Shown: positions 1 to 64,000, numbered from the stretch's first letter. The stretch: DNA of 64,000 nucleotides from Candidatus Latescibacterota bacterium (GCA_965204375.1 OZ241986.1:2912001-2976000), one strand, 5' to 3'. The notes: generated by a model not told the origin, from the letters alone. Numbers and translations: made by a program.

Positions 1-491
1 CCCATAGGATCTTTTGTACCGAAATACTTGCGTGCTGCCTTCTCGGTAAGCACAACAGAATAGGGTGACTGAAGCGCCGTATGTCGGTCTCCCTTAATTA
101 AGGAAAAATCAAAAACCTCCAAAGCCGATGCATCTCCAAAAAGGATAGACTCTTGAAAGCGGTTATTCTCATGAAAAATCACAGATGACCCGCGCACGAA
201 TCTGGCGGCCTGGACAACCTCGGGAAATTCGGCTCGTAAGGCAGGAGCCAATGGAGGTGGGGAAGTCGCCGTTGGCACAACCTGTCCATCTACAGCTATA
301 CGGTCATGTGCAACCCTGTAAATCCGATCTGCCTTTTCATGATACGTATCATAACTGAGTTCAAACCTGACAAAACTCAAAATCAAGACACAAGTCGCTA
401 TGCCAATCGCCAATCCTGCTATATTGACAAACGAATACACCTTTTGCCGAAACAGATTGCGAAAAGCGACTGTCAGATAATTTCTTAACAT
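1..491 (-). CDS. ABC transporter permease, MacB/FtsX family (5' part; runs off window)
   Basis: Manual translation from ATG at 491 (RBS GGGGAGG upstream): MLRNYLTVAFRNLFRQKVYSFVNIAGLAIGIATCVLILSFVRFELSYDTYHEKADRIYRV..., the typical MacB-type permease N-terminus. Not in the ORF track because it is open at the window edge. Confidence 0.88.
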   Translation of the reverse strand, partial: MLRNYLTVAFRNLFRQKVYSFVNIAGLAIGIATCVLILSFVRFELSYDTYHEKADRIYRVAHDRIAVDGQVVPTATSPPPLAPALRAEFPEVVQAARFVRGSSVIFHENNRFQESILFGDASALEVFDFSLIKGDRHTALQSPYSVVLTEKAARKYFGTKDPM

Positions 492-718
492 GGCCTCCCC
501 TTTTTTAAATTGAATCAGCCTCCTCAACATAGCTTTAGACAAAATGTTTTTTCTAAGGTTTCTAAAAAATCTTCACATCCAGACCAATCTCAAACTGCAA
601 TCCAACTTTTTTATTGCAAAGTTCTTGTGTACTCTATGACAGTGTTTTATAATGAGTCTCAATCTGGAATCATCAAACGAGACCCCAATCTAACCGCACA
701 AAAACAAAAGAGGCTGCA

Positions 719-1957
719 ATGAACAACACCGCCACAATACACACCCGTGCCTGGGCGGGTGATGAAGCTCTCACCCTCACCTTTCCCAAAGGCTGGACAG
801 TCGAAACCTTTGGTCCACAGGAATGTCCTCAAGTCACCGCAGAACAGATCCAAACCGCCTTTGACAACCCCATCGGCACACCGCGGATTTCAGAACTCGC
901 CAAAGGAAAAAACAGCGCCGCAATCATCGTAGATGACCTGAGCCGTCCCACACCTGCTGCCGAACTCATTCCCTATGTCCTCAAAGAACTCGACGCCATA
1001 CCCAAAAATCAAATCCGCATTGTCGTAGGTGGAGGCTCTCACCGTCCAATCGACGCGGAAGAAATCGACAAAAAAGTGGGCACTGATATAGCCTGCGCAT
1101 ATCAAGTCACAAACCACAACTTCATGAGCGGCGACCTCCGCGCATTGGGCAGTCTGGACAGCGGCCTCCCCATTTACATCGACAGAATTGTCGCAGAAGC
1201 CGACCTCAAGCTCTGCGTAGGCGGCATCTATCCCCACGGCAACGTGGGATTTGGCGGCGGTGCCAAGCTCATCTTACCGGGCGTATCGGGCTTTGCCACC
1301 ATGTTCTACTTCCACACCTTTTACGCAAGTCGAGGACACGCCAATATTGAACGACAGGGTGACGAGCCCGACCATCGAGATGCCGCCGAAGCAGTCGCAA
1401 AAGTCCTGGGCCTCGATACCGTTGTCAACGTGACACTCAACCGCAAACGCCAGATCACCGGTGTTTTTGTGGGCGACTTCATCCAGGCGCAGCGCACCGG
1501 TGCCCGATTCGCACTAAAAACCTACGCAACCCGGACACCAGAAACAGAGCCTGACCTCGTCATTGCCAGCTGCTATCCACTCGACTACGACCCCGTTCAA
1601 GCCGGCAAAGCACTCTGGCCGCTTCGGCTATTCAAAAACGCCTACAAAGTCGCCATCAATCCCGCCACCGATGGCATATGTCACCACGGACTATACGACG
1701 AAATAGACTACGCGCGGTTTTGCAAACTAAAATCCGAACAGCCTCAGCAAGAACTCCCCGAACCCAAAATCGAAGGTCCGCACCAGACCCTGATGTGGTC
1801 TGAAAACTTTCCAGTTGACGAATTTTACAAACGCAACCCCGACGGTGTCCTCTTCCGCGATTGGGACACGCTCTTCAACCAACTCATTGTAAAATTGCCC
1901 GATAATGCCCGCGTTGCCGTTTTTCCCAATGCGGCCATTCAAATTCCCAAAAAATGA
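719..1957 (+). CDS. Lactate racemase (LarA)-family nickel-pincer racemase/epimerase
   Basis: Motifs DDLSRPTP, GGSHR, PHGNVGFGGGAK and QAGKA match LarA-family conserved segments. Substrate not determinable. Confidence 0.8.
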   Translation: MNNTATIHTRAWAGDEALTLTFPKGWTVETFGPQECPQVTAEQIQTAFDNPIGTPRISELAKGKNSAAIIVDDLSRPTPAAELIPYVLKELDAIPKNQIRIVVGGGSHRPIDAEEIDKKVGTDIACAYQVTNHNFMSGDLRALGSLDSGLPIYIDRIVAEADLKLCVGGIYPHGNVGFGGGAKLILPGVSGFATMFYFHTFYASRGHANIERQGDEPDHRDAAEAVAKVLGLDTVVNVTLNRKRQITGVFVGDFIQAQRTGARFALKTYATRTPETEPDLVIASCYPLDYDPVQAGKALWPLRLFKNAYKVAINPATDGICHHGLYDEIDYARFCKLKSEQPQQELPEPKIEGPHQTLMWSENFPVDEFYKRNPDGVLFRDWDTLFNQLIVKLPDNARVAVFPNAAIQIPKK

Positions 1958-2036
1958 GGGTCTAAAACGCAGAATTTTACTTTCTCTCACGCGCCTATCA
2001 TGCTATATTGGGCCAATGCAATTATTGTAAAAAATC

Positions 2037-2101
2037 ACGCAAGAGAACGGGGAGGCGTAGGGACTGGGGGAGATCCTTGCAAATCCCTTGTTCTCTTGCG
2101 T
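2037..2101. other. Long imperfect hairpin in the intergenic/5'UTR region
   Basis: ACGCAAGAGAAC(GGGGA) pairs with (TCCCTT)GTTCTCTTGCGT, with inner stem GTAGGGA/TCCTTGC. Followed by TTATTATATTT and the RBS of the next gene. Confidence 0.5.
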
Positions 2102-2121
2102 TATTATATTTGGAGGACGCC

Positions 2122-2922
2122 ATGCTGACACAAGAACAAATCGACTTCTACCACGAAAATGGGTATCTCAAATGCGAAGCGCTCTTTACCCCAGAAGAAA
2201 CCGCCGAACTCGGCTCGGAAATGGTGCGCATCATCGAAAACTGGGGCAATGAGACCATCGGCTGGCGGGGACCCTGGCGCAATCGATACTTGCCCGAAGA
2301 CGAACGCCTCAACACCAAAGCGGTCTTTATGCACAATCCCCAATTCTACTCCGCAACCTGGGGACGCGCCATCTTCAACGAACGACTCGTCGGCTGTGTA
2401 GAAGACTTGATCCGCGACACTGTTCAGTGGCACCACACCGTGCTCCATGCCAAACCGCCAGAACTCGGCACGCCTTTTCCCATGCACCAGGACTATCCCT
2501 TTTATCCGCACGACGGTCCTGATTTTGTCGATTGTTTGCTACACCTGGACGACACCCCAATAGAAAGCGGGTGCTTGCGCGTGGTGCCCGGTAGCCATAA
2601 AAAGGGTCCACTCGTTCACGTTTTAGGCCCAGACACCTCTCCTCATCTGCCGCCAGACGAGTACCATCCCGACAAAATCGACTCCATCTTAATCCCGGCA
2701 AAAGCAGGGGACGTCATCTTCTTTAGCTATCAGATCATTCACTGGTCCGATTGCAACCGCACCGACGAATGGCGAAAATCCGTGCGCTTCGGCTACCACA
2801 GCACCCAGATGCAACCCGTGGGCCGCGCAGAAGACGACCCCTACCGCATCGACCCCAACAACATATTGGAACGCAAAGACAGCACCATTGTGTCCGGCTT
2901 TAGAATAAATGAAGTGAATTAG
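2122..2922 (+). CDS. Phytanoyl-CoA dioxygenase (PhyH) family Fe(II)/2OG oxygenase
   Basis: MLTQEQIDFYHENGYL start after GGAGG RBS; HQD motif, GCLRVVPGSH, distal His (IIHWS) and Arg. Confidence 0.9.
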   Translation: MLTQEQIDFYHENGYLKCEALFTPEETAELGSEMVRIIENWGNETIGWRGPWRNRYLPEDERLNTKAVFMHNPQFYSATWGRAIFNERLVGCVEDLIRDTVQWHHTVLHAKPPELGTPFPMHQDYPFYPHDGPDFVDCLLHLDDTPIESGCLRVVPGSHKKGPLVHVLGPDTSPHLPPDEYHPDKIDSILIPAKAGDVIFFSYQIIHWSDCNRTDEWRKSVRFGYHSTQMQPVGRAEDDPYRIDPNNILERKDSTIVSGFRINEVN

Positions 2923-2926
2923 ACGT

Positions 2927-4186
2927 ATGAACAAACCCAACATCATCATCGTACTCGCAGACGACATGGGCTATGGGGATTCCAGCGCGTACGGAGGCTG
3001 GATCGACACGCCCGCAATGGAACAAATGGCCCGCGAAGGGCTTAAATTCACCGACTTTCACTCCAGCGGTGCCGTTTGCAGCCCCACGCGCGCCGGACTG
3101 CTCACCGGACGCTACCAACAGCGCGCAGGCGTGCCCATAGTGATCGGTGCCAATCCCCAAAGCGCCGACCACTATGTGGGATTGTACCCCTCTGAAATCA
3201 CCTTTCCCAAACTGCTCAAAAAAGCCGGCTATACCTCCGCCATCTTTGGTAAATGGCACCTCGGTTACGACAAAAAATTCAATCCTCTGCACCACGATTT
3301 TGATCGCTTTCGCGGATATGTAAGCGGCAACATCGACTACATCTCACACTACGACCGAATGGAAACTTACGACTGGTGGGAGGGCCTCGAACACATCGAA
3401 GAAGAAGGCTATACCACGCATCTCATCACCCAGCATTCGGTACAATTCATCAAAGACCACAAAGACACGCCCTTTTGCCTCTACGTTGCGCACGAAGCCG
3501 TACACACCCCATTGCAGGGACCCGATGATCCCGCCATTCGCGGTCCGGAAAAAGCGGACTTTCATCCCGACGACCCCCGGGAAACCTATTGCCAGATGAT
3601 GAAAGCCATGGACGACAGCCTGGCCGAAATTATGGGCACAGTGCGGGAACTCGGCATTGAGGAAAACACCCTCGTCTTCTTTTTTTCCGACAACGGCGGC
3701 ACCCGTCAAAACCCCGAATCCAACGCCCCTTTGCGTGGGAACAAGGGCACGGTGTGGGAAGGCGGCCACCGCGTCCCCGCCATTGCATGGTGGCCCGGAA
3801 CAATTGCTCCCAACAGCGTCACCGACCAACTCGCCATCAGCATCGACCTCTTTCCCACCATGTGCGACCTCGCAGGAGCACCTGCACCCGACAATCACTT
3901 TGACGGCATCAACCTCAAAACCACCCTTCTGGGACAGGACGAACCGGGTGCCCGACAATTGTTCTGGAATGGCCTTGCCATGCGCGACGACAACTACAAG
4001 CTCGTAATCGACAAGGGTACGCCGCATCTATTTGACCTATCCCAGGACATATCGGAAAGCAATGACCTCGCATCGCAACAACCCGACCGCGTCCAGCAAA
4101 TGTGCCATGCAATCAATGCCTGGAAACGCGACGTAGCCGACGGTGCAACGCCTCAACCTGAATACGATGCAAAAGCGAGCGCGTAA
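2927..4186 (+). CDS. Arylsulfatase-like sulfatase (Cys-type, formylglycine-dependent)
   Basis: PNIIIVLADDMGYGD, CSPTRAGLLTGR signature, GKWHLG, SDNGG, GNKGTVWEGGHRVP. Confidence 0.93.
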   Translation: MNKPNIIIVLADDMGYGDSSAYGGWIDTPAMEQMAREGLKFTDFHSSGAVCSPTRAGLLTGRYQQRAGVPIVIGANPQSADHYVGLYPSEITFPKLLKKAGYTSAIFGKWHLGYDKKFNPLHHDFDRFRGYVSGNIDYISHYDRMETYDWWEGLEHIEEEGYTTHLITQHSVQFIKDHKDTPFCLYVAHEAVHTPLQGPDDPAIRGPEKADFHPDDPRETYCQMMKAMDDSLAEIMGTVRELGIEENTLVFFFSDNGGTRQNPESNAPLRGNKGTVWEGGHRVPAIAWWPGTIAPNSVTDQLAISIDLFPTMCDLAGAPAPDNHFDGINLKTTLLGQDEPGARQLFWNGLAMRDDNYKLVIDKGTPHLFDLSQDISESNDLASQQPDRVQQMCHAINAWKRDVADGATPQPEYDAKASA

Positions 4187-4396
4187 GTCCAGTATAAGAC
4201 AATCCCTGATATCAGGTTTCGAGGAATTCTCAAACATTCACATGCGGAATTTGATCACGACATACCTGAACGCACTCGCCGCAGGTGATACAGAGACAGT
4301 GGTCGCGGAGCAGATGACGCATTGACTAATTGTGAGAGTTAGCGTTATATTCCACCATCTCAAAACTTTCGCCTTGAAAAAAGAGGTAATAACGCT

Positions 4397-5575
4397 ATGT
4401 CCCAGGAACGACTCGGCAACCGACTGCACCTTCCGAGCCTGTCGATAAAGGGATTTCGGGGGATTGACGAGCTTACCATTGATCGGTTGGGCCGCGTAAC
4501 CCTGATTGCAGGAAAGAATAGCGTCGGCAAAACGACCGTCTTAGATGCCATCCAGGTCTATGCGGCACGAGGGCATTATGGCATTCTTGAACGACTACTA
4601 ACAAGTCGCCAGGAAGTCTCTATCGCTACCGTCGAAGATGTCCACGGACAAAGAAGATTTGTACCCGATTTTCCTGCCCTATTTCACGGACGTGATGTGT
4701 CGAAATATGCCCGCATCGCAATTGGCCCCAAAGGCTACACGGACCAACTCAGGATAGAGGAGAGTTTGCTGGGCGAGGATGAGTTGGCTTCTCAAATCGA
4801 GAGAAATCTATCTCGGTATGTTGCAAAAGGCTACACGCAAACATTCCGTGTCGTCTTTCAAGACACAGAACAGATACTTCCCTGGATACTCCCTATCCAG
4901 GGATCGGATGCGGCCAGAACCGTAGAACGTTATAGCGTTAGCGCGTGCTTATACTTATTTCAGTTATTGGTCAAAGCTAAATGGCCGTCTCCAATAGGAT
5001 GTCAATTTTTGGGCCCGGGCCTGTTGAGCGACGAAGAAATTGTACGATCCTGGAATGCCATTGCGCTAACAGAAGATGAAGACCGAGCGGTACAAGCCCT
5101 GAGACTGATCTTCGGCAACGACCTGGAGCGCGTCGCGGTGCGCCGAGATGAAATATCAGATACAGAACATGTCCAGCGGGTAGTAGCAAGGCTCCGAGGT
5201 CAAGCCCGTCCAGTCCCTTTGCAAAGTCTTGGCAATGGGGCACTGCACCTATCTGGCGTCGCTCTGGCACTGACCAATAGCCGCGACGGTTTCTTACTCA
5301 TTGATGAAGCGGAAAATGGCATTCACCATTCCGTACAACGCGATTACTGGCGCATGGTATTTGAGACCGCACAGGCAAACAACGTACAGGTTTTGGCGAC
5401 AACGCACAGCTTTGACTGTCTGCGCGGCTTCGCACAAGCGATGACCGATTGTGAGGAAGTTGATGGTGCGCTCGTGCGCCTTGAGCAAGAGAATGGCACC
5501 CTTCGCGCGGTTGAGTATTCGGAACGCAATATCAAGGCCGCTGCAAAACAACGCATTGATATTGAGATGAGGTAG
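4397..5575 (+). CDS. ABC-type AAA ATPase (AAA_15/AAA_21, AbiEii/AriA-like)
   Basis: IKGFRGI start, Walker A GKNSVGKT, signature-like QSLGNG, Walker B LLIDEAENGIH, ATTHS. Confidence 0.88.
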   Translation: MSQERLGNRLHLPSLSIKGFRGIDELTIDRLGRVTLIAGKNSVGKTTVLDAIQVYAARGHYGILERLLTSRQEVSIATVEDVHGQRRFVPDFPALFHGRDVSKYARIAIGPKGYTDQLRIEESLLGEDELASQIERNLSRYVAKGYTQTFRVVFQDTEQILPWILPIQGSDAARTVERYSVSACLYLFQLLVKAKWPSPIGCQFLGPGLLSDEEIVRSWNAIALTEDEDRAVQALRLIFGNDLERVAVRRDEISDTEHVQRVVARLRGQARPVPLQSLGNGALHLSGVALALTNSRDGFLLIDEAENGIHHSVQRDYWRMVFETAQANNVQVLATTHSFDCLRGFAQAMTDCEEVDGALVRLEQENGTLRAVEYSERNIKAAAKQRIDIEMR

Positions 5576-5579
5576 GTGG

Positions 5580-6184
5580 ATGGATAATAATGACCGCGTT
5601 CTTCTCGTTGAAGGGACAGACGACGAGCATGTTGTCAGGCATCTTTGTCATGGACATCAACCAATGCCGCAATTCAGTATTCGAAACAAAGAAGGAATAG
5701 AAAACCTACTCGACGACATTGGATTGGAAATTTTAGCTCCCAGCCGCAAAGCCATCGGCATCATCGTAGATGCGAATGACAATTTGGACGCCCGCTGGGA
5801 TGCTGTGACAAACAGGCTACGAGATGAGAACATTGAAGTGCCCAGCAGTCCAGAATCAACCGGCACGATTATACCCAGCACCCCTCGCGTTGGCTTATGG
5901 TTAATGCCCGACAATACATCGCCCGGCGAACTCGAAAATTTTGTCTCCGAAATGATTCCCGACGACGACCCGGTATGGCCTCGGTCCCAGTCCTACATTG
6001 ACGACATTCCAGAGTCGGATCGAAAATTTACCGAAAAAAGATATTGCGAGCCAAGGTCCACGCCTGGTTGGCGACCCGAAAGGACCCCAGGCGGATGGGC
6101 ACCGCCATTCGCGCACGAGATTTGCATATAGATGGAACACTCAGCACAACATTCGCAAAGTGGCTACGGCAGCTATTCGAGTGA
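5580..6184 (+). pseudogene. DUF3226/TOPRIM-like partner of the AAA ATPase; frameshifted in an A6 run at 6034-6039
   Basis: LLVEGTDD, IGIIVDAN, LWLMPDNTSPGELENF in frame 0. A family-like C-terminus (ILRAKVHAWLATRKDPRRMGTAI...FAKWLRQLFE*, stop 6182-6184) lies in the -1 frame after GAAAAAAG. Could be an assembly indel. Confidence 0.75.
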
Positions 6185-6327
6185 GTAAAATTCTGCATCA
6201 CGTCTTCTTTTTTTCGCTTTGAACTGGCTATCGCCAATCATGCTCAAATAAATTGGCCTGAGAGGCGGCCAGTTGTACCCCGCTCGTAGGCAATTCGATT
6301 TTGATTTTTTAAACAAAAGGTGGATTA

Positions 6328-7869
6328 ATGTTAGGACTACACCTGCTGGACTTTGCCACGCTCGCCATCTATTTAATCGGCATCATGATTGCCGGCCTAT
6401 GGGTCGCCCGCAAAATCAAAAATACGGGCGACTATTTTATGGGTGGGCGCAGCTTTGGCAAAGCATTTATGATCATGCACGCCTTTGGCACCGGCACCCA
6501 CACCGACCAGGCCGTCACCGTAGCGGGAGCCTCCTACAAATTGGGCATGGCGGGAATATGGTATCAATGGCTCTATTTATTTGCCACCCCCTTCTACTGG
6601 CTCATCGCGCCAATATGGCGGAGACTGCGCTACCTCACCATAGCCGACTTCTTTGAAGACCGATTCAGCAATTCACTCGGTTACTTCTACGCCCTCTATG
6701 GCCTGCTCTACTTTGCCATACAAATCGGCATCATGCTCCTGGGCACGGGCAAAACAGCCAGTGCCATGACCGGCGGCGCAATTTCCCCCGAAATCGCCAT
6801 CGGTGTGATGACCGTCCTCTTCCTCTCCTACGGTCTATTAGGCGGCCTGCCCGCAGCCATCATCACCGACTTTATCCAGGGCATCTTCATCATCGTCCTC
6901 TCTTTTCTCCTCGTCCCCTTTGTCATAGACGGCGTCGGCGGCTTCACCGGCCTTCACCAGCAAGTACCCATTGAAAAATTTAGCCTCGAAGCACCCGGCG
7001 ATCCCCCGCCCGGATACGACCGCATCACGCCCTTCTTCATCGTCATGGTCGTCATCAACGCCCTCGTCGGCATCATTGCCCAACCCCACCACATGGAAAT
7101 TGGCGGTGCGGGCAAAACCGAACGCGAAGCCCGCGTGGGATTCACCTACGGCAACATGATCAAACGCCTCTGCACCGTGGCCTGGGCATTTACCGGCGTA
7201 GCCTGCATTGCCCTTTACCCCAGTATCGACGACCCCGAACATGCTTTTGGGCTCGCCTCGCGCGACCTCTTGCCCATCGGTCTCGTCGGCATCATGCTCG
7301 CCTCGATGATCGCCGCAGTCATGTCCACCTGCGACTCATTCATGGTCGATGGCGCCGCCCTCTTTGTCGAAAACTTTTACAAACCCCTCTTCAAACCCGA
7401 AGCCGACGACAAACACTACCTCACCACAGGTCGCATCGTCGCCCTCATACTGGTCGTATTTGGCATAATCATCGCGCTCTATTTCACCTCTGTCGTCGCG
7501 ATTATTCGCCTCTCCTGGTCACTCGTAGCATTCTTTGGGATTGCATTTTGGGGAGGAATACTCTGGCGCAGGTGCAATGCGCCCGGCGCCTGGGCTGGCC
7601 TGATCGTCTCGGCATTATTATTCGCCATATCCGGACAAACAATCATCAATTTGGAAAGCCTGAGCATCTACATTGGTGGCCTCAACTGGGAATTGCCCTA
7701 TCGCTACGTACTCTACATCGCCGGTGGCTTTGCCGCACTCATCATCGTCAGCAAACTCACCAAACCGCAAGACAAAGAGCGACTCGACCGCTTTTACACC
7801 TTGCTCCACACACCTGTGGGACAAGAGCACAAATTGCGCGAAGCCGGCATAAAAGTTGTTATGGAGTAA
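6328..7869 (+). CDS. Sodium:solute symporter (SSS) family transporter
   Basis: DYFMGGRS, YGLLGGLPAAIITDFIQG, GLVGIMLASMIAAVMSTCDS; many hydrophobic helices. Confidence 0.93.
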   Translation: MLGLHLLDFATLAIYLIGIMIAGLWVARKIKNTGDYFMGGRSFGKAFMIMHAFGTGTHTDQAVTVAGASYKLGMAGIWYQWLYLFATPFYWLIAPIWRRLRYLTIADFFEDRFSNSLGYFYALYGLLYFAIQIGIMLLGTGKTASAMTGGAISPEIAIGVMTVLFLSYGLLGGLPAAIITDFIQGIFIIVLSFLLVPFVIDGVGGFTGLHQQVPIEKFSLEAPGDPPPGYDRITPFFIVMVVINALVGIIAQPHHMEIGGAGKTEREARVGFTYGNMIKRLCTVAWAFTGVACIALYPSIDDPEHAFGLASRDLLPIGLVGIMLASMIAAVMSTCDSFMVDGAALFVENFYKPLFKPEADDKHYLTTGRIVALILVVFGIIIALYFTSVVAIIRLSWSLVAFFGIAFWGGILWRRCNAPGAWAGLIVSALLFAISGQTIINLESLSIYIGGLNWELPYRYVLYIAGGFAALIIVSKLTKPQDKERLDRFYTLLHTPVGQEHKLREAGIKVVME

Positions 7870-7878
7870 AGAACTGTC

Positions 7879-9420
7879 ATGCGTCTCAGGTCCATATTGC
7901 TTATCGTCGCATTTTACACGAGCCTGGGGTATTCCCCTCAAGCTGCCGATCCCGTACTACATCTAAAAACTGACCAGACGCAACCCCTCCCCAAAAGCCT
8001 CTACGGCTTCAACACGAACATGATGAGTGGTGACTACGGTTATCTCGACTCCAACTTTGTCGCGCTCACAAAAGACCTGCAACCCCAAACACTGCGTTTT
8101 CCCGGAGGCACAATCGGCAATTTTTACCATTGGAAAATAGCTGGATTTATCCAGGGTGAAATGAGTTCAACCACCAACGAGCAACTCAACAGACGAAACA
8201 GAGGCAATTTTGTCAGACTGAGAAAAAGGAGAAATGGGAGACTTGCATTTGACGACTTCATGCAAATGTGCAACGCGCTAAAAATAACGCCCATCGTAGT
8301 CGTCAACCTGTGGACGGGAAGCCCGGAGGAAAGTGCCGGGTGGGTTCAATACGCGAAAAACAAGGGATATGAAATCGCGTATTGGGAACTCGGCAATGAA
8401 TATTATCTGCCGTGGTACGCGGAAAAATATCCCTCTGCGGAAACCTATATCGCACAAGCTCAAAAACATGCACAGGCGATGAAAGCGATTGATCCAACGA
8501 TAAAAGTCTCGGTCTGTGCAAGCCCGGTAGCCTTCCACAAAAACGGCTTTGAAAAAAACGTGGATCAACGCAAATGGGATAGTGCATTGGCGGCTGCGGA
8601 TCAATTTTACGACGCCTATACCGTTCACGTCTATGCGTATCGAACCGCTCGAAAAAAAGAAATTGAGGAATATCGGGGCTATCTCTTTGGTTGGATCCAC
8701 TGCGATTTCGATGACGCCATGGCCTACTATGAAAAATTATTCCCCAGCAAAGAAATGTGGATAACCGAGTGGAATATCTCCAACCCCGCAAACCGGGTCG
8801 CCAATACACAACTGCACGCCATGTACGCGGGCGATTTCTTCTTAAAAATGCTCACGCAACCGCGCATTACCCATGCAAATTTTCACGTAATTGCCGGTCC
8901 CGGCAAAGGATTCCCCGCATTCTCCCCAATCACGCCCCCATCGCCGAGAACCAATTGGAAATACGGGGGCGAACCAGAGGCGGATTTTGGAAAGACAATC
9001 CGGCGCGCGACCTACTATCCTCTTCAATTAATTGGAGAAGCATTCGCGCAATCGGACACAAAATTCGTCCTCTCCATCCAAAATCCACCCATCCTCGATG
9101 GACAACTCGAATACGAAGGAAAACAAATACCGGGCATTCAAGCACAGGCAGTCGGAAGCACCTCGCACCTTTTCGTACTCATCAGCAACCGCACTGCAGA
9201 CGACCTGTTGCCGAGCCTCACCATCGACGGCAAAAAATTTGAAGGCACGCTCACATATCGCTACGTAGCCCATGAAAGACTCAATGCATCAAACGGAGGC
9301 AATGCAGAAATGGAAGGCGCCGGCAAAATAGAAGTCTCGATCCGCGAATGGTCTGGTGCTTGCAATAATCTCTTGATTCTCAAAAACAGTTTTGGCATCT
9401 TAGAATTATCGCCCAACTAA
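7879..9420 (+). CDS. Secreted clan GH-A glycoside hydrolase (GH79/GH51/GH44-like)
   Basis: Signal peptide; LRFPGG, acid/base WELGNE, nucleophile-like WITEWN. Confidence 0.8.
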   Translation: MRLRSILLIVAFYTSLGYSPQAADPVLHLKTDQTQPLPKSLYGFNTNMMSGDYGYLDSNFVALTKDLQPQTLRFPGGTIGNFYHWKIAGFIQGEMSSTTNEQLNRRNRGNFVRLRKRRNGRLAFDDFMQMCNALKITPIVVVNLWTGSPEESAGWVQYAKNKGYEIAYWELGNEYYLPWYAEKYPSAETYIAQAQKHAQAMKAIDPTIKVSVCASPVAFHKNGFEKNVDQRKWDSALAAADQFYDAYTVHVYAYRTARKKEIEEYRGYLFGWIHCDFDDAMAYYEKLFPSKEMWITEWNISNPANRVANTQLHAMYAGDFFLKMLTQPRITHANFHVIAGPGKGFPAFSPITPPSPRTNWKYGGEPEADFGKTIRRATYYPLQLIGEAFAQSDTKFVLSIQNPPILDGQLEYEGKQIPGIQAQAVGSTSHLFVLISNRTADDLLPSLTIDGKKFEGTLTYRYVAHERLNASNGGNAEMEGAGKIEVSIREWSGACNNLLILKNSFGILELSPN

Positions 9421-9437
9421 TTCCCGAGGAGGCTATT

Positions 9438-9557
9438 GTGTTTGGCCTTGAAATTCGCAAACCATCCAAAGAAACAGTCATAGGCTTCATCGTCACATGG
9501 ATCTGTGTGATCGGCATTATCTTTCTCACACTGGCCCTCGTCCGCATCGGTGCATAA
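9438..9557 (+). CDS. Small single-TM membrane protein (39 aa), not in ORF track
   Basis: GAGGAGG RBS, GTG start, MFGLEIRKPSKETVIGFIVTWICVIGIIFLTLALVRIGA*; fills the gap between two co-directional genes. Confidence 0.75.
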   Translation: MFGLEIRKPSKETVIGFIVTWICVIGIIFLTLALVRIGA

Positions 9558-9570
9558 AGGACTTATCCCA

Positions 9571-10050
9571 ATGATCCGAAAATACCGCCCTGAAGACCTC
9601 GACGCCCTCAAAGAAATCACCGTCATCTGCTTTGATGGGGTATCAATTGACCAGAATATCGAAAAAAACTTTGGTCAATTTGCCGACACAGATTGGAAAG
9701 AACGCAAAGCCAAACACATAGACGCGGACGTCGCCGCCAATGCCGATGGTATCTTCGTTTGGGAAGACAACGGCAAAGTCGCGGCCTACATCACCACGCG
9801 CATCGACCATGAAAGCAAAATAGGCGGCATACCCAACCTCGCCGTCTTGCCCGAATACCAGGGCAAAGGAATCGGCAAAGCATTGATGACAGCCGCCTTT
9901 GACTATTTTGAAGAACAGGAAATGGCCGTAGCAAAAATCGAAACCCTCGACCAGAACCCCGTTGGACAGAACTTTTATCCACGCTCGGGCTTTACCGCAG
10001 TCGCCCGACAAATCCACTACGCAATGCCGCTGAAAGACCGCAAAGTGTAG
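9571..10050 (+). CDS. GNAT family N-acetyltransferase
   Basis: NLAVLPEYQGKGIGKALM acetyl-CoA motif A and NFYPRSGF; start at ATG 9571 after AAGGA. Confidence 0.9.
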   Translation: MIRKYRPEDLDALKEITVICFDGVSIDQNIEKNFGQFADTDWKERKAKHIDADVAANADGIFVWEDNGKVAAYITTRIDHESKIGGIPNLAVLPEYQGKGIGKALMTAAFDYFEEQEMAVAKIETLDQNPVGQNFYPRSGFTAVARQIHYAMPLKDRKV

Positions 10051-10054
10051 CTAT

Positions 10055-10846
10055 TTACTCAGCCCTCCACACCGTTGGAAAATGTTCCCCCCGCAAAATC
10101 TCGCCATCTTCCACAGTTACAAATTCCTTCATCACATGATCGCCACTCGCATCGTAATACGTATCCTGCGTCATATAGTGAATCGCAATCGCGCGTCGGG
10201 GTCGCTTGCTGCGATTGTCGTGGGAACCGTGCCAGGTCAGAGCGTGGTGATAATGCACCTCCCCCTTTTTCACCGGTCGGCGCACCACCGATATGGGATG
10301 GCCTTCAAACTCGGACGGCATGGTGTCAAAATCCTTTACCTCCCGTCGTACAAACGCAATCTGATTGCCCCACTTGTGCGAACCCGGCACCATACTCATA
10401 CACCCATTTTCCACATCCACATCGTCCAATGCCACCCACGCGCTCACCTCTGTCATCGGTCGAATAATCGGCCACAGCGGCGCGTCCTGGTGCCATCCGG
10501 TCGTCCCCCCAATCTCAGCGGGCTTGTACTGAATCTGATCGTGCCAGATACGCAACTCCGTCGCCCCGGTCAACTGCGCCATCTCCTCTACAATCTTCTC
10601 TGAAGACATCAAATTCTCAAACGCCTCGCTCGCTTCCCAAATATTCACAATCTGCCAGACCGGCGCCGAATCATTACCGCCCAAATTGCGCAACAAAACC
10701 GGCTGCGACACATCATCGCGATCTTTATTCTCAATCACCCGGTACAATTCCTCGCGCAACACCTCGACCTGCGCGTCGTCCAGCACATGTCCCCCATTCA
10801 AAAACCCATTTTCGTGAAACTCCGCCACTTGTTCTTCTGTTAGCAT
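10055..10846 (-). CDS. Phytanoyl-CoA dioxygenase (PhyH) family oxygenase
   Basis: WHQD, WVALDDVDVENGCMSMVPGSH, TWHGS, RRAIAIHY. Confidence 0.92.
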   Translation of the reverse strand: MLTEEQVAEFHENGFLNGGHVLDDAQVEVLREELYRVIENKDRDDVSQPVLLRNLGGNDSAPVWQIVNIWEASEAFENLMSSEKIVEEMAQLTGATELRIWHDQIQYKPAEIGGTTGWHQDAPLWPIIRPMTEVSAWVALDDVDVENGCMSMVPGSHKWGNQIAFVRREVKDFDTMPSEFEGHPISVVRRPVKKGEVHYHHALTWHGSHDNRSKRPRRAIAIHYMTQDTYYDASGDHVMKEFVTVEDGEILRGEHFPTVWRAE

Positions 10847-10893
10847 GATTCATCTCCTGAAAAAACATCCTTCACACGACGTTCTCCAGATCA

Positions 10894-10948
10894 GGGCGAG
10901 GCATGCCTCGCCCCTACACATCTGCGTTCATCTGCGTTCATCTGCGGA
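10894..10948. repeat. GTAG-type REP-like palindrome plus 3x10-bp tandem repeat
   Basis: Perfect 20-bp palindrome GGGCGAGGCATGCCTCGCCC followed by CTAC (GTAG foot on the minus strand), then CATCTGCGTT-CATCTGCGTT-CATCTGCGGA. Confidence 0.75.
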
Positions 10949-12181
10949 TCAAACTAAATTCCCCTCTGCCCGGCTATTTCTCCCCACAACAGCAACAGCC
11001 TTATCCATCCCCACACACAAATTACTACTAATCAAGTTATAGTCGCTCTCACCGCTCTCCTCAATACCCTTCAACTGCGTCGGCTTTTCCTGATCGTCTG
11101 CACACCGATTGCCCTGCACAATCGAATGAGTCAAATCGTACACGCGGATACCGGGGTATTCTCCCTTTTCCGCCCGGGAATTGCTCAGCAACAAATTCCC
11201 CGTAATCACCTGCTCATCCCCTCTATTGGCATCTATCCCGCACATCCCATTGTACGAACACACATTATTACTCACAATATTGTGGTGATCTCCGCCATTT
11301 GCCACACCGCCAATCCCGTGTTGTCCATTTTCGGAAAATACGCTATCGCTACACACCGAATGATGCACCCGCGCGCAAAAATAATACCCATCCCCCCCAT
11401 TTCCCTTCCCGATATTGTGCGACCACACACTTCGCGCCAACCCCGTTCCGGGATGAAATCCATGCCCGCGACACCCGTGTGCCTGACAATGCGCCACCTG
11501 GGCATCGCAACCGCGCTGAATCCCAAACCCATCGCTGGGCCACCCAAACACCGAACAATTCAGAACGCGCACGCGCTCACAGCCCACAATATGCACCGCC
11601 GAATACGTAAAATCCCACCAATCACCCTCGTAATCTTCGGGCCCCTTAATCGTCAAATCCCGTATCTCAATATCCGTCTCACCCTCTGACCATATACAGG
11701 GAAACAGATTCACCACCCGGGCATTGTCGCGCACCAACAATCGCCGATTAAACGGCACACTCATCCACACGCGATTGCCCACAATCCGCTCGACCTCTCC
11801 GTGCGTACCCCACCATCCCCTGTGCTTATCGTCACAAACCCCAATCCCCTCACCCACGCGAAAAGGCGGCACGGTCTTACAGGTCAACACCCGACCACCT
11901 TTGCGAATATCTTTTGACAAATAAGCCACCTGCAAAGGCCGAATCCGCAACACAGTCGCTGGTCCATCGCCGATCAAACTCACCCGACTGGGCACGTATA
12001 GCGTCTTGCGCAAAAGATACGTACCCGCCGGAATACGCACCCGTCCGCCACTCTCTGGCAACGATGCAACCGCTTCTTCCAACCCACAGGTCATAGATTC
12101 CCGATCAAAAAAATCCGCAGCATTCACCTCATCTCGCGGCGCATCGGGCAATGGAATCTCTCTCGCTGGCATAGCAGGCAT
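10949..12181 (-). CDS. Right-handed parallel beta-helix (pectin-lyase-like) protein
   Basis: GGRVRIPAGTY...LIGDGPATVL N-terminal pectate_lyase_3-like motif and repeated NxxxxNGxxGI units. Confidence 0.8.
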   Translation of the reverse strand: MPAMPAREIPLPDAPRDEVNAADFFDRESMTCGLEEAVASLPESGGRVRIPAGTYLLRKTLYVPSRVSLIGDGPATVLRIRPLQVAYLSKDIRKGGRVLTCKTVPPFRVGEGIGVCDDKHRGWWGTHGEVERIVGNRVWMSVPFNRRLLVRDNARVVNLFPCIWSEGETDIEIRDLTIKGPEDYEGDWWDFTYSAVHIVGCERVRVLNCSVFGWPSDGFGIQRGCDAQVAHCQAHGCRGHGFHPGTGLARSVWSHNIGKGNGGDGYYFCARVHHSVCSDSVFSENGQHGIGGVANGGDHHNIVSNNVCSYNGMCGIDANRGDEQVITGNLLLSNSRAEKGEYPGIRVYDLTHSIVQGNRCADDQEKPTQLKGIEESGESDYNLISSNLCVGMDKAVAVVGRNSRAEGNLV

Positions 12182-12201
12182 AACATCACCCTCCTACTTC
12201 A

Positions 12202-12921
12202 TTAAGCACTCTCTAAAAAAACCGTCACCCCCATATCGGCGTATTTCTCGCGCGTATCCGGTGTGCGGTTGCGATGACAGACCGCCACGCCAGTCCCTTC
12301 CAAAGACCTGCACAAATACGCGATCGTATCATCCACAGACTTCAACCAGTGTTGCGGATGTGCCTTAATGCTCATAGACAAATCCGTCGGACCCATCGAC
12401 AGACAATCCACACCCGCCTTCGCGAGCAAATGCCCGCGCGTTGCAGCCTCTACCGACTCAATTTGCAACCACAAAACCCCAAAGCTATTCCACCAATCGG
12501 CGTACTCCTCCGTAGTTTTATCTTCCGTGCCTCGCCGATGTCCCCCGCCAAAACTGCGCCCTCCAGCCGGTGGATAATAAAAATAGTGCAACGCATCATC
12601 AACCGTCTCTTCCAACTCGGTCTGCGGAATCTCGATCCCACACGGACCCAAATCGAGATAATTGCCAATCAAATAGGCATTGCGCGTGTGTTTAATCCGA
12701 AACTGCACGAACACATCGCGCTCGGCAGCCATATCGCAAAACGCCGCAATGCGCTCTTCGCTCAACGGCGTATGCTGGCTATCAATAGACACGAAATCGT
12801 AATCATCCTGATCCATAATCTGATCGAACCGATCCGGCGGTGTATTCGGTGCCATAGACACGCCAATAATGCGTTCACCACTGCGGTATTTCTGTTTCAG
12901 TCCAATTGCATTTTCAAACAT
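12202..12921 (-). CDS. HpcH/HpaI aldolase family protein
   Basis: DFVSIDSQH, LDLGPCGIEIP, YPPAGGRSFG, QIES, MGPTDLS. Confidence 0.85.
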   Translation of the reverse strand: MFENAIGLKQKYRSGERIIGVSMAPNTPPDRFDQIMDQDDYDFVSIDSQHTPLSEERIAAFCDMAAERDVFVQFRIKHTRNAYLIGNYLDLGPCGIEIPQTELEETVDDALHYFYYPPAGGRSFGGGHRRGTEDKTTEEYADWWNSFGVLWLQIESVEAATRGHLLAKAGVDCLSMGPTDLSMSIKAHPQHWLKSVDDTIAYLCRSLEGTGVAVCHRNRTPDTREKYADMGVTVFLESA

Positions 12922-12937
12922 AATTGTCTCCTTTTAA

Positions 12938-13008
12938 AACGAATCAACGATGGAGTTCGTATCGACTTTGGGTGGCAGGGTGGGGTTCATCTATTCGTCT
13001 ATTCGTTC
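12938..13008. repeat. Dispersed intergenic repeat with octamer arrays (copy 1; copy 2 at 30080-30160, inverted)
   Basis: ACGAATCAACGAT...GGTGGCAGGGTGGGGTTCATCTATTCGTCTATTCGTT resembles the reverse complement of 30080-30160. Confidence 0.65.
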
Positions 13009-14254
13009 AGTTGCTCTTTTCCCATTCCCGAAGCTTATCTGCATTTTCGCGCACCTTGACAAATGCGCGCGACATATCCCGCATCCGCGTTTCAGAAGCC
13101 AGCAAAGCCCTCTGGCTTATCGACAGCCGCTCCTTGCAATACTGCTCGACCTTTGGCAAATGCAACGAGCGATAATCCTGTGCCGCATCTGTCCACGCAA
13201 AAGGCGTGTAATCGCGGGCTTTCCAATCCTCTTGAAAAACCGGATGTTTGTAAACCGGCGCCTCGTATCCCGTACTCACCGGCACACCTTCAGCGCGCAT
13301 CGCCCTGACAAATGCATCGCGGGAAACGCCTTCAAACGCCTCGGATAAATACCTCGCACCATACACATGCCAGTTGACGCGGGTTGCATCTTCCAATCGG
13401 TGAATCGGCTCAATACCCTCAACTTCCGACAACGTGCGCGTCAACATCGCCCCATTTTGCTCGCGGATCTCCGTATGCTCGGGAATGCGCTTCAACTGGC
13501 ACAATAGGACCGCAGCGACAAACTCCGTCATCCGATGGTTCCCTCCCCATTGCCGAGATTCCTCTGTACGACCATACCGCGACCGCCCCACATTGGTCGC
13601 ACAGCCAATCGCATCGGCAACTGCCTCGTCATTGGTCAGGGCAATGCCCCCATCTCCACCCGTCATATTTTTGCTCTGCTGAAAAGAAAATCCCGAAGCC
13701 AGTCCCCAACTGCCCAGCCCGCGATCCCGATAAGTCGATCCCCATCCGTGCGCCGCATCTTCTAAAATCGCGAGATTGTGTCGCTCGGCAATATCCAACA
13801 ACCGCTGGAGATCACACGCCAACCCGCCAAAATGCACTGGCATAATCCCCTTCGTGCGATCTGTAATAAGGCTCTCGACCTCCGCCACATCGAGATTATT
13901 GGTATCCGGATCTATATCGCAAAAAACAACCGTAGCACCTGCTTTTAGAATCCCCGAACACGTACCGATAAACGTATATGCACTCGTAATCACCTCATCG
14001 CCCACACCAATCCCCGCCCCGCGACAAATCATCTCCAGAGCCACAGTGCCGCCAGTACACGCGATCCCGTATTTTGCATCTTGAAATGCCGCAAATGTCT
14101 CTTCAAACTCCTGGCACTTCGAGGAATTGTACCACGCCCGACTCTCCAGCACCTCAATAAGCGCATCTTTCTCGGCCGCATCGTACATCGGCCACAAAAT
14201 ACCATCCTTTTCTTTAACCTCACGCTCGCCACCCAACAGCGCTAACTCTGCCAT
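13007..14254 (-). CDS. DegT/DnrJ/EryC1/StrS family PLP aminotransferase
   Basis: GIGVGDEVI, PVHFGG, EDAAHGWG, FSFQQSKNMTGGDGG (PLP Lys); start MAELALLGG after AAGGAGG. Confidence 0.93.
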   Translation of the reverse strand: MAELALLGGEREVKEKDGILWPMYDAAEKDALIEVLESRAWYNSSKCQEFEETFAAFQDAKYGIACTGGTVALEMICRGAGIGVGDEVITSAYTFIGTCSGILKAGATVVFCDIDPDTNNLDVAEVESLITDRTKGIMPVHFGGLACDLQRLLDIAERHNLAILEDAAHGWGSTYRDRGLGSWGLASGFSFQQSKNMTGGDGGIALTNDEAVADAIGCATNVGRSRYGRTEESRQWGGNHRMTEFVAAVLLCQLKRIPEHTEIREQNGAMLTRTLSEVEGIEPIHRLEDATRVNWHVYGARYLSEAFEGVSRDAFVRAMRAEGVPVSTGYEAPVYKHPVFQEDWKARDYTPFAWTDAAQDYRSLHLPKVEQYCKERLSISQRALLASETRMRDMSRAFVKVRENADKLREWEKSN

Positions 14255-14268
14255 ATTTCCCTCCTTGA

Positions 14269-14757
14269 TCAATCCCGCTGCAAACATTCGACCAGCAGGT
14301 CCAATGCTTCTCGGGCGAATACTTCCATATTTTCGCCCCGGTTCTCGCTACCCGTCGCGATCGCAATCGCACGCTCGGTATCTGGTCCCACAACGCCGAT
14401 ACACGTATGGCCGGGTGGATCGCCATACCGATTTCCCGTCGGACCAGCCGCACCCGTCTCGCCGATACCCCAGTCTGCCCCCAAACGTTCGCGCGCAGCG
14501 CGTGCCAGATGCAGTGCATGCGTCTTTGTCGCAGCCCTCGCCTCGCCCATTGCCGCATCTGAAACAGCCATCAATATTTGCTTTGAATCACCCGTATAAC
14601 ACACCCCACCGCCCTTAAAATAAGCCGAAGCCCCCGGCACAGCCAAAAGTGCTGCTGAAATAATTCCACCCGCCGACGACTCTGCCACCGACACGGTCTG
14701 CCCTTTTTCTTTTAGCAATGCCCCCACATCTGCGGCCATAGTCTTAAAATTCGCCAT
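14269..14757 (-). CDS. CinA C-terminal domain / NMN deamidase (PncC-like) protein
   Basis: VSVAESSAGG, VPGASAYFKGG, ETGAAGPTG. Confidence 0.88.
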   Translation of the reverse strand: MANFKTMAADVGALLKEKGQTVSVAESSAGGIISAALLAVPGASAYFKGGGVCYTGDSKQILMAVSDAAMGEARAATKTHALHLARAARERLGADWGIGETGAAGPTGNRYGDPPGHTCIGVVGPDTERAIAIATGSENRGENMEVFAREALDLLVECLQRD

Positions 14758-14782
14758 ATTGGACCTCTGAATTTTTAGGTAA

Positions 14783-16555
14783 TTATTCGTCTTCTTTTTG
14801 TTTTCTATCCCCCACCGGAGACTCAACGCGAACCGTCACAATATCCGCATCGTGGTATTGCTGGTGGCGCACAGACGACGTGAAATGCTGAAGCAATCGC
14901 AGCGAGATTTCATGCTCTATCGACATCTCTTCCGTCTGTTCTCTAAGATAGGCCATGCGGTCCTCAATATTCCCCTCACCCGTCGAAGCGATAAACTCGA
15001 GTTCCGCGCCATTGCTTCCATCGCTGCGCACAATTAGAAGCAAGCGTTTCTCCGCCTGTTCGTCCTCCCCTTGCTGAATGAGAATCAGGAGGGTTTCTTC
15101 GGCAGATAGACAGAGACGATTCGTCATCCCGGCGTCCCAGCCCCTGCGCGAAGCGAATTTTTCGAGGAAAGCCATAATCTCCGGTAAAGCCTCGACAGTG
15201 AGCGCGGTCTCCACGCGCTGCCGGCGCGGTGCTGTCAACTCCATAAACAGCGTCAAAAAAATCGCCGTGAGGCCGCCAGCCGTCATCCCATTGCCGAGCA
15301 GCGCCCCCCACCACTCTCCGAGATATTCCGCAAAAATGGCCTGATCCTGAAATCCCACACCAATCCAGAATGCGATTCCCGCGATCATCGCCTTGCGATA
15401 ATCTACCCCATCCTGCACGATGATCCGCATACCCACGACAAAGAGAAGTGCCAGCAGCACCGTCACATAAGCCCCGACCACGGGATTGGGAATCGCCAGC
15501 AGTAGTGCCGACACCTTGGGTAGAAAGGACGCCGTCACAAATACGATGCCAATACACACGCCGACGCCGCGCGCGGCAACGCCGGTGAGTTCTGTGATTG
15601 AAACACTTGACGAGTAGGTCGTGTTTGGAACTGTCCCCGCAATACCAGAAAGCAAGTTGCCCACACCATCTGCGGTAACTGCGCCCTGCACCGCCCGAAA
15701 ATCGGGCGCGCGGGGCGTGCGCCACGAAACCTTCTGGATGGCGATAGAATCGCCTATTGTTTCGATCGCACCGACCAGGGTCACAAATATGAAAGCGGGA
15801 AGAAGCGACCAGAAAACAGGACCAAAGCTGAGATCAAAACCAGGCCAGCCACCACCTGCAGGAAAACCAATCCATGGAGCGTCGATAACGCGCTGGATGT
15901 CGTACAGCCCAAAAAACGAAGCGACAATGCATCCCACAACGATCCCGATGATTGGCACCCAAAGGCGCCATACACCCGAAACCCGCAACGCGAGCACCAC
16001 GATGACGAACAAGGTTGCGATAGCACACGCGGGCGCGGCAGCCGAGGGCGTACCTTCGGGCACATCGGCCAACATATCAAAAACGATCGGCATAACGGTC
16101 ACCGCGATCAACATGATCACCGTTCCAGCCACAGTTGGCGTAATGATTCGCCGCAACAGCGAAAGCCGCGTCGAAAGCGCGAATTGGAACAACGACGAGA
16201 TGACGACCAGAGTCGCGAGCATCGCCGGACCGCCCTTGGCAAGTGCTGTCACACAAACCGCGATAAACGCGCCAGAAGTGCCCATGAGGAGAACATAGCC
16301 AGCACCAATGCGTCCAACGCGCACAGCCTGCAACACCGTGGTCAACCCGCTGACCAAAAGCGCACCAAAAACCGCCCACGACAGATAAGGCTCCCCCCCA
16401 CCCGCAGCCCTCACCACGATGACCGGCGTGATCACAATGCCCGCAATACAGAGCATGGCAGCCTGAAATCCGAGTGCGAAAGCAATGGTATTTGGAGGCC
16501 GCTCATTGGGTTCGTAAAGCACACTTTGGTCGCGGCGGTCAGATTCAGATTGCAT
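14783..16555 (-). CDS. NCS2 (xanthine/uracil) permease with an extra C-terminal cytoplasmic domain
   Basis: GTSGAF, IETIGD, ADGVGN, NCS2-like PNTTYSSS segment; ~150-aa soluble tail after the last helix. Confidence 0.88.
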   Translation of the reverse strand: MQSESDRRDQSVLYEPNERPPNTIAFALGFQAAMLCIAGIVITPVIVVRAAGGGEPYLSWAVFGALLVSGLTTVLQAVRVGRIGAGYVLLMGTSGAFIAVCVTALAKGGPAMLATLVVISSLFQFALSTRLSLLRRIITPTVAGTVIMLIAVTVMPIVFDMLADVPEGTPSAAAPACAIATLFVIVVLALRVSGVWRLWVPIIGIVVGCIVASFFGLYDIQRVIDAPWIGFPAGGGWPGFDLSFGPVFWSLLPAFIFVTLVGAIETIGDSIAIQKVSWRTPRAPDFRAVQGAVTADGVGNLLSGIAGTVPNTTYSSSVSITELTGVAARGVGVCIGIVFVTASFLPKVSALLLAIPNPVVGAYVTVLLALLFVVGMRIIVQDGVDYRKAMIAGIAFWIGVGFQDQAIFAEYLGEWWGALLGNGMTAGGLTAIFLTLFMELTAPRRQRVETALTVEALPEIMAFLEKFASRRGWDAGMTNRLCLSAEETLLILIQQGEDEQAEKRLLLIVRSDGSNGAELEFIASTGEGNIEDRMAYLREQTEEMSIEHEISLRLLQHFTSSVRHQQYHDADIVTVRVESPVGDRKQKEDE

Positions 16556-16575
16556 CGTTCAAATCCTTTCAATAT

Positions 16576-17583
16576 TTATGCCAACAACTCATCGCCATAA
16601 GCAAATAGCGCAGGTGTTCCACCCGTATGCACAAACACAACCGTCTGATCCCTGCGATACCATCCCTCGCGGATATGCTCAATCATTGCGCCATAAGTTT
16701 TGCCCGCATAAACGGGATCGAGCAACAATCCTTCGGTTTGCGCGGCCAACAACACGGCCTCTCGCGCCCCGCGCGTCAGTACGCCATAAGCCGGTCCCGC
16801 GTATTTGCCATAACTCTCAAATTCATCTGCTGTAAAATTCAGATCCAGATCCAGAATTTTGCACACCTCATTCGCAACCTCGGCGAGTTGCAAATTCTTT
16901 TTTTCATCGTCCTGTGGACTTGGACTTATGCCAATAATCCGCACATCAACACCCAGTGCTTTTGCCCCAACGACAAGCCCGGTATGCGTATGCACGCCCG
17001 CACACACATAGATGGCATCGGGTATCACATCCATTGCCTGCATCTGCTCCCACAATTCCAAAAACCCATCCACATAAGACACGCTGCGATAATAATACCC
17101 ATCCGAACTCGTGTTATAGACCCTGTGTCCATCGGCCTTTAACTTTTCGATAACAGCTACCTTCTCCTGCTCGTTCTCAATCAAATGCACCTCTGCGCCA
17201 AACAGATGCGTGAGCAACAAATTGCCATTCACGGGATCTGCATGGTCATCTTTACGCCCCACCATCACCGCCTTCAGACCCAACCTCGCCGCAACCGCTG
17301 CAGTCAACCGCGATTGATTCGACTGCGACGCCGCGCCGTGAAGCAATACATCATACCCATCATCCACAGCGGGTGCGACGGAATATTCAAACTCGCGCAC
17401 CTTATTCCCCCCAAACGCCAACCCCGTCTGATCCTCGCGCTTGACCAGAATGCGCGGCCCGCCCAACTTCTCTGCCAACCTCGGGCAATCCATCAACGGC
17501 GTGGGCAAATCGGCAAGCGACAATCGGCTGCACGTCCCCAACGCCTCTCGAACCTCTCGAATCGAATAGCTCAAGGATATCAC
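16576..17583 (-). CDS. D-cysteine desulfhydrase / ACC deaminase family PLP enzyme
   Basis: KREDQTGLAFGGNKVR, QSNQSR, EGLLLDPVYAGK, FVHTGG. Confidence 0.92.
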   Translation of the reverse strand: MISLSYSIREVREALGTCSRLSLADLPTPLMDCPRLAEKLGGPRILVKREDQTGLAFGGNKVREFEYSVAPAVDDGYDVLLHGAASQSNQSRLTAAVAARLGLKAVMVGRKDDHADPVNGNLLLTHLFGAEVHLIENEQEKVAVIEKLKADGHRVYNTSSDGYYYRSVSYVDGFLELWEQMQAMDVIPDAIYVCAGVHTHTGLVVGAKALGVDVRIIGISPSPQDDEKKNLQLAEVANEVCKILDLDLNFTADEFESYGKYAGPAYGVLTRGAREAVLLAAQTEGLLLDPVYAGKTYGAMIEHIREGWYRRDQTVVFVHTGGTPALFAYGDELLA

Positions 17584-17594
17584 TCCTCTTTTGT

Positions 17595-18635
17595 TTATAT
17601 CTCCACCGCCTGAAGCAGGGCTTTGATAAAACCAAACTGGAAGGCGAATGCCTGCTCGAAATGCCCTTGTGCCTCATGTCCAGGCGCGTGATCGGGAACA
17701 ATCATGTGCGGATAGCCCACTTCCTTGAGTGCTTTCATAAGGACAAACATATTCATATCGCCCTCATCGGGATAAACTTCCTGAAACTTGTTGCGCCCGC
17801 CCGTAATATTGCGAAAGTGGATAAGATGAATTTTTTTTCTCTCCCCAAAATAGCGAATAATATCGGCCACCTCATTGCGCGGATCCACAACGCTCTCCGC
17901 CATGCAACCGAGACAGAGATTGAGACCGTGATAAGGACTTGGGCAAATATCGATAAAACTCTTGAACCCATCGTATCCACCCAGCACGCGATCAACACCT
18001 TTGTAACCGGGCGGCAACCAGGGGTCGCACGGATGACAGGCCATACGCACTTTGCATTCGGTAGCAACCGGAATAACGCGCTCTAAAAAGAAAGTGATAT
18101 TTTCCCAGTTCTGTTCTGCTGTAACCGGTTCATCATACCGCGGCGTATCCGCATCGGCCTTAGACAAATCCCACGTGGAATAGCGCACGTCCCCTCGCCC
18201 GAGCGGAACGCCTTCCGTGCGTTGATTTTCCATTTCGCAAAGAAAATACTTCAGCGCGGGAATACCCGCATCTGCGGCAACGCGCACCATATCGCAGGCG
18301 ATCTCGATTTCCTTTTCGCCGTCCTTCATATTCCCGCGCATAAACTCGGGCACAAAACTGCCATCGACATTGAGGTGTTGCACCGGCAATGCCACCATTT
18401 CCACGGTAATGCCGTGTTTTGCTGCTTTTTCTTTTTTTTCCACGATCTCTTCTACTGTCCAGCCGCTACTTGGATCTGACGTAATTTCCCTGGCATCGTT
18501 GAGCGCCATATTTGTAACACCACACCGCGCGAGAAATTCGAGATGCTCATCCGACGTGGAAAAACGCTGTGTACCAATATGCATGCGCGGGTTTTCCGGA
18601 TTCCATTCTGCGCCTGCATACATTTCGGCTGCCAT
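17595..18635 (-). CDS. uxuA: Mannonate dehydratase (UxuA family)
   Basis: WENITFFLERVIPVA, MACHPCDP, IHFRNI, DEGDMNM, VPDHAP, AFQFGFIKAL. Confidence 0.82.
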   Translation of the reverse strand: MAAEMYAGAEWNPENPRMHIGTQRFSTSDEHLEFLARCGVTNMALNDAREITSDPSSGWTVEEIVEKKEKAAKHGITVEMVALPVQHLNVDGSFVPEFMRGNMKDGEKEIEIACDMVRVAADAGIPALKYFLCEMENQRTEGVPLGRGDVRYSTWDLSKADADTPRYDEPVTAEQNWENITFFLERVIPVATECKVRMACHPCDPWLPPGYKGVDRVLGGYDGFKSFIDICPSPYHGLNLCLGCMAESVVDPRNEVADIIRYFGERKKIHLIHFRNITGGRNKFQEVYPDEGDMNMFVLMKALKEVGYPHMIVPDHAPGHEAQGHFEQAFAFQFGFIKALLQAVEI

Positions 18636-18823
18636 AGTTAAATCTCCTGTATTTTTTAATGAACTGGTCTGAACTGCGACCAGTTGAACACCGCTCCCTA
18701 ATTCCTAATTTGTCATGATAATGCAAGAATTTCTGGATAGCAACATGATTGGGGATTGTGGAGGGTATAAAATTGTGGTATCTTCTCACTCCTCAAGTCC
18801 ACCCCTATAAACAGGAGTGTTTT

Positions 18824-20062
18824 ATGCAAGTCGAAATCAACAAACACGCCTTAGACCGCGTACCGATATCGATAATTTTTGATGACTCGACCGTACTGGT
18901 AAATTTAAATTACTTTTTTATGCGAGATCGCCAGGCTGTAGATGGCACAGATTACCGCTGGGAAGATGTACCTGTAGTACATCCTGAATCATTCACACGC
19001 GAATTTGCCGAATTCTGCCTGGAACACGATGTAAAAGGCAAATTCAGCGTGGTACCGTGTCCCGCCGCGCTTGGGCGAATAGACCATGGACTCTCCCTGT
19101 TCTCCAAAGCGCAACAGGAAAGCTGGTTGACGATGTGTCGGGAACTGATTATGCCCAATTACGACATCACGCCGGAAATGATCACACACACCTTTGTCGT
19201 TGACCTCGAAACATTGCAACCCATCGATCCAAACTTGTGGGAACAATGGGGATGGAACAATCTACCAACCGACGAAGAAGAGCGGGTAACAAATTATATC
19301 GCGCTGGCGTGTGAGATCTTGCACAATGTGGGCCTGACACCTGCAGGCGTCACAAGCCCGGGAGGATTTGGCAATCCAATAGACTTTTATGCAAAATGTG
19401 CGGAAAATGCCGTGCGCAGGGTAACGGGCAATCCAACACCGTATCTATTTAAGCGCGTATCGTCCAGCGGTACGGTAGATTGCCCGGTGTGGTATCCCAA
19501 ACCCGAACGCGGCGAAGCAATGGGTGAAGTGATCGCAGCGACGGGTGATCGCACGGGATCGTGGACCGGATATGGCGAGGTAGATGTAGATTATTACATC
19601 ACATCGGATCTTCAAGGTGGGCGTTTGCCCGAAGTCATTGACGCGGGCGATCCTGCCGTGATGATCAGCCATTGGCAGGGATTTTACGGAATACACAATG
19701 AGGACCGCCGCGGATTTCGGGCATTTCAGACCATTGTGCGGCGGCTCAAAGAACGCGATCCCAATGGCGAGAAATCTCAGTGGCACAAATGCAGTGAAAT
19801 TACCAATTATGCAATCGCACGCGAAATGGCTGATGTCACAGTAAAAGAACAAATAATAACACTCGATTTACCCGTACAGGTGCCCGAATTCACATTGCGA
19901 TTGCGCGAAATAACAGTTGCAGGCGTAAAAATAAACGGCAAACCCCTGACACCCGCGCTGACAAAAGCGGCTTTTCGAGATGGCACATATTATCGAGATG
20001 GCGATATAACACTGGTGGCCTTTACGCCCGAAGAACAAAATATCAGAGTTGAAATAGAATAA
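18824..20062 (+). CDS. Hypothetical protein, possibly polysaccharide-deacetylase-like fold
   Basis: Long ORF with AGGAG RBS; PISIIFDD, GKFSVVP, EMITH, GVTSPGGFG, SHWQ motifs are reminiscent of NodB-like barrels. Confidence 0.55.
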   Translation: MQVEINKHALDRVPISIIFDDSTVLVNLNYFFMRDRQAVDGTDYRWEDVPVVHPESFTREFAEFCLEHDVKGKFSVVPCPAALGRIDHGLSLFSKAQQESWLTMCRELIMPNYDITPEMITHTFVVDLETLQPIDPNLWEQWGWNNLPTDEEERVTNYIALACEILHNVGLTPAGVTSPGGFGNPIDFYAKCAENAVRRVTGNPTPYLFKRVSSSGTVDCPVWYPKPERGEAMGEVIAATGDRTGSWTGYGEVDVDYYITSDLQGGRLPEVIDAGDPAVMISHWQGFYGIHNEDRRGFRAFQTIVRRLKERDPNGEKSQWHKCSEITNYAIAREMADVTVKEQIITLDLPVQVPEFTLRLREITVAGVKINGKPLTPALTKAAFRDGTYYRDGDITLVAFTPEEQNIRVEIE

Positions 20063-20076
20063 CGGGAAAAACAAGA

Positions 20077-22152
20077 ATGACAGAAGCAAAACTCAAACGG
20101 GAAATCGGCTTACTCGGCGTCTATGCCATTGCAACGGGCACGACCTTAAGCGCGGGATTCTTTTTATTGCCGGGTCTGGCTGCCGAACAGGCCGGTGCGG
20201 CCATTGTACTGGCATATATCGTCGCCGCTACTCCACTCGTACCGGCGATGTTCAGCATTATTGAACTGGCAACCGCGATGCCTCGCGCAGGTGGCGTCTA
20301 TTATTTTTTAGACCGATCACTCGGACCGTGGATGGGCACGCTTGGTGGCATTGGCACATGGCTCGCACTCGTATTAAAAGTATCATTCGCACTCGTGGGC
20401 ATGGGAGCGTACATCGCACTTTATGTACCCGAGTTGCCAATGATCCCCGTAGCCGTCGCAATTGCGGTTGGACTGGGCATACTGAATCTATTGGGCGCGC
20501 AGAAAAGCGGTGGATTTCAGATGGTATTGGTCCTGGGTTTGTTGATGATCTTGGGGATATTTATTGGAGGAGGCGTCCCCAGTATTGAACGCGCGCGATT
20601 AACCGCGATATTCGAGGCAGATGTCCAGACGGTTTTATCCACAGCGGGCCTGGTCTATATCAGTTATGTCGGCGTGACAACCGTAGCGAGTTTATCAGAA
20701 GAAGTAAAACATCCCGAACGCAATTTGCCTCTCGGCGTCATCTTCTCATTAATTACGGCGGTTCTGGTCTATGCGTTGGGCACGGGCGTCATGGTCGGTG
20801 TATTGCCTCTCGAGCAACTGGTGGGAGATTTAACGCCCGCCGCCTCAGCGGCCAAAGCCGTATTTGGCGATTGGGGTGCGTTAATCATCTCTCTGGCAGC
20901 CCTCCTCGCCTTTACATCGGTCGCCAATGCGGGAATGCTTTCGGCTTCTCGCTTTCCCCTGGCAATGAGCCGAGACCACATGATGCCGGGATTTTTTCAG
21001 CATTTGAATGCAAGAGGCGCACCCGTTCAAGGAGTATTGGTGACCATGGGCGTAATTGTTTTAATCCTCATCTTTCTCGACCCAACCAAAATTGCCAAAT
21101 TGGCCAGTGCGTTTCAATTATTGATGTTCGCGCTGGTATGCCTGGCAGTAATTGTCATGCGCGAAAGCGGGTTGGCTTCTTACGACTCGGGATATCATTC
21201 ACCGCTGTACCCGTGGATGCAGATATTCGGCATAGTAGCTTCGTGTACGTTAATCATTGAAATGGGCTGGTTATCGTCTCTATTCTCCCTGGGTCTGATC
21301 CTGTTGGGAACAATCTGGTACTTCAAATTTGCCCGAGACAAAGTCAACCGCGACGGTGCGATTTACCACATGTTTGAACGCTGGGGACAAAGGCGACACA
21401 CCGGACTGGATATCGAACTGCGGGGCATCCTGAAGGAAAAGGGATTGCGCGACGAAGATCCCTTTGAAGAAGTCGCGGCTCGAAGCCTGGTCATCGACCT
21501 GGATCGCCCGGCCGAATTTGAGGATATTGTGCGGCAGGTATCGAAATGGTTATCGGGTCGCGTGCCACACACCGTAGATGAAATTGAGAAACAATTGCTG
21601 GACCGCACGCATATTGGATCGACACCTGTGACGCACGGCGTGGGATTGCCACATCTGCGAATTGATGGAATCGAACACTGCGAAATGGTCCTCGTGCGAT
21701 CACTGCCGGGCATTCACATCCAGTTTGCAGACCCACTGACCGGGCATGAGGTAGAAACGCAACTAACCGCGATCTTTTTCTTATTCAGCCCAGAACACGA
21801 CCCCTCACAGCACCTGCGTATTCTGGCACAAATTGCGCGGCGTGCAGACGATGAAAACTTCTTGCGCGAATGGCACTCCGCCAGCGATGAAGTCGAGTTA
21901 AAAGAAGCCCTGTTGCGCGACGATGCCTTTTTATTATTGACATTGCGCCGCGACCACGCGACCGCCGACCTCATTGGCCGCGCCCTGATCGAGACGGATT
22001 TCCCAGAAGGCTGTCTCGTGGCAATATTGCGCCGCGGCGGGCGCATGGTGATTCCCCGTGGCAATACCGTATTGCGAGAAAATGATCGCTTGACAATTTT
22101 GGGAAACAACGAAGGATTGCGAGACCTCGAAGTGCGATTTGGCGAGCGGTGA
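20077..22152 (+). CDS. APC amino-acid permease fused to PTS EIIA-like and TrkA-C (RCK_C) domains
   Basis: LKREIGL...GTTLSAGFFLLPG, MPRAGGVY, SEEVKHPERNLP; EIIA-like STPVTHGVGLPH and HLRILAQIAR; RCK_C-like LVAILRRGGRMVIPRGNTVLRENDRLTILG. Confidence 0.88.
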   Translation: MTEAKLKREIGLLGVYAIATGTTLSAGFFLLPGLAAEQAGAAIVLAYIVAATPLVPAMFSIIELATAMPRAGGVYYFLDRSLGPWMGTLGGIGTWLALVLKVSFALVGMGAYIALYVPELPMIPVAVAIAVGLGILNLLGAQKSGGFQMVLVLGLLMILGIFIGGGVPSIERARLTAIFEADVQTVLSTAGLVYISYVGVTTVASLSEEVKHPERNLPLGVIFSLITAVLVYALGTGVMVGVLPLEQLVGDLTPAASAAKAVFGDWGALIISLAALLAFTSVANAGMLSASRFPLAMSRDHMMPGFFQHLNARGAPVQGVLVTMGVIVLILIFLDPTKIAKLASAFQLLMFALVCLAVIVMRESGLASYDSGYHSPLYPWMQIFGIVASCTLIIEMGWLSSLFSLGLILLGTIWYFKFARDKVNRDGAIYHMFERWGQRRHTGLDIELRGILKEKGLRDEDPFEEVAARSLVIDLDRPAEFEDIVRQVSKWLSGRVPHTVDEIEKQLLDRTHIGSTPVTHGVGLPHLRIDGIEHCEMVLVRSLPGIHIQFADPLTGHEVETQLTAIFFLFSPEHDPSQHLRILAQIARRADDENFLREWHSASDEVELKEALLRDDAFLLLTLRRDHATADLIGRALIETDFPEGCLVAILRRGGRMVIPRGNTVLRENDRLTILGNNEGLRDLEVRFGER

Positions 22153-22167
22153 GTCTCGGCACCCAGA

Positions 22168-23712
22168 TCACCCGTAGAGACGGCCAACAGTCTCGGGGTG
22201 TTTGCGAGCCTCGCGCATGAGGCGATTGCCCCACGTAGTGGGATATCTGCCCGTGACACACCCCAGACACAGGGTATCTGTTTCACACCCAATGCTGGAA
22301 CCCAGATCGGGAACATCGAGGTACCTCAGGCTATCGACATCGAGATCGATAGCCATTTTTTTTAGCGTTTGTGCGCTGGGCATACCCCGGTATCGCACCG
22401 GGACGTGTTCGGGGGCAAAGAGTTCGTCCAGAGTCGTCATATCAATCCCGTAAAAACACGGTGCAACAATGGGCGGACAGGCCACGCGCACATGTACTTC
22501 GGTCGCACCGCCGATATCGCGCACCTGGTGGGCAAGGGTGCGAAGTGTGAGGGAGCGCACAATAGAATCTTCCACGAGGAAAACGCGCTTGCCCGATAAA
22601 ACAGAGGCCAATGACGTGTACTTGCTCTTAGCACTCTGCGAGCGGGTGGTTTTGGGCTGGATAAACGTGCGCCCCACATAGCGATTGCGGATCACACCTT
22701 CCATACAGGGCATATTCAGGGTGTGGGCATAGGCATCGGCTGCGGCTTTGGCCGTATCGGGAACAGGCACAACCACACATGAATCGTCGATTTTCTGGTT
22801 TTCTTTTTTGGCCAAAATACGACCGGCATCAGCGCGAGAAGTATAAACACTGAGGCCGTCAATTTCACTGGCAACATTGGAAAAATAAACCCATTCAAAA
22901 AAGCAACGCGCTGTTTTTTTCGGTTCCGTATAGCGCGCAACGCGCAAATCGCCATTTTCGATAATCACCATTTCGCCGGGTTTGAGCCATTTGATATCGC
23001 CAAAACCGAGATTGGAAAGAGCCGTTGATTCATTGGCTGCGGCAAAAAGGCGACCTTTCACCCCCCAGCACATGGGATGCAAACCGAGCGGATCGCGCGA
23101 GACGAACATACGTCCCGAGGCATCGAGAAATGCGATATTATAAGCGCCGTCAAAATCGCGGGAAAGCGAACGCATCACATCGGCCAGATCGGGCGCATTT
23201 TCACCCTTCAACCGATACGCCAGAGTATGCATGATGATTTCGGTATCGATATTGAGGGTAAAGTGATACCCCTGCTTGGACAACAGGCGTTCGCGCAACA
23301 GCGTGTAATTGGCCAGATTGCCATTAAAAGCCAGACTAAACCATTTCCAAATACGCCCGTGCTGCCGTTCAAAGGGCTGTGCATATCGCACATCATCTTC
23401 GCCACTGGTGGCATAGCGCGTATGTCCAATCGCAGCAATTCCCGCATATTGGTTAATAATGGACTGGAATTTGCCTGGATGCGACATGCGAAAGGCTTCG
23501 GTAACGCCACCCAAGTCTTTAAACGTGCGCAAAAGGTGATCGCGGTCGGGGTGATAGGAGCAATACCCCGCGGCGAGTTGTCCCCTGTTTTGGAGGTCGA
23601 GCAACATACTCGGCATAAGTGCTGCAACATTTTCAAAATCATCGGCATTGCCGTTTTCCCTGAGCCAGTAGAGGGCTGCCACGCCGCATTCGTGACCAAT
23701 ATCTTCGCTCAT
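22168..23712 (-). CDS. purF: Amidophosphoribosyltransferase
   Basis: Short propeptide then CGV nucleophile, QNRGQ, GHTRYATSG, CFFEWVYF, EDSIVR, PCFYGID, CLGC (Fe-S type). Confidence 0.96.
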   Translation of the reverse strand: MSEDIGHECGVAALYWLRENGNADDFENVAALMPSMLLDLQNRGQLAAGYCSYHPDRDHLLRTFKDLGGVTEAFRMSHPGKFQSIINQYAGIAAIGHTRYATSGEDDVRYAQPFERQHGRIWKWFSLAFNGNLANYTLLRERLLSKQGYHFTLNIDTEIIMHTLAYRLKGENAPDLADVMRSLSRDFDGAYNIAFLDASGRMFVSRDPLGLHPMCWGVKGRLFAAANESTALSNLGFGDIKWLKPGEMVIIENGDLRVARYTEPKKTARCFFEWVYFSNVASEIDGLSVYTSRADAGRILAKKENQKIDDSCVVVPVPDTAKAAADAYAHTLNMPCMEGVIRNRYVGRTFIQPKTTRSQSAKSKYTSLASVLSGKRVFLVEDSIVRSLTLRTLAHQVRDIGGATEVHVRVACPPIVAPCFYGIDMTTLDELFAPEHVPVRYRGMPSAQTLKKMAIDLDVDSLRYLDVPDLGSSIGCETDTLCLGCVTGRYPTTWGNRLMREARKHPETVGRLYG

Positions 23713-23721
23713 AAAAATCTC

Positions 23722-24831
23722 CTATCCCAATGCCTGATTCTGCATATAATGAATTCCAGCAACAATTTCTTCGTGCGTCACATCATCTCGCGGCACAATT
23801 TTTCCAATCCGTTCGGGCAATACAAAGCGGATGACACCGTCCCGCGCTTTCTTATCACTTGCCATTCGCGCCAACACCTCATCGACTTTCAAATCGGGCA
23901 CACCCCTGGGAATGCCCAGACGGGCAATAAGTGCATTTTGCCGCTCAAACGCATCTTGCGACCACATCCCCTTTTGCACTGCGATATACCCTGCAGCCAG
24001 CATCCCCAAACACACCGCCTCGCCGTGTTTGTAATAATCGTAATGCGTCACCACTTCCAGGGCGTGTCCCACCGTATGGCCGTAATTCAAAATTTCGCGC
24101 AAGCCCTTCTCGGTTTCATCGGCAGCCACAACACCCGCCTTGATGCGACACTGTTGGGCAACGAGCCAATTGATCTGATCCGCGGGCAGGCTTAAACTTG
24201 CCGCGCCCTCAATACAATCTTCCAAAAACGCCACCAGACCGGGATCGCGTATAATCCCGTGCTTGATCACCTCTGCCATACCCGCTCGCACTTCGCGTTT
24301 GGGCAAGGTATCGAGTGTAGCCGTATCGATCAACACCAACTTTGGCTGGTGAAAAGCACCGATCATGTTCTTTCCAAAAACGTGATCCACGGCTGTTTTG
24401 CCCCCCACACTGGCATCGACCTGTGCTTCCAGCGTCGTGGGCACCTGCACAAAATCAACCCCCCTCAAATACGTCGCAGCGACAAACCCAGCCATATCGC
24501 CGACCACACCACCGCCCAATGTCACAACACAGGACTTGCGATCCAATCCCGCCGCAATCAAATCGCCGTAGATCTGCCCAGCCGTCTCAAGCGTCTTGTA
24601 TTGCTCGCCATCGGACACGGTTACGACCACAACCTTCACACCGGCGCGGGCGAGACTCTGCCGAACCGTATCGAGATAGAGCGCAGCAACTGTCGGATTG
24701 GTCACAATCGCCGCTGTTTCTCCCAACCCTCGCTCTACATACAGATCTCCCAAATCGCGCAAACAATCGCGACCGATTAAAATATCGTAACTTCGATCAT
24801 CTAAATCAACCGTCACTATTTCCATTGTCAA
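23722..24831 (-). CDS. aroB: 3-dehydroquinate synthase
   Basis: GGGVVGDMAGF, PTTLEAQVDASVGGKT, LNYGHTVGHA, HGEAV. Confidence 0.97.
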   Translation of the reverse strand: MTMEIVTVDLDDRSYDILIGRDCLRDLGDLYVERGLGETAAIVTNPTVAALYLDTVRQSLARAGVKVVVVTVSDGEQYKTLETAGQIYGDLIAAGLDRKSCVVTLGGGVVGDMAGFVAATYLRGVDFVQVPTTLEAQVDASVGGKTAVDHVFGKNMIGAFHQPKLVLIDTATLDTLPKREVRAGMAEVIKHGIIRDPGLVAFLEDCIEGAASLSLPADQINWLVAQQCRIKAGVVAADETEKGLREILNYGHTVGHALEVVTHYDYYKHGEAVCLGMLAAGYIAVQKGMWSQDAFERQNALIARLGIPRGVPDLKVDEVLARMASDKKARDGVIRFVLPERIGKIVPRDDVTHEEIVAGIHYMQNQALG

Positions 24832-25376
24832 TCCCGATCCAGAACGCGCTGTAATTCAATCAATGCTGTCTCTGCCGTATCTTCGGGCGAGCAATCATTT
24901 GTCGAAGTTGCAAACGCATCTGCACGCGCATAGAATGGCTCTCGCTCTGCCATCATTATCTTAATTTTGTTTTTCAAATCCTCGTCATCCAGCCCGGCCA
25001 GCAAGGGCCTTTCATCGCGCTTGCGACTGACCCGTTCAAAAATTGTATCGACAGAAGCGCGGAAACACAAACACACGCCGGTTTTGCGAATGACCGCCCA
25101 ATTCCGCTCCTGCGTGATGGCACCACCACCGAGAGAAACGATCACATTGCCCATCTTCGATGCCACGACAACCGCCTGGTGTTCCAACTGGCGAAATGCG
25201 GTTTCACCGCATTCCTCAAAAATTTCCGGAATTGTTTTCCCAGCGGCATCGACCACCAATTCATCTGTATCGACAAAGGTCCGATTCAACCATCCGGACA
25301 AAATGCGCCCGACTCTGGTTTTCCCCGTTGCCATAAAACCGGTGAGAAATATGGGTTTATCAGGTAGATCAAACAC
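24828..25376 (-). CDS. aroK: Shikimate kinase
   Basis: GFMATGKT Walker A, DTD, GETAFR, SLGGG, RPLL. Confidence 0.96.
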   Translation of the reverse strand: MFDLPDKPIFLTGFMATGKTRVGRILSGWLNRTFVDTDELVVDAAGKTIPEIFEECGETAFRQLEHQAVVVASKMGNVIVSLGGGAITQERNWAVIRKTGVCLCFRASVDTIFERVSRKRDERPLLAGLDDEDLKNKIKIMMAEREPFYARADAFATSTNDCSPEDTAETALIELQRVLDRD

Positions 25377-25398
25377 AGTGCTCTTCCACGATACGTTA

Positions 25399-27105
25399 TC
25401 ACATCTGTTCTGGCGCTTTCATCCCCAGCAAAGTTAGGCCCGATGCCAGCACCGTCTTAATCGCATAGACCAGTGCGACGCGGGCAGCCGTCAAATCCGC
25501 TTGTTCAGAAATAACCTGATGGGCATTGTAAAACCGATTGGCGACCGTACACAATTCAATCATAAGCGTTGTCACCACAGAGGGTTCGTATTCGTCCGCA
25601 GCTTTTTGAATCTGCCCTGGAAATCGCGCAAGGCACTTGACGACCTCAATGGCTTCTGGCTCATTTAACAACGCGAAGTCGATATCTCGCAGTGGCAAAG
25701 TGCCGTCATAACGCCGCAACACACTGCAATATCGCGCGTGGGTATATTGCAGATAGGGACCGGTTTCGCCGTTGAAATTTAAAACCTCGTCCCAATCAAA
25801 CACAATATCGCGCGTCCGTTTGGAATCCAGATCCGCAAAAATAATCGCACCAATGCCCACATCTCGTGCAATCTGATCACTATTGGGCAAATCGGGATTC
25901 TTATCGGCAATAATTTTTCGCGTCAACTCAATCGCGCGATTCAGCACATCTTCCAAAAAAACCACATTGCCCCTGCGCGTTGAGGCTCCAGTGCCATCTT
26001 TGAATCGCAGCCGCCCAAATTGCACATGCGCGCATTTTTCTCGCCAGTCGTATTCCATCAATTCCAACACCTGAAACAACTGGCGAAAATACAGCGATTG
26101 CGCCACATCCACCACATAGAGCAATTTTTCAAAGCGATATGTTTCCCACCGATACTCCAGCGCGGCCAAATCGCGCGTACCGTACAATGTCGCATCGTCG
26201 CTTCGCAATGCGATCAAAGGTGGCATATCCCATTTTTCCAGATCCACAATGGTCGCGCCTTCGCTCTCCGTCAGCAACCCCTTTGACCGCAAACGCTCCA
26301 ATGTCGCGGGCATCTTATCCTGATAAAAACTCTCTCCGGCAATCGACTCAAACCCAATGCCCAGCATATCGTAAACGCGATCAAACTCCTTAAAACTCAC
26401 ATCCACGCACACCTGCCACATCCGCACGGCTTCTTCATCGCCGTCTTCGAGGCGGCGAAACCAATCGCGGGCTTCTTGTTCGAGTTTGGGATTGTCTTCA
26501 ATCTCTTCATTAATGCGAACATAGAGTTCCAACAACTTCTGAATGGTAATATTCGCCGTCAATTCGCCCTCACCCCAGTAATTCCACGCCAGAATCAATT
26601 TCGCAAACTGAGACCCCCAATCGCCCAGATGATTCACCCCAATCACTTCATAGCCCAATGCCCGATAAATATTTCGCAAGGCATTGCCAATCACCGTTGA
26701 CCGCAGATGGTGAATGCCAAATGGCTTGGCAATATTGGGATGCGAAAAATCGATCACAACCGTCTTTCCAGCACCGTGATCCCCGCACCCGTAATCCGCA
26801 CCCTGTTCGAGAACCACAGAGAGTGTCTCTCCCACCAAATTGGTCTTCGGCACAAAAAAATTGAGATACGGACCTGTGGAACGCACCTCGGAAATTCGCT
26901 CACCCGTCACAATTTGTGCAGATAATTCTTCGGCAATCAGATGGGGAGCTTTGCGAAAAATTTTGGCCAACGTAAAACACGGCAAAGCATAATCGCCCAT
27001 CTCGGGTTTTGGCGGTGTCTCGATCAGCGCCTTCACATCGCCACAAGACATCTCAGTTGCTTTTGACACCTGCAATACAATTTCTTCAACAAAAGGATTG
27101 ACCAC
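25399..27105 (-). CDS. argS: Arginine--tRNA ligase
   Basis: GPYLNF, DFSHPNIAKPFGIHHLRST, NHLGDWG, STRRG, GETGPYLQYTHAR, C-terminal APEQM. Confidence 0.97.
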   Translation of the reverse strand: MVNPFVEEIVLQVSKATEMSCGDVKALIETPPKPEMGDYALPCFTLAKIFRKAPHLIAEELSAQIVTGERISEVRSTGPYLNFFVPKTNLVGETLSVVLEQGADYGCGDHGAGKTVVIDFSHPNIAKPFGIHHLRSTVIGNALRNIYRALGYEVIGVNHLGDWGSQFAKLILAWNYWGEGELTANITIQKLLELYVRINEEIEDNPKLEQEARDWFRRLEDGDEEAVRMWQVCVDVSFKEFDRVYDMLGIGFESIAGESFYQDKMPATLERLRSKGLLTESEGATIVDLEKWDMPPLIALRSDDATLYGTRDLAALEYRWETYRFEKLLYVVDVAQSLYFRQLFQVLELMEYDWREKCAHVQFGRLRFKDGTGASTRRGNVVFLEDVLNRAIELTRKIIADKNPDLPNSDQIARDVGIGAIIFADLDSKRTRDIVFDWDEVLNFNGETGPYLQYTHARYCSVLRRYDGTLPLRDIDFALLNEPEAIEVVKCLARFPGQIQKAADEYEPSVVTTLMIELCTVANRFYNAHQVISEQADLTAARVALVYAIKTVLASGLTLLGMKAPEQM

Positions 27106-27148
27106 AAAATACCTCCACTATCTCAAGGGCCTCTTTCCCTGCCCTCCC

Positions 27149-27613
27149 CTATTTCAAAATATCCAAATCCAAAATTTTTTGTACATCGGCCTTCACTTGC
27201 GCGGGCACGCGAAATCGATAGCTTTTTCGTTGAGAAATGAGTTCCAAATCGCGCTCTGTGCGCCACACATATCTCGAAAAACGCTGCCAGGGCATATAGC
27301 GCATACCCATCAGCAATCCGCGCGCACTCATAGTTACGCGAATGGTAGCATACGCGATATAAAAAAATTCGAGAGAAAGCAAAAAACCGAACAATTGCGG
27401 CACAAATCCCACGCCATCTGAAATCGCAGCCCCCCGAAACAGCACAATCCCCCCCATCACAATCAAAAGCACATCCCATCGTTTCTGCAAAAAAACCACC
27501 ACAGGCTCCTGTGTATTGGACACATGACGCCGCAATCGCCAATAGGCCACAATAGACGCGCCCAATAAAATGGGAGCGAGAATCAACACGATTTGTATAA
27601 GTGTCAAAGACAT
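27149..27613 (-). CDS. Hypothetical membrane protein
   Basis: Three hydrophobic segments and a short basic C-terminal domain; co-directional within the operon. Confidence 0.6.
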   Translation of the reverse strand: MSLTLIQIVLILAPILLGASIVAYWRLRRHVSNTQEPVVVFLQKRWDVLLIVMGGIVLFRGAAISDGVGFVPQLFGFLLSLEFFYIAYATIRVTMSARGLLMGMRYMPWQRFSRYVWRTERDLELISQRKSYRFRVPAQVKADVQKILDLDILK

Positions 27614-27614
27614 G

Positions 27615-28376
27615 TTACGTTTTCGACGCCAGATAAATAGTTGCAATCCCAAAGCTCAACTGAACCGCCTGTATATCGACAAATCCCGCATCGGACAACC
27701 GCCCGCAAAAATCATCACCTTCGGGAAAATGCATCACAGATTCATACAAATAGCGGTAGGCATTCGGGTCGCGGGAAATCATGTGTCCAATACGAGGCAA
27801 AATACGCTGAAAATAAAAATTGTAAAGGCCGCGGAACACAGGGGTTCGCGGCCTTGAAAACTCCAGCACAGCCACGCGCCCACCCACCTTGAGCACGCGG
27901 CACATCTCGCTCAGGGCCGTTTCCAACTCGGCCACATTGCGAATGCCAAATCCGATTGTCACGCCGTCAAATGTCCCCTCACCAAAAGGAAGACTCTCCC
28001 CATCGCCACACAAAAACGCGACCGGATTTGCTCGCGACTCATTTTTTTTTGTGCCCTCGCGCAACATCGGCACCGAAGGATCGACGCCGATCACCTGAAT
28101 ATCGCCAGCGCGCTTGCCGCATTCAAACCCCAAATCGCCCGTGCCCGTAGCCAGGTCCAAAATGCGCCAGTTCGGCCCGGGTCGCAATCGGTCAATAGTC
28201 TTTTTTCGCCAAACAATATCAACGCCCAGGCTCAACAGGTGGTTGAGCAAATCGTACCTGCGAGCAATCCCATCAAACATCTGCCGCACAAAAGCGCGCT
28301 TGGCTTCTGGTTTGAGCAACACATCGCGCGCAATACCCGCAGGGGCTTTAGGGCTATGCCTGTGCTCACCTCTCAT
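27615..28376 (-). CDS. ubiE: Demethylmenaquinone/ubiquinone methyltransferase UbiE/MenG
   Basis: MFDGIARRYDLLNHLLSLG, LDLATGTGD, IGFGIRNV, AYRYLYES. Start approximate. Confidence 0.93.
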   Translation of the reverse strand: MRGEHRHSPKAPAGIARDVLLKPEAKRAFVRQMFDGIARRYDLLNHLLSLGVDIVWRKKTIDRLRPGPNWRILDLATGTGDLGFECGKRAGDIQVIGVDPSVPMLREGTKKNESRANPVAFLCGDGESLPFGEGTFDGVTIGFGIRNVAELETALSEMCRVLKVGGRVAVLEFSRPRTPVFRGLYNFYFQRILPRIGHMISRDPNAYRYLYESVMHFPEGDDFCGRLSDAGFVDIQAVQLSFGIATIYLASKT

Positions 28377-29244
28377 TTTTTGTGCCGACCCGTTTGACAA
28401 CGACATTTTTCATCACATCAGTCGGTGGCTCAACACCCGTCCAGATCGCAAAAGACCGCGCTCCTTGAAAGACCAGCATATCCAGCCCTCCAAAAGCCAG
28501 CGCACCAACCGATTGAAACGCGCGCATCAACTGCGTTTCCAGCGGATTGAACACCGTATCGTAGAGCACCAAATCCGGATGGACAGCGCGCACATCGGCA
28601 AGGGGCGAGGCATTGACCTCGGGATACATCCCCAGCGAAGTGGTATTCACAACCACGCCCGCATCGGCAAACGCCCTGCATTGCGCATCGGCATCCAGTG
28701 CACCCACATCCATTTTTGTGCCCGTTATTTCTTCCATATCCACCGCCAGATCCTCAGCGCGTTTAACCGTGCGATTCAAAATCGTCACCCGCTGCACACT
28801 TTCTTGCGTTCCCAGCGCATACGTCACAGCGCGGGCAGCCCCACCGGCGCCGAGCACCACGCAATGCGCGGGAAATGTCACAATCCCCGCAATATCGCGC
28901 AATGCCGTCAGGACGCCATAGACATCCGTATTGTAACCGACCAACTCATCTTTTTCGCGCGAAATAGTATTAACCGCACCCACAGCCAGTGCTTCTTCTG
29001 AAATGCGATCCAGGTATTCCATCACCGCCAGCTTGTGCGGAATCGTCACATTTAACCCGCGAATATTCAGCCCGCGCAACCCCATCATCGCCTCATTCAC
29101 GCGGTCGGGCAATACGTGAAAAGCCACATAACAATAATCTACATCTAATGCGGCGATTGCGGCATTGTGCATATCGGGAGAAAACGAATGAGCCACCGGG
29201 TCGCCAATAACGCCCAGCACCTGACTTGTTGCGCGAATATTCAT
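28366..29244 (-). CDS. aroE: Shikimate dehydrogenase
   Basis: GDPVAHSFSP, NVTIPHK, GAVNT, NTD, GAGGAARA, NTTSLGM, GLDMLVFQG. Confidence 0.96.
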   Translation of the reverse strand: MNIRATSQVLGVIGDPVAHSFSPDMHNAAIAALDVDYCYVAFHVLPDRVNEAMMGLRGLNIRGLNVTIPHKLAVMEYLDRISEEALAVGAVNTISREKDELVGYNTDVYGVLTALRDIAGIVTFPAHCVVLGAGGAARAVTYALGTQESVQRVTILNRTVKRAEDLAVDMEEITGTKMDVGALDADAQCRAFADAGVVVNTTSLGMYPEVNASPLADVRAVHPDLVLYDTVFNPLETQLMRAFQSVGALAFGGLDMLVFQGARSFAIWTGVEPPTDVMKNVVVKRVGTKNER

Positions 29245-29399
29245 CAAGACCTTCGACTGCCATCCAGCAAATCATTTACAAACTCATCCGCAATATCAAA
29301 ACTCTCCTTCCACGAGCAGCTGTATGTATAGCGTATAAATGCCACACCGCCCAGGATCATCAAAATCGCAAATAGCGCGAGCTTAAAAAGTATCTTCAT
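29244..29399 (-). CDS. Small membrane-anchored protein (51 aa), not in ORF track
   Basis: MKILFKLALFAILMILGGVAFIRYTYSCSWKESFDIADEFVNDLLDGSRRS*; ATGA overlap with the upstream gene, TGATG overlap with aroE, GAGGTG RBS. Confidence 0.75.
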   Translation of the reverse strand: MKILFKLALFAILMILGGVAFIRYTYSCSWKESFDIADEFVNDLLDGSRRS

Positions 29400-30061
29400 A
29401 TTTTCACCTCTTTTGGTTGAACAACAGTAGATAAACAGGCAAATAACCCGGCGAAATCACGACACATATCACCCGTATTTGACACCCGGGTTTCGCCCTC
29501 GGCTACCAATCCCGCCAGTGCAAAGGTCAATCCCGTGAGGGCATCGCCGCCAGCATCGACCTCTATGCCCTCAAGGCGCACAGGCCCCTGCACCACCAGG
29601 CCATCGGGCATTTCGCCTACCTTAGCCCCCATTTGACGCAAATTTTGAATCGTCAGTGATAGGCGGTCAACCTCTCCCTGGCGCAAACCCTCTCCATCTC
29701 GAATAACCATTTCGCCCGCGGCTTGCGTGCCCATCACAGCGAGAAAAGGCACTTCACGAATAAATAGATCGGTTTGCTCGCCCCCTATGCGCGTGCGCCG
29801 CAATTCAGACCCCTGAACTTTAACCGTACGCGTCATCTCAGACTTTGATCGCGTCACCTGAATATCCAATTGTGCATTCAATCGTCGCAACAAATCCAAT
29901 GCGCGTCGGGTCTTCCAATCGTCGCCCACGCAGTGAAGGGTCAAATCCGACTGCGATAACATCGCCGCAGCGCCGAGCAAATACAGCGTAGTCTCAGGAT
30001 CCCCCGGCACATCGCATTCCCCAATAAGCCCACGCGCTTCTTTTACCTCATACATACTCAC
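29396..30061 (-). CDS. Half-length, catalytically degenerate EPSP-synthase (AroA)-like protein
   Basis: LIGECDVPGD resembles the AroA N-terminus, followed directly by C-terminal AroA-like segments (FIREVP, GLRQGEVDRL, LRQMGAKV, DALTGLTFALAGL); ~220 aa; GTG start after GGGGAG. Confidence 0.75.
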   Translation of the reverse strand: MSMYEVKEARGLIGECDVPGDPETTLYLLGAAAMLSQSDLTLHCVGDDWKTRRALDLLRRLNAQLDIQVTRSKSEMTRTVKVQGSELRRTRIGGEQTDLFIREVPFLAVMGTQAAGEMVIRDGEGLRQGEVDRLSLTIQNLRQMGAKVGEMPDGLVVQGPVRLEGIEVDAGGDALTGLTFALAGLVAEGETRVSNTGDMCRDFAGLFACLSTVVQPKEVKI

Positions 30062-30079
30062 GTTTTCGATCTCCCCTGG

Positions 30080-30160
30080 CGAATAGACGAATAAACGAAT
30101 AGACGAACCCCGCCCAACCACCTAACTGCTATCGTTGATTCGTTGATTCGCTGATTCGTC
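30080..30160. repeat. Dispersed intergenic repeat with inverted octamer arrays (copy 2)
   Basis: CGAATAGA-CGAATAAA-CGAATAGA-CGAAC...TCGTTGAT-TCGTTGAT-TCGCTGAT-TCGT; similar to 12938-13008. Confidence 0.7.
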
Positions 30161-31268
30161 ACCGCAGCCGCACTTGATAACCCGCATCTCGCAAAATATC
30201 GACAGACCGATCGGCTTCCTCCTGCTGCCCAAACCCCATTCGAATCGTCCCCCCTTCGCCTTCGCGCACCTTCAGCACTTCAATATCTTCAATATTAATT
30301 CCTTCGGCAGATAAACGCGATGCGACATCGGCAATCACACCGGGTTTGTCCTCCACCACCAGCAGTATTTCGTGGAGCGGGTGCAAAAATCCCTTGGAAT
30401 CTCTGGGAATCTCCCCGCGAATGCGATTGGCATAGTCAAAATCTTCTGATAACGCTTCCTGATCCACCTTCTCTCGTATCGCTACAAGCGCGTCGAGATA
30501 CGCATCGATCATCTCTCGAATAGGACCGGCATTGGTCTGACAAATATCCCGCCACATCGCGAACGGACTGGAGGCAATACGCGTCAAATCGCGGAACCCA
30601 CCCGCCGCCATTTGCAGGGGAAGACCATCGGCCTCATTGAGCCTGCCCACCAAACCCACGAGAGTAGTAGCCATCATCTGCGGCAAATGACTCACCGTCG
30701 CCGCGACTCGATCATGCGTCTCGGCCTCCATACGCATAGAACGCGCACCAATGCATTGCACCAGTGCTGCGAGCACATCCACAATTTCGTCGGAAACATC
30801 GCTTGCGGGCGTAAGCACATAAAGCGCGTTTTCAAACAAAAAGGGATCGGCTGCGCCCACGCCGCTCTTTTCCGACCCCGCCATGGGATGCCCGCCCACA
30901 AAATGCACATCTTCACGCGCAACCCGTTCTGCACATGCGACAATCGCGCCCTTTGTACTGCCCACATCTGTAATAACACAACCCGGCGAAGCCGCTTTCA
31001 CGACCGAGGGCAACTGCTCCAGAATACGCACAATAGGCGAACACAAAAATACCAGATCTGACCGCTTTATGCCATTGTCCATCGCGTCGTATTCATAGCC
31101 GCTGTCAATCACATCGAGCGCACGGGCCTCTCGCAGGGTCTCTGCGCGGCTAATACCAATAATCTCGCGCCCAATACCCAATCGCTTAAACGCCAGCCCC
31201 AGCGACCCACCAATCAACCCCACACCCACAATGGTAATCGCGGCATCTGTAAATGGAGGATCTTTCAT
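30159..31268 (-). CDS. tyrA: Prephenate/arogenate dehydrogenase with C-terminal ACT domain
   Basis: GVGLIGGS, DVGSTK, GHPMAGSE, HD...SHLP, GGFRDLTRIASS, ACT-like VEDKPGVIA. Confidence 0.95.
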   Translation of the reverse strand: MKDPPFTDAAITIVGVGLIGGSLGLAFKRLGIGREIIGISRAETLREARALDVIDSGYEYDAMDNGIKRSDLVFLCSPIVRILEQLPSVVKAASPGCVITDVGSTKGAIVACAERVAREDVHFVGGHPMAGSEKSGVGAADPFLFENALYVLTPASDVSDEIVDVLAALVQCIGARSMRMEAETHDRVAATVSHLPQMMATTLVGLVGRLNEADGLPLQMAAGGFRDLTRIASSPFAMWRDICQTNAGPIREMIDAYLDALVAIREKVDQEALSEDFDYANRIRGEIPRDSKGFLHPLHEILLVVEDKPGVIADVASRLSAEGINIEDIEVLKVREGEGGTIRMGFGQQEEADRSVDILRDAGYQVRLR

Positions 31269-31600
31269 GTTGGTGACTCAATTTCTAAATCTAAGGCAAA
31301 TAAGATAGCGTTTTTGATCTGTCTCATCACATTGTCTGAAAGTTTGCCAAGCCTTCTTTCAAGCCGGACTTTCGGCATAGAACCAAGTCCCTGTACATTG
31401 GCGTAAGAATCTTGATTCAGAAACCTCAACTTTGGCAATACCACCTCATAGGGACTTTGCCTGTACTGAGTCGTTAAAGGGATATAAGTTATCATAGCTC
31501 GCGGCGGGTCTGGATCGTAGCGAGATACCAAGAGAACAGGTCGTGTTTTTGCAGCTAAACCAAGATCCGCCAGCCAAATTTCACCGGGTTGTGGGTTCAT
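31265..31600 (-). CDS. PemK/MazF family toxin (mRNA interferase)
   Basis: GEIWLADLG...KTRPVLLVS, IPLTT, RLERRLGKL. Confidence 0.92.
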   Translation of the reverse strand: MNPQPGEIWLADLGLAAKTRPVLLVSRYDPDPPRAMITYIPLTTQYRQSPYEVVLPKLRFLNQDSYANVQGLGSMPKVRLERRLGKLSDNVMRQIKNAILFALDLEIESPT

Positions 31601-31766
31601 CGAGTAGATTCAAAACCTCCTGTTCTACGAAACGCGATTGCATGATATCCAGGACATCATGGTCTGCGAGATCAATAATTTCCGCTACTCGCCCCCTAAC
31701 CTCCGCTACCGTATTGGGCTTCCATTCGCGTAATTTTGCGTTTAATTTTTTTGCTAAAACATCCAT
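31581..31766 (-). CDS. Putative antitoxin of the MazF-like toxin (61 aa)
   Basis: Small ORF with acidic C-terminus, directly upstream of and overlapping the toxin; GGAGGAG RBS before ATG 31766. Confidence 0.65.
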   Translation of the reverse strand: MDVLAKKLNAKLREWKPNTVAEVRGRVAEIIDLADHDVLDIMQSRFVEQEVLNLLDEPTTR

Positions 31767-31857
31767 TGATTCTCCTCCATTAGGCTGCTTGTGGTATTGA
31801 TTCTCCTCCATTAGGCTGCTTGTGGTATTGATTCTCCTCCATTAGGCTGCTTGTGGT
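31765..31857. repeat. Perfect tandem repeat, 3 x 31 bp
   Basis: ATTGATTCTCCTCCATTAGGCTGCTTGTGGT at 31765, 31796 and 31827, with no spacers. Confidence 0.95.
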
Positions 31858-32129
31858 TTGACGTAAACTTCGACTTGCATCCCAGCCAGCGTCAGCATAT
31901 TAATCAATTTATCCACGCTAAAACGACGAATATCTCCCTGAATTAAATTACTAATACGCGGCTGGGATTCGCCAAAAAATGTAGCGGCTTGACTCTGGGT
32001 CCATCCCTTTGTTTGAATGTACTTTCTCAAGTCAAGCATTAAATCAGCCCGAACTTTTAAGCTCGCTGCTTCTTCCCGATCAAAACCGATATCTTCAAAT
32101 ACATTATCAATACCTTGAGTCACTTCCAT
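31842..32129 (-). CDS. XRE-family HTH protein (HigA2-like antitoxin, HTH_37)
   Basis: NVFEDIGF, LKVRADLM, WTQSQAA...SQPRISNL, FSVDKLINML; AAGGAGG RBS. Confidence 0.88.
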   Translation of the reverse strand: MEVTQGIDNVFEDIGFDREEAASLKVRADLMLDLRKYIQTKGWTQSQAATFFGESQPRISNLIQGDIRRFSVDKLINMLTLAGMQVEVYVKPQAA

Positions 32130-32225
32130 AACTCAGCCTCCTTAGATTTATTCAACATATAATTAAACATACCTAATTTGGCATAAAAAACAAGAACGAC
32201 ATGAATCGTACCCGCTTCTTTAGCT

Positions 32226-32492
32226 TTATGACGCTTCTTTACCGAAGTCGTTGGCAAAAATGAGAAAATCACCAAACCCAATCGCGCCATCGCCATCCAG
32301 ATCAAACCGCGCATCATACCCCGCATCGCCTCGACTTAATCCGAACTGTGCCACTAAAAGCAAAAAGTCGGCAAAGTCAATAACACCATCGCGATCAAAG
32401 TCGGGATTAGCGGTCAGGGGAGTGGGCAGAACGATGGCGTCGCTGGCGGTGCTGGCAAGAATAAAGGTCTTGGGAGATTGTGAGTAGGCCAC
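32226..32492 (-). pseudogene. Gene remnant retaining only a dockerin-like/EF-hand module
   Basis: DFDRDGVIDFADFLLLVAQFG...DLDGDGAIGFGDFLIFANDFG; the upstream sequence has stops and no convincing start or signal peptide. Confidence 0.6.
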
Positions 32493-32667
32493 GAAGTGGA
32501 GTTACCCCGCTTCGGTGGAGTATTTAGGGCTTGTGTTCCAAGCCTGTGATTGATGCAGCTTTTCATAAGCTATGGGTGCATGGTAGGCGATGGAAGAATA
32601 CCTTTTTTGATGTCATAACTTTCGCCTCTATTCAGCTTTTACCATCACTAATGCGTGTTTCGCAACC

Positions 32668-33693
32668 CTAAACCAGACCCGCCAGGTCCTTCACGAACAC
32701 TTCCGTATCTTCCCACCCCAGGCATGGGTCGGTAATCGACTTCCCAAATATCCCCTCTTCGGGTTTTTGCGCGCCCTCCTCCAGATAACTCTCCACCATC
32801 AACCCGCGCACCACATTGTGAAGCAGCGCGGAATGGCGCCGGCTGCGCATCACCTCCAGACCAATACGCGGCTGTTCGGAGAATATTTTATCTGAATTAT
32901 TGTGATTGGTATCCACAATAATCGTCGGATTGCTCAACTTGCGCGCCAGGTATTGCTCGGCAACACGCATCAAATCTTCGTAGTGATAATTGGGAATACT
33001 CCGCCCATTATACGACATCCCGCGCAACACCGCATGCGTCAACGAATTACCCGACGTACTGACTTCCCATCCATTGTGAAAAAACACATGTGGCATTTGC
33101 GCTGCATAAATGGCATTGAACATCACATCCAGATCGCCACCCGTCGGGTTTTTCATGCCCGCGGGCACATCGACACCGCTAATAGTCAGGCGATGATTCT
33201 GATTTTCAACAGACCGCGCCCCCACGGCAATATAACTCAGCAAATCCTCCACATAAGGCAAATTCGAAGGATAGAGCATCTCATCGGCAGCCGTCAAATG
33301 CGACTCGCGAAAAGCGCGAATCTGCATCTGCCGAATGGTCTTAATCCCAACAACCATATCGGGCATACCCTCGGGATCGGGCTGATGTGCCATACCCTTA
33401 TACCCCTCGCCAGTCGTGCGCGGCTTATTGGTATAAATTCGCGGCACGAGCACCAACTTGTCCATCACCTGCTCTTGAAGCTGCGCCAGGCGATTTACAT
33501 ATTCACACACCGCATCGACATTGTGAGCCGAACACGGACCAATAACCAACAAAAACTTATCGCTCCTACGCTCAAAAATAGCCCGAATCTCGGCATCGCG
33601 CTCTTCCTTCTTAGCCTTCAAATCATCGGGCAGTGGCAAAACATCCTGGATTTCTTCTGCACTGGGAATCGGCTGAATCCGTTTGAAACTCAT
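32668..33693 (-). CDS. 3-deoxy-7-phosphoheptulonate (DAHP) synthase, class I
   Basis: IGPCSAH, KPRTTGEGYKG, VGARS, GMKNPT, VDTNHNNS, MVES, GKSITDPCLGW. Confidence 0.95.
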   Translation of the reverse strand: MSFKRIQPIPSAEEIQDVLPLPDDLKAKKEERDAEIRAIFERRSDKFLLVIGPCSAHNVDAVCEYVNRLAQLQEQVMDKLVLVPRIYTNKPRTTGEGYKGMAHQPDPEGMPDMVVGIKTIRQMQIRAFRESHLTAADEMLYPSNLPYVEDLLSYIAVGARSVENQNHRLTISGVDVPAGMKNPTGGDLDVMFNAIYAAQMPHVFFHNGWEVSTSGNSLTHAVLRGMSYNGRSIPNYHYEDLMRVAEQYLARKLSNPTIIVDTNHNNSDKIFSEQPRIGLEVMRSRRHSALLHNVVRGLMVESYLEEGAQKPEEGIFGKSITDPCLGWEDTEVFVKDLAGLV

Positions 33694-33706
33694 AACAATA
33701 CCTTTT

Positions 33707-33988
33707 TTAAGACTCTGAATCTGCGTGATCTTCTTCCAACCGCAGTGACTCATCGATAATCTGTCTAAAAATGCGTTGTGCTGCTTCGTGACTCAAAGGC
33801 CCGCCATTCAATTCGCGAATGCGGTTGAGAATCAGGGTTTCTCGTTCAGGGACATGAAAGGGCAAACCCTCGGCACGCTTAATTTTTCCCACAGACAGCG
33901 CATACTGAGCACGCTCATTGAGCAACTCGAGAATCTGATCATCTAAGGCATCGATTTTCTCGCGCCAGAAATCCAGATCCTTCTCCAT
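33707..33988 (-). CDS. Chorismate mutase (AroQ type)
   Basis: REKIDALDDQILELLNERA, VGKIK, PERE, IFRQII. Confidence 0.93.
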   Translation of the reverse strand: MEKDLDFWREKIDALDDQILELLNERAQYALSVGKIKRAEGLPFHVPERETLILNRIRELNGGPLSHEAAQRIFRQIIDESLRLEEDHADSES

Positions 33989-33991
33989 AAC

Positions 33992-34795
33992 CTACACACC
34001 CTCTCTCAAAGGGCCGATCAAAGACCCGACAAAAGCACCCACCTTTGAAACCAGGTCGGCATCGTGTTGGTACTCGCCCATGCGACGCACAATCGCGCTA
34101 CCAACCACAACCGCATCGGCATATCGCGCAATTTCGGACACATGCTCGGGCGTTGAAATACCAAACCCAACGGCAATGGGCATATCTGTGTGCTGGCATA
34201 TCGCAGACACCTTGCTTTGAATTTCATCTGCCAGAGAATCGCGCTCTCCCGTCACCCCGGTGCGCGACACATAATAGACAAAACCCCTCGTATGCGATGC
34301 AATCAGCTTCATCCGATCATCGCGCGTGGTAGGCGTCACGAGAAAAATCGTATTCAGCCCGTGCTCATTCATCCGCGCTATATAATCACCGCCCTCTTCC
34401 GGGGGCAGATCCAGCATCAGAACACCATCCACCCCCACATCTGCAGCGCGTTTTACAAAGCGCGCCACACCGTAGCGGTGAATCGGATTGTAATACGTAA
34501 ACAGCACAATGGGTATTTCTGTCTCAGTCCGCACATCTGCAACCATAGACAATACGCCCTCGAGCGTTGCACCAGCGGCCAAAGCGCGTTGAGACGCCTC
34601 CTGAATCACGGGACCATCGGCCAGAGGATCTGAAAAGGGTACACCCAATTCCAGGACATCCACACCTCGCCGATCCAATTCCAACACCATCTGGTGCGTG
34701 GTATTTAAGTCCGGATCACCCGCCGCAATATATGCGACGAACCCGGTCCTACCCGCTTTTCTCAAGTCATCAAACCGCCGTCCAATCCGCGTCAT
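33992..34795 (-). CDS. trpA: Tryptophan synthase alpha subunit
   Basis: [38 protein letters not shown]. Confidence 0.98.
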
Positions 34796-35997
34796 CTCGC
34801 TCCTTCTATAAACTGCGCCGCCTGTTGCACATCTTTGTCACCGCGTCCCGATAAATTGACAACCACAATCTGATCTCGACTCATCTCGGGTGCCAACTTG
34901 CAAACATGGGCAATAGCGTGTGAACTCTCCAAAGCGGGAATAATCCCTTCGGTATGACTGAGCAACTCAAAAGCACTGAGTGCCTCTTCATCCGTCGCAT
35001 ACGTATAAGCCGTGCGCGCCATATCTCGCAAATAACAATGCTCTGGCCCCACGCCCGAATAATCGAGACCAGCCGATACCGAATGCGTCAATGCGATTTG
35101 CCCATCATCATCTTGCAACACATAGATGCGCGCACCGTGCAAAACTCCCAAATCACCGCCATTAAAACGCGCAGCGTGCTCGCCAGATTCAATACCGTGC
35201 CCTCCGGCCTCCACACCGATCATCTGCACATCGGCATCATCCAAAAAAGCGTGAAACAACCCGATAGAATTGCTTCCCCCACCCACACAGGCGACGAGTA
35301 CATCGGGCAATCGGCCTTCTCTTTTCAAAATTTGGGCACGGGCTTCAACGCCAATAACCCGCTGAAAATCCCGCACAATCATCGGATACGGATGCGGTCC
35401 CAAAACCGAACCAAAAATGTAAAACGTATCCTCCACATTGGTCACCCAGTCGCGGATGGCCTCATTAATCGCATCCTTCAGGGTTTTGCTACCCGAATGG
35501 ACACCCGTAACTTTCGCTCCCAGGAGCCGCATGCGAAACACATTGAGCGCTTGTCGTTCCATATCTTCAACACCCATGTAAATTTCGCATTTGAGACCAA
35601 ACATCGCCGCCACAGTTGCCGTTGCCACGCCGTGTTGTCCGGCACCAGTCTCGGCAATAATCCGCGTCTTGCCCATCCGGTTGGCGAGCAAAATCTGCCC
35701 CATGGCGTGATTGATTTTATGCGCTCCCGTATGGGCGAGATCTTCGCGCTTGAGATAAATTTTAGGACCGCCGAGTTCTTCTGTCAACCGCTCGGCAAAA
35801 TAAAGCGGCGTGGGCCGCCCGACGTAATCGCGCAAATATCGATCCAGTTCAGCCCAGAACTCGGGGTCGCGCTTTGCCTCTCGATAAGCCGCCTCAAGGT
35901 CTTCCAACAGCGCCATAAGCGTCTCGGGCACATACTGCCCACCATAAGGCCCAAAATGTCCGCGCGCATCGGGCAAATCAATTGCGTTCACAGCCAT
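34792..35997 (-). CDS. trpB: Tryptophan synthase beta subunit
   Basis: [54 protein letters not shown]. Confidence 0.98.
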
Positions 35998-36010
35998 ATT
36001 GTATATCCTC

Positions 36011-36988
36011 TTAAATATCCCCAACGACCTGATCGTAAAATGCCAGATACTGATCGCAGTCATCACCATCGAGCAATGCCATTGCCTCGCGGGGATGCTG
36101 GTTGTGCTGGCCCGTGATGTTATAGGGCACCAGAGGTCCCCACGTCATTTCGCGGCGCAACTTGACAAAATACTCTTCCAGCAACTTATAGACGGGACGG
36201 ATCTTAAACTTGGGATTCCGCAAAAAACCGAGCAACAATTCCATGGGACAATTGCCCGCACCGCGCCCCAATCCATCCACAGTGGCATCGACCCGATTAG
36301 CTCCTAAAATAATGGCCTCAATAGTATTGGCAAATGCCAGTTGCTGATTATTGTGCGCGTGAATACCCACCTCTTTGCCCGAACCCTTGGTCGCCTCCAT
36401 GTATTTTCGCACAAGCATATCGACCTGCTCGCGATACAGCGCACCGAAACTATCCACAACGCAAATCGTGCCCACAGGGGTTTGCATCAACACTTCTAAC
36501 GCCTGATCAATCTCGACATCTTGCACAGTCGAAATCGCCATAATATTACAACTCGTTTCATACCCCTTCTCGTGGGCATCGAGCAACATTTCGACAGTCT
36601 CGGGAATCTGATCGACATAACACGCCACGCGTACCATATCGACCACGCTCTCGCTGGCCAGCAGAATATCTTCGGCCCAATCGCTCTTGCCCGCATCGGC
36701 CATAATTGCGAGTTTCATCCCCGTCGCTTCGGGATCGTGATCCCCAGTAATTTTGCGAATATCCTCTTCATCGCTGTGGCGGAACGCACCAAAATCTCTT
36801 TTGGGGAACATCTCCTTGGAGTTTCGGTACCCAATTTCCATATAGTCAACACCTGCCGCGACACATGTTTCATACACGGCCTTCACAAAATCATCATCAA
36901 AATGATGGTCATTCATCAAACCGCCATCGCGGATCGTACAATCGAGTACCTTGAGTTCCGGACGGTAGGTAATCCAGGGTGCTTTCAT
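36011..36988 (-). CDS. DRE-TIM metallolyase (HMGL-like; 4-hydroxy-2-oxovalerate aldolase-like)
   Basis: [34 protein letters not shown]. Confidence 0.85.
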
Positions 36989-37049
36989 AAAAAAATCCTT
37001 CCTTTGGGGTTAAAGTTAGTGAAAAATTTAATAACATTTATTTCATAGA

Positions 37050-37120
37050 CTGGATTGCGGCTCAAAACCATGCCGCAATGACATCCATCGCTCGTCACTC
37101 CTGCAAAAGCAGGAGTCCAG
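37050..37120. repeat. Inverted pair of REP-like palindromes (CTGGATT...AATGAC type)
   Basis: CTGGATTGCGGC-TCAAAACCAT-GCCGCAATGAC followed by GTCACTCCTGC-AAAA-GCAGGAGTCCAG, just downstream of tyrS. Confidence 0.7.
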
Positions 37121-37132
37121 CTATCTTCTTTA

Positions 37133-38395
37133 TCACACCGACCACCTCACCAAAAAGTAACTGCGTTTGCCTCGGCGCATCACCAGATATTTTCCAGCCA
37201 GTCTTTCAGAAGGCTCTAAAATATGACCCATATCTGTGCAACGTTGCCCATTGATATAAATGGCACCTGTCCTGATATCTTCGCGAGCCTGTCGCCTGGA
37301 CGAAGAAATTTGCGCATCCACGAGCAAATCGATCAAACCCACTTCATCAGCACCATTGAGCGCGTAAGACGGCACATCGCTAAACCCCTCTGCAATCTCC
37401 TGCTCGTTCAAATCCTGCAAATTGCCGTAAAACAGCGCCTCGGAAATATGCACGGCGCGATCCTTTGCGGCTGCACCGTGGATAAAAGTTGTCACCTCTT
37501 CAGCCAGCACGCGCTGCGCCTCGCGCTTCTCGGGTTGCGCCTCCACCTCTCGTTCCAATTCCTCTATGCGTTCGCGACTCAAAAAAGTGAACAACTTTAA
37601 GAATTTCACCACATCGCGATCTGCCGCATTCACCCAAAACTGATAAAACTGATAGGGCGATGTCTTCTCGGGATCGAGCCATAACGTTCCCGTCTCGGTC
37701 TTGCCAAACTTTGTCCCATCCGACTTTTCCAGCAACGGAAAAGTCAACCCATACACAGTCTTACTGAGTACGCGCCGACACAATTCTATACCCGCCGTAA
37801 TATTGCCCCACTGATCGCTACCCCCGATCTGAAGCTCACAGCCATACTTTCTGTTCAACTCCATAAAGTCATACGCCTGCAAGACCATATAACTAAATTC
37901 GGTAAAAGAAATCCCGGTTGAAAGACGCGACGACACCGACTCTTTCCCCAGCATATACCCCATTGAAAAGTGTTTGCCCACATCGCGCAAAAATTCAATC
38001 GTACGCAACTCTGAAAGCCAGGTATAATTGCTCACCATCAGCGCCGGGTTATCCCTGGTCTCAAAATCCAGATACTTTTCCAACTGCGCGCGCTGGCACT
38101 CTGTATATGCCTGCACCACCTCCAGTGAATTCAACTGTCGCTCTTCTTCTTTCCCACTCGGATCGCCGATCAATCCCGTGCCCCCGCCCACGAGTGCAAT
38201 GGGCTTGTGCCCCGCATCTTGAAAGCGACGCAATCCCATAATGGGAACCAGACTGCCCGCATGCAGACTATCGGCAGTGGGGTCAAATCCGCAATACAAT
38301 GTCACCTGCCCCTCTGCCAAACGCCTGCGGAGCTTATCTTCATCTGTCATCTGAAAAATATAGCCACGAAATGCCAAATCGTCTAACACATCCAC
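37133..38395 (-). CDS. tyrS: Tyrosine--tRNA ligase
   Basis: YCGFDPTADSLHAG, QIGGSDQWGNI, KFGKT, C-terminal S4 domain. Confidence 0.98.
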   Translation of the reverse strand: MDVLDDLAFRGYIFQMTDEDKLRRRLAEGQVTLYCGFDPTADSLHAGSLVPIMGLRRFQDAGHKPIALVGGGTGLIGDPSGKEEERQLNSLEVVQAYTECQRAQLEKYLDFETRDNPALMVSNYTWLSELRTIEFLRDVGKHFSMGYMLGKESVSSRLSTGISFTEFSYMVLQAYDFMELNRKYGCELQIGGSDQWGNITAGIELCRRVLSKTVYGLTFPLLEKSDGTKFGKTETGTLWLDPEKTSPYQFYQFWVNAADRDVVKFLKLFTFLSRERIEELEREVEAQPEKREAQRVLAEEVTTFIHGAAAKDRAVHISEALFYGNLQDLNEQEIAEGFSDVPSYALNGADEVGLIDLLVDAQISSSRRQAREDIRTGAIYINGQRCTDMGHILEPSERLAGKYLVMRRGKRSYFLVRWSV

Positions 38396-38416
38396 GTTTT
38401 TATCTCCATATTCATA

Positions 38417-39025
38417 TCACGCCTTTACGCGCACCAAAAAATCCTTCACCTTTTTGTGATCCTTCTTCCCCGGCTCAGCTTCTACGCCACTACTCGTATC
38501 CACCGCATAGGGACCAACTCGCTCAATCGCCTCCCGAACATTATCCGGATTTAACCCACCGGAAAGAATAATGCGCCCATACTCTTTTGCCGCCACCGCC
38601 TTTGACCAATCAAATATCTCCCCCGTACCGCCGTAAGAACCCTCTTTCTCTGTATCCAATAAAAATGTATTGACCAGATACGATCCCATGGTCTGCACAT
38701 CAAAATCTCGTCCCACGCGAAGCGCGCGAATCACCGGAACCGCATGCCCCAGACATGCTTCTGGCGATTCATCCCCGTGCAACTGAATCGCCCGCAGCCC
38801 CGCCAACTTCACGGCAACATCAATCTCCCGCTCCGATGCATTCACGAATATCCCTACGGGCGTCACAAACGGCGGCAAATCAAAAATAATTTCTCCGGCT
38901 TTCTCGGGCGCAATATAGCGAAGACTCTTCTCGTAAAAAATAAACCCCAGAGCATCTGCGCCGTGATCAACGGCACACAGCGCATCATCCCGATTTGTAA
39001 CACCGCAAATTTTAGCTCGCACCAT
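38417..39025 (-). CDS. trpF: Phosphoribosylanthranilate isomerase
   Basis: KICGVT, QLHGDE, GGTG, LSGGLNPDNV, VDTSSGVE. Confidence 0.97.
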   Translation of the reverse strand: MVRAKICGVTNRDDALCAVDHGADALGFIFYEKSLRYIAPEKAGEIIFDLPPFVTPVGIFVNASEREIDVAVKLAGLRAIQLHGDESPEACLGHAVPVIRALRVGRDFDVQTMGSYLVNTFLLDTEKEGSYGGTGEIFDWSKAVAAKEYGRIILSGGLNPDNVREAIERVGPYAVDTSSGVEAEPGKKDHKKVKDFLVRVKA

Positions 39026-39806
39026 ATCCCATCAACTCCTTTAACTTGGCGGCAATATCCGATTCTCGCATCAAACTCTCGCCCACCAGCACCGCATCTG
39101 CGCCCGCATCTCGAAGCGCGACAACATCCTCGCGCGTATAAATACCACTTTCACTCACCGTCAACACATCATCGGGGATCTGATCGATCAACCCATAAGT
39201 CGTATCCAGAGACGTATCAAAAGTTTTCAAATTTCGATTATTAATCCCAACAATCTCCGCACCCGCATCGAGCGCGACCATCAGTTCCTCTCTCTCATGT
39301 ACCTCCACCACCGCATCCAGCCCCAATGCCCGACTCGTCGCTATAAATGGGGACAATTTTTCAGGCGTTAAAATCGACACAATCAACAACACAGCCGAAG
39401 CTCCAATCGCCCGCGCCTCGTAAATCTGATAGGGATCAATCGTGAAATCCTTGCGCAAAATGGGCCGATCGACAACTGTTGAAATCCGAGTCAAATAATC
39501 TGCCGACCCCTGAAAAAATTTCTCATCCGTCAATACCGAAAGTGCCGAAGCCCCATTTTCCACATAAATTTTCGCAATATCCACCGCGTCAAAATCCCTG
39601 CGGATCACGCCCTTAGACGGCGAAGCCTTTTTGACTTCGGCGATCACAGCGATATCGTCTCCATCTATTAGCCCATCAAAAAACGAAGGCGGCTCTGGCG
39701 CATCTTCCGCCAACTGCGCCATCTCCTCAAACGGCGTCTGCGCCATACACCTGGCGAGAAACCTGCGTTTATACGCCACAATTTTGTCGAGAATATTGCC
39801 AGCCAT
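39012..39806 (-). CDS. trpC: Indole-3-glycerol phosphate synthase
   Basis: IAEVKKASPSKG, SVLTD, LRKDF, GINNRNL, SESGI, LVGESLM. Confidence 0.98.
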   Translation of the reverse strand: MAGNILDKIVAYKRRFLARCMAQTPFEEMAQLAEDAPEPPSFFDGLIDGDDIAVIAEVKKASPSKGVIRRDFDAVDIAKIYVENGASALSVLTDEKFFQGSADYLTRISTVVDRPILRKDFTIDPYQIYEARAIGASAVLLIVSILTPEKLSPFIATSRALGLDAVVEVHEREELMVALDAGAEIVGINNRNLKTFDTSLDTTYGLIDQIPDDVLTVSESGIYTREDVVALRDAGADAVLVGESLMRESDIAAKLKELMGYGAS

Positions 39807-39831
39807 AAAATCCCATCATCCTCAGACAGTG

Positions 39832-40896
39832 CTAAAGCCACGACCGCGGGTCGGGAACGGACACCCATCCATTTTCGCGTACTGACTGCAATCCCGCAAT
39901 ACCGGGCAGTGTCATATCCAGCGCCTGCATCAAATCTATCGGCGATCGCAATCCATTCACAATCGCCTGCACAAAATCCAAAACAATGAGCATACTCGTT
40001 TTGCCGTGCCCTGCACCGAGTGCGTCCGAAAACTGGGACAACTCGGGATGGTGGCATTCTTCTCGCGTCACCTGCTCCTTATTTCCCACCGAATAATAAC
40101 ACACCGTTCGTGCTTCGCGAAATCGCCCCGTCTCAAAAGAACCCTCATCGCCATAAAAACTCAAAAAATGGCTCATCCCATGCACATTCTGAAACGAATT
40201 TGTCAATCTGAACACCGCGCCTTCTTCGGTTCGAAACAAAGCCGTCTGCACCCAATCTGCTTCATATCCCTCTAAAAATTCATCTCTCCCTGAAGCCGAA
40301 ACAGCCATGACCTCAGCCAAACGATCACCCGTCATATTCAAATACGGTGACGTCCCATGTGTCGGATAAAGAAGGGGTTGTAAACTATTCCGCCAGGTAG
40401 ATCGTCCATCGGGATGTCGTCTCAACGCTTTTAGACCGTGAATATACTCGGCCTCGGCATAGTAAATACGCCCCAGTTTCTGCGACTCATAAAGCGACCT
40501 CGCACGCACCACACTGGGTTCATAGACCCAATTCTCAGCCATCATATAAATGCGGTCACTTTTTGAAACGACCTCGACCAATGCCTTTGCCTCATCCATA
40601 GTCAGCGCAGCGGGGACAGCACACAAAACGTGCTTACCAGCCCGAATTGATCGAATCACATGTTCTGCATGAAGCGGCGCAGGAGTAAAAATAGCCACCG
40701 CATCAATCCGTTCATCAGCGACCAGATCATCAAAAGCCGCATAACAAGCATCGACACCCAACTGCTCTTTTGCCTCGTCCCGTCTCTCCTGCTGGATGTC
40801 ACAAACAGCCACCAAATCAGTCTCGGCATACGCATCAAACACCTGCGCCCAGGACATACCAAATCGCAAACCCGCAACACCTACCGAGAGAGCCAT
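39832..40896 (-). CDS. Gfo/Idh/MocA family oxidoreductase
   Basis: N-terminal Rossmann fold, TPAPLHAEH, AGKHVLCAVP, AEAEYIH, YPTH. Confidence 0.88.
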   Translation of the reverse strand: MALSVGVAGLRFGMSWAQVFDAYAETDLVAVCDIQQERRDEAKEQLGVDACYAAFDDLVADERIDAVAIFTPAPLHAEHVIRSIRAGKHVLCAVPAALTMDEAKALVEVVSKSDRIYMMAENWVYEPSVVRARSLYESQKLGRIYYAEAEYIHGLKALRRHPDGRSTWRNSLQPLLYPTHGTSPYLNMTGDRLAEVMAVSASGRDEFLEGYEADWVQTALFRTEEGAVFRLTNSFQNVHGMSHFLSFYGDEGSFETGRFREARTVCYYSVGNKEQVTREECHHPELSQFSDALGAGHGKTSMLIVLDFVQAIVNGLRSPIDLMQALDMTLPGIAGLQSVRENGWVSVPDPRSWL

Positions 40897-40919
40897 TTTA
40901 CGTTACTCCATCCCCAAAA

Positions 40920-41933
40920 TCATTCTCGACTCGCCGCCACCAAACCCTCCAACTTCTCCAACGCCTTCCCCGAATCAATCACTTCAGCGGCGGCTTGCAC
41001 GCCTTCATTGAGATCACGCGCCTTATCGCCCGCCACAATCGCCGCCGCCGCATTCAACAACACAATATCTCGCCGAGGGCCTTCCTCCCCATTCAGAATC
41101 GACCGCGTAATCTCTGCATTATAATCGGCATCCCCGCCTTTTAGCGCGTCGGCTGGGGCCTGCGCCAGCCCAAAGTCCCCAGGTGATACGTCATACGTCG
41201 AAACCGATCCATTTTTCAATTCACTCACCCTCGTCGGCCCCGTCAAGGTCATCTCATCCAAACCATCCGAACCGTGAACGACAAACGCGCGCTCCGTTCC
41301 CAGAGTCCCCAAAACACCTGCAAGTGTCTCGGTCAATGCCGCGCTGTACACGCCGACCACCTGCCGCGTTGCACCCGCCGGATTGCTCAGCGGCCCCAGC
41401 GCATTGAAAATTGTCCGCGCACCAATTTCCCGACGCGGTCCAATCGCGTATTTCATCGCCCCGTGCAATGAAATGGCAAACAAAAACCCGATACCCACAT
41501 CGTCCAGACACCTGCTCACCGTCTCGGGCGATGCCTCAATATTCACACCCAATGCACTCAGTACGTCCGCGCTACCGCTTTGACTCGTCGCCGCGCGATT
41601 GCCGTGTTTGGCCACACACAAACCCGCCCCAGCCGCGACAAATGCCGCAGTTGTCGAAATATTAAACGTGCCCGAATGATCGCCCCCCGTGCCACAGGTA
41701 TCGACAATCACATCGTGCTTTGTCGCAATAGGCGTCGCCTTCTCGCGCATTACAGACGCGGCCCCGGCAATCTCATCAACACACTCGCCCTTCACGCGCA
41801 ACGCAATCAAAAACGCGCCGATCTGCGCATCCGTCGCCTCGCCCGACATAATCTGATTCATCGCATCCGTCATCTCACCCCGGCTCAAATCTGCACCTTC
41901 AATTACTTTTGCAACCGCCTCTTGTATGTTCAT
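40920..41933 (-). CDS. trpD: Anthranilate phosphoribosyltransferase
   Basis: DTCGTGGD, FNIST, KHGNR, GSADVL, RTIFN, DGLDE. Confidence 0.98.
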   Translation of the reverse strand: MNIQEAVAKVIEGADLSRGEMTDAMNQIMSGEATDAQIGAFLIALRVKGECVDEIAGAASVMREKATPIATKHDVIVDTCGTGGDHSGTFNISTTAAFVAAGAGLCVAKHGNRAATSQSGSADVLSALGVNIEASPETVSRCLDDVGIGFLFAISLHGAMKYAIGPRREIGARTIFNALGPLSNPAGATRQVVGVYSAALTETLAGVLGTLGTERAFVVHGSDGLDEMTLTGPTRVSELKNGSVSTYDVSPGDFGLAQAPADALKGGDADYNAEITRSILNGEEGPRRDIVLLNAAAAIVAGDKARDLNEGVQAAAEVIDSGKALEKLEGLVAASRE

Positions 41934-41955
41934 ACTCATCTCCTCAGCTAACAAA

Positions 41956-42519
41956 TCATGCATCGAGAAAATTTTGCAGCAAATTCTTGCCTTCACCCGT
42001 CAAAATCGATTCGGGGTGAAACTGCACGCCATCCACCGCCATATCTCGATGGCGCAAACCCATAATCACGCCATCATCGGTCTCTGCTGTAATTTCCAGA
42101 CAAACGGGCAAACTCTCTCGTTCCACCACCAGCGAATGATAGCGTGTGGCAATAAACGGCTCAGGTAACCCCTGAAAAACAGACTCCCCACTATGATGAA
42201 TCTCCGACACCTTCCCGTGCATAATTGTCGGCGCGCCCACAATTTTCCCGCCAAATGCCTGCCCGATGGACTGGTGCCCCAGACAAACCCCTAAAATAGG
42301 AATTTTTCCGGCAAAGTGCTGCACCAGAGCCACGGAAATCCCCGCTTCGTTTGGCGTGCACGGTCCTGGAGAAATTACAATCTTCTCAGGTGCTATATCA
42401 TCAATCTCTTCAAGTGAGATTTGATCATTGCGATATACCATCAGACCCGCACCCAGTTCGCCGAGATATTGAACGAGGTTATAAGTAAACGAATCGTAGT
42501 TATCAATGACGAGAATCAC
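41956..42519 (-). CDS. trpG: Anthranilate synthase component II (glutamine amidotransferase)
   Basis: [34 protein letters not shown]. Confidence 0.96.
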
Positions 42520-43988
42520 AACACTCCTCCTTCAGCCATTTCTACCGCCCGAAACAGTGCCCGCGCTTTGTTCACGGTCTCCTGATATTCGTATTCCGGC
42601 TCTGAATCAAACACCACACCACCTCCCGCCTGCACATACGCTTTGCCATCCTTAATCACCAGCGTGCGAATGGCAATACACGTATCCATATTGCCCGCAA
42701 AATCGATATAACCCACCGCACCGGCATAAGGTCCTCGGCGCGTTGGTTCCATCTCGTCGATAATCTCCATCGCCCGAATTTTCGGCGCACCCGACACCGT
42801 ACCAGCCGGATAACAGGCAAAAAGCGCGTCCAGCGCATCGACACCCTCGTGCAATTCGCCGCGCACATTCGAAACGATATGCATCACATGCGAATAGCGT
42901 TCAATCGTCATCTGCTCGGTCACGCGCACCGTATCAAACCTGGAGACGCGCCCCACATCATTGCGCCCCAGATCCACCAGCATAATATGCTCGGCGCGTT
43001 CTTTTTCATCTGCCAACAACTCCTGTGACAGCACCTGATCTTCTGCCTCTGTTTTGCCGCGCCACCGCGTCCCCGCAATAGGTCGCACCTGCACCACCCC
43101 GTCCTCTACCCTGACGAGCAACTCGGGCGACGCGCCCACGAGTTGATGGTCTGTCAAATCGACGTGAAACATATAAGGCGACGGATTCACCGTCCGCAAA
43201 GCCCGATAAATATCCAGCGCATCAACCGTCACATCCATTGCAAAACGCTGCGAAGGCACCACCTGAAAAATATCACCTGCCACGATGTATTCCCTGCAAC
43301 GCGCCACCACATCCATATACGCTTCTTTGCTCGTATTTGAAGTCACCTCGCACGAACTCGTTCCAGGCATTAGGGACGCATCCGCCGGCTCCGCCAGTGC
43401 CTCAATCAGCGCATCAATCCGTTTGACTGCATCTGCGTAATTCGCCTCCAAATCTCCCTCTGTATGCACATTGGCCATCACATGCACTTTGTGTGTCACA
43501 TTGTCAAACGCCAGCACCGAATCGTAAAATGAGAAAAATATATCGTCTATATCGAGATCGTCTTCAACCGTCTCGGGAATGCGCTCAATCAAACGCACGG
43601 CATCGTAACTCACATAGCCCACAGCACCGCCTGTAAATCGAGGAAACCCTTCCACATGTTGCGAATGGTATTTTTTTAACAACCCACGCAATACCTCAAC
43701 AGGCTCCCCCTCAAATATTCGCAACTCACCCGTCGTCGCATGTTCAATCGAAATTTTTGTTCCGCGCGAACGAAAAACCAAAAACGGATCCACGCCCAAA
43801 AACGAATACCGCCCAATCTGCTCGCCGCCCACCACGCTTTCAAACAAAAACGCATGAGAAGACTTTGCGCGAATTTTCAAATAAGCCGAAACGGGCGTCT
43901 CTGTATCCGCGAGAATTTCTCTTGAAATGGGAACGAGTCCACAGCCTTCGCTCAGCTTCTCGACAGTTTTAAGATCGGGTTGAATCAC
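42516..43988 (-). CDS. trpE: Anthranilate synthase component I
   Basis: [49 protein letters not shown]; GTG start after AAGGA. Confidence 0.97.
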
Positions 43989-44000
43989 CAAAAAATCCTT

Positions 44001-44040
44001 AAAAAAAATAAAAAAGGCCGTGAGCAGTTTGCCCACGACC
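44001..44040 (-). terminator. Intrinsic terminator of the trpE leader (attenuator)
   Basis: Minus strand GGTCGTGGGCA-AAC-TGCTCACGGCC followed by TTTTTTATTTTTTTT, ending just before the trpE RBS. Confidence 0.9.
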
Positions 44041-44067
44041 TCGTACTTTTATTCACTTACATCACAC

Positions 44068-44172
44068 TTAAAACGCAGGACAAACCACACTCTTGGACGG
44101 GCGGCGATAATAATAATATCGGCCGTCAAATCGACGCCAAAAATACCAGAAGTAGGTTGCAAAAGCGTTCAT
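44068..44172 (-). CDS. Attenuator leader peptide rich in Phe/Tyr/Trp (34 aa), not in ORF track
   Basis: MNAFATYFWYFWRRFDGRYYYYRRPSKSVVCPAF* (6 Tyr, 5 Phe, 2 Trp, 5 Arg); AAGGA RBS; alternative GTG start at 44175; upstream of the terminator and trpE. Confidence 0.9.
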   Translation of the reverse strand: MNAFATYFWYFWRRFDGRYYYYRRPSKSVVCPAF

Positions 44173-44213
44173 CACATCAAATTCCTTAAACCAGAGTTAT
44201 ATCGGACGCGCCA

Positions 44214-44241
44214 AAGATAACAAATTCTAAAACAGTGTCAA
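44214..44241 (-). promoter_or_regulatory. Sigma70-type promoter of the leader/trp operon
   Basis: TTGACA (44241-44236), 16-nt spacer ending TG-T, then TATCTT (44219-44214). Confidence 0.65.
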
Positions 44242-44250
44242 GAAAGAAGT

Positions 44251-45021
44251 TTATTCATGACCGTCAATCGTGCCCACCTCAATTTTCAACTCATCGCGAT
44301 CAATAATGCGATCTACGCGGCCATCGCGCACCCACACCACGCGGTCGGATACCGACAGCATCTTGTGATCGTGCGTCGCTGAAATCACAGTCACGCCCGA
44401 CTCCTCGTTCATCTGGCGCAACAGTTCAATAATCTCTCGCCCCGTATTCAAATCGAGATTCCCAGTCGGCTCGTCAGCCAGAATAATCGCTGGATCGTTG
44501 GCAAAGGCCCGCGCAACAGCCACGCGCTGCTGCTGCCCACCCGAAAGCTCAAAAGGTTTGTGCATCACGCGCTCGCCCAGACCGACCTGTGTCAACAATT
44601 CTACGCCCTTGTCGCGCGCCTCGTCGCTCGTCAGTCCGGCGAACACCATCGGCAGAGTCACATTCTCAAGTGCTGTCATCACCGGAATCAAATTATAAGA
44701 TTGAAAAATATAACCGATCTTTCGGCAGCGCAACCATGCGAGTTCATAAGCGTCGAGTTGGGCGACATCGACATCGTCGATATAGACCTTGCCCTCGGTC
44801 GGCTTGTCCAATCCACCCACCATATTGAACAGAGTACTCTTCCCCGAACCAGAAGGTCCCATAATGGACAGGTATTCGCCCTGTGTCACTTCCAGGTCCA
44901 CGCCTTTGAGTGCGTGAATCTGCTCTTCGCCCATTATGTACACCTTCTTCACATCTTGTGTGCGTACAACTGTCGCTTCTTCGGCCTCTGCATTTGTTTC
45001 TGTTTTTTCTTCGGCAGCCAT
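44251..45021 (-). CDS. ABC transporter ATP-binding protein (LolD/MacB-type)
   Basis: GPSGSGKST, LSGGQQQRVA, ILADEPTGNLD, ATHD. Confidence 0.95.
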   Translation of the reverse strand: MAAEEKTETNAEAEEATVVRTQDVKKVYIMGEEQIHALKGVDLEVTQGEYLSIMGPSGSGKSTLFNMVGGLDKPTEGKVYIDDVDVAQLDAYELAWLRCRKIGYIFQSYNLIPVMTALENVTLPMVFAGLTSDEARDKGVELLTQVGLGERVMHKPFELSGGQQQRVAVARAFANDPAIILADEPTGNLDLNTGREIIELLRQMNEESGVTVISATHDHKMLSVSDRVVWVRDGRVDRIIDRDELKIEVGTIDGHE

Positions 45022-45041
45022 AAAACACCTCACAATCAGAT

Positions 45042-45713
45042 TTAAACTTCCAACGACATCGCATCAACCGGCTCCATCTTGGCAGCGCGATAGGCCGGCA
45101 AAATACCGCCAACCAGCGACAAAACAGAACCAATAACAATAGCTTTAACACCATCTTCAAGAATTTGAATCATGGGAAGATGATCGAAAATCACCGTGCC
45201 AAAACTCGACATATTGAGCAACGCAGTCAGCAAAAACCCAATGATCACGCCAATAATCGTACCTGCTGTACCCATAAACGTCGATTCGAGAATAAACAGC
45301 TTAATAATAAATCCGTCCAATGCGCCCATACACTTCATGGTGCCAATCTCGCGGAACCGCTCGGTAACAGACATCAGCATAGCATTGGCAATACCCACCA
45401 AACACACGAGCAGTGACAACACCACCAGCCATGCATCCTTAGACCGTTGCTGCATTGCGGCGGCACTGTCGGGATCAATTTCAACGCCCTTTTGTTGCAA
45501 GATCAAATTGATCTTGGGATCGCCAGCACCCATCAAACCGTCAATAATGGAATTGCCCGCCCAAATCGACATCAAAAAAGCGATAGCAAGCACAATACCA
45601 CTCACCGTAATCAAAGACCGGCCAAATCGAATCTTAACGCTATTAAAACTGATCTCAACCGCTTTGGAAAGCGGAAGAGATATCTGGGTATTGAGTTCGT
45701 GCTGCTGTGCCAT
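45042..45713 (-). CDS. Short FtsX/MacB-like ABC permease
   Basis: GIANAMLMSVTERFREIGTMKCMGA, PAYRAAKMEPVDAM. Confidence 0.9.
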   Translation of the reverse strand: MAQQHELNTQISLPLSKAVEISFNSVKIRFGRSLITVSGIVLAIAFLMSIWAGNSIIDGLMGAGDPKINLILQQKGVEIDPDSAAAMQQRSKDAWLVVLSLLVCLVGIANAMLMSVTERFREIGTMKCMGALDGFIIKLFILESTFMGTAGTIIGVIIGFLLTALLNMSSFGTVIFDHLPMIQILEDGVKAIVIGSVLSLVGGILPAYRAAKMEPVDAMSLEV

Positions 45714-45798
45714 AAACGCCTCCAGTTACAAAAGAACTGCACTAATCGGTGTTCAACATAAACGCCCTGTGCCCCTCTGTCAAGCCAAAATACCAGAC

Positions 45799-46518
45799 TT
45801 ATTTATTATCGGCGTTGGTCTTTTTTCGCAAAAAATAGAATGTCAACAATTGCTTGAGAAATAAATAGTACTCAGTCCAGTTCAACTTGCTGCTGCTGTA
45901 TTGCCGGTTGCGAAACACAAAGGGGACCTCTATAAAAGACTTATAATGCCCCTTGACCAGAATCTCCAGTAAAATTTTATACCCCGGCGAAGTCAATGCC
46001 ATGTCTTTAATAACGCGCCGATGCAAGAAAAAATAGCCCGCCAGCGGGTCTTGTACACCGGTTAATTGCCGCGCGAGAAATACCCCCAATTGAGAAATAA
46101 ACCTGCGGTACCATGCCCATTTTTCGACGTGACTCTCCGAATCAAACCGGCTACCAATAGCCAGATCGTGATCCCGCAACCCGTAAATGAGCTGAGGCAA
46201 GACGATGGGGTCGTGGCTCAAATCGGCATCAATCACCCCCAGGAGATCCCGCTCTGCCCGCTCAAACCCGGCCATCACGGCACTGCCCAAGCCCAATTTC
46301 CCGGCGCGGTGAACCACTTGCACCGGATAGCGCTCCACGAGTGATTCGGCCACCTCTCCCGTGCCATCGGGCGAATTGTCATCAACCACAATTAATTCGA
46401 GATCGATGTCGGGATAGTCTTTCAGAACGTCGAATATTTCTTCGGCCAATAAAGAAATGTTCTCGCGCTCATTATAGGTGGGTGTAATCAGAGAAATACG
46501 GAGTATATTATCAGACAT
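45799..46518 (-). CDS. Polyprenol-phosphate mannose synthase-like GT2 glycosyltransferase
   Basis: PTYNEREN, VVDDNSPDGT, KLGLGSA, DADLSHDP, GYKILLEIL. Confidence 0.92.
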   Translation of the reverse strand: MSDNILRISLITPTYNERENISLLAEEIFDVLKDYPDIDLELIVVDDNSPDGTGEVAESLVERYPVQVVHRAGKLGLGSAVMAGFERAERDLLGVIDADLSHDPIVLPQLIYGLRDHDLAIGSRFDSESHVEKWAWYRRFISQLGVFLARQLTGVQDPLAGYFFLHRRVIKDMALTSPGYKILLEILVKGHYKSFIEVPFVFRNRQYSSSKLNWTEYYLFLKQLLTFYFLRKKTNADNK

Positions 46519-47407
46519 AGGTATTAACCATCCTGTGAAAGACGCCTTTTAATTGCCTCAAGTTATACTCAAAAGAGGCAGGTACAATATCACATAATGT
46601 TCTGGCAAGTGCGGTTGTCAACCCGGCTCGCAACGGGCGCTGTGCGAGTTGCCCAAATTCTGCGGACGTTATGGAAGACACCAGTGAAAAGTCAAGCTCC
46701 ATCACAGCACAAATCCGTTCGACCATTTCAAAGCGCGTCAAAAAATCCGCCCCGCCAAAATGCACCACACCACAGAAGTCAGTGCGGCACAGTTTAAAAA
46801 TAAATGCGGCGAGTTCATCGACAAAAGTCGGATTTGCCCACTCGTCTATCACCACGCGAATCGCCTCGCGTCCTGCCAGCGATGAAATGGCCCAGGTCAC
46901 AAAATTGGGCCGACAAGACGGGCGAAAACCGTACAATACCGCCGTTCGCACCACAATGCCGGGGCAAAGTGCATTCAGCAGAATAACTTCGCTTTCTAAC
47001 TTGGTCTGCCCATACACATTCACCGGATGTGCTTCATCGCCCTCGGCATAAGACCCTTTCTCTCCATCAAACACATAATTGGTCGATAAGTTCACCAGGC
47101 CGCATCCAACCCGTTCACACGCTTGAACCAAATTGCGCGTTCCATCGACGTGTATCGCACGCGCAAGCGCAGGATTGCGCTCGCATCCATCAACGCTTGT
47201 CATAGCTGCCGAATTGATCACCCACCGGGGGCGTACCTGTGCCACCACCTCGTGTACCAAATCGGGCCGTGTCAAATCTACGACGAGATGACCTTTTTCA
47301 CCGCTGCGTGACGCAGGCACTCGCTCCCAATCACTGCAGGATGCATCGCAAAGCGCCTGTCCCAAAAAACCCGATGCGCCGATAATGAGCAACCGATTAT
47401 TAGCCAT
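46511..47407 (-). CDS. dTDP-4-dehydrorhamnose reductase (RmlD)-like SDR
   Basis: GASGFLG, AAMTSVDGCE, STNYVFDG, YGQTK, NPT; TAATG coupling to the upstream gene. Confidence 0.88.
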   Translation of the reverse strand: MANNRLLIIGASGFLGQALCDASCSDWERVPASRSGEKGHLVVDLTRPDLVHEVVAQVRPRWVINSAAMTSVDGCERNPALARAIHVDGTRNLVQACERVGCGLVNLSTNYVFDGEKGSYAEGDEAHPVNVYGQTKLESEVILLNALCPGIVVRTAVLYGFRPSCRPNFVTWAISSLAGREAIRVVIDEWANPTFVDELAAFIFKLCRTDFCGVVHFGGADFLTRFEMVERICAVMELDFSLVSSITSAEFGQLAQRPLRAGLTTALARTLCDIVPASFEYNLRQLKGVFHRMVNTYV

Positions 47408-48870
47408 TAGTTTTCGCTTTCCCGCACAAATAATGCCAATGCGCGATTCAGCGCGCCAGCATATCCGATGCGATCTATATTGGGTCCTATCAGAGCTGTC
47501 AAAATCGCTTCGGTCCGATCTCGATAGCGCGGCATCTTCGTATGCACAAAAAGCCGCATAAAAACCTGCGCCGCCACGCCATTTCCCGAAGGCAACCACC
47601 GATCAATGGCGGGCGAGAGCGCGACATCAGTCTCGGGCATTCGGTCTCTCAAAGCGCCCGAAGAATCGGCAAAAACTGTCATAATCCGATCTGCATGCGC
47701 CCGCGCAAATAACAAATCGGCCTCGCGTTCCTGCACCTCAAACAAATCGAGAGCAGCGCGGATGATTAAAACCTGATCCAGCAAAAAACGAGGTTTCAAA
47801 GATCGCGCGTGGGCAAACAGACTATCATCCTGTACAAATCTCATCTTAACCGCTTCAAAAATTCGTCGCCCAGCATCTAAAAAACGCCCCTCCCGAGTTT
47901 CGAGAAACGCCGCGCACAAACCCGAAACTACCAGTGCATTCCAGCCCGAATAAATCTCTGCATCCCGCAATACATTTCCCGCCTGATCTCGAAAGCCAGC
48001 CAGCCCGGCCCCCAACAAAACATCGCCAGATACGGCAAATTGTTCGAGCACCGCATCGGCCAGATCGCGGGACAAATTTACCCGTGCAAACGCCCGCAGT
48101 AATTGGGCATTGACCGCCAGGTGTTTTTCCGCATCAATCACAGGTCCACGATGCGTTAATACCTCCAATACATAAACGCCATCTGTATCGCGCCGTGCGC
48201 TGTGTGCAAAATTGATCAAAGGCGAATCAATACCCGCTTCTGCAAGCGCGAGAAGACCTTCGGGACCTGGATCAAAACCGCTTTTTATCACCGATTTCAA
48301 ACTATCGCGCACGCGGTGCAAAAGCGCTGTGCTCGGATTGATACGAGGGCGCGGATCTTTCTTTTCATCGCGTTCCGCTCGCCGCTTCAACTCTGCCCGC
48401 TGCACCTCGAGCCTGACGAGCCTATCGGGATTGTCGTACAAAATTTGCACCCACCGCAACAGATCTATCATATCATCGGGATCGAGATAGGTACTGCCCG
48501 TGATCCATTGTCCATCGGGCGTTAAAAAAGAGAGTGATGGAACCCCACCCAGACCAAAACGCTCAAATAAATCGGGTCGTTGATCGGCATCAACCCATAT
48601 CGGCAGAGTATAACGGGCAACCGCCCGCGCAATTTCTGAATTTTCAAAGCATCTCTCTGCCAGATCGCGGCACCAAACCGATCGCTGCGTATAAAAAAAT
48701 AACAAGATGGGACGCCCGAGGATTTGGGCAGAATCTCTTTGGCTCCATGTCCGCCAGTTTATGCTTCCGCCATCCAACGCCGTTACATCTAATTTTGCCG
48801 TCTCATCTCCCCCACCACATGCACCGGATAAAAACCCAAACACGAGCGCGATCCAGACATTCTGCCGCAA
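47407..48870 (-). CDS. DUF255/thioredoxin-domain, six-hairpin (YyaL-like) lipoprotein
   Basis: Lipobox LSGAC, INWRTWS, VDADQRPDL, GGVPSLSFLTPDG, WNALVVSGL, PSGNGVAA; TTG start after AGGAGG. Confidence 0.75.
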   Translation of the reverse strand: MRQNVWIALVFGFLSGACGGGDETAKLDVTALDGGSINWRTWSQRDSAQILGRPILLFFYTQRSVWCRDLAERCFENSEIARAVARYTLPIWVDADQRPDLFERFGLGGVPSLSFLTPDGQWITGSTYLDPDDMIDLLRWVQILYDNPDRLVRLEVQRAELKRRAERDEKKDPRPRINPSTALLHRVRDSLKSVIKSGFDPGPEGLLALAEAGIDSPLINFAHSARRDTDGVYVLEVLTHRGPVIDAEKHLAVNAQLLRAFARVNLSRDLADAVLEQFAVSGDVLLGAGLAGFRDQAGNVLRDAEIYSGWNALVVSGLCAAFLETREGRFLDAGRRIFEAVKMRFVQDDSLFAHARSLKPRFLLDQVLIIRAALDLFEVQEREADLLFARAHADRIMTVFADSSGALRDRMPETDVALSPAIDRWLPSGNGVAAQVFMRLFVHTKMPRYRDRTEAILTALIGPNIDRIGYAGALNRALALFVRESEN

Positions 48871-49019
48871 AATGACCCTCCTGTGAACAATATTACATAA
48901 ATTTTGCAAAAAAAATATGGAACTCGCTGCATGGGAAAACGTCTAAACCGATCAAAAAAGGCTTGACACATGGAAAGGATTTGCTGAAGTTCTAAAATAC
49001 TTCAGAAACGGGAAAAAAC

Positions 49020-49283
49020 CTATTGAGGCGCGAATTTTTCTATTGAGATGGCTTCGTCGATCAACATAATAGGTATCGCGTCTTGAATGGGATATAAAAA
49101 GACGCGGTCTTCGCGCACCAGGCCTCCATCAATTGGCTGTTTAATTTTTTGCCCGCCCCGGTTTTTAACCTCGCCTTTTTCAATCGCGCTGTTGATGGTG
49201 TCAATCAGCGATTGATCGGCCAATTTCACGGGCGTTTTATTCTCTGGGCAGGCCAAAATATCGAGTAAATCCCGATCAATCAC
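49020..49283 (-). CDS. Trm112-like family protein
   Basis: LLDILACPENK...YPIQDAIPIMLIDEAI; GTG start after AAGGAG. Confidence 0.88.
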   Translation of the reverse strand: MIDRDLLDILACPENKTPVKLADQSLIDTINSAIEKGEVKNRGGQKIKQPIDGGLVREDRVFLYPIQDAIPIMLIDEAISIEKFAPQ

Positions 49284-49579
49284 GGTTCTCTCCTTTATCG
49301 AAAAAATTCGTGATCTGAAAATAGGCAACACACGAGTCTCAAACAAGCGATTTTTTAATCTCACCATTAATCAGGGAATTTATCTATCGCATCACCGCTA
49401 AAGCGCTTTTTTTTACATCAGTAAAATCCCATCGGCTATTTGTCCGATATCCGAGATGTGTCTGCTTTAGCGCGCGATGTTAGAATGCCCCCCGGTTGGC
49501 GGCGCGTTCACACGCGCTCACGGCCGGGTTTTTTCATATCTTGCAGGCTTTTCGGCTAATTCTATAAAGGAGAATCCCC

Positions 49580-50644
49580 ATGAAACACCGCCTTCTCACC
49601 CTGTTCACACTTGGTATTGGCCTGCTCAGCACCCCTGCTTATGCAACGCCAGAAAGCCATGCCGCAGCCACTTTTTTGTTATTCGCACCATCGGCTCGCG
49701 CAGCGGGTATGGGCAATGCGTATGTCGCTATTGCCGATGACGCCAATGCCACGTACTACAATCCCGCCGCACTGGCCTCATTACAAATTCACAGTCTCAG
49801 CACCACCCTTTACAAACCCGTTCCCCGACTGGCCAGCGACATCTTTTCGTCATTTGGTGCTTACACACACCCGTTTAGTGACATTGGCAATCTGGGATAT
49901 AGCCTCATTTATAGTTCTTTGGGCGAACAACAACGCACCGATGAAGAGGGAAATCTTTTAGGTACATTTAAGAGCTACGGCATGGCCCTGGGCGTATCTT
50001 ATGGCACGCATCTCTTCAAAAATCTGGCCATGGGCATCACAGTTAAATTCATCTATGAACACCTCTCCGACACAGGTGCAGGTATTGAGCAAGGCAAAGG
50101 TACAGCGACTTCTTTTGCCGGAGACATAGGTCTCATGTGGGCTGCCACAGACCGGCTTAGCTTCGGCAGTGTGTTGCACAATGTTGGCCCAAACATGACT
50201 TTTATCGATGCCGATCAGGCAGATCCACTGCCACAGAATTTCGTTTTTGGCATTGCGTACAAAGTGATCAAAAACAACTCGTCTTCCCTGATGCTCACCG
50301 CTGATGTTTATAAACCCCTCGCCGCTGATGGTTTCTTTTCATTTATTTCGGGCTGGAATGACGACACCTTTGGCTGGAAGCCCAATCCGGGCGGCAATGG
50401 TTTTACGGAATTTGACGACATGGACTATCGAGTCGGTGCCGAATGGATGTACCAGCTTTCTGAAGATTCGGCTTTTGCCCTGCGCAGTGGCTACTCCTAT
50501 GATAAAGATGGCAAACGCAACTTTCCCACCTTTGGACTGGGCTTGAAATACAACTGGGCAAATTTCGATATCTCGTATTTTGTGCCGACAGAAGATACGC
50601 CTGCCAGCAATACATTCCGCTTCACGGGTGGATTTATATTTTAA
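49580..50644 (+). CDS. PorV/PorQ-family outer-membrane beta-barrel
   Basis: Signal peptide; FLLFAPSARAAGMGNAYVAIADDANATYYNPAAL plug motif; amphipathic strands; C-terminal Phe. Confidence 0.85.
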   Translation: MKHRLLTLFTLGIGLLSTPAYATPESHAAATFLLFAPSARAAGMGNAYVAIADDANATYYNPAALASLQIHSLSTTLYKPVPRLASDIFSSFGAYTHPFSDIGNLGYSLIYSSLGEQQRTDEEGNLLGTFKSYGMALGVSYGTHLFKNLAMGITVKFIYEHLSDTGAGIEQGKGTATSFAGDIGLMWAATDRLSFGSVLHNVGPNMTFIDADQADPLPQNFVFGIAYKVIKNNSSSLMLTADVYKPLAADGFFSFISGWNDDTFGWKPNPGGNGFTEFDDMDYRVGAEWMYQLSEDSAFALRSGYSYDKDGKRNFPTFGLGLKYNWANFDISYFVPTEDTPASNTFRFTGGFIF

Positions 50645-50701
50645 TCCTCGCAGGTTCAGCAAACCGACTCTCTTTGCGACGAAGACATCAATTGAAATAC
50701 A

Positions 50702-52045
50702 ATGCTAAATCTCTTGAGATATAATGCTAAACCCCGCCTTCTCGTGCTCGGTACCGCCAGTTTGCTGAACTTCGCGCTCTTAATTTCGCCTCTTTTCTCC
50801 CAAAATAGTAGCCCCCCCTCTTCGGACTTTAATGGCAATGGTGTCGTCGATTTCCCCGACTTCTTACTATTTGTCACCGCGTTTGGATCTCAAGCCAGTC
50901 AAGAGCGGTACGATGCGAAATACGATCTGGATGGAAATGGCGAGATTGCATTTGACGATTTTCTGTTATTTGTCGATAGCTTTGCGGCATCATCACAGCC
51001 ACCACCCCCCAGCGATCCACGCCTGACGCGGATTGAACTACCTGAAGGATTCCACATTCGCATATACGCCGAAGGGGTAACAGGCGCTCGCTCGATGAGC
51101 CTCAGCCCAGACGGCACCCTGTTTGTCGGCACCCGCCCCAGCGGCCGTGTGTACGCACTGCGCGACGAAGACGGCGACCACAAAGCAGAGCGGGTCATCC
51201 TCCTCGCCCGCGACCTGAATAACCCCAACGGCGTCGCCTTCAAGGATGGCGACCTGTACGTAGCCGAAATCAACCGCATCCTGCGCTATACCAATATCGA
51301 ATCACAACTCGACAACCCGCCGCAACCTGAAATTGTCAACGACGCTTTCCCCACGAATCGATCGCACGGCTGGAAGTTCATCCGCTTTGGTCCCGACGGT
51401 TTGCTGTACGTACCTGTCGGCGCGCCGTGCAACATCTGCAATCGCGGCGACCCATACGCATCAATCGGAAGATTGGACACCAATGGCAACTTCAGCATCA
51501 TAGCGCGGGGCATTCGCAACACAGTCGGCTTTGATTGGCACCCGGAAACGGGCGAACTGTGGTTCACGGACAATGGAAGAGACAGGATGGGCGACGATGT
51601 GCCACCGGACGAACTGAACAGAATAACCGCCAATGGACAGCACTTCGGCTATCCCTACTGCCACGGCACCAACATCGCCGATCCCGTATTCGGCGATCAG
51701 CGTGCTTGCGGCGAGTTCGTCGCGCCGGTCCAGAATCTCGGCCCGCACGTAGCGGCTCTGGGAATGCGCTTCTACACCGGCAACATGTTTCCAGAGGAGT
51801 ACCGCAATCAGATCTTCATCGCTGAACACGGATCCTGGAATCGCAGCAGCAAGATCGGCTACCGCGTCACCCTGGTGCGCCTGAATGGCAATAGGGCGGT
51901 CAGCTACGAGCCATTCGCAAAAGGCTGGCTTCAGGGCGAATCGAACTGGGGAAGACCCGTCGATGTACTCGTCATGCCCGACGGTTCCCTGCTGGTATCG
52001 GATGACCAGGCCGGTCTAATCTACCGCATCAGCTATTCTCACTAA
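50702..52045 (+). CDS. PQQ-dependent sugar/sorbosone dehydrogenase with N-terminal dockerin-like module
   Basis: DFNGNGVVDFPDFLLF...DLDGNGEIAFDDFLLF, then LPEGF, GAPCNIC, GIRNTVGFDWHP, HGSWNRS, GRPVDV. Confidence 0.9.
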   Translation: MLNLLRYNAKPRLLVLGTASLLNFALLISPLFSQNSSPPSSDFNGNGVVDFPDFLLFVTAFGSQASQERYDAKYDLDGNGEIAFDDFLLFVDSFAASSQPPPPSDPRLTRIELPEGFHIRIYAEGVTGARSMSLSPDGTLFVGTRPSGRVYALRDEDGDHKAERVILLARDLNNPNGVAFKDGDLYVAEINRILRYTNIESQLDNPPQPEIVNDAFPTNRSHGWKFIRFGPDGLLYVPVGAPCNICNRGDPYASIGRLDTNGNFSIIARGIRNTVGFDWHPETGELWFTDNGRDRMGDDVPPDELNRITANGQHFGYPYCHGTNIADPVFGDQRACGEFVAPVQNLGPHVAALGMRFYTGNMFPEEYRNQIFIAEHGSWNRSSKIGYRVTLVRLNGNRAVSYEPFAKGWLQGESNWGRPVDVLVMPDGSLLVSDDQAGLIYRISYSH

Positions 52046-52054
52046 TCTCGCATT

Positions 52055-55000
52055 ATGAATCTGAACTCACGCTTGACTATGATCCTTCTGTGCAGATGCG
52101 GGATACCCTGCGCAATCCTCCTGTATCTTATGGCTCTTTTTGTACAGCCCGTTATGGCTGTGGACTCCTATCGCGTCTTAGCCGTGCGCGTCTCTTTTCC
52201 CCCCGAAGACCCCGACAACGAAACCACCAGTGGGAACGGCACATTCAATCTCAGTACAGCCGAAAGTTCTGATCGCATCTATCCCTTTGACGCACCTCCC
52301 CACAACCGCGCCTATTTTGAAGCTCACCTGCAAGCTCTTTCCAATTATTATCGCGACATATCCCAGGGGCAATTGGCCATCGAATACGATGTCTATCCAC
52401 AAGACCCCACCGCGAGTTACGTCCTCGACACCCCCTTGATCGAATACGGCAATGGACGCACGAGGCGCGAAATAAATGAGCGCGTCACGCGGCTCTTTCG
52501 AGATGGTATTCGCGCCGCAGATGCCGCAGATGGTACAACCATAGATTTCTCAAAATATCGCGCCTTTGCAGTATTTCACGCGGGACTCGGCGGAGAAGCA
52601 GGTCAAAAACTCAACGACATACCCTCGGCTTTTATTTTTAAACGCGATCTCATCGAGTTCGCCGACGGCGCAATTGCCGTCAACAACGGAGCTTTTCAGG
52701 TCACATCGGGCATGCTATTGCCCGAAGCCATCAGCACAAACGGTCAGGGCGGTCTCAATGGCACGCTCGCCCGATTTTTTGCCTCGCAACTCGGCTTGCC
52801 CGGTCTTTCGGACTTTGAAAACGACCTGCCCGCCATTGGCGACTGGAGTTTGATGGATACGGGCGCCAACAATCAAATTGACGCCGCTCGCCTGGGTCTC
52901 CAATCCCTGAGAAACGATCCCGAATCCACCAGCACAAATTTGATCGGATTTTTGCCCAGTCGCCTGACGGCCTGGTCGCGCATAAAACTCGGCTGGCTCG
53001 AACCACTTGTGATCACCCACAACGACACCGTGGAAATCGCTGCATCCGGCAGCGCATCCGATCTTCCGCAGGCTATTCGCGTCCCCATCAGCGCCACGGA
53101 ATACTTTCTGATCGAAAATCGCATCTCGCGCCTCAATATTGAAAATCGCATCCCGCAAATCGAATTTTCCACCCCTCATAACGTCTGGCTTTCCTCAGAT
53201 GATTACGATGCATTCATACCCGGCTCGGGTATTCTCATCTACCACATTGACGATGCGATTATTCGAGCCAGCGACGCAGAAAAACACATCAACAGCCACC
53301 CCGATTACAAAATTGCACCTGCTCAATATCGCCGCGGTATTGCTCTCGAAGAAGCCGATGGTTTGCAAGACATCGGCAATGTATCGGCCAGCCGCATCAT
53401 TCAAGCTGGTATCATCTCATTAAGCAGTATCGAAGGCGCGCCAGAAGACGCCTTTTACGTAGGCAACAACGCCTTATTTGGTCCCGATACCTCGCCGAAT
53501 ACCCGCAGCAATTTGGGCTATGAAAGCGGCATAACCATCGAAGTGCTCAGTCCACCCGGTGAAGTAATGACAGTTGCAATCCGTTTTGCCAATCGGCTGG
53601 ACAACTGGCCGATTACAGACTTGAATCCCACGCGAGAGTCGCCCCGCGTCATCGACCTCGATAGAGATGGAATCAAAGAAATCCTTCACAGTTCTGGCAC
53701 GTGGAAAATCGCGGGTGTACAGCACAGCACAGACGAGTCATTTGCCACAACCCCTGCAATTGGCGACCCGGAAATAGCCGGATTCATCTACCATCGCGGA
53801 GAAACAACCCGAACGCACTGGCGTCCCAGTGGTACAGTCCACGAAACCGTCGATATCAATCCCCCTTCATCTTTTTCCACAACACCCGTCATTGCAAAAT
53901 TCCCCACAATATCTGTCGATATTTGGGGATGGAGCGATGGAAAAATCGAATGGGGCAATTTTCTATCTGAAATCGCAGGCAACATCGCCCTGAGCGACGC
54001 TATCCAATCGCTCGCCGTGGGCAATATCGACAGCGATTCGGACAATGAACTCATCGCCATTACCAGCAGTGCTCAGATCCACCTCATTCACGACACCGGC
54101 CAATCCACGCCACTCGCCACATTTGCGTCTCCCATCATCGGCGGCCCGGCAATAGGCGACCTCGACCGCGATGGCAATGACGACATTGCAGTCGTCTCAA
54201 CAGACGGCATCCTCTCCATCCTCGACGCCAACGGCCTCGCCTTTGCAAGCGACCCCGTGCCCGGCGGCGCGCATTCACCCCCTGTTGTCGCCGACCTCGA
54301 CCGCGACGGATTTATCGAAGTCCTCTTTGGCGGCAACGGCAAACTCTATATTTATCGCTTCAACGCCATCTTGCAAACCGAAGGCGCACTCGCCCTCCCG
54401 ATAAAAGACGGCGCCGGCCCCATTGAAGCACCGCCCATTCTCGCCGACATCAATAACGACACAATCCCCGATATTTTTGCGGGTACACGCGGTGGCCTCC
54501 TCTACGGACTGACCGCCGAAGGACATACCCTACCGGGCTTTCCCCTATTAGTACCCGGCCCCATTCTCTCATCGCCACTTATCGACGACCTTGACAACGA
54601 CGGCACCCTGGAACTCATTATCTATACCGCCGACGGCAGCGTACACCTCTTCCACCTGGAAACAATTGACCCATCTTATACAGGCAACAAAATTATCTGG
54701 GGGCAACTCGGAGGAGGACCGGGCAACGCGGGCAAATTGCTCCAACAGCCTCTCGAAACCAAAACCCCAACGGACACCTCGCTCTTACCCGCGACGCGAG
54801 CATACCTCTACCCCAACCCGGTCCGCAATGGCGACAGGGCGCGCATTCGCTTTTTTTTATTAGAACCCGCCGAAATCACTATGACTATCTACAACCCCCT
54901 CGGTGAAAAGATCGCCGACCTCACACACGACAATCCCATGCCCAACACCGACAACGAAATCGCATGGGATGTAGCCGATTACGCCAGCGGCCTCTATATT

Positions 55001-55069
55001 TGTCGCCTGCAAGCGAGCAATAGCACGCGCACAGAGGTGCGATTTATCAAAGCCGCGATAATTAAATAA
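52055..55069 (+). CDS. Secreted M6 (immune inhibitor A)-like protein with FG-GAP/VCBS repeats and T9SS/FlgD-type C-terminal domain
   Basis: FHAG, LGLPGL, GDWSLMD, AWSRIKLGW, EYFLIENR, GILIYHID; repeated GDLDRDG; C-terminal YPNPV...IYNPLGEKI...WD...ASGLYI. Confidence 0.8.
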   Translation: MNLNSRLTMILLCRCGIPCAILLYLMALFVQPVMAVDSYRVLAVRVSFPPEDPDNETTSGNGTFNLSTAESSDRIYPFDAPPHNRAYFEAHLQALSNYYRDISQGQLAIEYDVYPQDPTASYVLDTPLIEYGNGRTRREINERVTRLFRDGIRAADAADGTTIDFSKYRAFAVFHAGLGGEAGQKLNDIPSAFIFKRDLIEFADGAIAVNNGAFQVTSGMLLPEAISTNGQGGLNGTLARFFASQLGLPGLSDFENDLPAIGDWSLMDTGANNQIDAARLGLQSLRNDPESTSTNLIGFLPSRLTAWSRIKLGWLEPLVITHNDTVEIAASGSASDLPQAIRVPISATEYFLIENRISRLNIENRIPQIEFSTPHNVWLSSDDYDAFIPGSGILIYHIDDAIIRASDAEKHINSHPDYKIAPAQYRRGIALEEADGLQDIGNVSASRIIQAGIISLSSIEGAPEDAFYVGNNALFGPDTSPNTRSNLGYESGITIEVLSPPGEVMTVAIRFANRLDNWPITDLNPTRESPRVIDLDRDGIKEILHSSGTWKIAGVQHSTDESFATTPAIGDPEIAGFIYHRGETTRTHWRPSGTVHETVDINPPSSFSTTPVIAKFPTISVDIWGWSDGKIEWGNFLSEIAGNIALSDAIQSLAVGNIDSDSDNELIAITSSAQIHLIHDTGQSTPLATFASPIIGGPAIGDLDRDGNDDIAVVSTDGILSILDANGLAFASDPVPGGAHSPPVVADLDRDGFIEVLFGGNGKLYIYRFNAILQTEGALALPIKDGAGPIEAPPILADINNDTIPDIFAGTRGGLLYGLTAEGHTLPGFPLLVPGPILSSPLIDDLDNDGTLELIIYTADGSVHLFHLETIDPSYTGNKIIWGQLGGGPGNAGKLLQQPLETKTPTDTSLLPATRAYLYPNPVRNGDRARIRFFLLEPAEITMTIYNPLGEKIADLTHDNPMPNTDNEIAWDVADYASGLYICRLQASNSTRTEVRFIKAAIIK

Positions 55070-55074
55070 ACACT

Positions 55075-58000
55075 ATGTCTCGCAAATTCACACAAACAAT
55101 TCTCATTCTCCTGACCCTGAGCACACAGGCTCTCGCGCAATTTGGCGCCAATCATCCCGAACTGGACTGGCGCGTCATTGAAACCGAACACTTTAAAGTC
55201 TATTACCATCAGGGCCTGGAAAAACTGGCTCCGCGTGCTGCCCAGATCGCCGAAGACGCGTACGGCCCAATCGCGTCCTTTTACAATTTTGACCCCGACA
55301 GCAAAGTCCGCATCATCCTCAAAGACACCGAAGACTACGCCAATGGCGCGGCGTATTATTACCACAACACCATCGAAATCTGGGTCTCCAACCTCGACTT
55401 TGCACTGCGCGGCAGTACAGATTGGCTCCCAAATGTGATAACGCACGAATTGACGCACATCATCGCCCTTCAACTCGCCCGAAAATCCTCGCGACGCATC
55501 CCCGCCATCTTCGTCAACTACCTGCAATATCAGGGCGAAGGCAAACGCGCCGACATCCTCGCTGGCTATCCCAATGTCCTGGCCGCTTACGCCATTCCAG
55601 CCACCATCATTCCACCCTGGTTTGCCGAAGGCACGGCGCAATACATGGCACCGGGCGCACAACACGACCGCTGGGACTCGCACCGCGATATGGTCTTGCG
55701 CCAGGCCATGCGCAATGGGAGCTTGCTCACCCGCGACGAAATGTCCGTCTTTGGCGCGAAAACAGGTCTCGGATTTGAAAAAGTATATGACCACGGCTAT
55801 TCGCTCACCCTCTTTATTGTCGATACCTTTGGGCGCGACAAACTCCCCGAATTGTATCGGCAAATGAAAGTCTGGTGGCGCACGGATTTCGGCGGCGCAA
55901 TCCGCGCAACTCTGGGCATCTCTGCAAGCGAATTGCACACGCGCTGGGTCGCATCGCTCAAAAAACGCTATGCGGATCAAAACGCACAGATCGAAACCAA
56001 CCCCGCACAGGGCGACCTCATCCGCGACGATGGCTACCTCAACCTGCACCCCCGCTGGTCGCCCGATGGCACAAAACTCGCCTACCTCTCCAATAAAGGG
56101 CGCGATTATGGGCGCACGAGTTTGATGGTCTATACCCTCGCCGACAGCAGCGTGGAACTCGCCGCCCCCAGTGCGGTCACAGCCTTTGACTGGTCAACCG
56201 ATGGCGAGCAATTCCTCTACGCGCGCCACAGCCAGCCCAACAAATACGGCGGGCGGCAATGGGATTTCTATACCATAGATCCCAAAGCCTCAAAATCGAG
56301 CCTGTTCCAAAATGTCAAAACTGCCATTGGCCTCGCGCGTGCCACCTTCCCGGGCGAAACGCGACTCAGCACAGGCTTGCGCGGCATTTACCCGACCTAT
56401 TCGCCAGACGGAACGCAAATTGCATTTGCCAAAAATGGTGGAGGCAGCACCAACCTCTGTATCCTCGACATTGCAGCAGACACCATTCGCTACCTCACAT
56501 CCTTCGACGATGGCTCACAGGTTGCCACCCCGCGCTGGTCGCCCGATGGATCGCAAATCGCATTCTCGCTCTACCGAAGCGGCACCTCGCGAGACATAGC
56601 CACCATTCCCGCAACAGGTGGCGACTACACAGTTCGCGTTGCCTCCCGCGAAACTGACCGCGACCCGTGCTGGACACCCGATGGATCATCCCTCGTATTT
56701 GCCTCTGACCACGACGGCATCTTCAATCTGTATCGCGCCAATCTGTCCAACGGCACAATAGACCGCCTCACCCGCGTGTACGGCGGAGCATTTCAACCCC
56801 ACGTGCATCCAGATGGCGACCGCATTGCCTATGCCCACTACGGCAAAAACGCCTACGAAATTCGCGTTATCTCCCAGCCGTTAAATGAACCCGTGGCGAG
56901 CAACATCTTTCAGATCAAACCCTTCGCGCCCGCAACGCCCAAACCCGCAATAGCGAGCCGTCCATACAAAAATGAATTTTCATCCACCACCATACTTCCG
57001 CGTCTGGCAATCGACAGTGGAAAACTTAAACTCGGCGCCATAGCGGGATCCGACGACGTCTTGCGAAAGCAAACCTTTTTTATCAGTGGCCTGATCGCCC
57101 ACGATCTGGACATGGACCTGTACGCGCTTTACGAATACCGCAAAAGACGGCCCACCTTTTTTCTGGAAGCCTACCGTATATCGCGCCACGTTGAAGAAGA
57201 TATAATCAGCCGCGACGAAGACTTCCGCATCTACAACCGCACCTTCGCGCTGACGGGCATTGAAATAGGCGGCAAGTACACCCTGAGACGCGGCGGTACG
57301 ATCGACGCTCGTCTCGTGTATCATCGCACGGGCGCGGTTCTGGATCAAGCGCGGTTCAACGGCCTTAATCGCGACATAGTCGGTGCCACAACCCTCAACG
57401 GATTTGACCTCGCTCTCACCTATCGTCTCAATGCCATAGGCCGCTCGCGCGACTCGGAAATCAACCCCCGATCCGGACGCCGTCTCGCGCTGCGTTACGA
57501 CCGCTATTTCAACTGGTTCATCAGCGGCTTTGAGGAAAATACCTCGCTAATTATCGAAACCTACGACCGCTATTTTTACAACCAACTCTCCCTCGACTGG
57601 AACGAATTTATCCCGGTTGCTCCCGGCCGCAGTGCGCTGAGTTTCCGCTTTTTTGGCGGCGTGATCGACAGCGAAGTTGACGACACCTTTGACTTCTTCC
57701 TCGGCGGCTTGCCCGGCATGAAAGGATATACGTTTTACAGCCTGGAAGGCCGCCGCGCCCTGATGTTGCGGTCGGCTTATCGCTTTCCCTTATGGTCGCG
57801 CATCGATCGACAAACCGGTCCGATCTACTCCGACCAACTCTACGGCGCATTCTTTGCCGGAATCGCTCGCGCCTGGGATGGCACATCCGATGACGCGATA
57901 CTCAAACGCGGCTGGAAACGCGAACTGGGCACGCAATTGCGCTACGACGCCACCTCATTTTATCTTTTTCCTACACGCGCCAGCATCGACGTAGCCTATG

Positions 58001-58116
58001 GTTTTGACCATGTGCCTTTGCAACGGGCTGGCGATCCACTTGAACGAAGCGGCTTGAAGATTTATTTTACATTGTTATTTGGATTTGTCACAGATGTTGG
58101 GAAGGGTAGCTTTTAG
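55075..58116 (+). CDS. Peptidase-MA-like domain + TolB/PD40 beta-propeller + Omp85/BamA-like barrel fusion protein
   Basis: ETEHFKVYY, HELTH, PPWFAEG, repeated PxWSPDG, C-terminal amphipathic strands with FFLGG...MKGY loop; ends in Phe. Confidence 0.78.
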   Translation: MSRKFTQTILILLTLSTQALAQFGANHPELDWRVIETEHFKVYYHQGLEKLAPRAAQIAEDAYGPIASFYNFDPDSKVRIILKDTEDYANGAAYYYHNTIEIWVSNLDFALRGSTDWLPNVITHELTHIIALQLARKSSRRIPAIFVNYLQYQGEGKRADILAGYPNVLAAYAIPATIIPPWFAEGTAQYMAPGAQHDRWDSHRDMVLRQAMRNGSLLTRDEMSVFGAKTGLGFEKVYDHGYSLTLFIVDTFGRDKLPELYRQMKVWWRTDFGGAIRATLGISASELHTRWVASLKKRYADQNAQIETNPAQGDLIRDDGYLNLHPRWSPDGTKLAYLSNKGRDYGRTSLMVYTLADSSVELAAPSAVTAFDWSTDGEQFLYARHSQPNKYGGRQWDFYTIDPKASKSSLFQNVKTAIGLARATFPGETRLSTGLRGIYPTYSPDGTQIAFAKNGGGSTNLCILDIAADTIRYLTSFDDGSQVATPRWSPDGSQIAFSLYRSGTSRDIATIPATGGDYTVRVASRETDRDPCWTPDGSSLVFASDHDGIFNLYRANLSNGTIDRLTRVYGGAFQPHVHPDGDRIAYAHYGKNAYEIRVISQPLNEPVASNIFQIKPFAPATPKPAIASRPYKNEFSSTTILPRLAIDSGKLKLGAIAGSDDVLRKQTFFISGLIAHDLDMDLYALYEYRKRRPTFFLEAYRISRHVEEDIISRDEDFRIYNRTFALTGIEIGGKYTLRRGGTIDARLVYHRTGAVLDQARFNGLNRDIVGATTLNGFDLALTYRLNAIGRSRDSEINPRSGRRLALRYDRYFNWFISGFEENTSLIIETYDRYFYNQLSLDWNEFIPVAPGRSALSFRFFGGVIDSEVDDTFDFFLGGLPGMKGYTFYSLEGRRALMLRSAYRFPLWSRIDRQTGPIYSDQLYGAFFAGIARAWDGTSDDAILKRGWKRELGTQLRYDATSFYLFPTRASIDVAYGFDHVPLQRAGDPLERSGLKIYFTLLFGFVTDVGKGSF

Positions 58117-58132
58117 ATAGAGGAATTTCCCC

Positions 58133-58804
58133 ATGCGAAAATTCACACTCTGCACGCTTGTTTTCGCGCTGATGTGCGGGCAGGCCGCCGCGGAAAAATC
58201 GCCAAAAACGGCTTTCTTTCTCTCACTACTTGTACCGGGTTTGGGTGAATTATATGCCGGGGCCAAAATACGCGCCGTCGGGTTTATGGGCGCAGAAGCC
58301 CTCACCTGGACCGCTTATATTTCATGGCGAGGCAAAGGCAATGACATTAAGGAAGAATTTCGAGCGTATGCCGATCGGCATTGGCGGGAAGCGCGGTACA
58401 GCGCCTGGCGGGAATGGAACAAAACTCAGCCCGAGCCATATCATGAAACCCACGCCCTGCCCTCCAAAAGCGAAGACACGCAACAGTATTACGAACTCAT
58501 TGGCAAATACCATCAATTTGTCTATGGCTGGGACGATGTGACGGCTGACTTTTCCACCGATAACAAGAACGTGCCATCGTCACGCAGGCTGGACTATGAA
58601 ACCCGTCGCAACGACAGCAACAAATACCTCAAACGCGCGTCTGTTGTCACAGGCCTGGCCGTGCTCAACCACATTGCCAGTGCCATACACGCCTCGGCCT
58701 ATACGCGCACGTTACAAAAACAGACCGGGCCGGGCTTGTGGATCTACATCACGCCGGTTGATAGCCATGGACGGTCCATGGTCGAATTGAAAACGAGATT
58801 TTAG
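58133..58804 (+). CDS. Hypothetical exported/membrane protein (paralog 1, DUF5683-like)
   Basis: Signal peptide, KSPKTAFFLSLLVPGLGELYAG, QQYYELIGKY. Confidence 0.65.
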   Translation: MRKFTLCTLVFALMCGQAAAEKSPKTAFFLSLLVPGLGELYAGAKIRAVGFMGAEALTWTAYISWRGKGNDIKEEFRAYADRHWREARYSAWREWNKTQPEPYHETHALPSKSEDTQQYYELIGKYHQFVYGWDDVTADFSTDNKNVPSSRRLDYETRRNDSNKYLKRASVVTGLAVLNHIASAIHASAYTRTLQKQTGPGLWIYITPVDSHGRSMVELKTRF

Positions 58805-58808
58805 CATC

Positions 58809-59447
58809 ATGAAAACATCATCTCAAAAATCGCGTATTCTGATCGCATTCTCAATCGCCTGTTTGCTCGCGCCGTCTGCCGCCTTTGCACAAGAAGCGAA
58901 ATCACCGAAAAAAGCCGCCTTTTTATCGGTACTTTTACCCGGCCTGGGCGAGCGATATGCGGGCGGGCGAAAATCCGCGAAATTTTTTCTTTTCACCGAA
59001 GGCATGTTCTGGACGGGCGTATTTGCATTTAAAAAACTCAACACCACGCGAGAAAACACCTTCCGCGCCTATGCCGCGGCACGCGCTGGTGCAACCGCGG
59101 TCAAAAAACCCAACTCCCATTACGACCGCCTGTCCAGTTACAACAGCATCTACGACTACAATGCCCGGTTGCACTATGTCGAGGGCACATCGGCCACCCC
59201 ACTGCCAGAAACATCCGAAAACTTTTGGGAATGGGATACACCGTCTTCCCGCGAACACTTTCGAGAACTGAGGAGCAAAGCCACCTGGGCGCGCACACGC
59301 AGCTTTCTCTTTGTGGGCGCACTCATCTTCAACCGCTTTGCCAGCGCGTTAAATGCCGCCAGCATCGCCGCCAAAACCCGTCCTATTGCAACAGTCTCCC
59401 CCAACACCTCTGGGGAATTACAGGTGCGATTCTCAGTCCGGTTTTGA
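58809..59447 (+). CDS. Hypothetical exported/membrane protein (paralog 2, DUF5683-like)
   Basis: Signal peptide, KSPKKAAFLSVLLPGLGERYAG, WEWD; clearly related to the upstream gene. Confidence 0.65.
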   Translation: MKTSSQKSRILIAFSIACLLAPSAAFAQEAKSPKKAAFLSVLLPGLGERYAGGRKSAKFFLFTEGMFWTGVFAFKKLNTTRENTFRAYAAARAGATAVKKPNSHYDRLSSYNSIYDYNARLHYVEGTSATPLPETSENFWEWDTPSSREHFRELRSKATWARTRSFLFVGALIFNRFASALNAASIAAKTRPIATVSPNTSGELQVRFSVRF

Positions 59448-59449
59448 CA

Positions 59450-61039
59450 ATGCCTCTGCCAACAACTCCCAAACGCGACCACCTCTTCGCGAATATAACA
59501 GCCGGATTGCGGTCTTATTGCGTTACCCACTTATTGCGTTTTAGGCTGTACTGCTTTTATCTGTGCGCATCTGCGTTCATCTGCGGATGGTTTTCCGTCC
59601 ACGCCCAACCCATCCCCCAAAGCGGAACCCACCTGATTCCACGCCAAACCACACCCTATCGCCCCGCAACCAAAATACCCCTCTCCACGCCTTTCCGCGT
59701 TGGCGATACGCTCACGCTACCCGCATACAGTTTTCAACTCGTTGGCGGAGGGAAATACCACACCACAACAACCTGTCGCTATGTGGGCAACCACTGTTAC
59801 ATTTTTGTAGAAGATGACATGTGGAACACTCCGCGCGTGACACAAACGGGCATTGAATCCCTTGCCCTTGCATTTGATAAATCCACCGCACGCCATCCCA
59901 ACCGCGGCATTTACGAGACTGTCACCGACCTCTTTGGCGATCCCCCGGATGTCGATGCCGATCCCCGCATACTCATCTTGGTGCTCGACGTGCTCGACAG
60001 TCCTATCACGGGCATCACATTTGTCGGTTATATCGACACCGATAACCAAGCCCCGCCCGTCTCGCGCGAAATTATTTATATCGACGCCCGTCCTCTCGAC
60101 ATTGGCAGCAACCTCGCACGTGCCACACTCGCCCACGAATTTCAGCACCTGATCCACTGGAAAGCCGACTCCGACGAAGCCAAATGGCTCGACGAAGGGT
60201 GCTCGGAATACGCCGAACTCGCCTGTGGATACAAAGACACGACGGCAGCCGCGACCGAAAATTTTCTCTCGCTCGCGGTCAATACAGACCTCACCTATTG
60301 GGAAGATCAGTTCTTTGATTTTGACCAGGCATATCTCTATATGACGTACTTCGCCCAGCGCTATGGTGACAGCGCACTCCGCAAACTCGTCGCAGACCCG
60401 GACAGCAGCATAGTGAGCATCGACAATGTCCTTCAATCGCTCAACGCGCCCGAACGCTTCGATCACCTCTTTGGACAATGGGCTGCTGCTATGTACCTCG
60501 ACGGTGCGGACGACCTCGGCTATCGCGCCATTGACCTGCATCCCGCAAAGCGCGAAATCCTCACCATCCCGACCAATAACCTCACGCGACGCGCCACGCG
60601 CTGGGGCATAGACTATCTCGCTTTGGGCGAAACACCCCGCCTCGCCTTCACAATTCAATCCACAGGTGACAACGACCTCCTCGTCACACTCATTGCCGAA
60701 GGGAATCAACCCTTTGCCGCACCGATCCCCATTTCAGCCTCACAGGGCAAACGCATCCACACATCGGGCAATATTGCCAGAAGCCTCGCCATCACCTCCA
60801 CATCTGGCACAACAATCGGTTACACCCTCTCCGTATCTAAACTCGCTCCCGGTCCCGCAGCCGCAGACTTTGACGGGGACGGGGAAATCGGCTTCTCGGA
60901 CTTCCTCGCCTTTGCCTCTGCCTTTGGCAAAACCGCAGGCGACATTGGCTTTGACCCCACCTTTGACCTCGACGGCGACCTGCGCGTTACCTTCTCGGAC
61001 TTCCTCATCTTTGTCCAGAACTTCGGCGCAGACCTTTAA
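59450..61039 (+). CDS. Secreted zinc metallopeptidase (M30/MA-like) with C-terminal dockerin-like module
   Basis: TLAHEFQHLIH, WLDEGCSE third ligand, C-terminal DFDGDGEIGFSDFLAF/DLDGDLRVTFSDFLIF. Start uncertain (59450 or slightly downstream). Confidence 0.8.
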   Translation: MPLPTTPKRDHLFANITAGLRSYCVTHLLRFRLYCFYLCASAFICGWFSVHAQPIPQSGTHLIPRQTTPYRPATKIPLSTPFRVGDTLTLPAYSFQLVGGGKYHTTTTCRYVGNHCYIFVEDDMWNTPRVTQTGIESLALAFDKSTARHPNRGIYETVTDLFGDPPDVDADPRILILVLDVLDSPITGITFVGYIDTDNQAPPVSREIIYIDARPLDIGSNLARATLAHEFQHLIHWKADSDEAKWLDEGCSEYAELACGYKDTTAAATENFLSLAVNTDLTYWEDQFFDFDQAYLYMTYFAQRYGDSALRKLVADPDSSIVSIDNVLQSLNAPERFDHLFGQWAAAMYLDGADDLGYRAIDLHPAKREILTIPTNNLTRRATRWGIDYLALGETPRLAFTIQSTGDNDLLVTLIAEGNQPFAAPIPISASQGKRIHTSGNIARSLAITSTSGTTIGYTLSVSKLAPGPAAADFDGDGEIGFSDFLAFASAFGKTAGDIGFDPTFDLDGDLRVTFSDFLIFVQNFGADL

Positions 61040-61063
61040 CATAAAAAAACGAAAGGCAATCCC

Positions 61064-62656
61064 ATGCCAATCACGACCCTTATTCACTCAGGCAAAATAA
61101 TCGACGGCACTGGCAACCCCTATTTCTACGGCGACATAGCTCTTGAGAACGGCAAAATATCCGCCATCGAACCACCGGGGTCCATCTCCCGCGATGGCAT
61201 CGGCGAAATCGTCGATGCATCCGGTCACATCGTCTGTCCCGGCTTCATCGACATACAGAGCCACTCAATCGTCCCGCTCATGCGCGATGGCCGATGCCTC
61301 TCCAAAATCACCCAGGGCATCACGACCGAAATCATGGGCGAAGCGTGGACCCCAGCACCTATCGGAGGCTCCAATACCCTCTCGCGATCTCTACCCAAAA
61401 ACTGGCGGGAACGCGCGCGGAACTGGCACCGCTTTGGCAACTGGCTCGACGCCATGATCGAAGCTGGCGTCTCTCCCAACGTCGGCTCCTTCCTCGGCGC
61501 GGGCACCCTGCGCGCGCACGCAATGGGCATGCGGATGGGCGAACCAACCCCCGACGAAATGAAAACCATGCACCGCATCATGGCCGAATCCCTGGAAGAC
61601 GGCGCCTTTGGTCCCTCCTATGCCCTCATCTACCCGCCGGACACATATACCAGCACGGATGAAATCGTCGAAATCTGCAAAACAGTAGCGCGATTCGGCG
61701 GCATCTACATCACCCACATCCGATCCGAAGCCGACAAACTTCTCGAAGCCCTGGACGAAGCCATCGAAATCGGACAGCGCGCCAACATCCCGGTCGAAAT
61801 CTACCACCTCAAAGCCGTCCCCGAGCGCAACTACCCCAAGATGCACCAAGTCATTGCGCGCGTGAACCAGGTACGCACCGAGGGCCTCGACATCACCGCC
61901 GATATGTATCCCTACACCGCCAGCGGCACCGGCCTATCCACTGTCCTGCCCACCTGGGTGGCCGCAGACGGCAAATTCTTCGACAACCTGCGCGACCCCG
62001 ACATCCGCGCGAAAATCGTCTCCGAAGTCAGAAACCGCCAGGGCGAGATACCCCGTCGTCCGGACCGAATCGCTCCGGTCGGATTTAAAAAACCCGAAAA
62101 TCAACAGTACATCGGCAAGCGCCTCTCTGAGATTGCCGAGATGCGCGGCCAGGATTGGGTAGAAGCCACCATTGACCTCCTGCTATCGGAAAACCAGCGC
62201 ATCTTCACCATCTACCACACCATATCCGAAGACAACGTCCGTCTCCAACTCCAACTCCCCTGGATCAAAGTCTCCACAGATGCGGGCGGCGTAGATCCAG
62301 AACGGGTGGCTGCTGAGGGACCGCTCCACCCCCGGTCGTACGGCACCTATCCCCGCGTCCTCGGCCACTATGTCCGCGACGAAAAGCTCATGCCACTCGA
62401 AGAAGCCATCCGCAAAATGACCTCCTCAGTTGCCAATCGCCTCTCACTGTGGGACCGCGGGCGGCTCCAGCCCGGCTGCTGGGCCGACGTCGTCGTCTTT
62501 GACCCCGACACCGTCGCCGACCGCTCGACATTCGACGACACCCATCAACTCTCTATCGGCATCCGCGACGTCTTCGTCAACGGCATCCGCGTCCTCGAAA
62601 ATGGCGAACACACGGGTGCAACCCCTGGAATGTTCGTCAAAGGTCCGGGGGCGTAG
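61064..62656 (+). CDS. N-acyl-D-amino-acid deacylase (D-aminoacylase) family amidohydrolase
   Basis: IIDGTG, PGFIDIQSHS, THIRSE, YHLK, DMYPY, HPRSYGTYPR, LEEAIRKMTS. Confidence 0.92.
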   Translation: MPITTLIHSGKIIDGTGNPYFYGDIALENGKISAIEPPGSISRDGIGEIVDASGHIVCPGFIDIQSHSIVPLMRDGRCLSKITQGITTEIMGEAWTPAPIGGSNTLSRSLPKNWRERARNWHRFGNWLDAMIEAGVSPNVGSFLGAGTLRAHAMGMRMGEPTPDEMKTMHRIMAESLEDGAFGPSYALIYPPDTYTSTDEIVEICKTVARFGGIYITHIRSEADKLLEALDEAIEIGQRANIPVEIYHLKAVPERNYPKMHQVIARVNQVRTEGLDITADMYPYTASGTGLSTVLPTWVAADGKFFDNLRDPDIRAKIVSEVRNRQGEIPRRPDRIAPVGFKKPENQQYIGKRLSEIAEMRGQDWVEATIDLLLSENQRIFTIYHTISEDNVRLQLQLPWIKVSTDAGGVDPERVAAEGPLHPRSYGTYPRVLGHYVRDEKLMPLEEAIRKMTSSVANRLSLWDRGRLQPGCWADVVVFDPDTVADRSTFDDTHQLSIGIRDVFVNGIRVLENGEHTGATPGMFVKGPGA

Positions 62657-63605
62657 GCGGAATTACACCGCGTTTGCGAAGCACATCATCCACCTTATCA
62701 TCGCCGCCCGTCGCTTTGTCGGCAAAGTTGAACTCCGATCCCGCATTGAGCAATAACTCAATCACCCCGGCGTAATCGGCACCTATCACGGGATGATTCG
62801 CCAGAAAATACATCGTTGAACCAAGAGATGTACCACCATAATCATTTTTCAACTCAACAGAAGCCCCGTACCCCAAAAGCATCTCCACCGTATTTCTCCG
62901 ACCGCGTTGTGATGCCAGCATTAACCCTGTATTATTTGCCCCACCCCTTGCGTCTATATCCACGCCGCGTTTGAGAAGATATTCTGCCACATCAGTTTGT
63001 CCATACTTGCAAGCGCACCAGAACGCCTCTTCCAATTCCCCGCAGGAGATACTTCCCTCATCAACGAATCGCTCGACCAGTTCAAGCTCCCCCAGACCAG
63101 CGGCGATTTCGACATTCGCGATTTTTGCACCGCATTCAATAAGAGCCTGAACTGACTCGGGATACTCAAAACCAAGCGCGAGCCTTAGTGGTTCACCATC
63201 TCCCTTTAACCCATCTACCCTGGCACCCGCATTGACGAATACGCTCACAAGCTCAGCAGCGACACCTGATTTATGTGGATGAAAACTGGTCACCAACGAC
63301 ACAAGCGGTGTAGTCCCCGATCCCCCATCCAGGAACGTGGCATCTATCTCGGCACCAGCATCGATAAGCACATTTGCTACATCAACCGCGTTGACCGGTG
63401 TTCTCTGCCGTTCATCTTCCACGCCATTTGCCGCCACATAGTGGATCAACATCGCCCTATGCGCTCTGGAGGACCGCATGCGAATCAGATCAGGCTCTCT
63501 CCTGATCAGCGATTTAAGCGTCTCAATATCACCTGAAATCACGGCATCAACAGCTTCTTCAAATTCCTCGCACCTTAAGACACGTAGAGCATTTTCTTTA
63601 GCCAT
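62637..63605 (-). CDS. Ankyrin repeat protein
   Basis: Repeated ankyrin units (ACKYGQTDVAEYLLKRGVDID, TGLMLASQRGRRNTVEMLLGYGA); HYVAANGVE motif. Confidence 0.9.
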   Translation of the reverse strand: MAKENALRVLRCEEFEEAVDAVISGDIETLKSLIRREPDLIRMRSSRAHRAMLIHYVAANGVEDERQRTPVNAVDVANVLIDAGAEIDATFLDGGSGTTPLVSLVTSFHPHKSGVAAELVSVFVNAGARVDGLKGDGEPLRLALGFEYPESVQALIECGAKIANVEIAAGLGELELVERFVDEGSISCGELEEAFWCACKYGQTDVAEYLLKRGVDIDARGGANNTGLMLASQRGRRNTVEMLLGYGASVELKNDYGGTSLGSTMYFLANHPVIGADYAGVIELLLNAGSEFNFADKATGGDDKVDDVLRKRGVIPPTPPDL

Positions 63606-63916
63606 CTTTATTCCTTTTTTTCCGAATATCACGGACAGAATGCGTCCGAGAAATCCAATGGCTATGGATGTCCGTCGAGTATTTTTTTCCCCTGTGGCTA
63701 CACAAAAAAATCTTGACAGGACAATTAGAGGGATTAATTTATTTCTGAATTTTTCTCATCCTATTCACGGGAACGGGTATTGTGAAGACCTCTCATCCTG
63801 TTTCAGACATTCTTGCCAGCGCAGCACCGTTTATCGGTATCCCGATGAACGCACCAAAATGTTCTACGACCTTCCCGAATAGCGCACAAGTGATTCATTT
63901 ATTTAAACTTATATTC

Positions 63917-63955
63917 GGGGGGGGGGGGGGGGGGGGGGGGTAGAAGTACTTCTAC
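63917..63955. other. G24 homopolymer abutting a 16-bp perfect palindrome
   Basis: G run at 63917-63940; GTAGAAGTACTTCTAC at 63940-63955. Confidence 0.6.
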
Positions 63956-64000
63956 TATCTGACTTTCCTCTTTCTCCGCCTTTCGCGCATTCGCGCAGCC

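Follow-up and report, generated by a model that had tools for sequence, protein, structure and literature searches.

A candidate leader-peptide attenuator rich in Trp, Tyr and Phe codons precedes a trp-tyrS-chorismate mutase-DAHP synthase operon in a Candidatus Latescibacterota genome

The window analyzed here is the whole stretch of 64,000 nucleotides from a Candidatus Latescibacterota bacterium, and positions are counted from its first letter. On the minus strand, an ABC-transporter ATPase gene (45033-44251) is followed by a 79-base gap containing a promoter-like site. Next come a short reading frame crowded with aromatic codons, a strong hairpin with a T run, and then trpE at the head of a long run of aromatic amino acid genes. 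The features of this region are listed below.

44214..44241, minus strand: promoter P1, -35 at 44241-44236 and extended -10 at 44219-44214, its function predicted
44183..44187, minus strand: ribosome-binding site of the leader frame, AAGGA type, 10 bases before the ATG
44068..44172, minus strand: leader reading frame, 34 codons and a stop
44137..44154, minus strand: first aromatic block, codons 7-12, Tyr-Phe-Trp-Tyr-Phe-Trp
44107..44118, minus strand: four-Tyr run, codons 19-22
44146..44168, minus strand: segment 1, codons 2-9, predicted 5' strand of a long-range 1:2 helix in the RNAalifold consensus of 20 genus sequences
44096..44127, minus strand: inner hairpin from folding, with the Tyr run in its loop and stem
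44073..44096, minus strand: segment 2, codons 26-34, partner of segment 1 or, via 44088-44074, of segment 3
44024..44037, minus strand: segment 3, the terminator's 5' arm plus loop, which can pair with segment 2 instead
44001..44042, minus strand: intrinsic terminator, hairpin 44042-44014 and then a T run
42516..44000, minus strand: trpE including its ribosome-binding site (44000-43996), GTG start at 43988, 27 bases past the hairpin
37133..38395, minus strand: tyrS (TIGR00234, 416 bits against a cut-off of 113.8)
32668..43988, minus strand: tight 12-gene run, presumably co-transcribed and under control of the leader

The promoter P1 combines a consensus -35 hexamer with a 16-base spacer and an extended -10 element preceded by TG, giving 10 of 12 matches. 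The frame opens with an ATG at 44172, ends with a TAA at 44070-44068, and has 13 aromatic codons out of 34 (2 Trp, 6 Tyr and 5 Phe), the Phe codons outside the first block being 4, 15 and 34. For aromatic fraction it ranks third in the entire 6.34-Mb genome, out of 37,201 frames that begin with ATG and span 20-60 codons. The promoter, the AAGGA site and the aromatic-rich frame are thus present as the original prediction had described them.

The U-tailed terminator that had been proposed ahead of trpE was confirmed by folding. Its hairpin has 13 pairs, of which seven are G-C, with an energy of -20.1 kcal/mol and a z score of -5.8, and none of 200 shuffled sequences folded as well. Across the 15.3 kb from 29000 to 44300, the number of terminator-like sites (17) was close to that expected from shuffles (16.7), and the leader terminator was by far the strongest of them and the sole strong one. 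The further hairpin proposed over the Tyr codons (44127-44096) also exists and is modest, at -9.5 kcal/mol and z = -1.9, with 12 of 200 shuffles as good. As for the mutually exclusive antiterminator, an 11-pair helix with three G-U pairs can indeed form between 44088-44078 and 44034-44024, ending 10 bases before the end of the leader stop codon; in the window itself, however, this helix is only marginally above chance, its length being matched by 3% of 2000 shuffles of the 5' partner (p = 0.03).

Gene assignments from Pfam and NCBIfam give the order of the downstream run as trpE, trpG, trpD, a GFO/IDH/MocA oxidoreductase, trpC, trpF, tyrS, an HMGL-like aldolase, trpB, trpA, a chorismate mutase of 93 residues and a DAHP synthase, with no strong terminator inside these 12 genes. 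Besides making Trp, the operon also supplies the routes to Tyr and Phe. Past the run lie a toxin-antitoxin insertion, then tyrA, half of an EPSP-synthase-like frame and aroE, followed by a ubiE-type methyltransferase, argS, aroK and aroB. No tyrosyl-tRNA synthetase gene other than the tyrS of the run was found in the genome. The class Ib synthetase genes found number three in all, namely this tyrS, one trpS identified by NCBIfam, and one further gene that was judged from its N-terminal residues to be probably a trpS as well. No Phe-specific gene (pheA, pheST) occurs in the operon stretch examined; pheA is located about 70 kb beyond the end of the window, directly behind another gene and with no leader.

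Within the genus, the 261-base leader region was matched by BLAST in 20 of 20 genomes, and the same search found it in none of four other genera of the family and none of 16 sister-family genomes. All 20 genus copies (the window and 19 relatives) encode the leader frame ahead of trpE. Trp 9 is invariant in all of them and two Trp codons are present in 19, the Tyr run having four codons in 14 genomes and three in the other six. Length changes before codon 26 are always multiples of three, consisting of Tyr-codon losses and two 6-base deletions, and one genome that has lost Phe 11-Trp 12 has Gly 17 turned into Trp. Past codon 26, a 2-base deletion in one genus member alters the tail of the peptide and leaves the nucleotides of segment 2 intact. 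The in-frame changes early in the leader, together with the frame-shifted tail that retains an intact segment 2, indicate that conservation acts on the codons at the front of the frame and on the RNA at its end.

The surroundings of the leader are more variable within the genus. By eye, a ribosome-binding site of the leader is visible in 15 of the 20 upstream stretches and absent in five (G010, G009, G013, G018 and G020), whose promoter match is some 0.6-0.7 kb upstream of the leader. Of these five, G010 was examined, and its interval between promoter and leader is taken up by two small overlapping genes. The distance from the hairpin to the trpE start is 25-28 bases in 11 of the 20 genomes, which leaves no room for another promoter, and most of the others carry short repeat insertions at this place.

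Beyond the genus, trpE was located in 91 of 121 genomes of the phylum, and the 661 bases upstream of trpE were taken from 40 of them. Of 20 genomes from families f2 and f4 and from the other genera of family f1, 19 carry a short frame with many Trp, Tyr and Phe codons upstream of a hairpin with a T run; in one of these 19 the terminator was missed by the automatic rule. In the twentieth genome the region is cut by a contig end. Tyr clusters also occur in the leaders of other genera of the order, and a metagenome-assembled genome labelled Latescibacteria UBA2968, with a TrpE 72% identical, carries a leader of the Tyr-rich type. In f3 and five more families, 15 of 20 genomes have a terminator preceded by a leader that contains two to four Trp codons, and in the other five a gene ends directly before trpE and there is no leader. 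A Trp-X-Trp or Trp-Trp core followed by Arg recurs in the leaders phylum-wide, and a P1-type box precedes the leader in relatives as well. Amongst the 80 closest TrpE loci of other phyla, 10 passed a screen for at least two Trp codons and a terminator, and by eye these were mostly ordinary Trp-run leaders. Conservation of Trp, Phe and Tyr codon clusters before trpE, which the original prediction had named as a check, was thus observed in 20 of 20 genus genomes and in 19 of 20 genomes of f1, f2 and f4.

The covariation of the two alternative structures, which had also been proposed as a check, was assessed at order level. In an alignment of 23 order-level sequences, 98% of the cells of the terminator are paired and four pairs show compensatory changes, a covariation score that none of 500 shuffles reached. 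At the same level, the antiterminator joins the last codons of the frame to the 5' arm and loop of the terminator, with 79% of the cells paired; sliding the partner lowers this to 28-51%. The six-pair core of the helix is nearly invariant, and only one pair shows a compensatory change, a measure reached by 497 of 500 shuffles; the covariation score of the helix was reached by 11 of 500 shuffles. For the 1:2 helix between codons 2-9 and 26-34, which appears in the RNAalifold consensus of the genus, none of 37 pairs shows a compensatory change.

Other measures of the alternative pairing were also applied across the phylum. The sequences of the terminator arms differ widely between families, and in every case the complement sits in the last part of the leader frame, so that the antiterminator is realized by five or more distinct sequences. 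In a shuffle test, 17 of 37 phylum sequences reached p <= 0.01 for an uninterrupted Watson-Crick helix of 8-10 pairs joining the frame end to the 5' arm of the terminator; these sequences represent eight of 18 genera, and the other 10 are not significant at the 0.01 level. Within the genus of the window, this test reached p <= 0.01 in only one of seven variants, and three of the seven (G019, G011 and G020) have loop changes with no compensation and no helix above chance (p 0.33-0.43). A duplex-energy comparison of the frame end with the terminator arm, against shuffles and the terminators of other families, gave a median z of -1.1 and a z of -0.9 for the window, and was abandoned as a test, since arms rich in G+C find a partner almost anywhere.

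When the complete terminator was included, equilibrium folding favored it at every ribosome position (P 0.95), from which it follows that the decision must be kinetic; in the corresponding element of E. coli the terminator likewise wins at equilibrium. A nascent-RNA model was thus considered, in which the RNA was cut at 44024, so that the 5' arm and loop of the terminator had been made and the 3' arm had not, and the ribosome was given a footprint of -15 to +12. In this model the antiterminator formed with a probability of about 0.9 with the ribosome at most of codons 3-24, dipped to 0.06-0.63 at codons 18-20 and again at codon 24, and fell to 0.00 with the ribosome at codon 26 through to the stop, the switch occurring at codons 25-26. 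The dip covers Tyr 19 (0.06) and Tyr 20 (0.63), and of the 13 aromatic codons only Phe 34 falls in the termination zone of the model, the other 12 being in its read-through zone. When the ribosome was omitted, the 2:3 helix still formed with a probability of 0.89.

The predicted behavior of the nascent RNA, with the antiterminator forming while the ribosome is at codons 3-24 and blocked from codon 26 onward, agrees with the attenuator geometry that had been proposed. We regard this fit to the classical geometry as an illustration and not as proof. A looser occupancy model run over 18 genera gave an occupancy of the 5' arm of 0.3-0.9 even with the ribosome at the stop, and did not discriminate between ribosome positions.

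The operon content of relatives, established by tblastn with the window proteins and additionally by NCBIfam in three cases, was compared with the codons of their leaders. As in the operon of the window, tyrS follows trpF in 12 of 12 operons examined in f1, f2 and f4. These tyrS genes are of two unrelated types, two genera having the unrelated TyrRS type at the same place. In f3, trpS follows trpC in seven of seven operons examined, and tyrS, trpF, trpB and trpA are missing there. The leaders of tyrS-type operons contain 3-6 Tyr and 1-2 Trp, and the f3 leaders of trpS-carrying operons contain 2-4 Trp and 1-2 Tyr. These ranges and the pooled residue counts given here come from counts made by eye on one leader per genus.

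tyrS-type leaders (10): Trp 14, Tyr 40, Phe 30, in 308 residues
other-family leaders (11): Trp 28, Tyr 15, Phe 16, in 317 residues

Typical proteomes contain about 1% Trp, 3% Tyr and 4% Phe. Relative to these frequencies, the tyrS-type group is enriched in all three aromatic residues, Tyr the most and Phe the least, and the other-family group is enriched in Trp only. The contrast between codons and gene content fits a sensor that would respond to the charged tRNAs served by the operon. However, the two groups of leaders are two clades, and the trpS/tyrS contrast therefore represents essentially one evolutionary change and not many.

Altogether, these observations suggest that the element is a ribosome-mediated (leader-peptide) transcription attenuator of the trp-tyrS-chorismate mutase-DAHP synthase operon, retuned to Trp and Tyr and possibly to Phe, a reading to which we assign a probability of roughly 0.7. 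The proposal of a leader-peptide attenuator is supported by the retention of the frame, its codons, the terminator and the alternative pairing far beyond the genus. From these sequence comparisons we infer that the frame is translated, that ribosomes stall on it, that the switch operates, and which amino acids are relevant. Transcription would start from P1, and the 34-codon frame would be translated during RNA synthesis. A scarcity of charged tRNA-Trp or tRNA-Tyr, and possibly of tRNA-Phe, would stall the ribosome in codons 7-12 or 19-22, leaving segment 2 (codons 29-33) free to pair with the 5' arm and loop of the terminator and allowing read-through into trpE. With all of these charged tRNAs plentiful, the ribosome would reach the stop and cover segment 2, the terminator would form, and transcription would end 27 bases before trpE.

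The original prediction had gone further in proposing an OR gate for all three aromatic amino acids, and this part of it was borne out unevenly. The Trp and Tyr codons of the leaders track the presence of trpS and tyrS in the operons, and sensing of Trp and Tyr is accordingly graded as likely by us; Phe enrichment is weaker and no Phe gene lies in the operon, and Phe sensing is possible. The leaders would then form a phylum-wide family ahead of trpE whose codons have been retuned, from Trp-rich where the operon carries trpS to Tyr- and Phe-rich with one or two Trp where it carries tyrS. More tentatively, and at somewhat less than even odds, the codons may have been rewritten on the same terminator/antiterminator scaffold when the synthetase of the operon changed from trpS to tyrS, so that in this order it would be mainly a lack of charged tRNA-Tyr that switches on the whole tryptophan pathway, Trp and Phe contributing the other two inputs of a three-input OR gate.

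An attenuator that senses Trp only, in which the Tyr and Phe codons arose by drift or are retained because the hairpins are built from their U- and A-rich triplets, would account for at least one Trp codon in all 21 genus-level leaders and for the phylum-wide Trp-X-Trp or Trp-Trp core. In known systems one rare Trp codon can be enough for regulatory stalling, and the inner hairpin does contain the Tyr run in its loop and stem. The tyrS-type leaders, however, are down to one Trp codon in six of 10 cases with Tyr up to 3-6, and the pooled Tyr counts, made by eye, are 40 of 308 residues in this group against 15 of 317 in the other families. Moreover, the identity of Tyr is kept between genera while its number, its position and the nearby nucleotides vary, and its abundance follows tyrS and not any particular hairpin. 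Taken together, we consider sensing of Trp alone to be unlikely. A nascent-peptide sensor resembling TnaC, in which a free aromatic amino acid in the exit tunnel would arrest the ribosome, is suggested by Trp 12, Asp 16 and Pro 25 of the window peptide, the spacing in E. coli TnaC being Trp 12, Asp 16 and Pro 24 with the Pro as the last sense codon. Nine codons follow Pro 25 in the window, the Trp-x3-Asp spacing is confined to two genera of the family and absent in others, and in one genus member the tail of the peptide changes frame with the RNA kept. Furthermore, arrest within codons 3-24 by a plentiful amino acid would raise biosynthetic expression, which is the wrong sign. An arrest peptide of the TnaC type was thus rejected as scarcely credible.

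It could also be supposed that the element has no control over trpE, being a separate small gene or small RNA served by a promoter and terminator of its own, and that trpE is transcribed from elsewhere. In most other genera the stretch between the terminator and trpE contains a conserved box that combines a perfect -35 hexamer and a short palindrome, so that some trp transcription in those genera may escape attenuation; the box is absent in the window and its genus, and a promoter scan of the one relative examined did not call it as a promoter. RNA libraries bear on the same question. Logan contigs from four metatranscriptome runs of three sponge and coral studies extend over the leader of close relatives and break off at 44008-44045. 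On the other side, trpE is covered by further contigs as far as 43944-43978, and none among those runs bridges 43987-44007. One RNA contig shares the in-frame 6-base deletion seen in a genome, and one has a loose end at 44008. These ends give a faint hint of a 3' end near the terminator, and only a faint one since contigs cannot show RNA ends and the T run breaks assemblies. Against an independent gene, the 27-base gap between hairpin and trpE in the window consists mostly of the T run and the trpE ribosome-binding site, the element always lies directly before trpE across the phylum, and the alternative pairing with the terminator arm would have no role. We therefore hold an independent gene to be very improbable, and return to the leader-peptide attenuator in the comparison with known systems.

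Searches of Rfam 15 over positions 43000-45000 (E <= 10) returned no match to Trp_leader (RF00513) and none to a T-box, which places the element outside both of these Rfam models. The seven matches listed were all far below their gathering scores and belonged to snoRNA, miRNA and sRNA models, besides a weak hit of the trpB motif on the terminator, which scored 22 bits where the gathering score is 59. In its general plan, the element nevertheless resembles the trpL leader of E. coli and Salmonella, where a promoter and a short translated frame with Trp codons precede trpE, four RNA segments pair so as to give either the antiterminator or the intrinsic terminator, and a ribosome at the stop codon masks segment 2. 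It differs from trpL in its two non-adjacent Trp codons accompanied by six Tyr and five Phe, in having no RF00513 match, in an operon that also carries tyrS, chorismate mutase and DAHP synthase, and in belonging to an uncultured phylum. The mixing of several amino acids in one frame recalls thrL and ilvL (ilvGMEDA) of Enterobacteria, where codons for the amino acids of one pathway are combined and lack of any one of them relieves termination; these leaders, however, sense Thr/Ile or Leu/Val/Ile and not aromatic amino acids. In Bacillus, the trp and aro genes are controlled by the TRAP protein and by the T-box, which reads uncharged tRNA, and not by a translating ribosome; in Firmicutes, T-box leaders govern tyrS and trp genes through antitermination. 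To our knowledge, the leader attenuators studied so far are nearly all from Proteobacteria, Actinobacteria and a few other groups, and each aromatic case senses one amino acid.

Among published aromatic leaders, pheM (before pheST) and pheL (before pheA) of E. coli contain codons of a single aromatic amino acid and act by attenuation, according to the portions of PMC11802643 available to us. As pheM precedes synthetase genes, so the Tyr codons here precede an operon with the sole tyrS; pheM and pheL differ in their Phe-only codon runs and in controlling one or two genes. The nearest mixed case that we found in print, as far as the same portions describe it, is the aroR leader of Corynebacterium glutamicum, with Phe-Tyr-Phe before aroF (Neshat et al. 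2014, cited in PMC11802643), which responds to limitation of Phe and not of Tyr. Like the element described here, aroR is a mixed-aromatic leader attenuating a DAHP synthase operon; it differs in that those portions mention no Trp codons, in controlling aroF and not a trp operon, and in its origin from Actinobacteria. A survey of Actinobacteria reports no attenuators for Phe or Tyr genes in the part of it at hand (PMC1262725). Aromatic supraoperons with structure-predicted attenuators have been described (Song et al. 2005, BMC Biol 3:13, PMC1173090), and are similar in being large mixed aromatic clusters that start with a terminator/antiterminator element; leader peptides go unmentioned in the accessible sections of that article.

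Literature searches, whose coverage left out most subscription journals, found no Tyr-codon leader for tyrS, nothing relevant on tryptophan attenuation in Latescibacteria, and no paper describing the trpE leader of this lineage. These results agree with the earlier remark that a leader of this kind had not been described in the lineage. Judged against the known systems, the leader is probably a classical attenuator in a mixed-aromatic variant, within a phylum-wide family.

If the proposed mechanism is true, a shortage of tyrosine would turn on the synthesis of tryptophan. One RNA scaffold across an uncultured phylum, with codons varying with the synthetase of the operon, would additionally provide a natural series for the retuning of attenuators, and the leader offers a compact, designable sensor with multiple amino acid inputs. 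For annotation purposes, it marks the start of a presumed 12-gene operon and could explain the regulation of the only tyrS of the genome.

Control of this kind may not be limited to trpE in the genome. A whole-genome scan for small frames with runs of a single amino acid before terminator-like hairpins found no His, Leu, Thr, Ile or Phe leader that stood out, and the only two that did were the trpE leader and a leader ahead of the second trpS. The first trpS lies directly behind an upstream gene and has no leader, and the second is preceded by a leader with Trp codons and a terminator, which indicates that the lineage uses such control.

Five features in the trp operon and the aromatic genes downstream of it were located on the minus strand of the window, as follows.

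39832-40896, minus: oxidoreductase gene in the trpD/trpC interval, inside the trp operon
36011-36988, minus: HMGL-like aldolase gene, likewise within the trp operon
35759-35820, minus: terminator-like hairpin and promoter match within the trpB frame
31265-32492, minus: insertion between the DAHP synthase gene and tyrA, within the aromatic cluster
29396-30121, minus: EPSP-synthase-like frame after tyrA, C-terminal half only

From sequence comparison, the aldolase and the oxidoreductase look like recent insertions. Two other genera carry copies of the aldolase gene at the corresponding position, with 84-90% identity, whereas the adjoining trp genes share 55-85%, and searches of the relatives' operons did not find it at this position in the remaining genera. 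No copy of the oxidoreductase gene, which lies between trpD and trpC, was found in the operons of the 20 relatives. Within trpB, a scan tool reported a terminator-like hairpin of 7 pairs directly followed by a promoter match of 11/12, the best of the region scanned; this combination may be due to chance.

The insertion between the DAHP synthase gene and tyrA carries a PemK/MazF-type toxin frame, an HTH_37 antitoxin-like frame, a frame of 76 codons and a small one that is EF-hand/dockerin-like. The same gap spans about 90-290 bases in the relatives in which both genes were located. Further downstream, the EPSP-synthase-like frame covers the EPSP synthase profile only at positions 224-405, and the distance from tyrA to the EPSP-synthase C-terminal part is about 600-1300 bases longer in most relatives; in one, G026, the figure is about 80. 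The genome also holds two full-length EPSP synthase family genes elsewhere. The frame is an aroA that has been truncated, or else a remnant.

Additional sequence was also observed around the leader in the trpE upstream regions of relatives (L-numbers denote extracted stretches).

L093 1720-2207, minus (genus genome G010): two small inserted genes between promoter and leader frame
L101, L104, L105, L106-L110 and L119, 40-110 bases before trpE: conserved -35 box
L085, L087, L088, L094, L096 and probably L097, terminator to trpE: insertion of a short repeated unit

The two genes inserted in G010, of 89 and 75 codons, overlap each other, and the leader frame begins 20 bases past the stop of the second, without a ribosome-binding site of its own. 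Four other genus genomes (G009, G013, G018 and G020) probably carry a two-gene insertion at the same place. Between the leader terminator and trpE, most genera outside that of the window share a conserved box with a perfect -35 hexamer; in some of them an AT-rich stretch comes next, together with a short palindrome. This box, absent in the window, may act as a second promoter or as an operator. The repeated unit, present in one to several copies in 5 or 6 of the 20 genus genomes, adds 30-140 bases to the spacer that separates the T run from the ribosome-binding site of trpE, and resembles a small mobile or REP-like element. Two further genus genomes contain other extra sequence in the interval from the T run to trpE.

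Outside the window, another candidate leader was found in the same genome.

L164 about 2330-2770 (contig C1 of the genome, G000, about 2721300-2721750), minus: leader region of a second trpS

Ahead of this trpS (TIGR00233 match, residues 65-387) come a promoter-like box, a 36-codon frame in which three Trp codons sit close to the end, and a hairpin with a T run. Downstream of this hairpin lies a second stretch with three consecutive Trp codons, which themselves form a hairpin, and with another terminator-like hairpin; it has no stop and shares its reading frame with trpS. The region looks like a tandem Trp attenuator.
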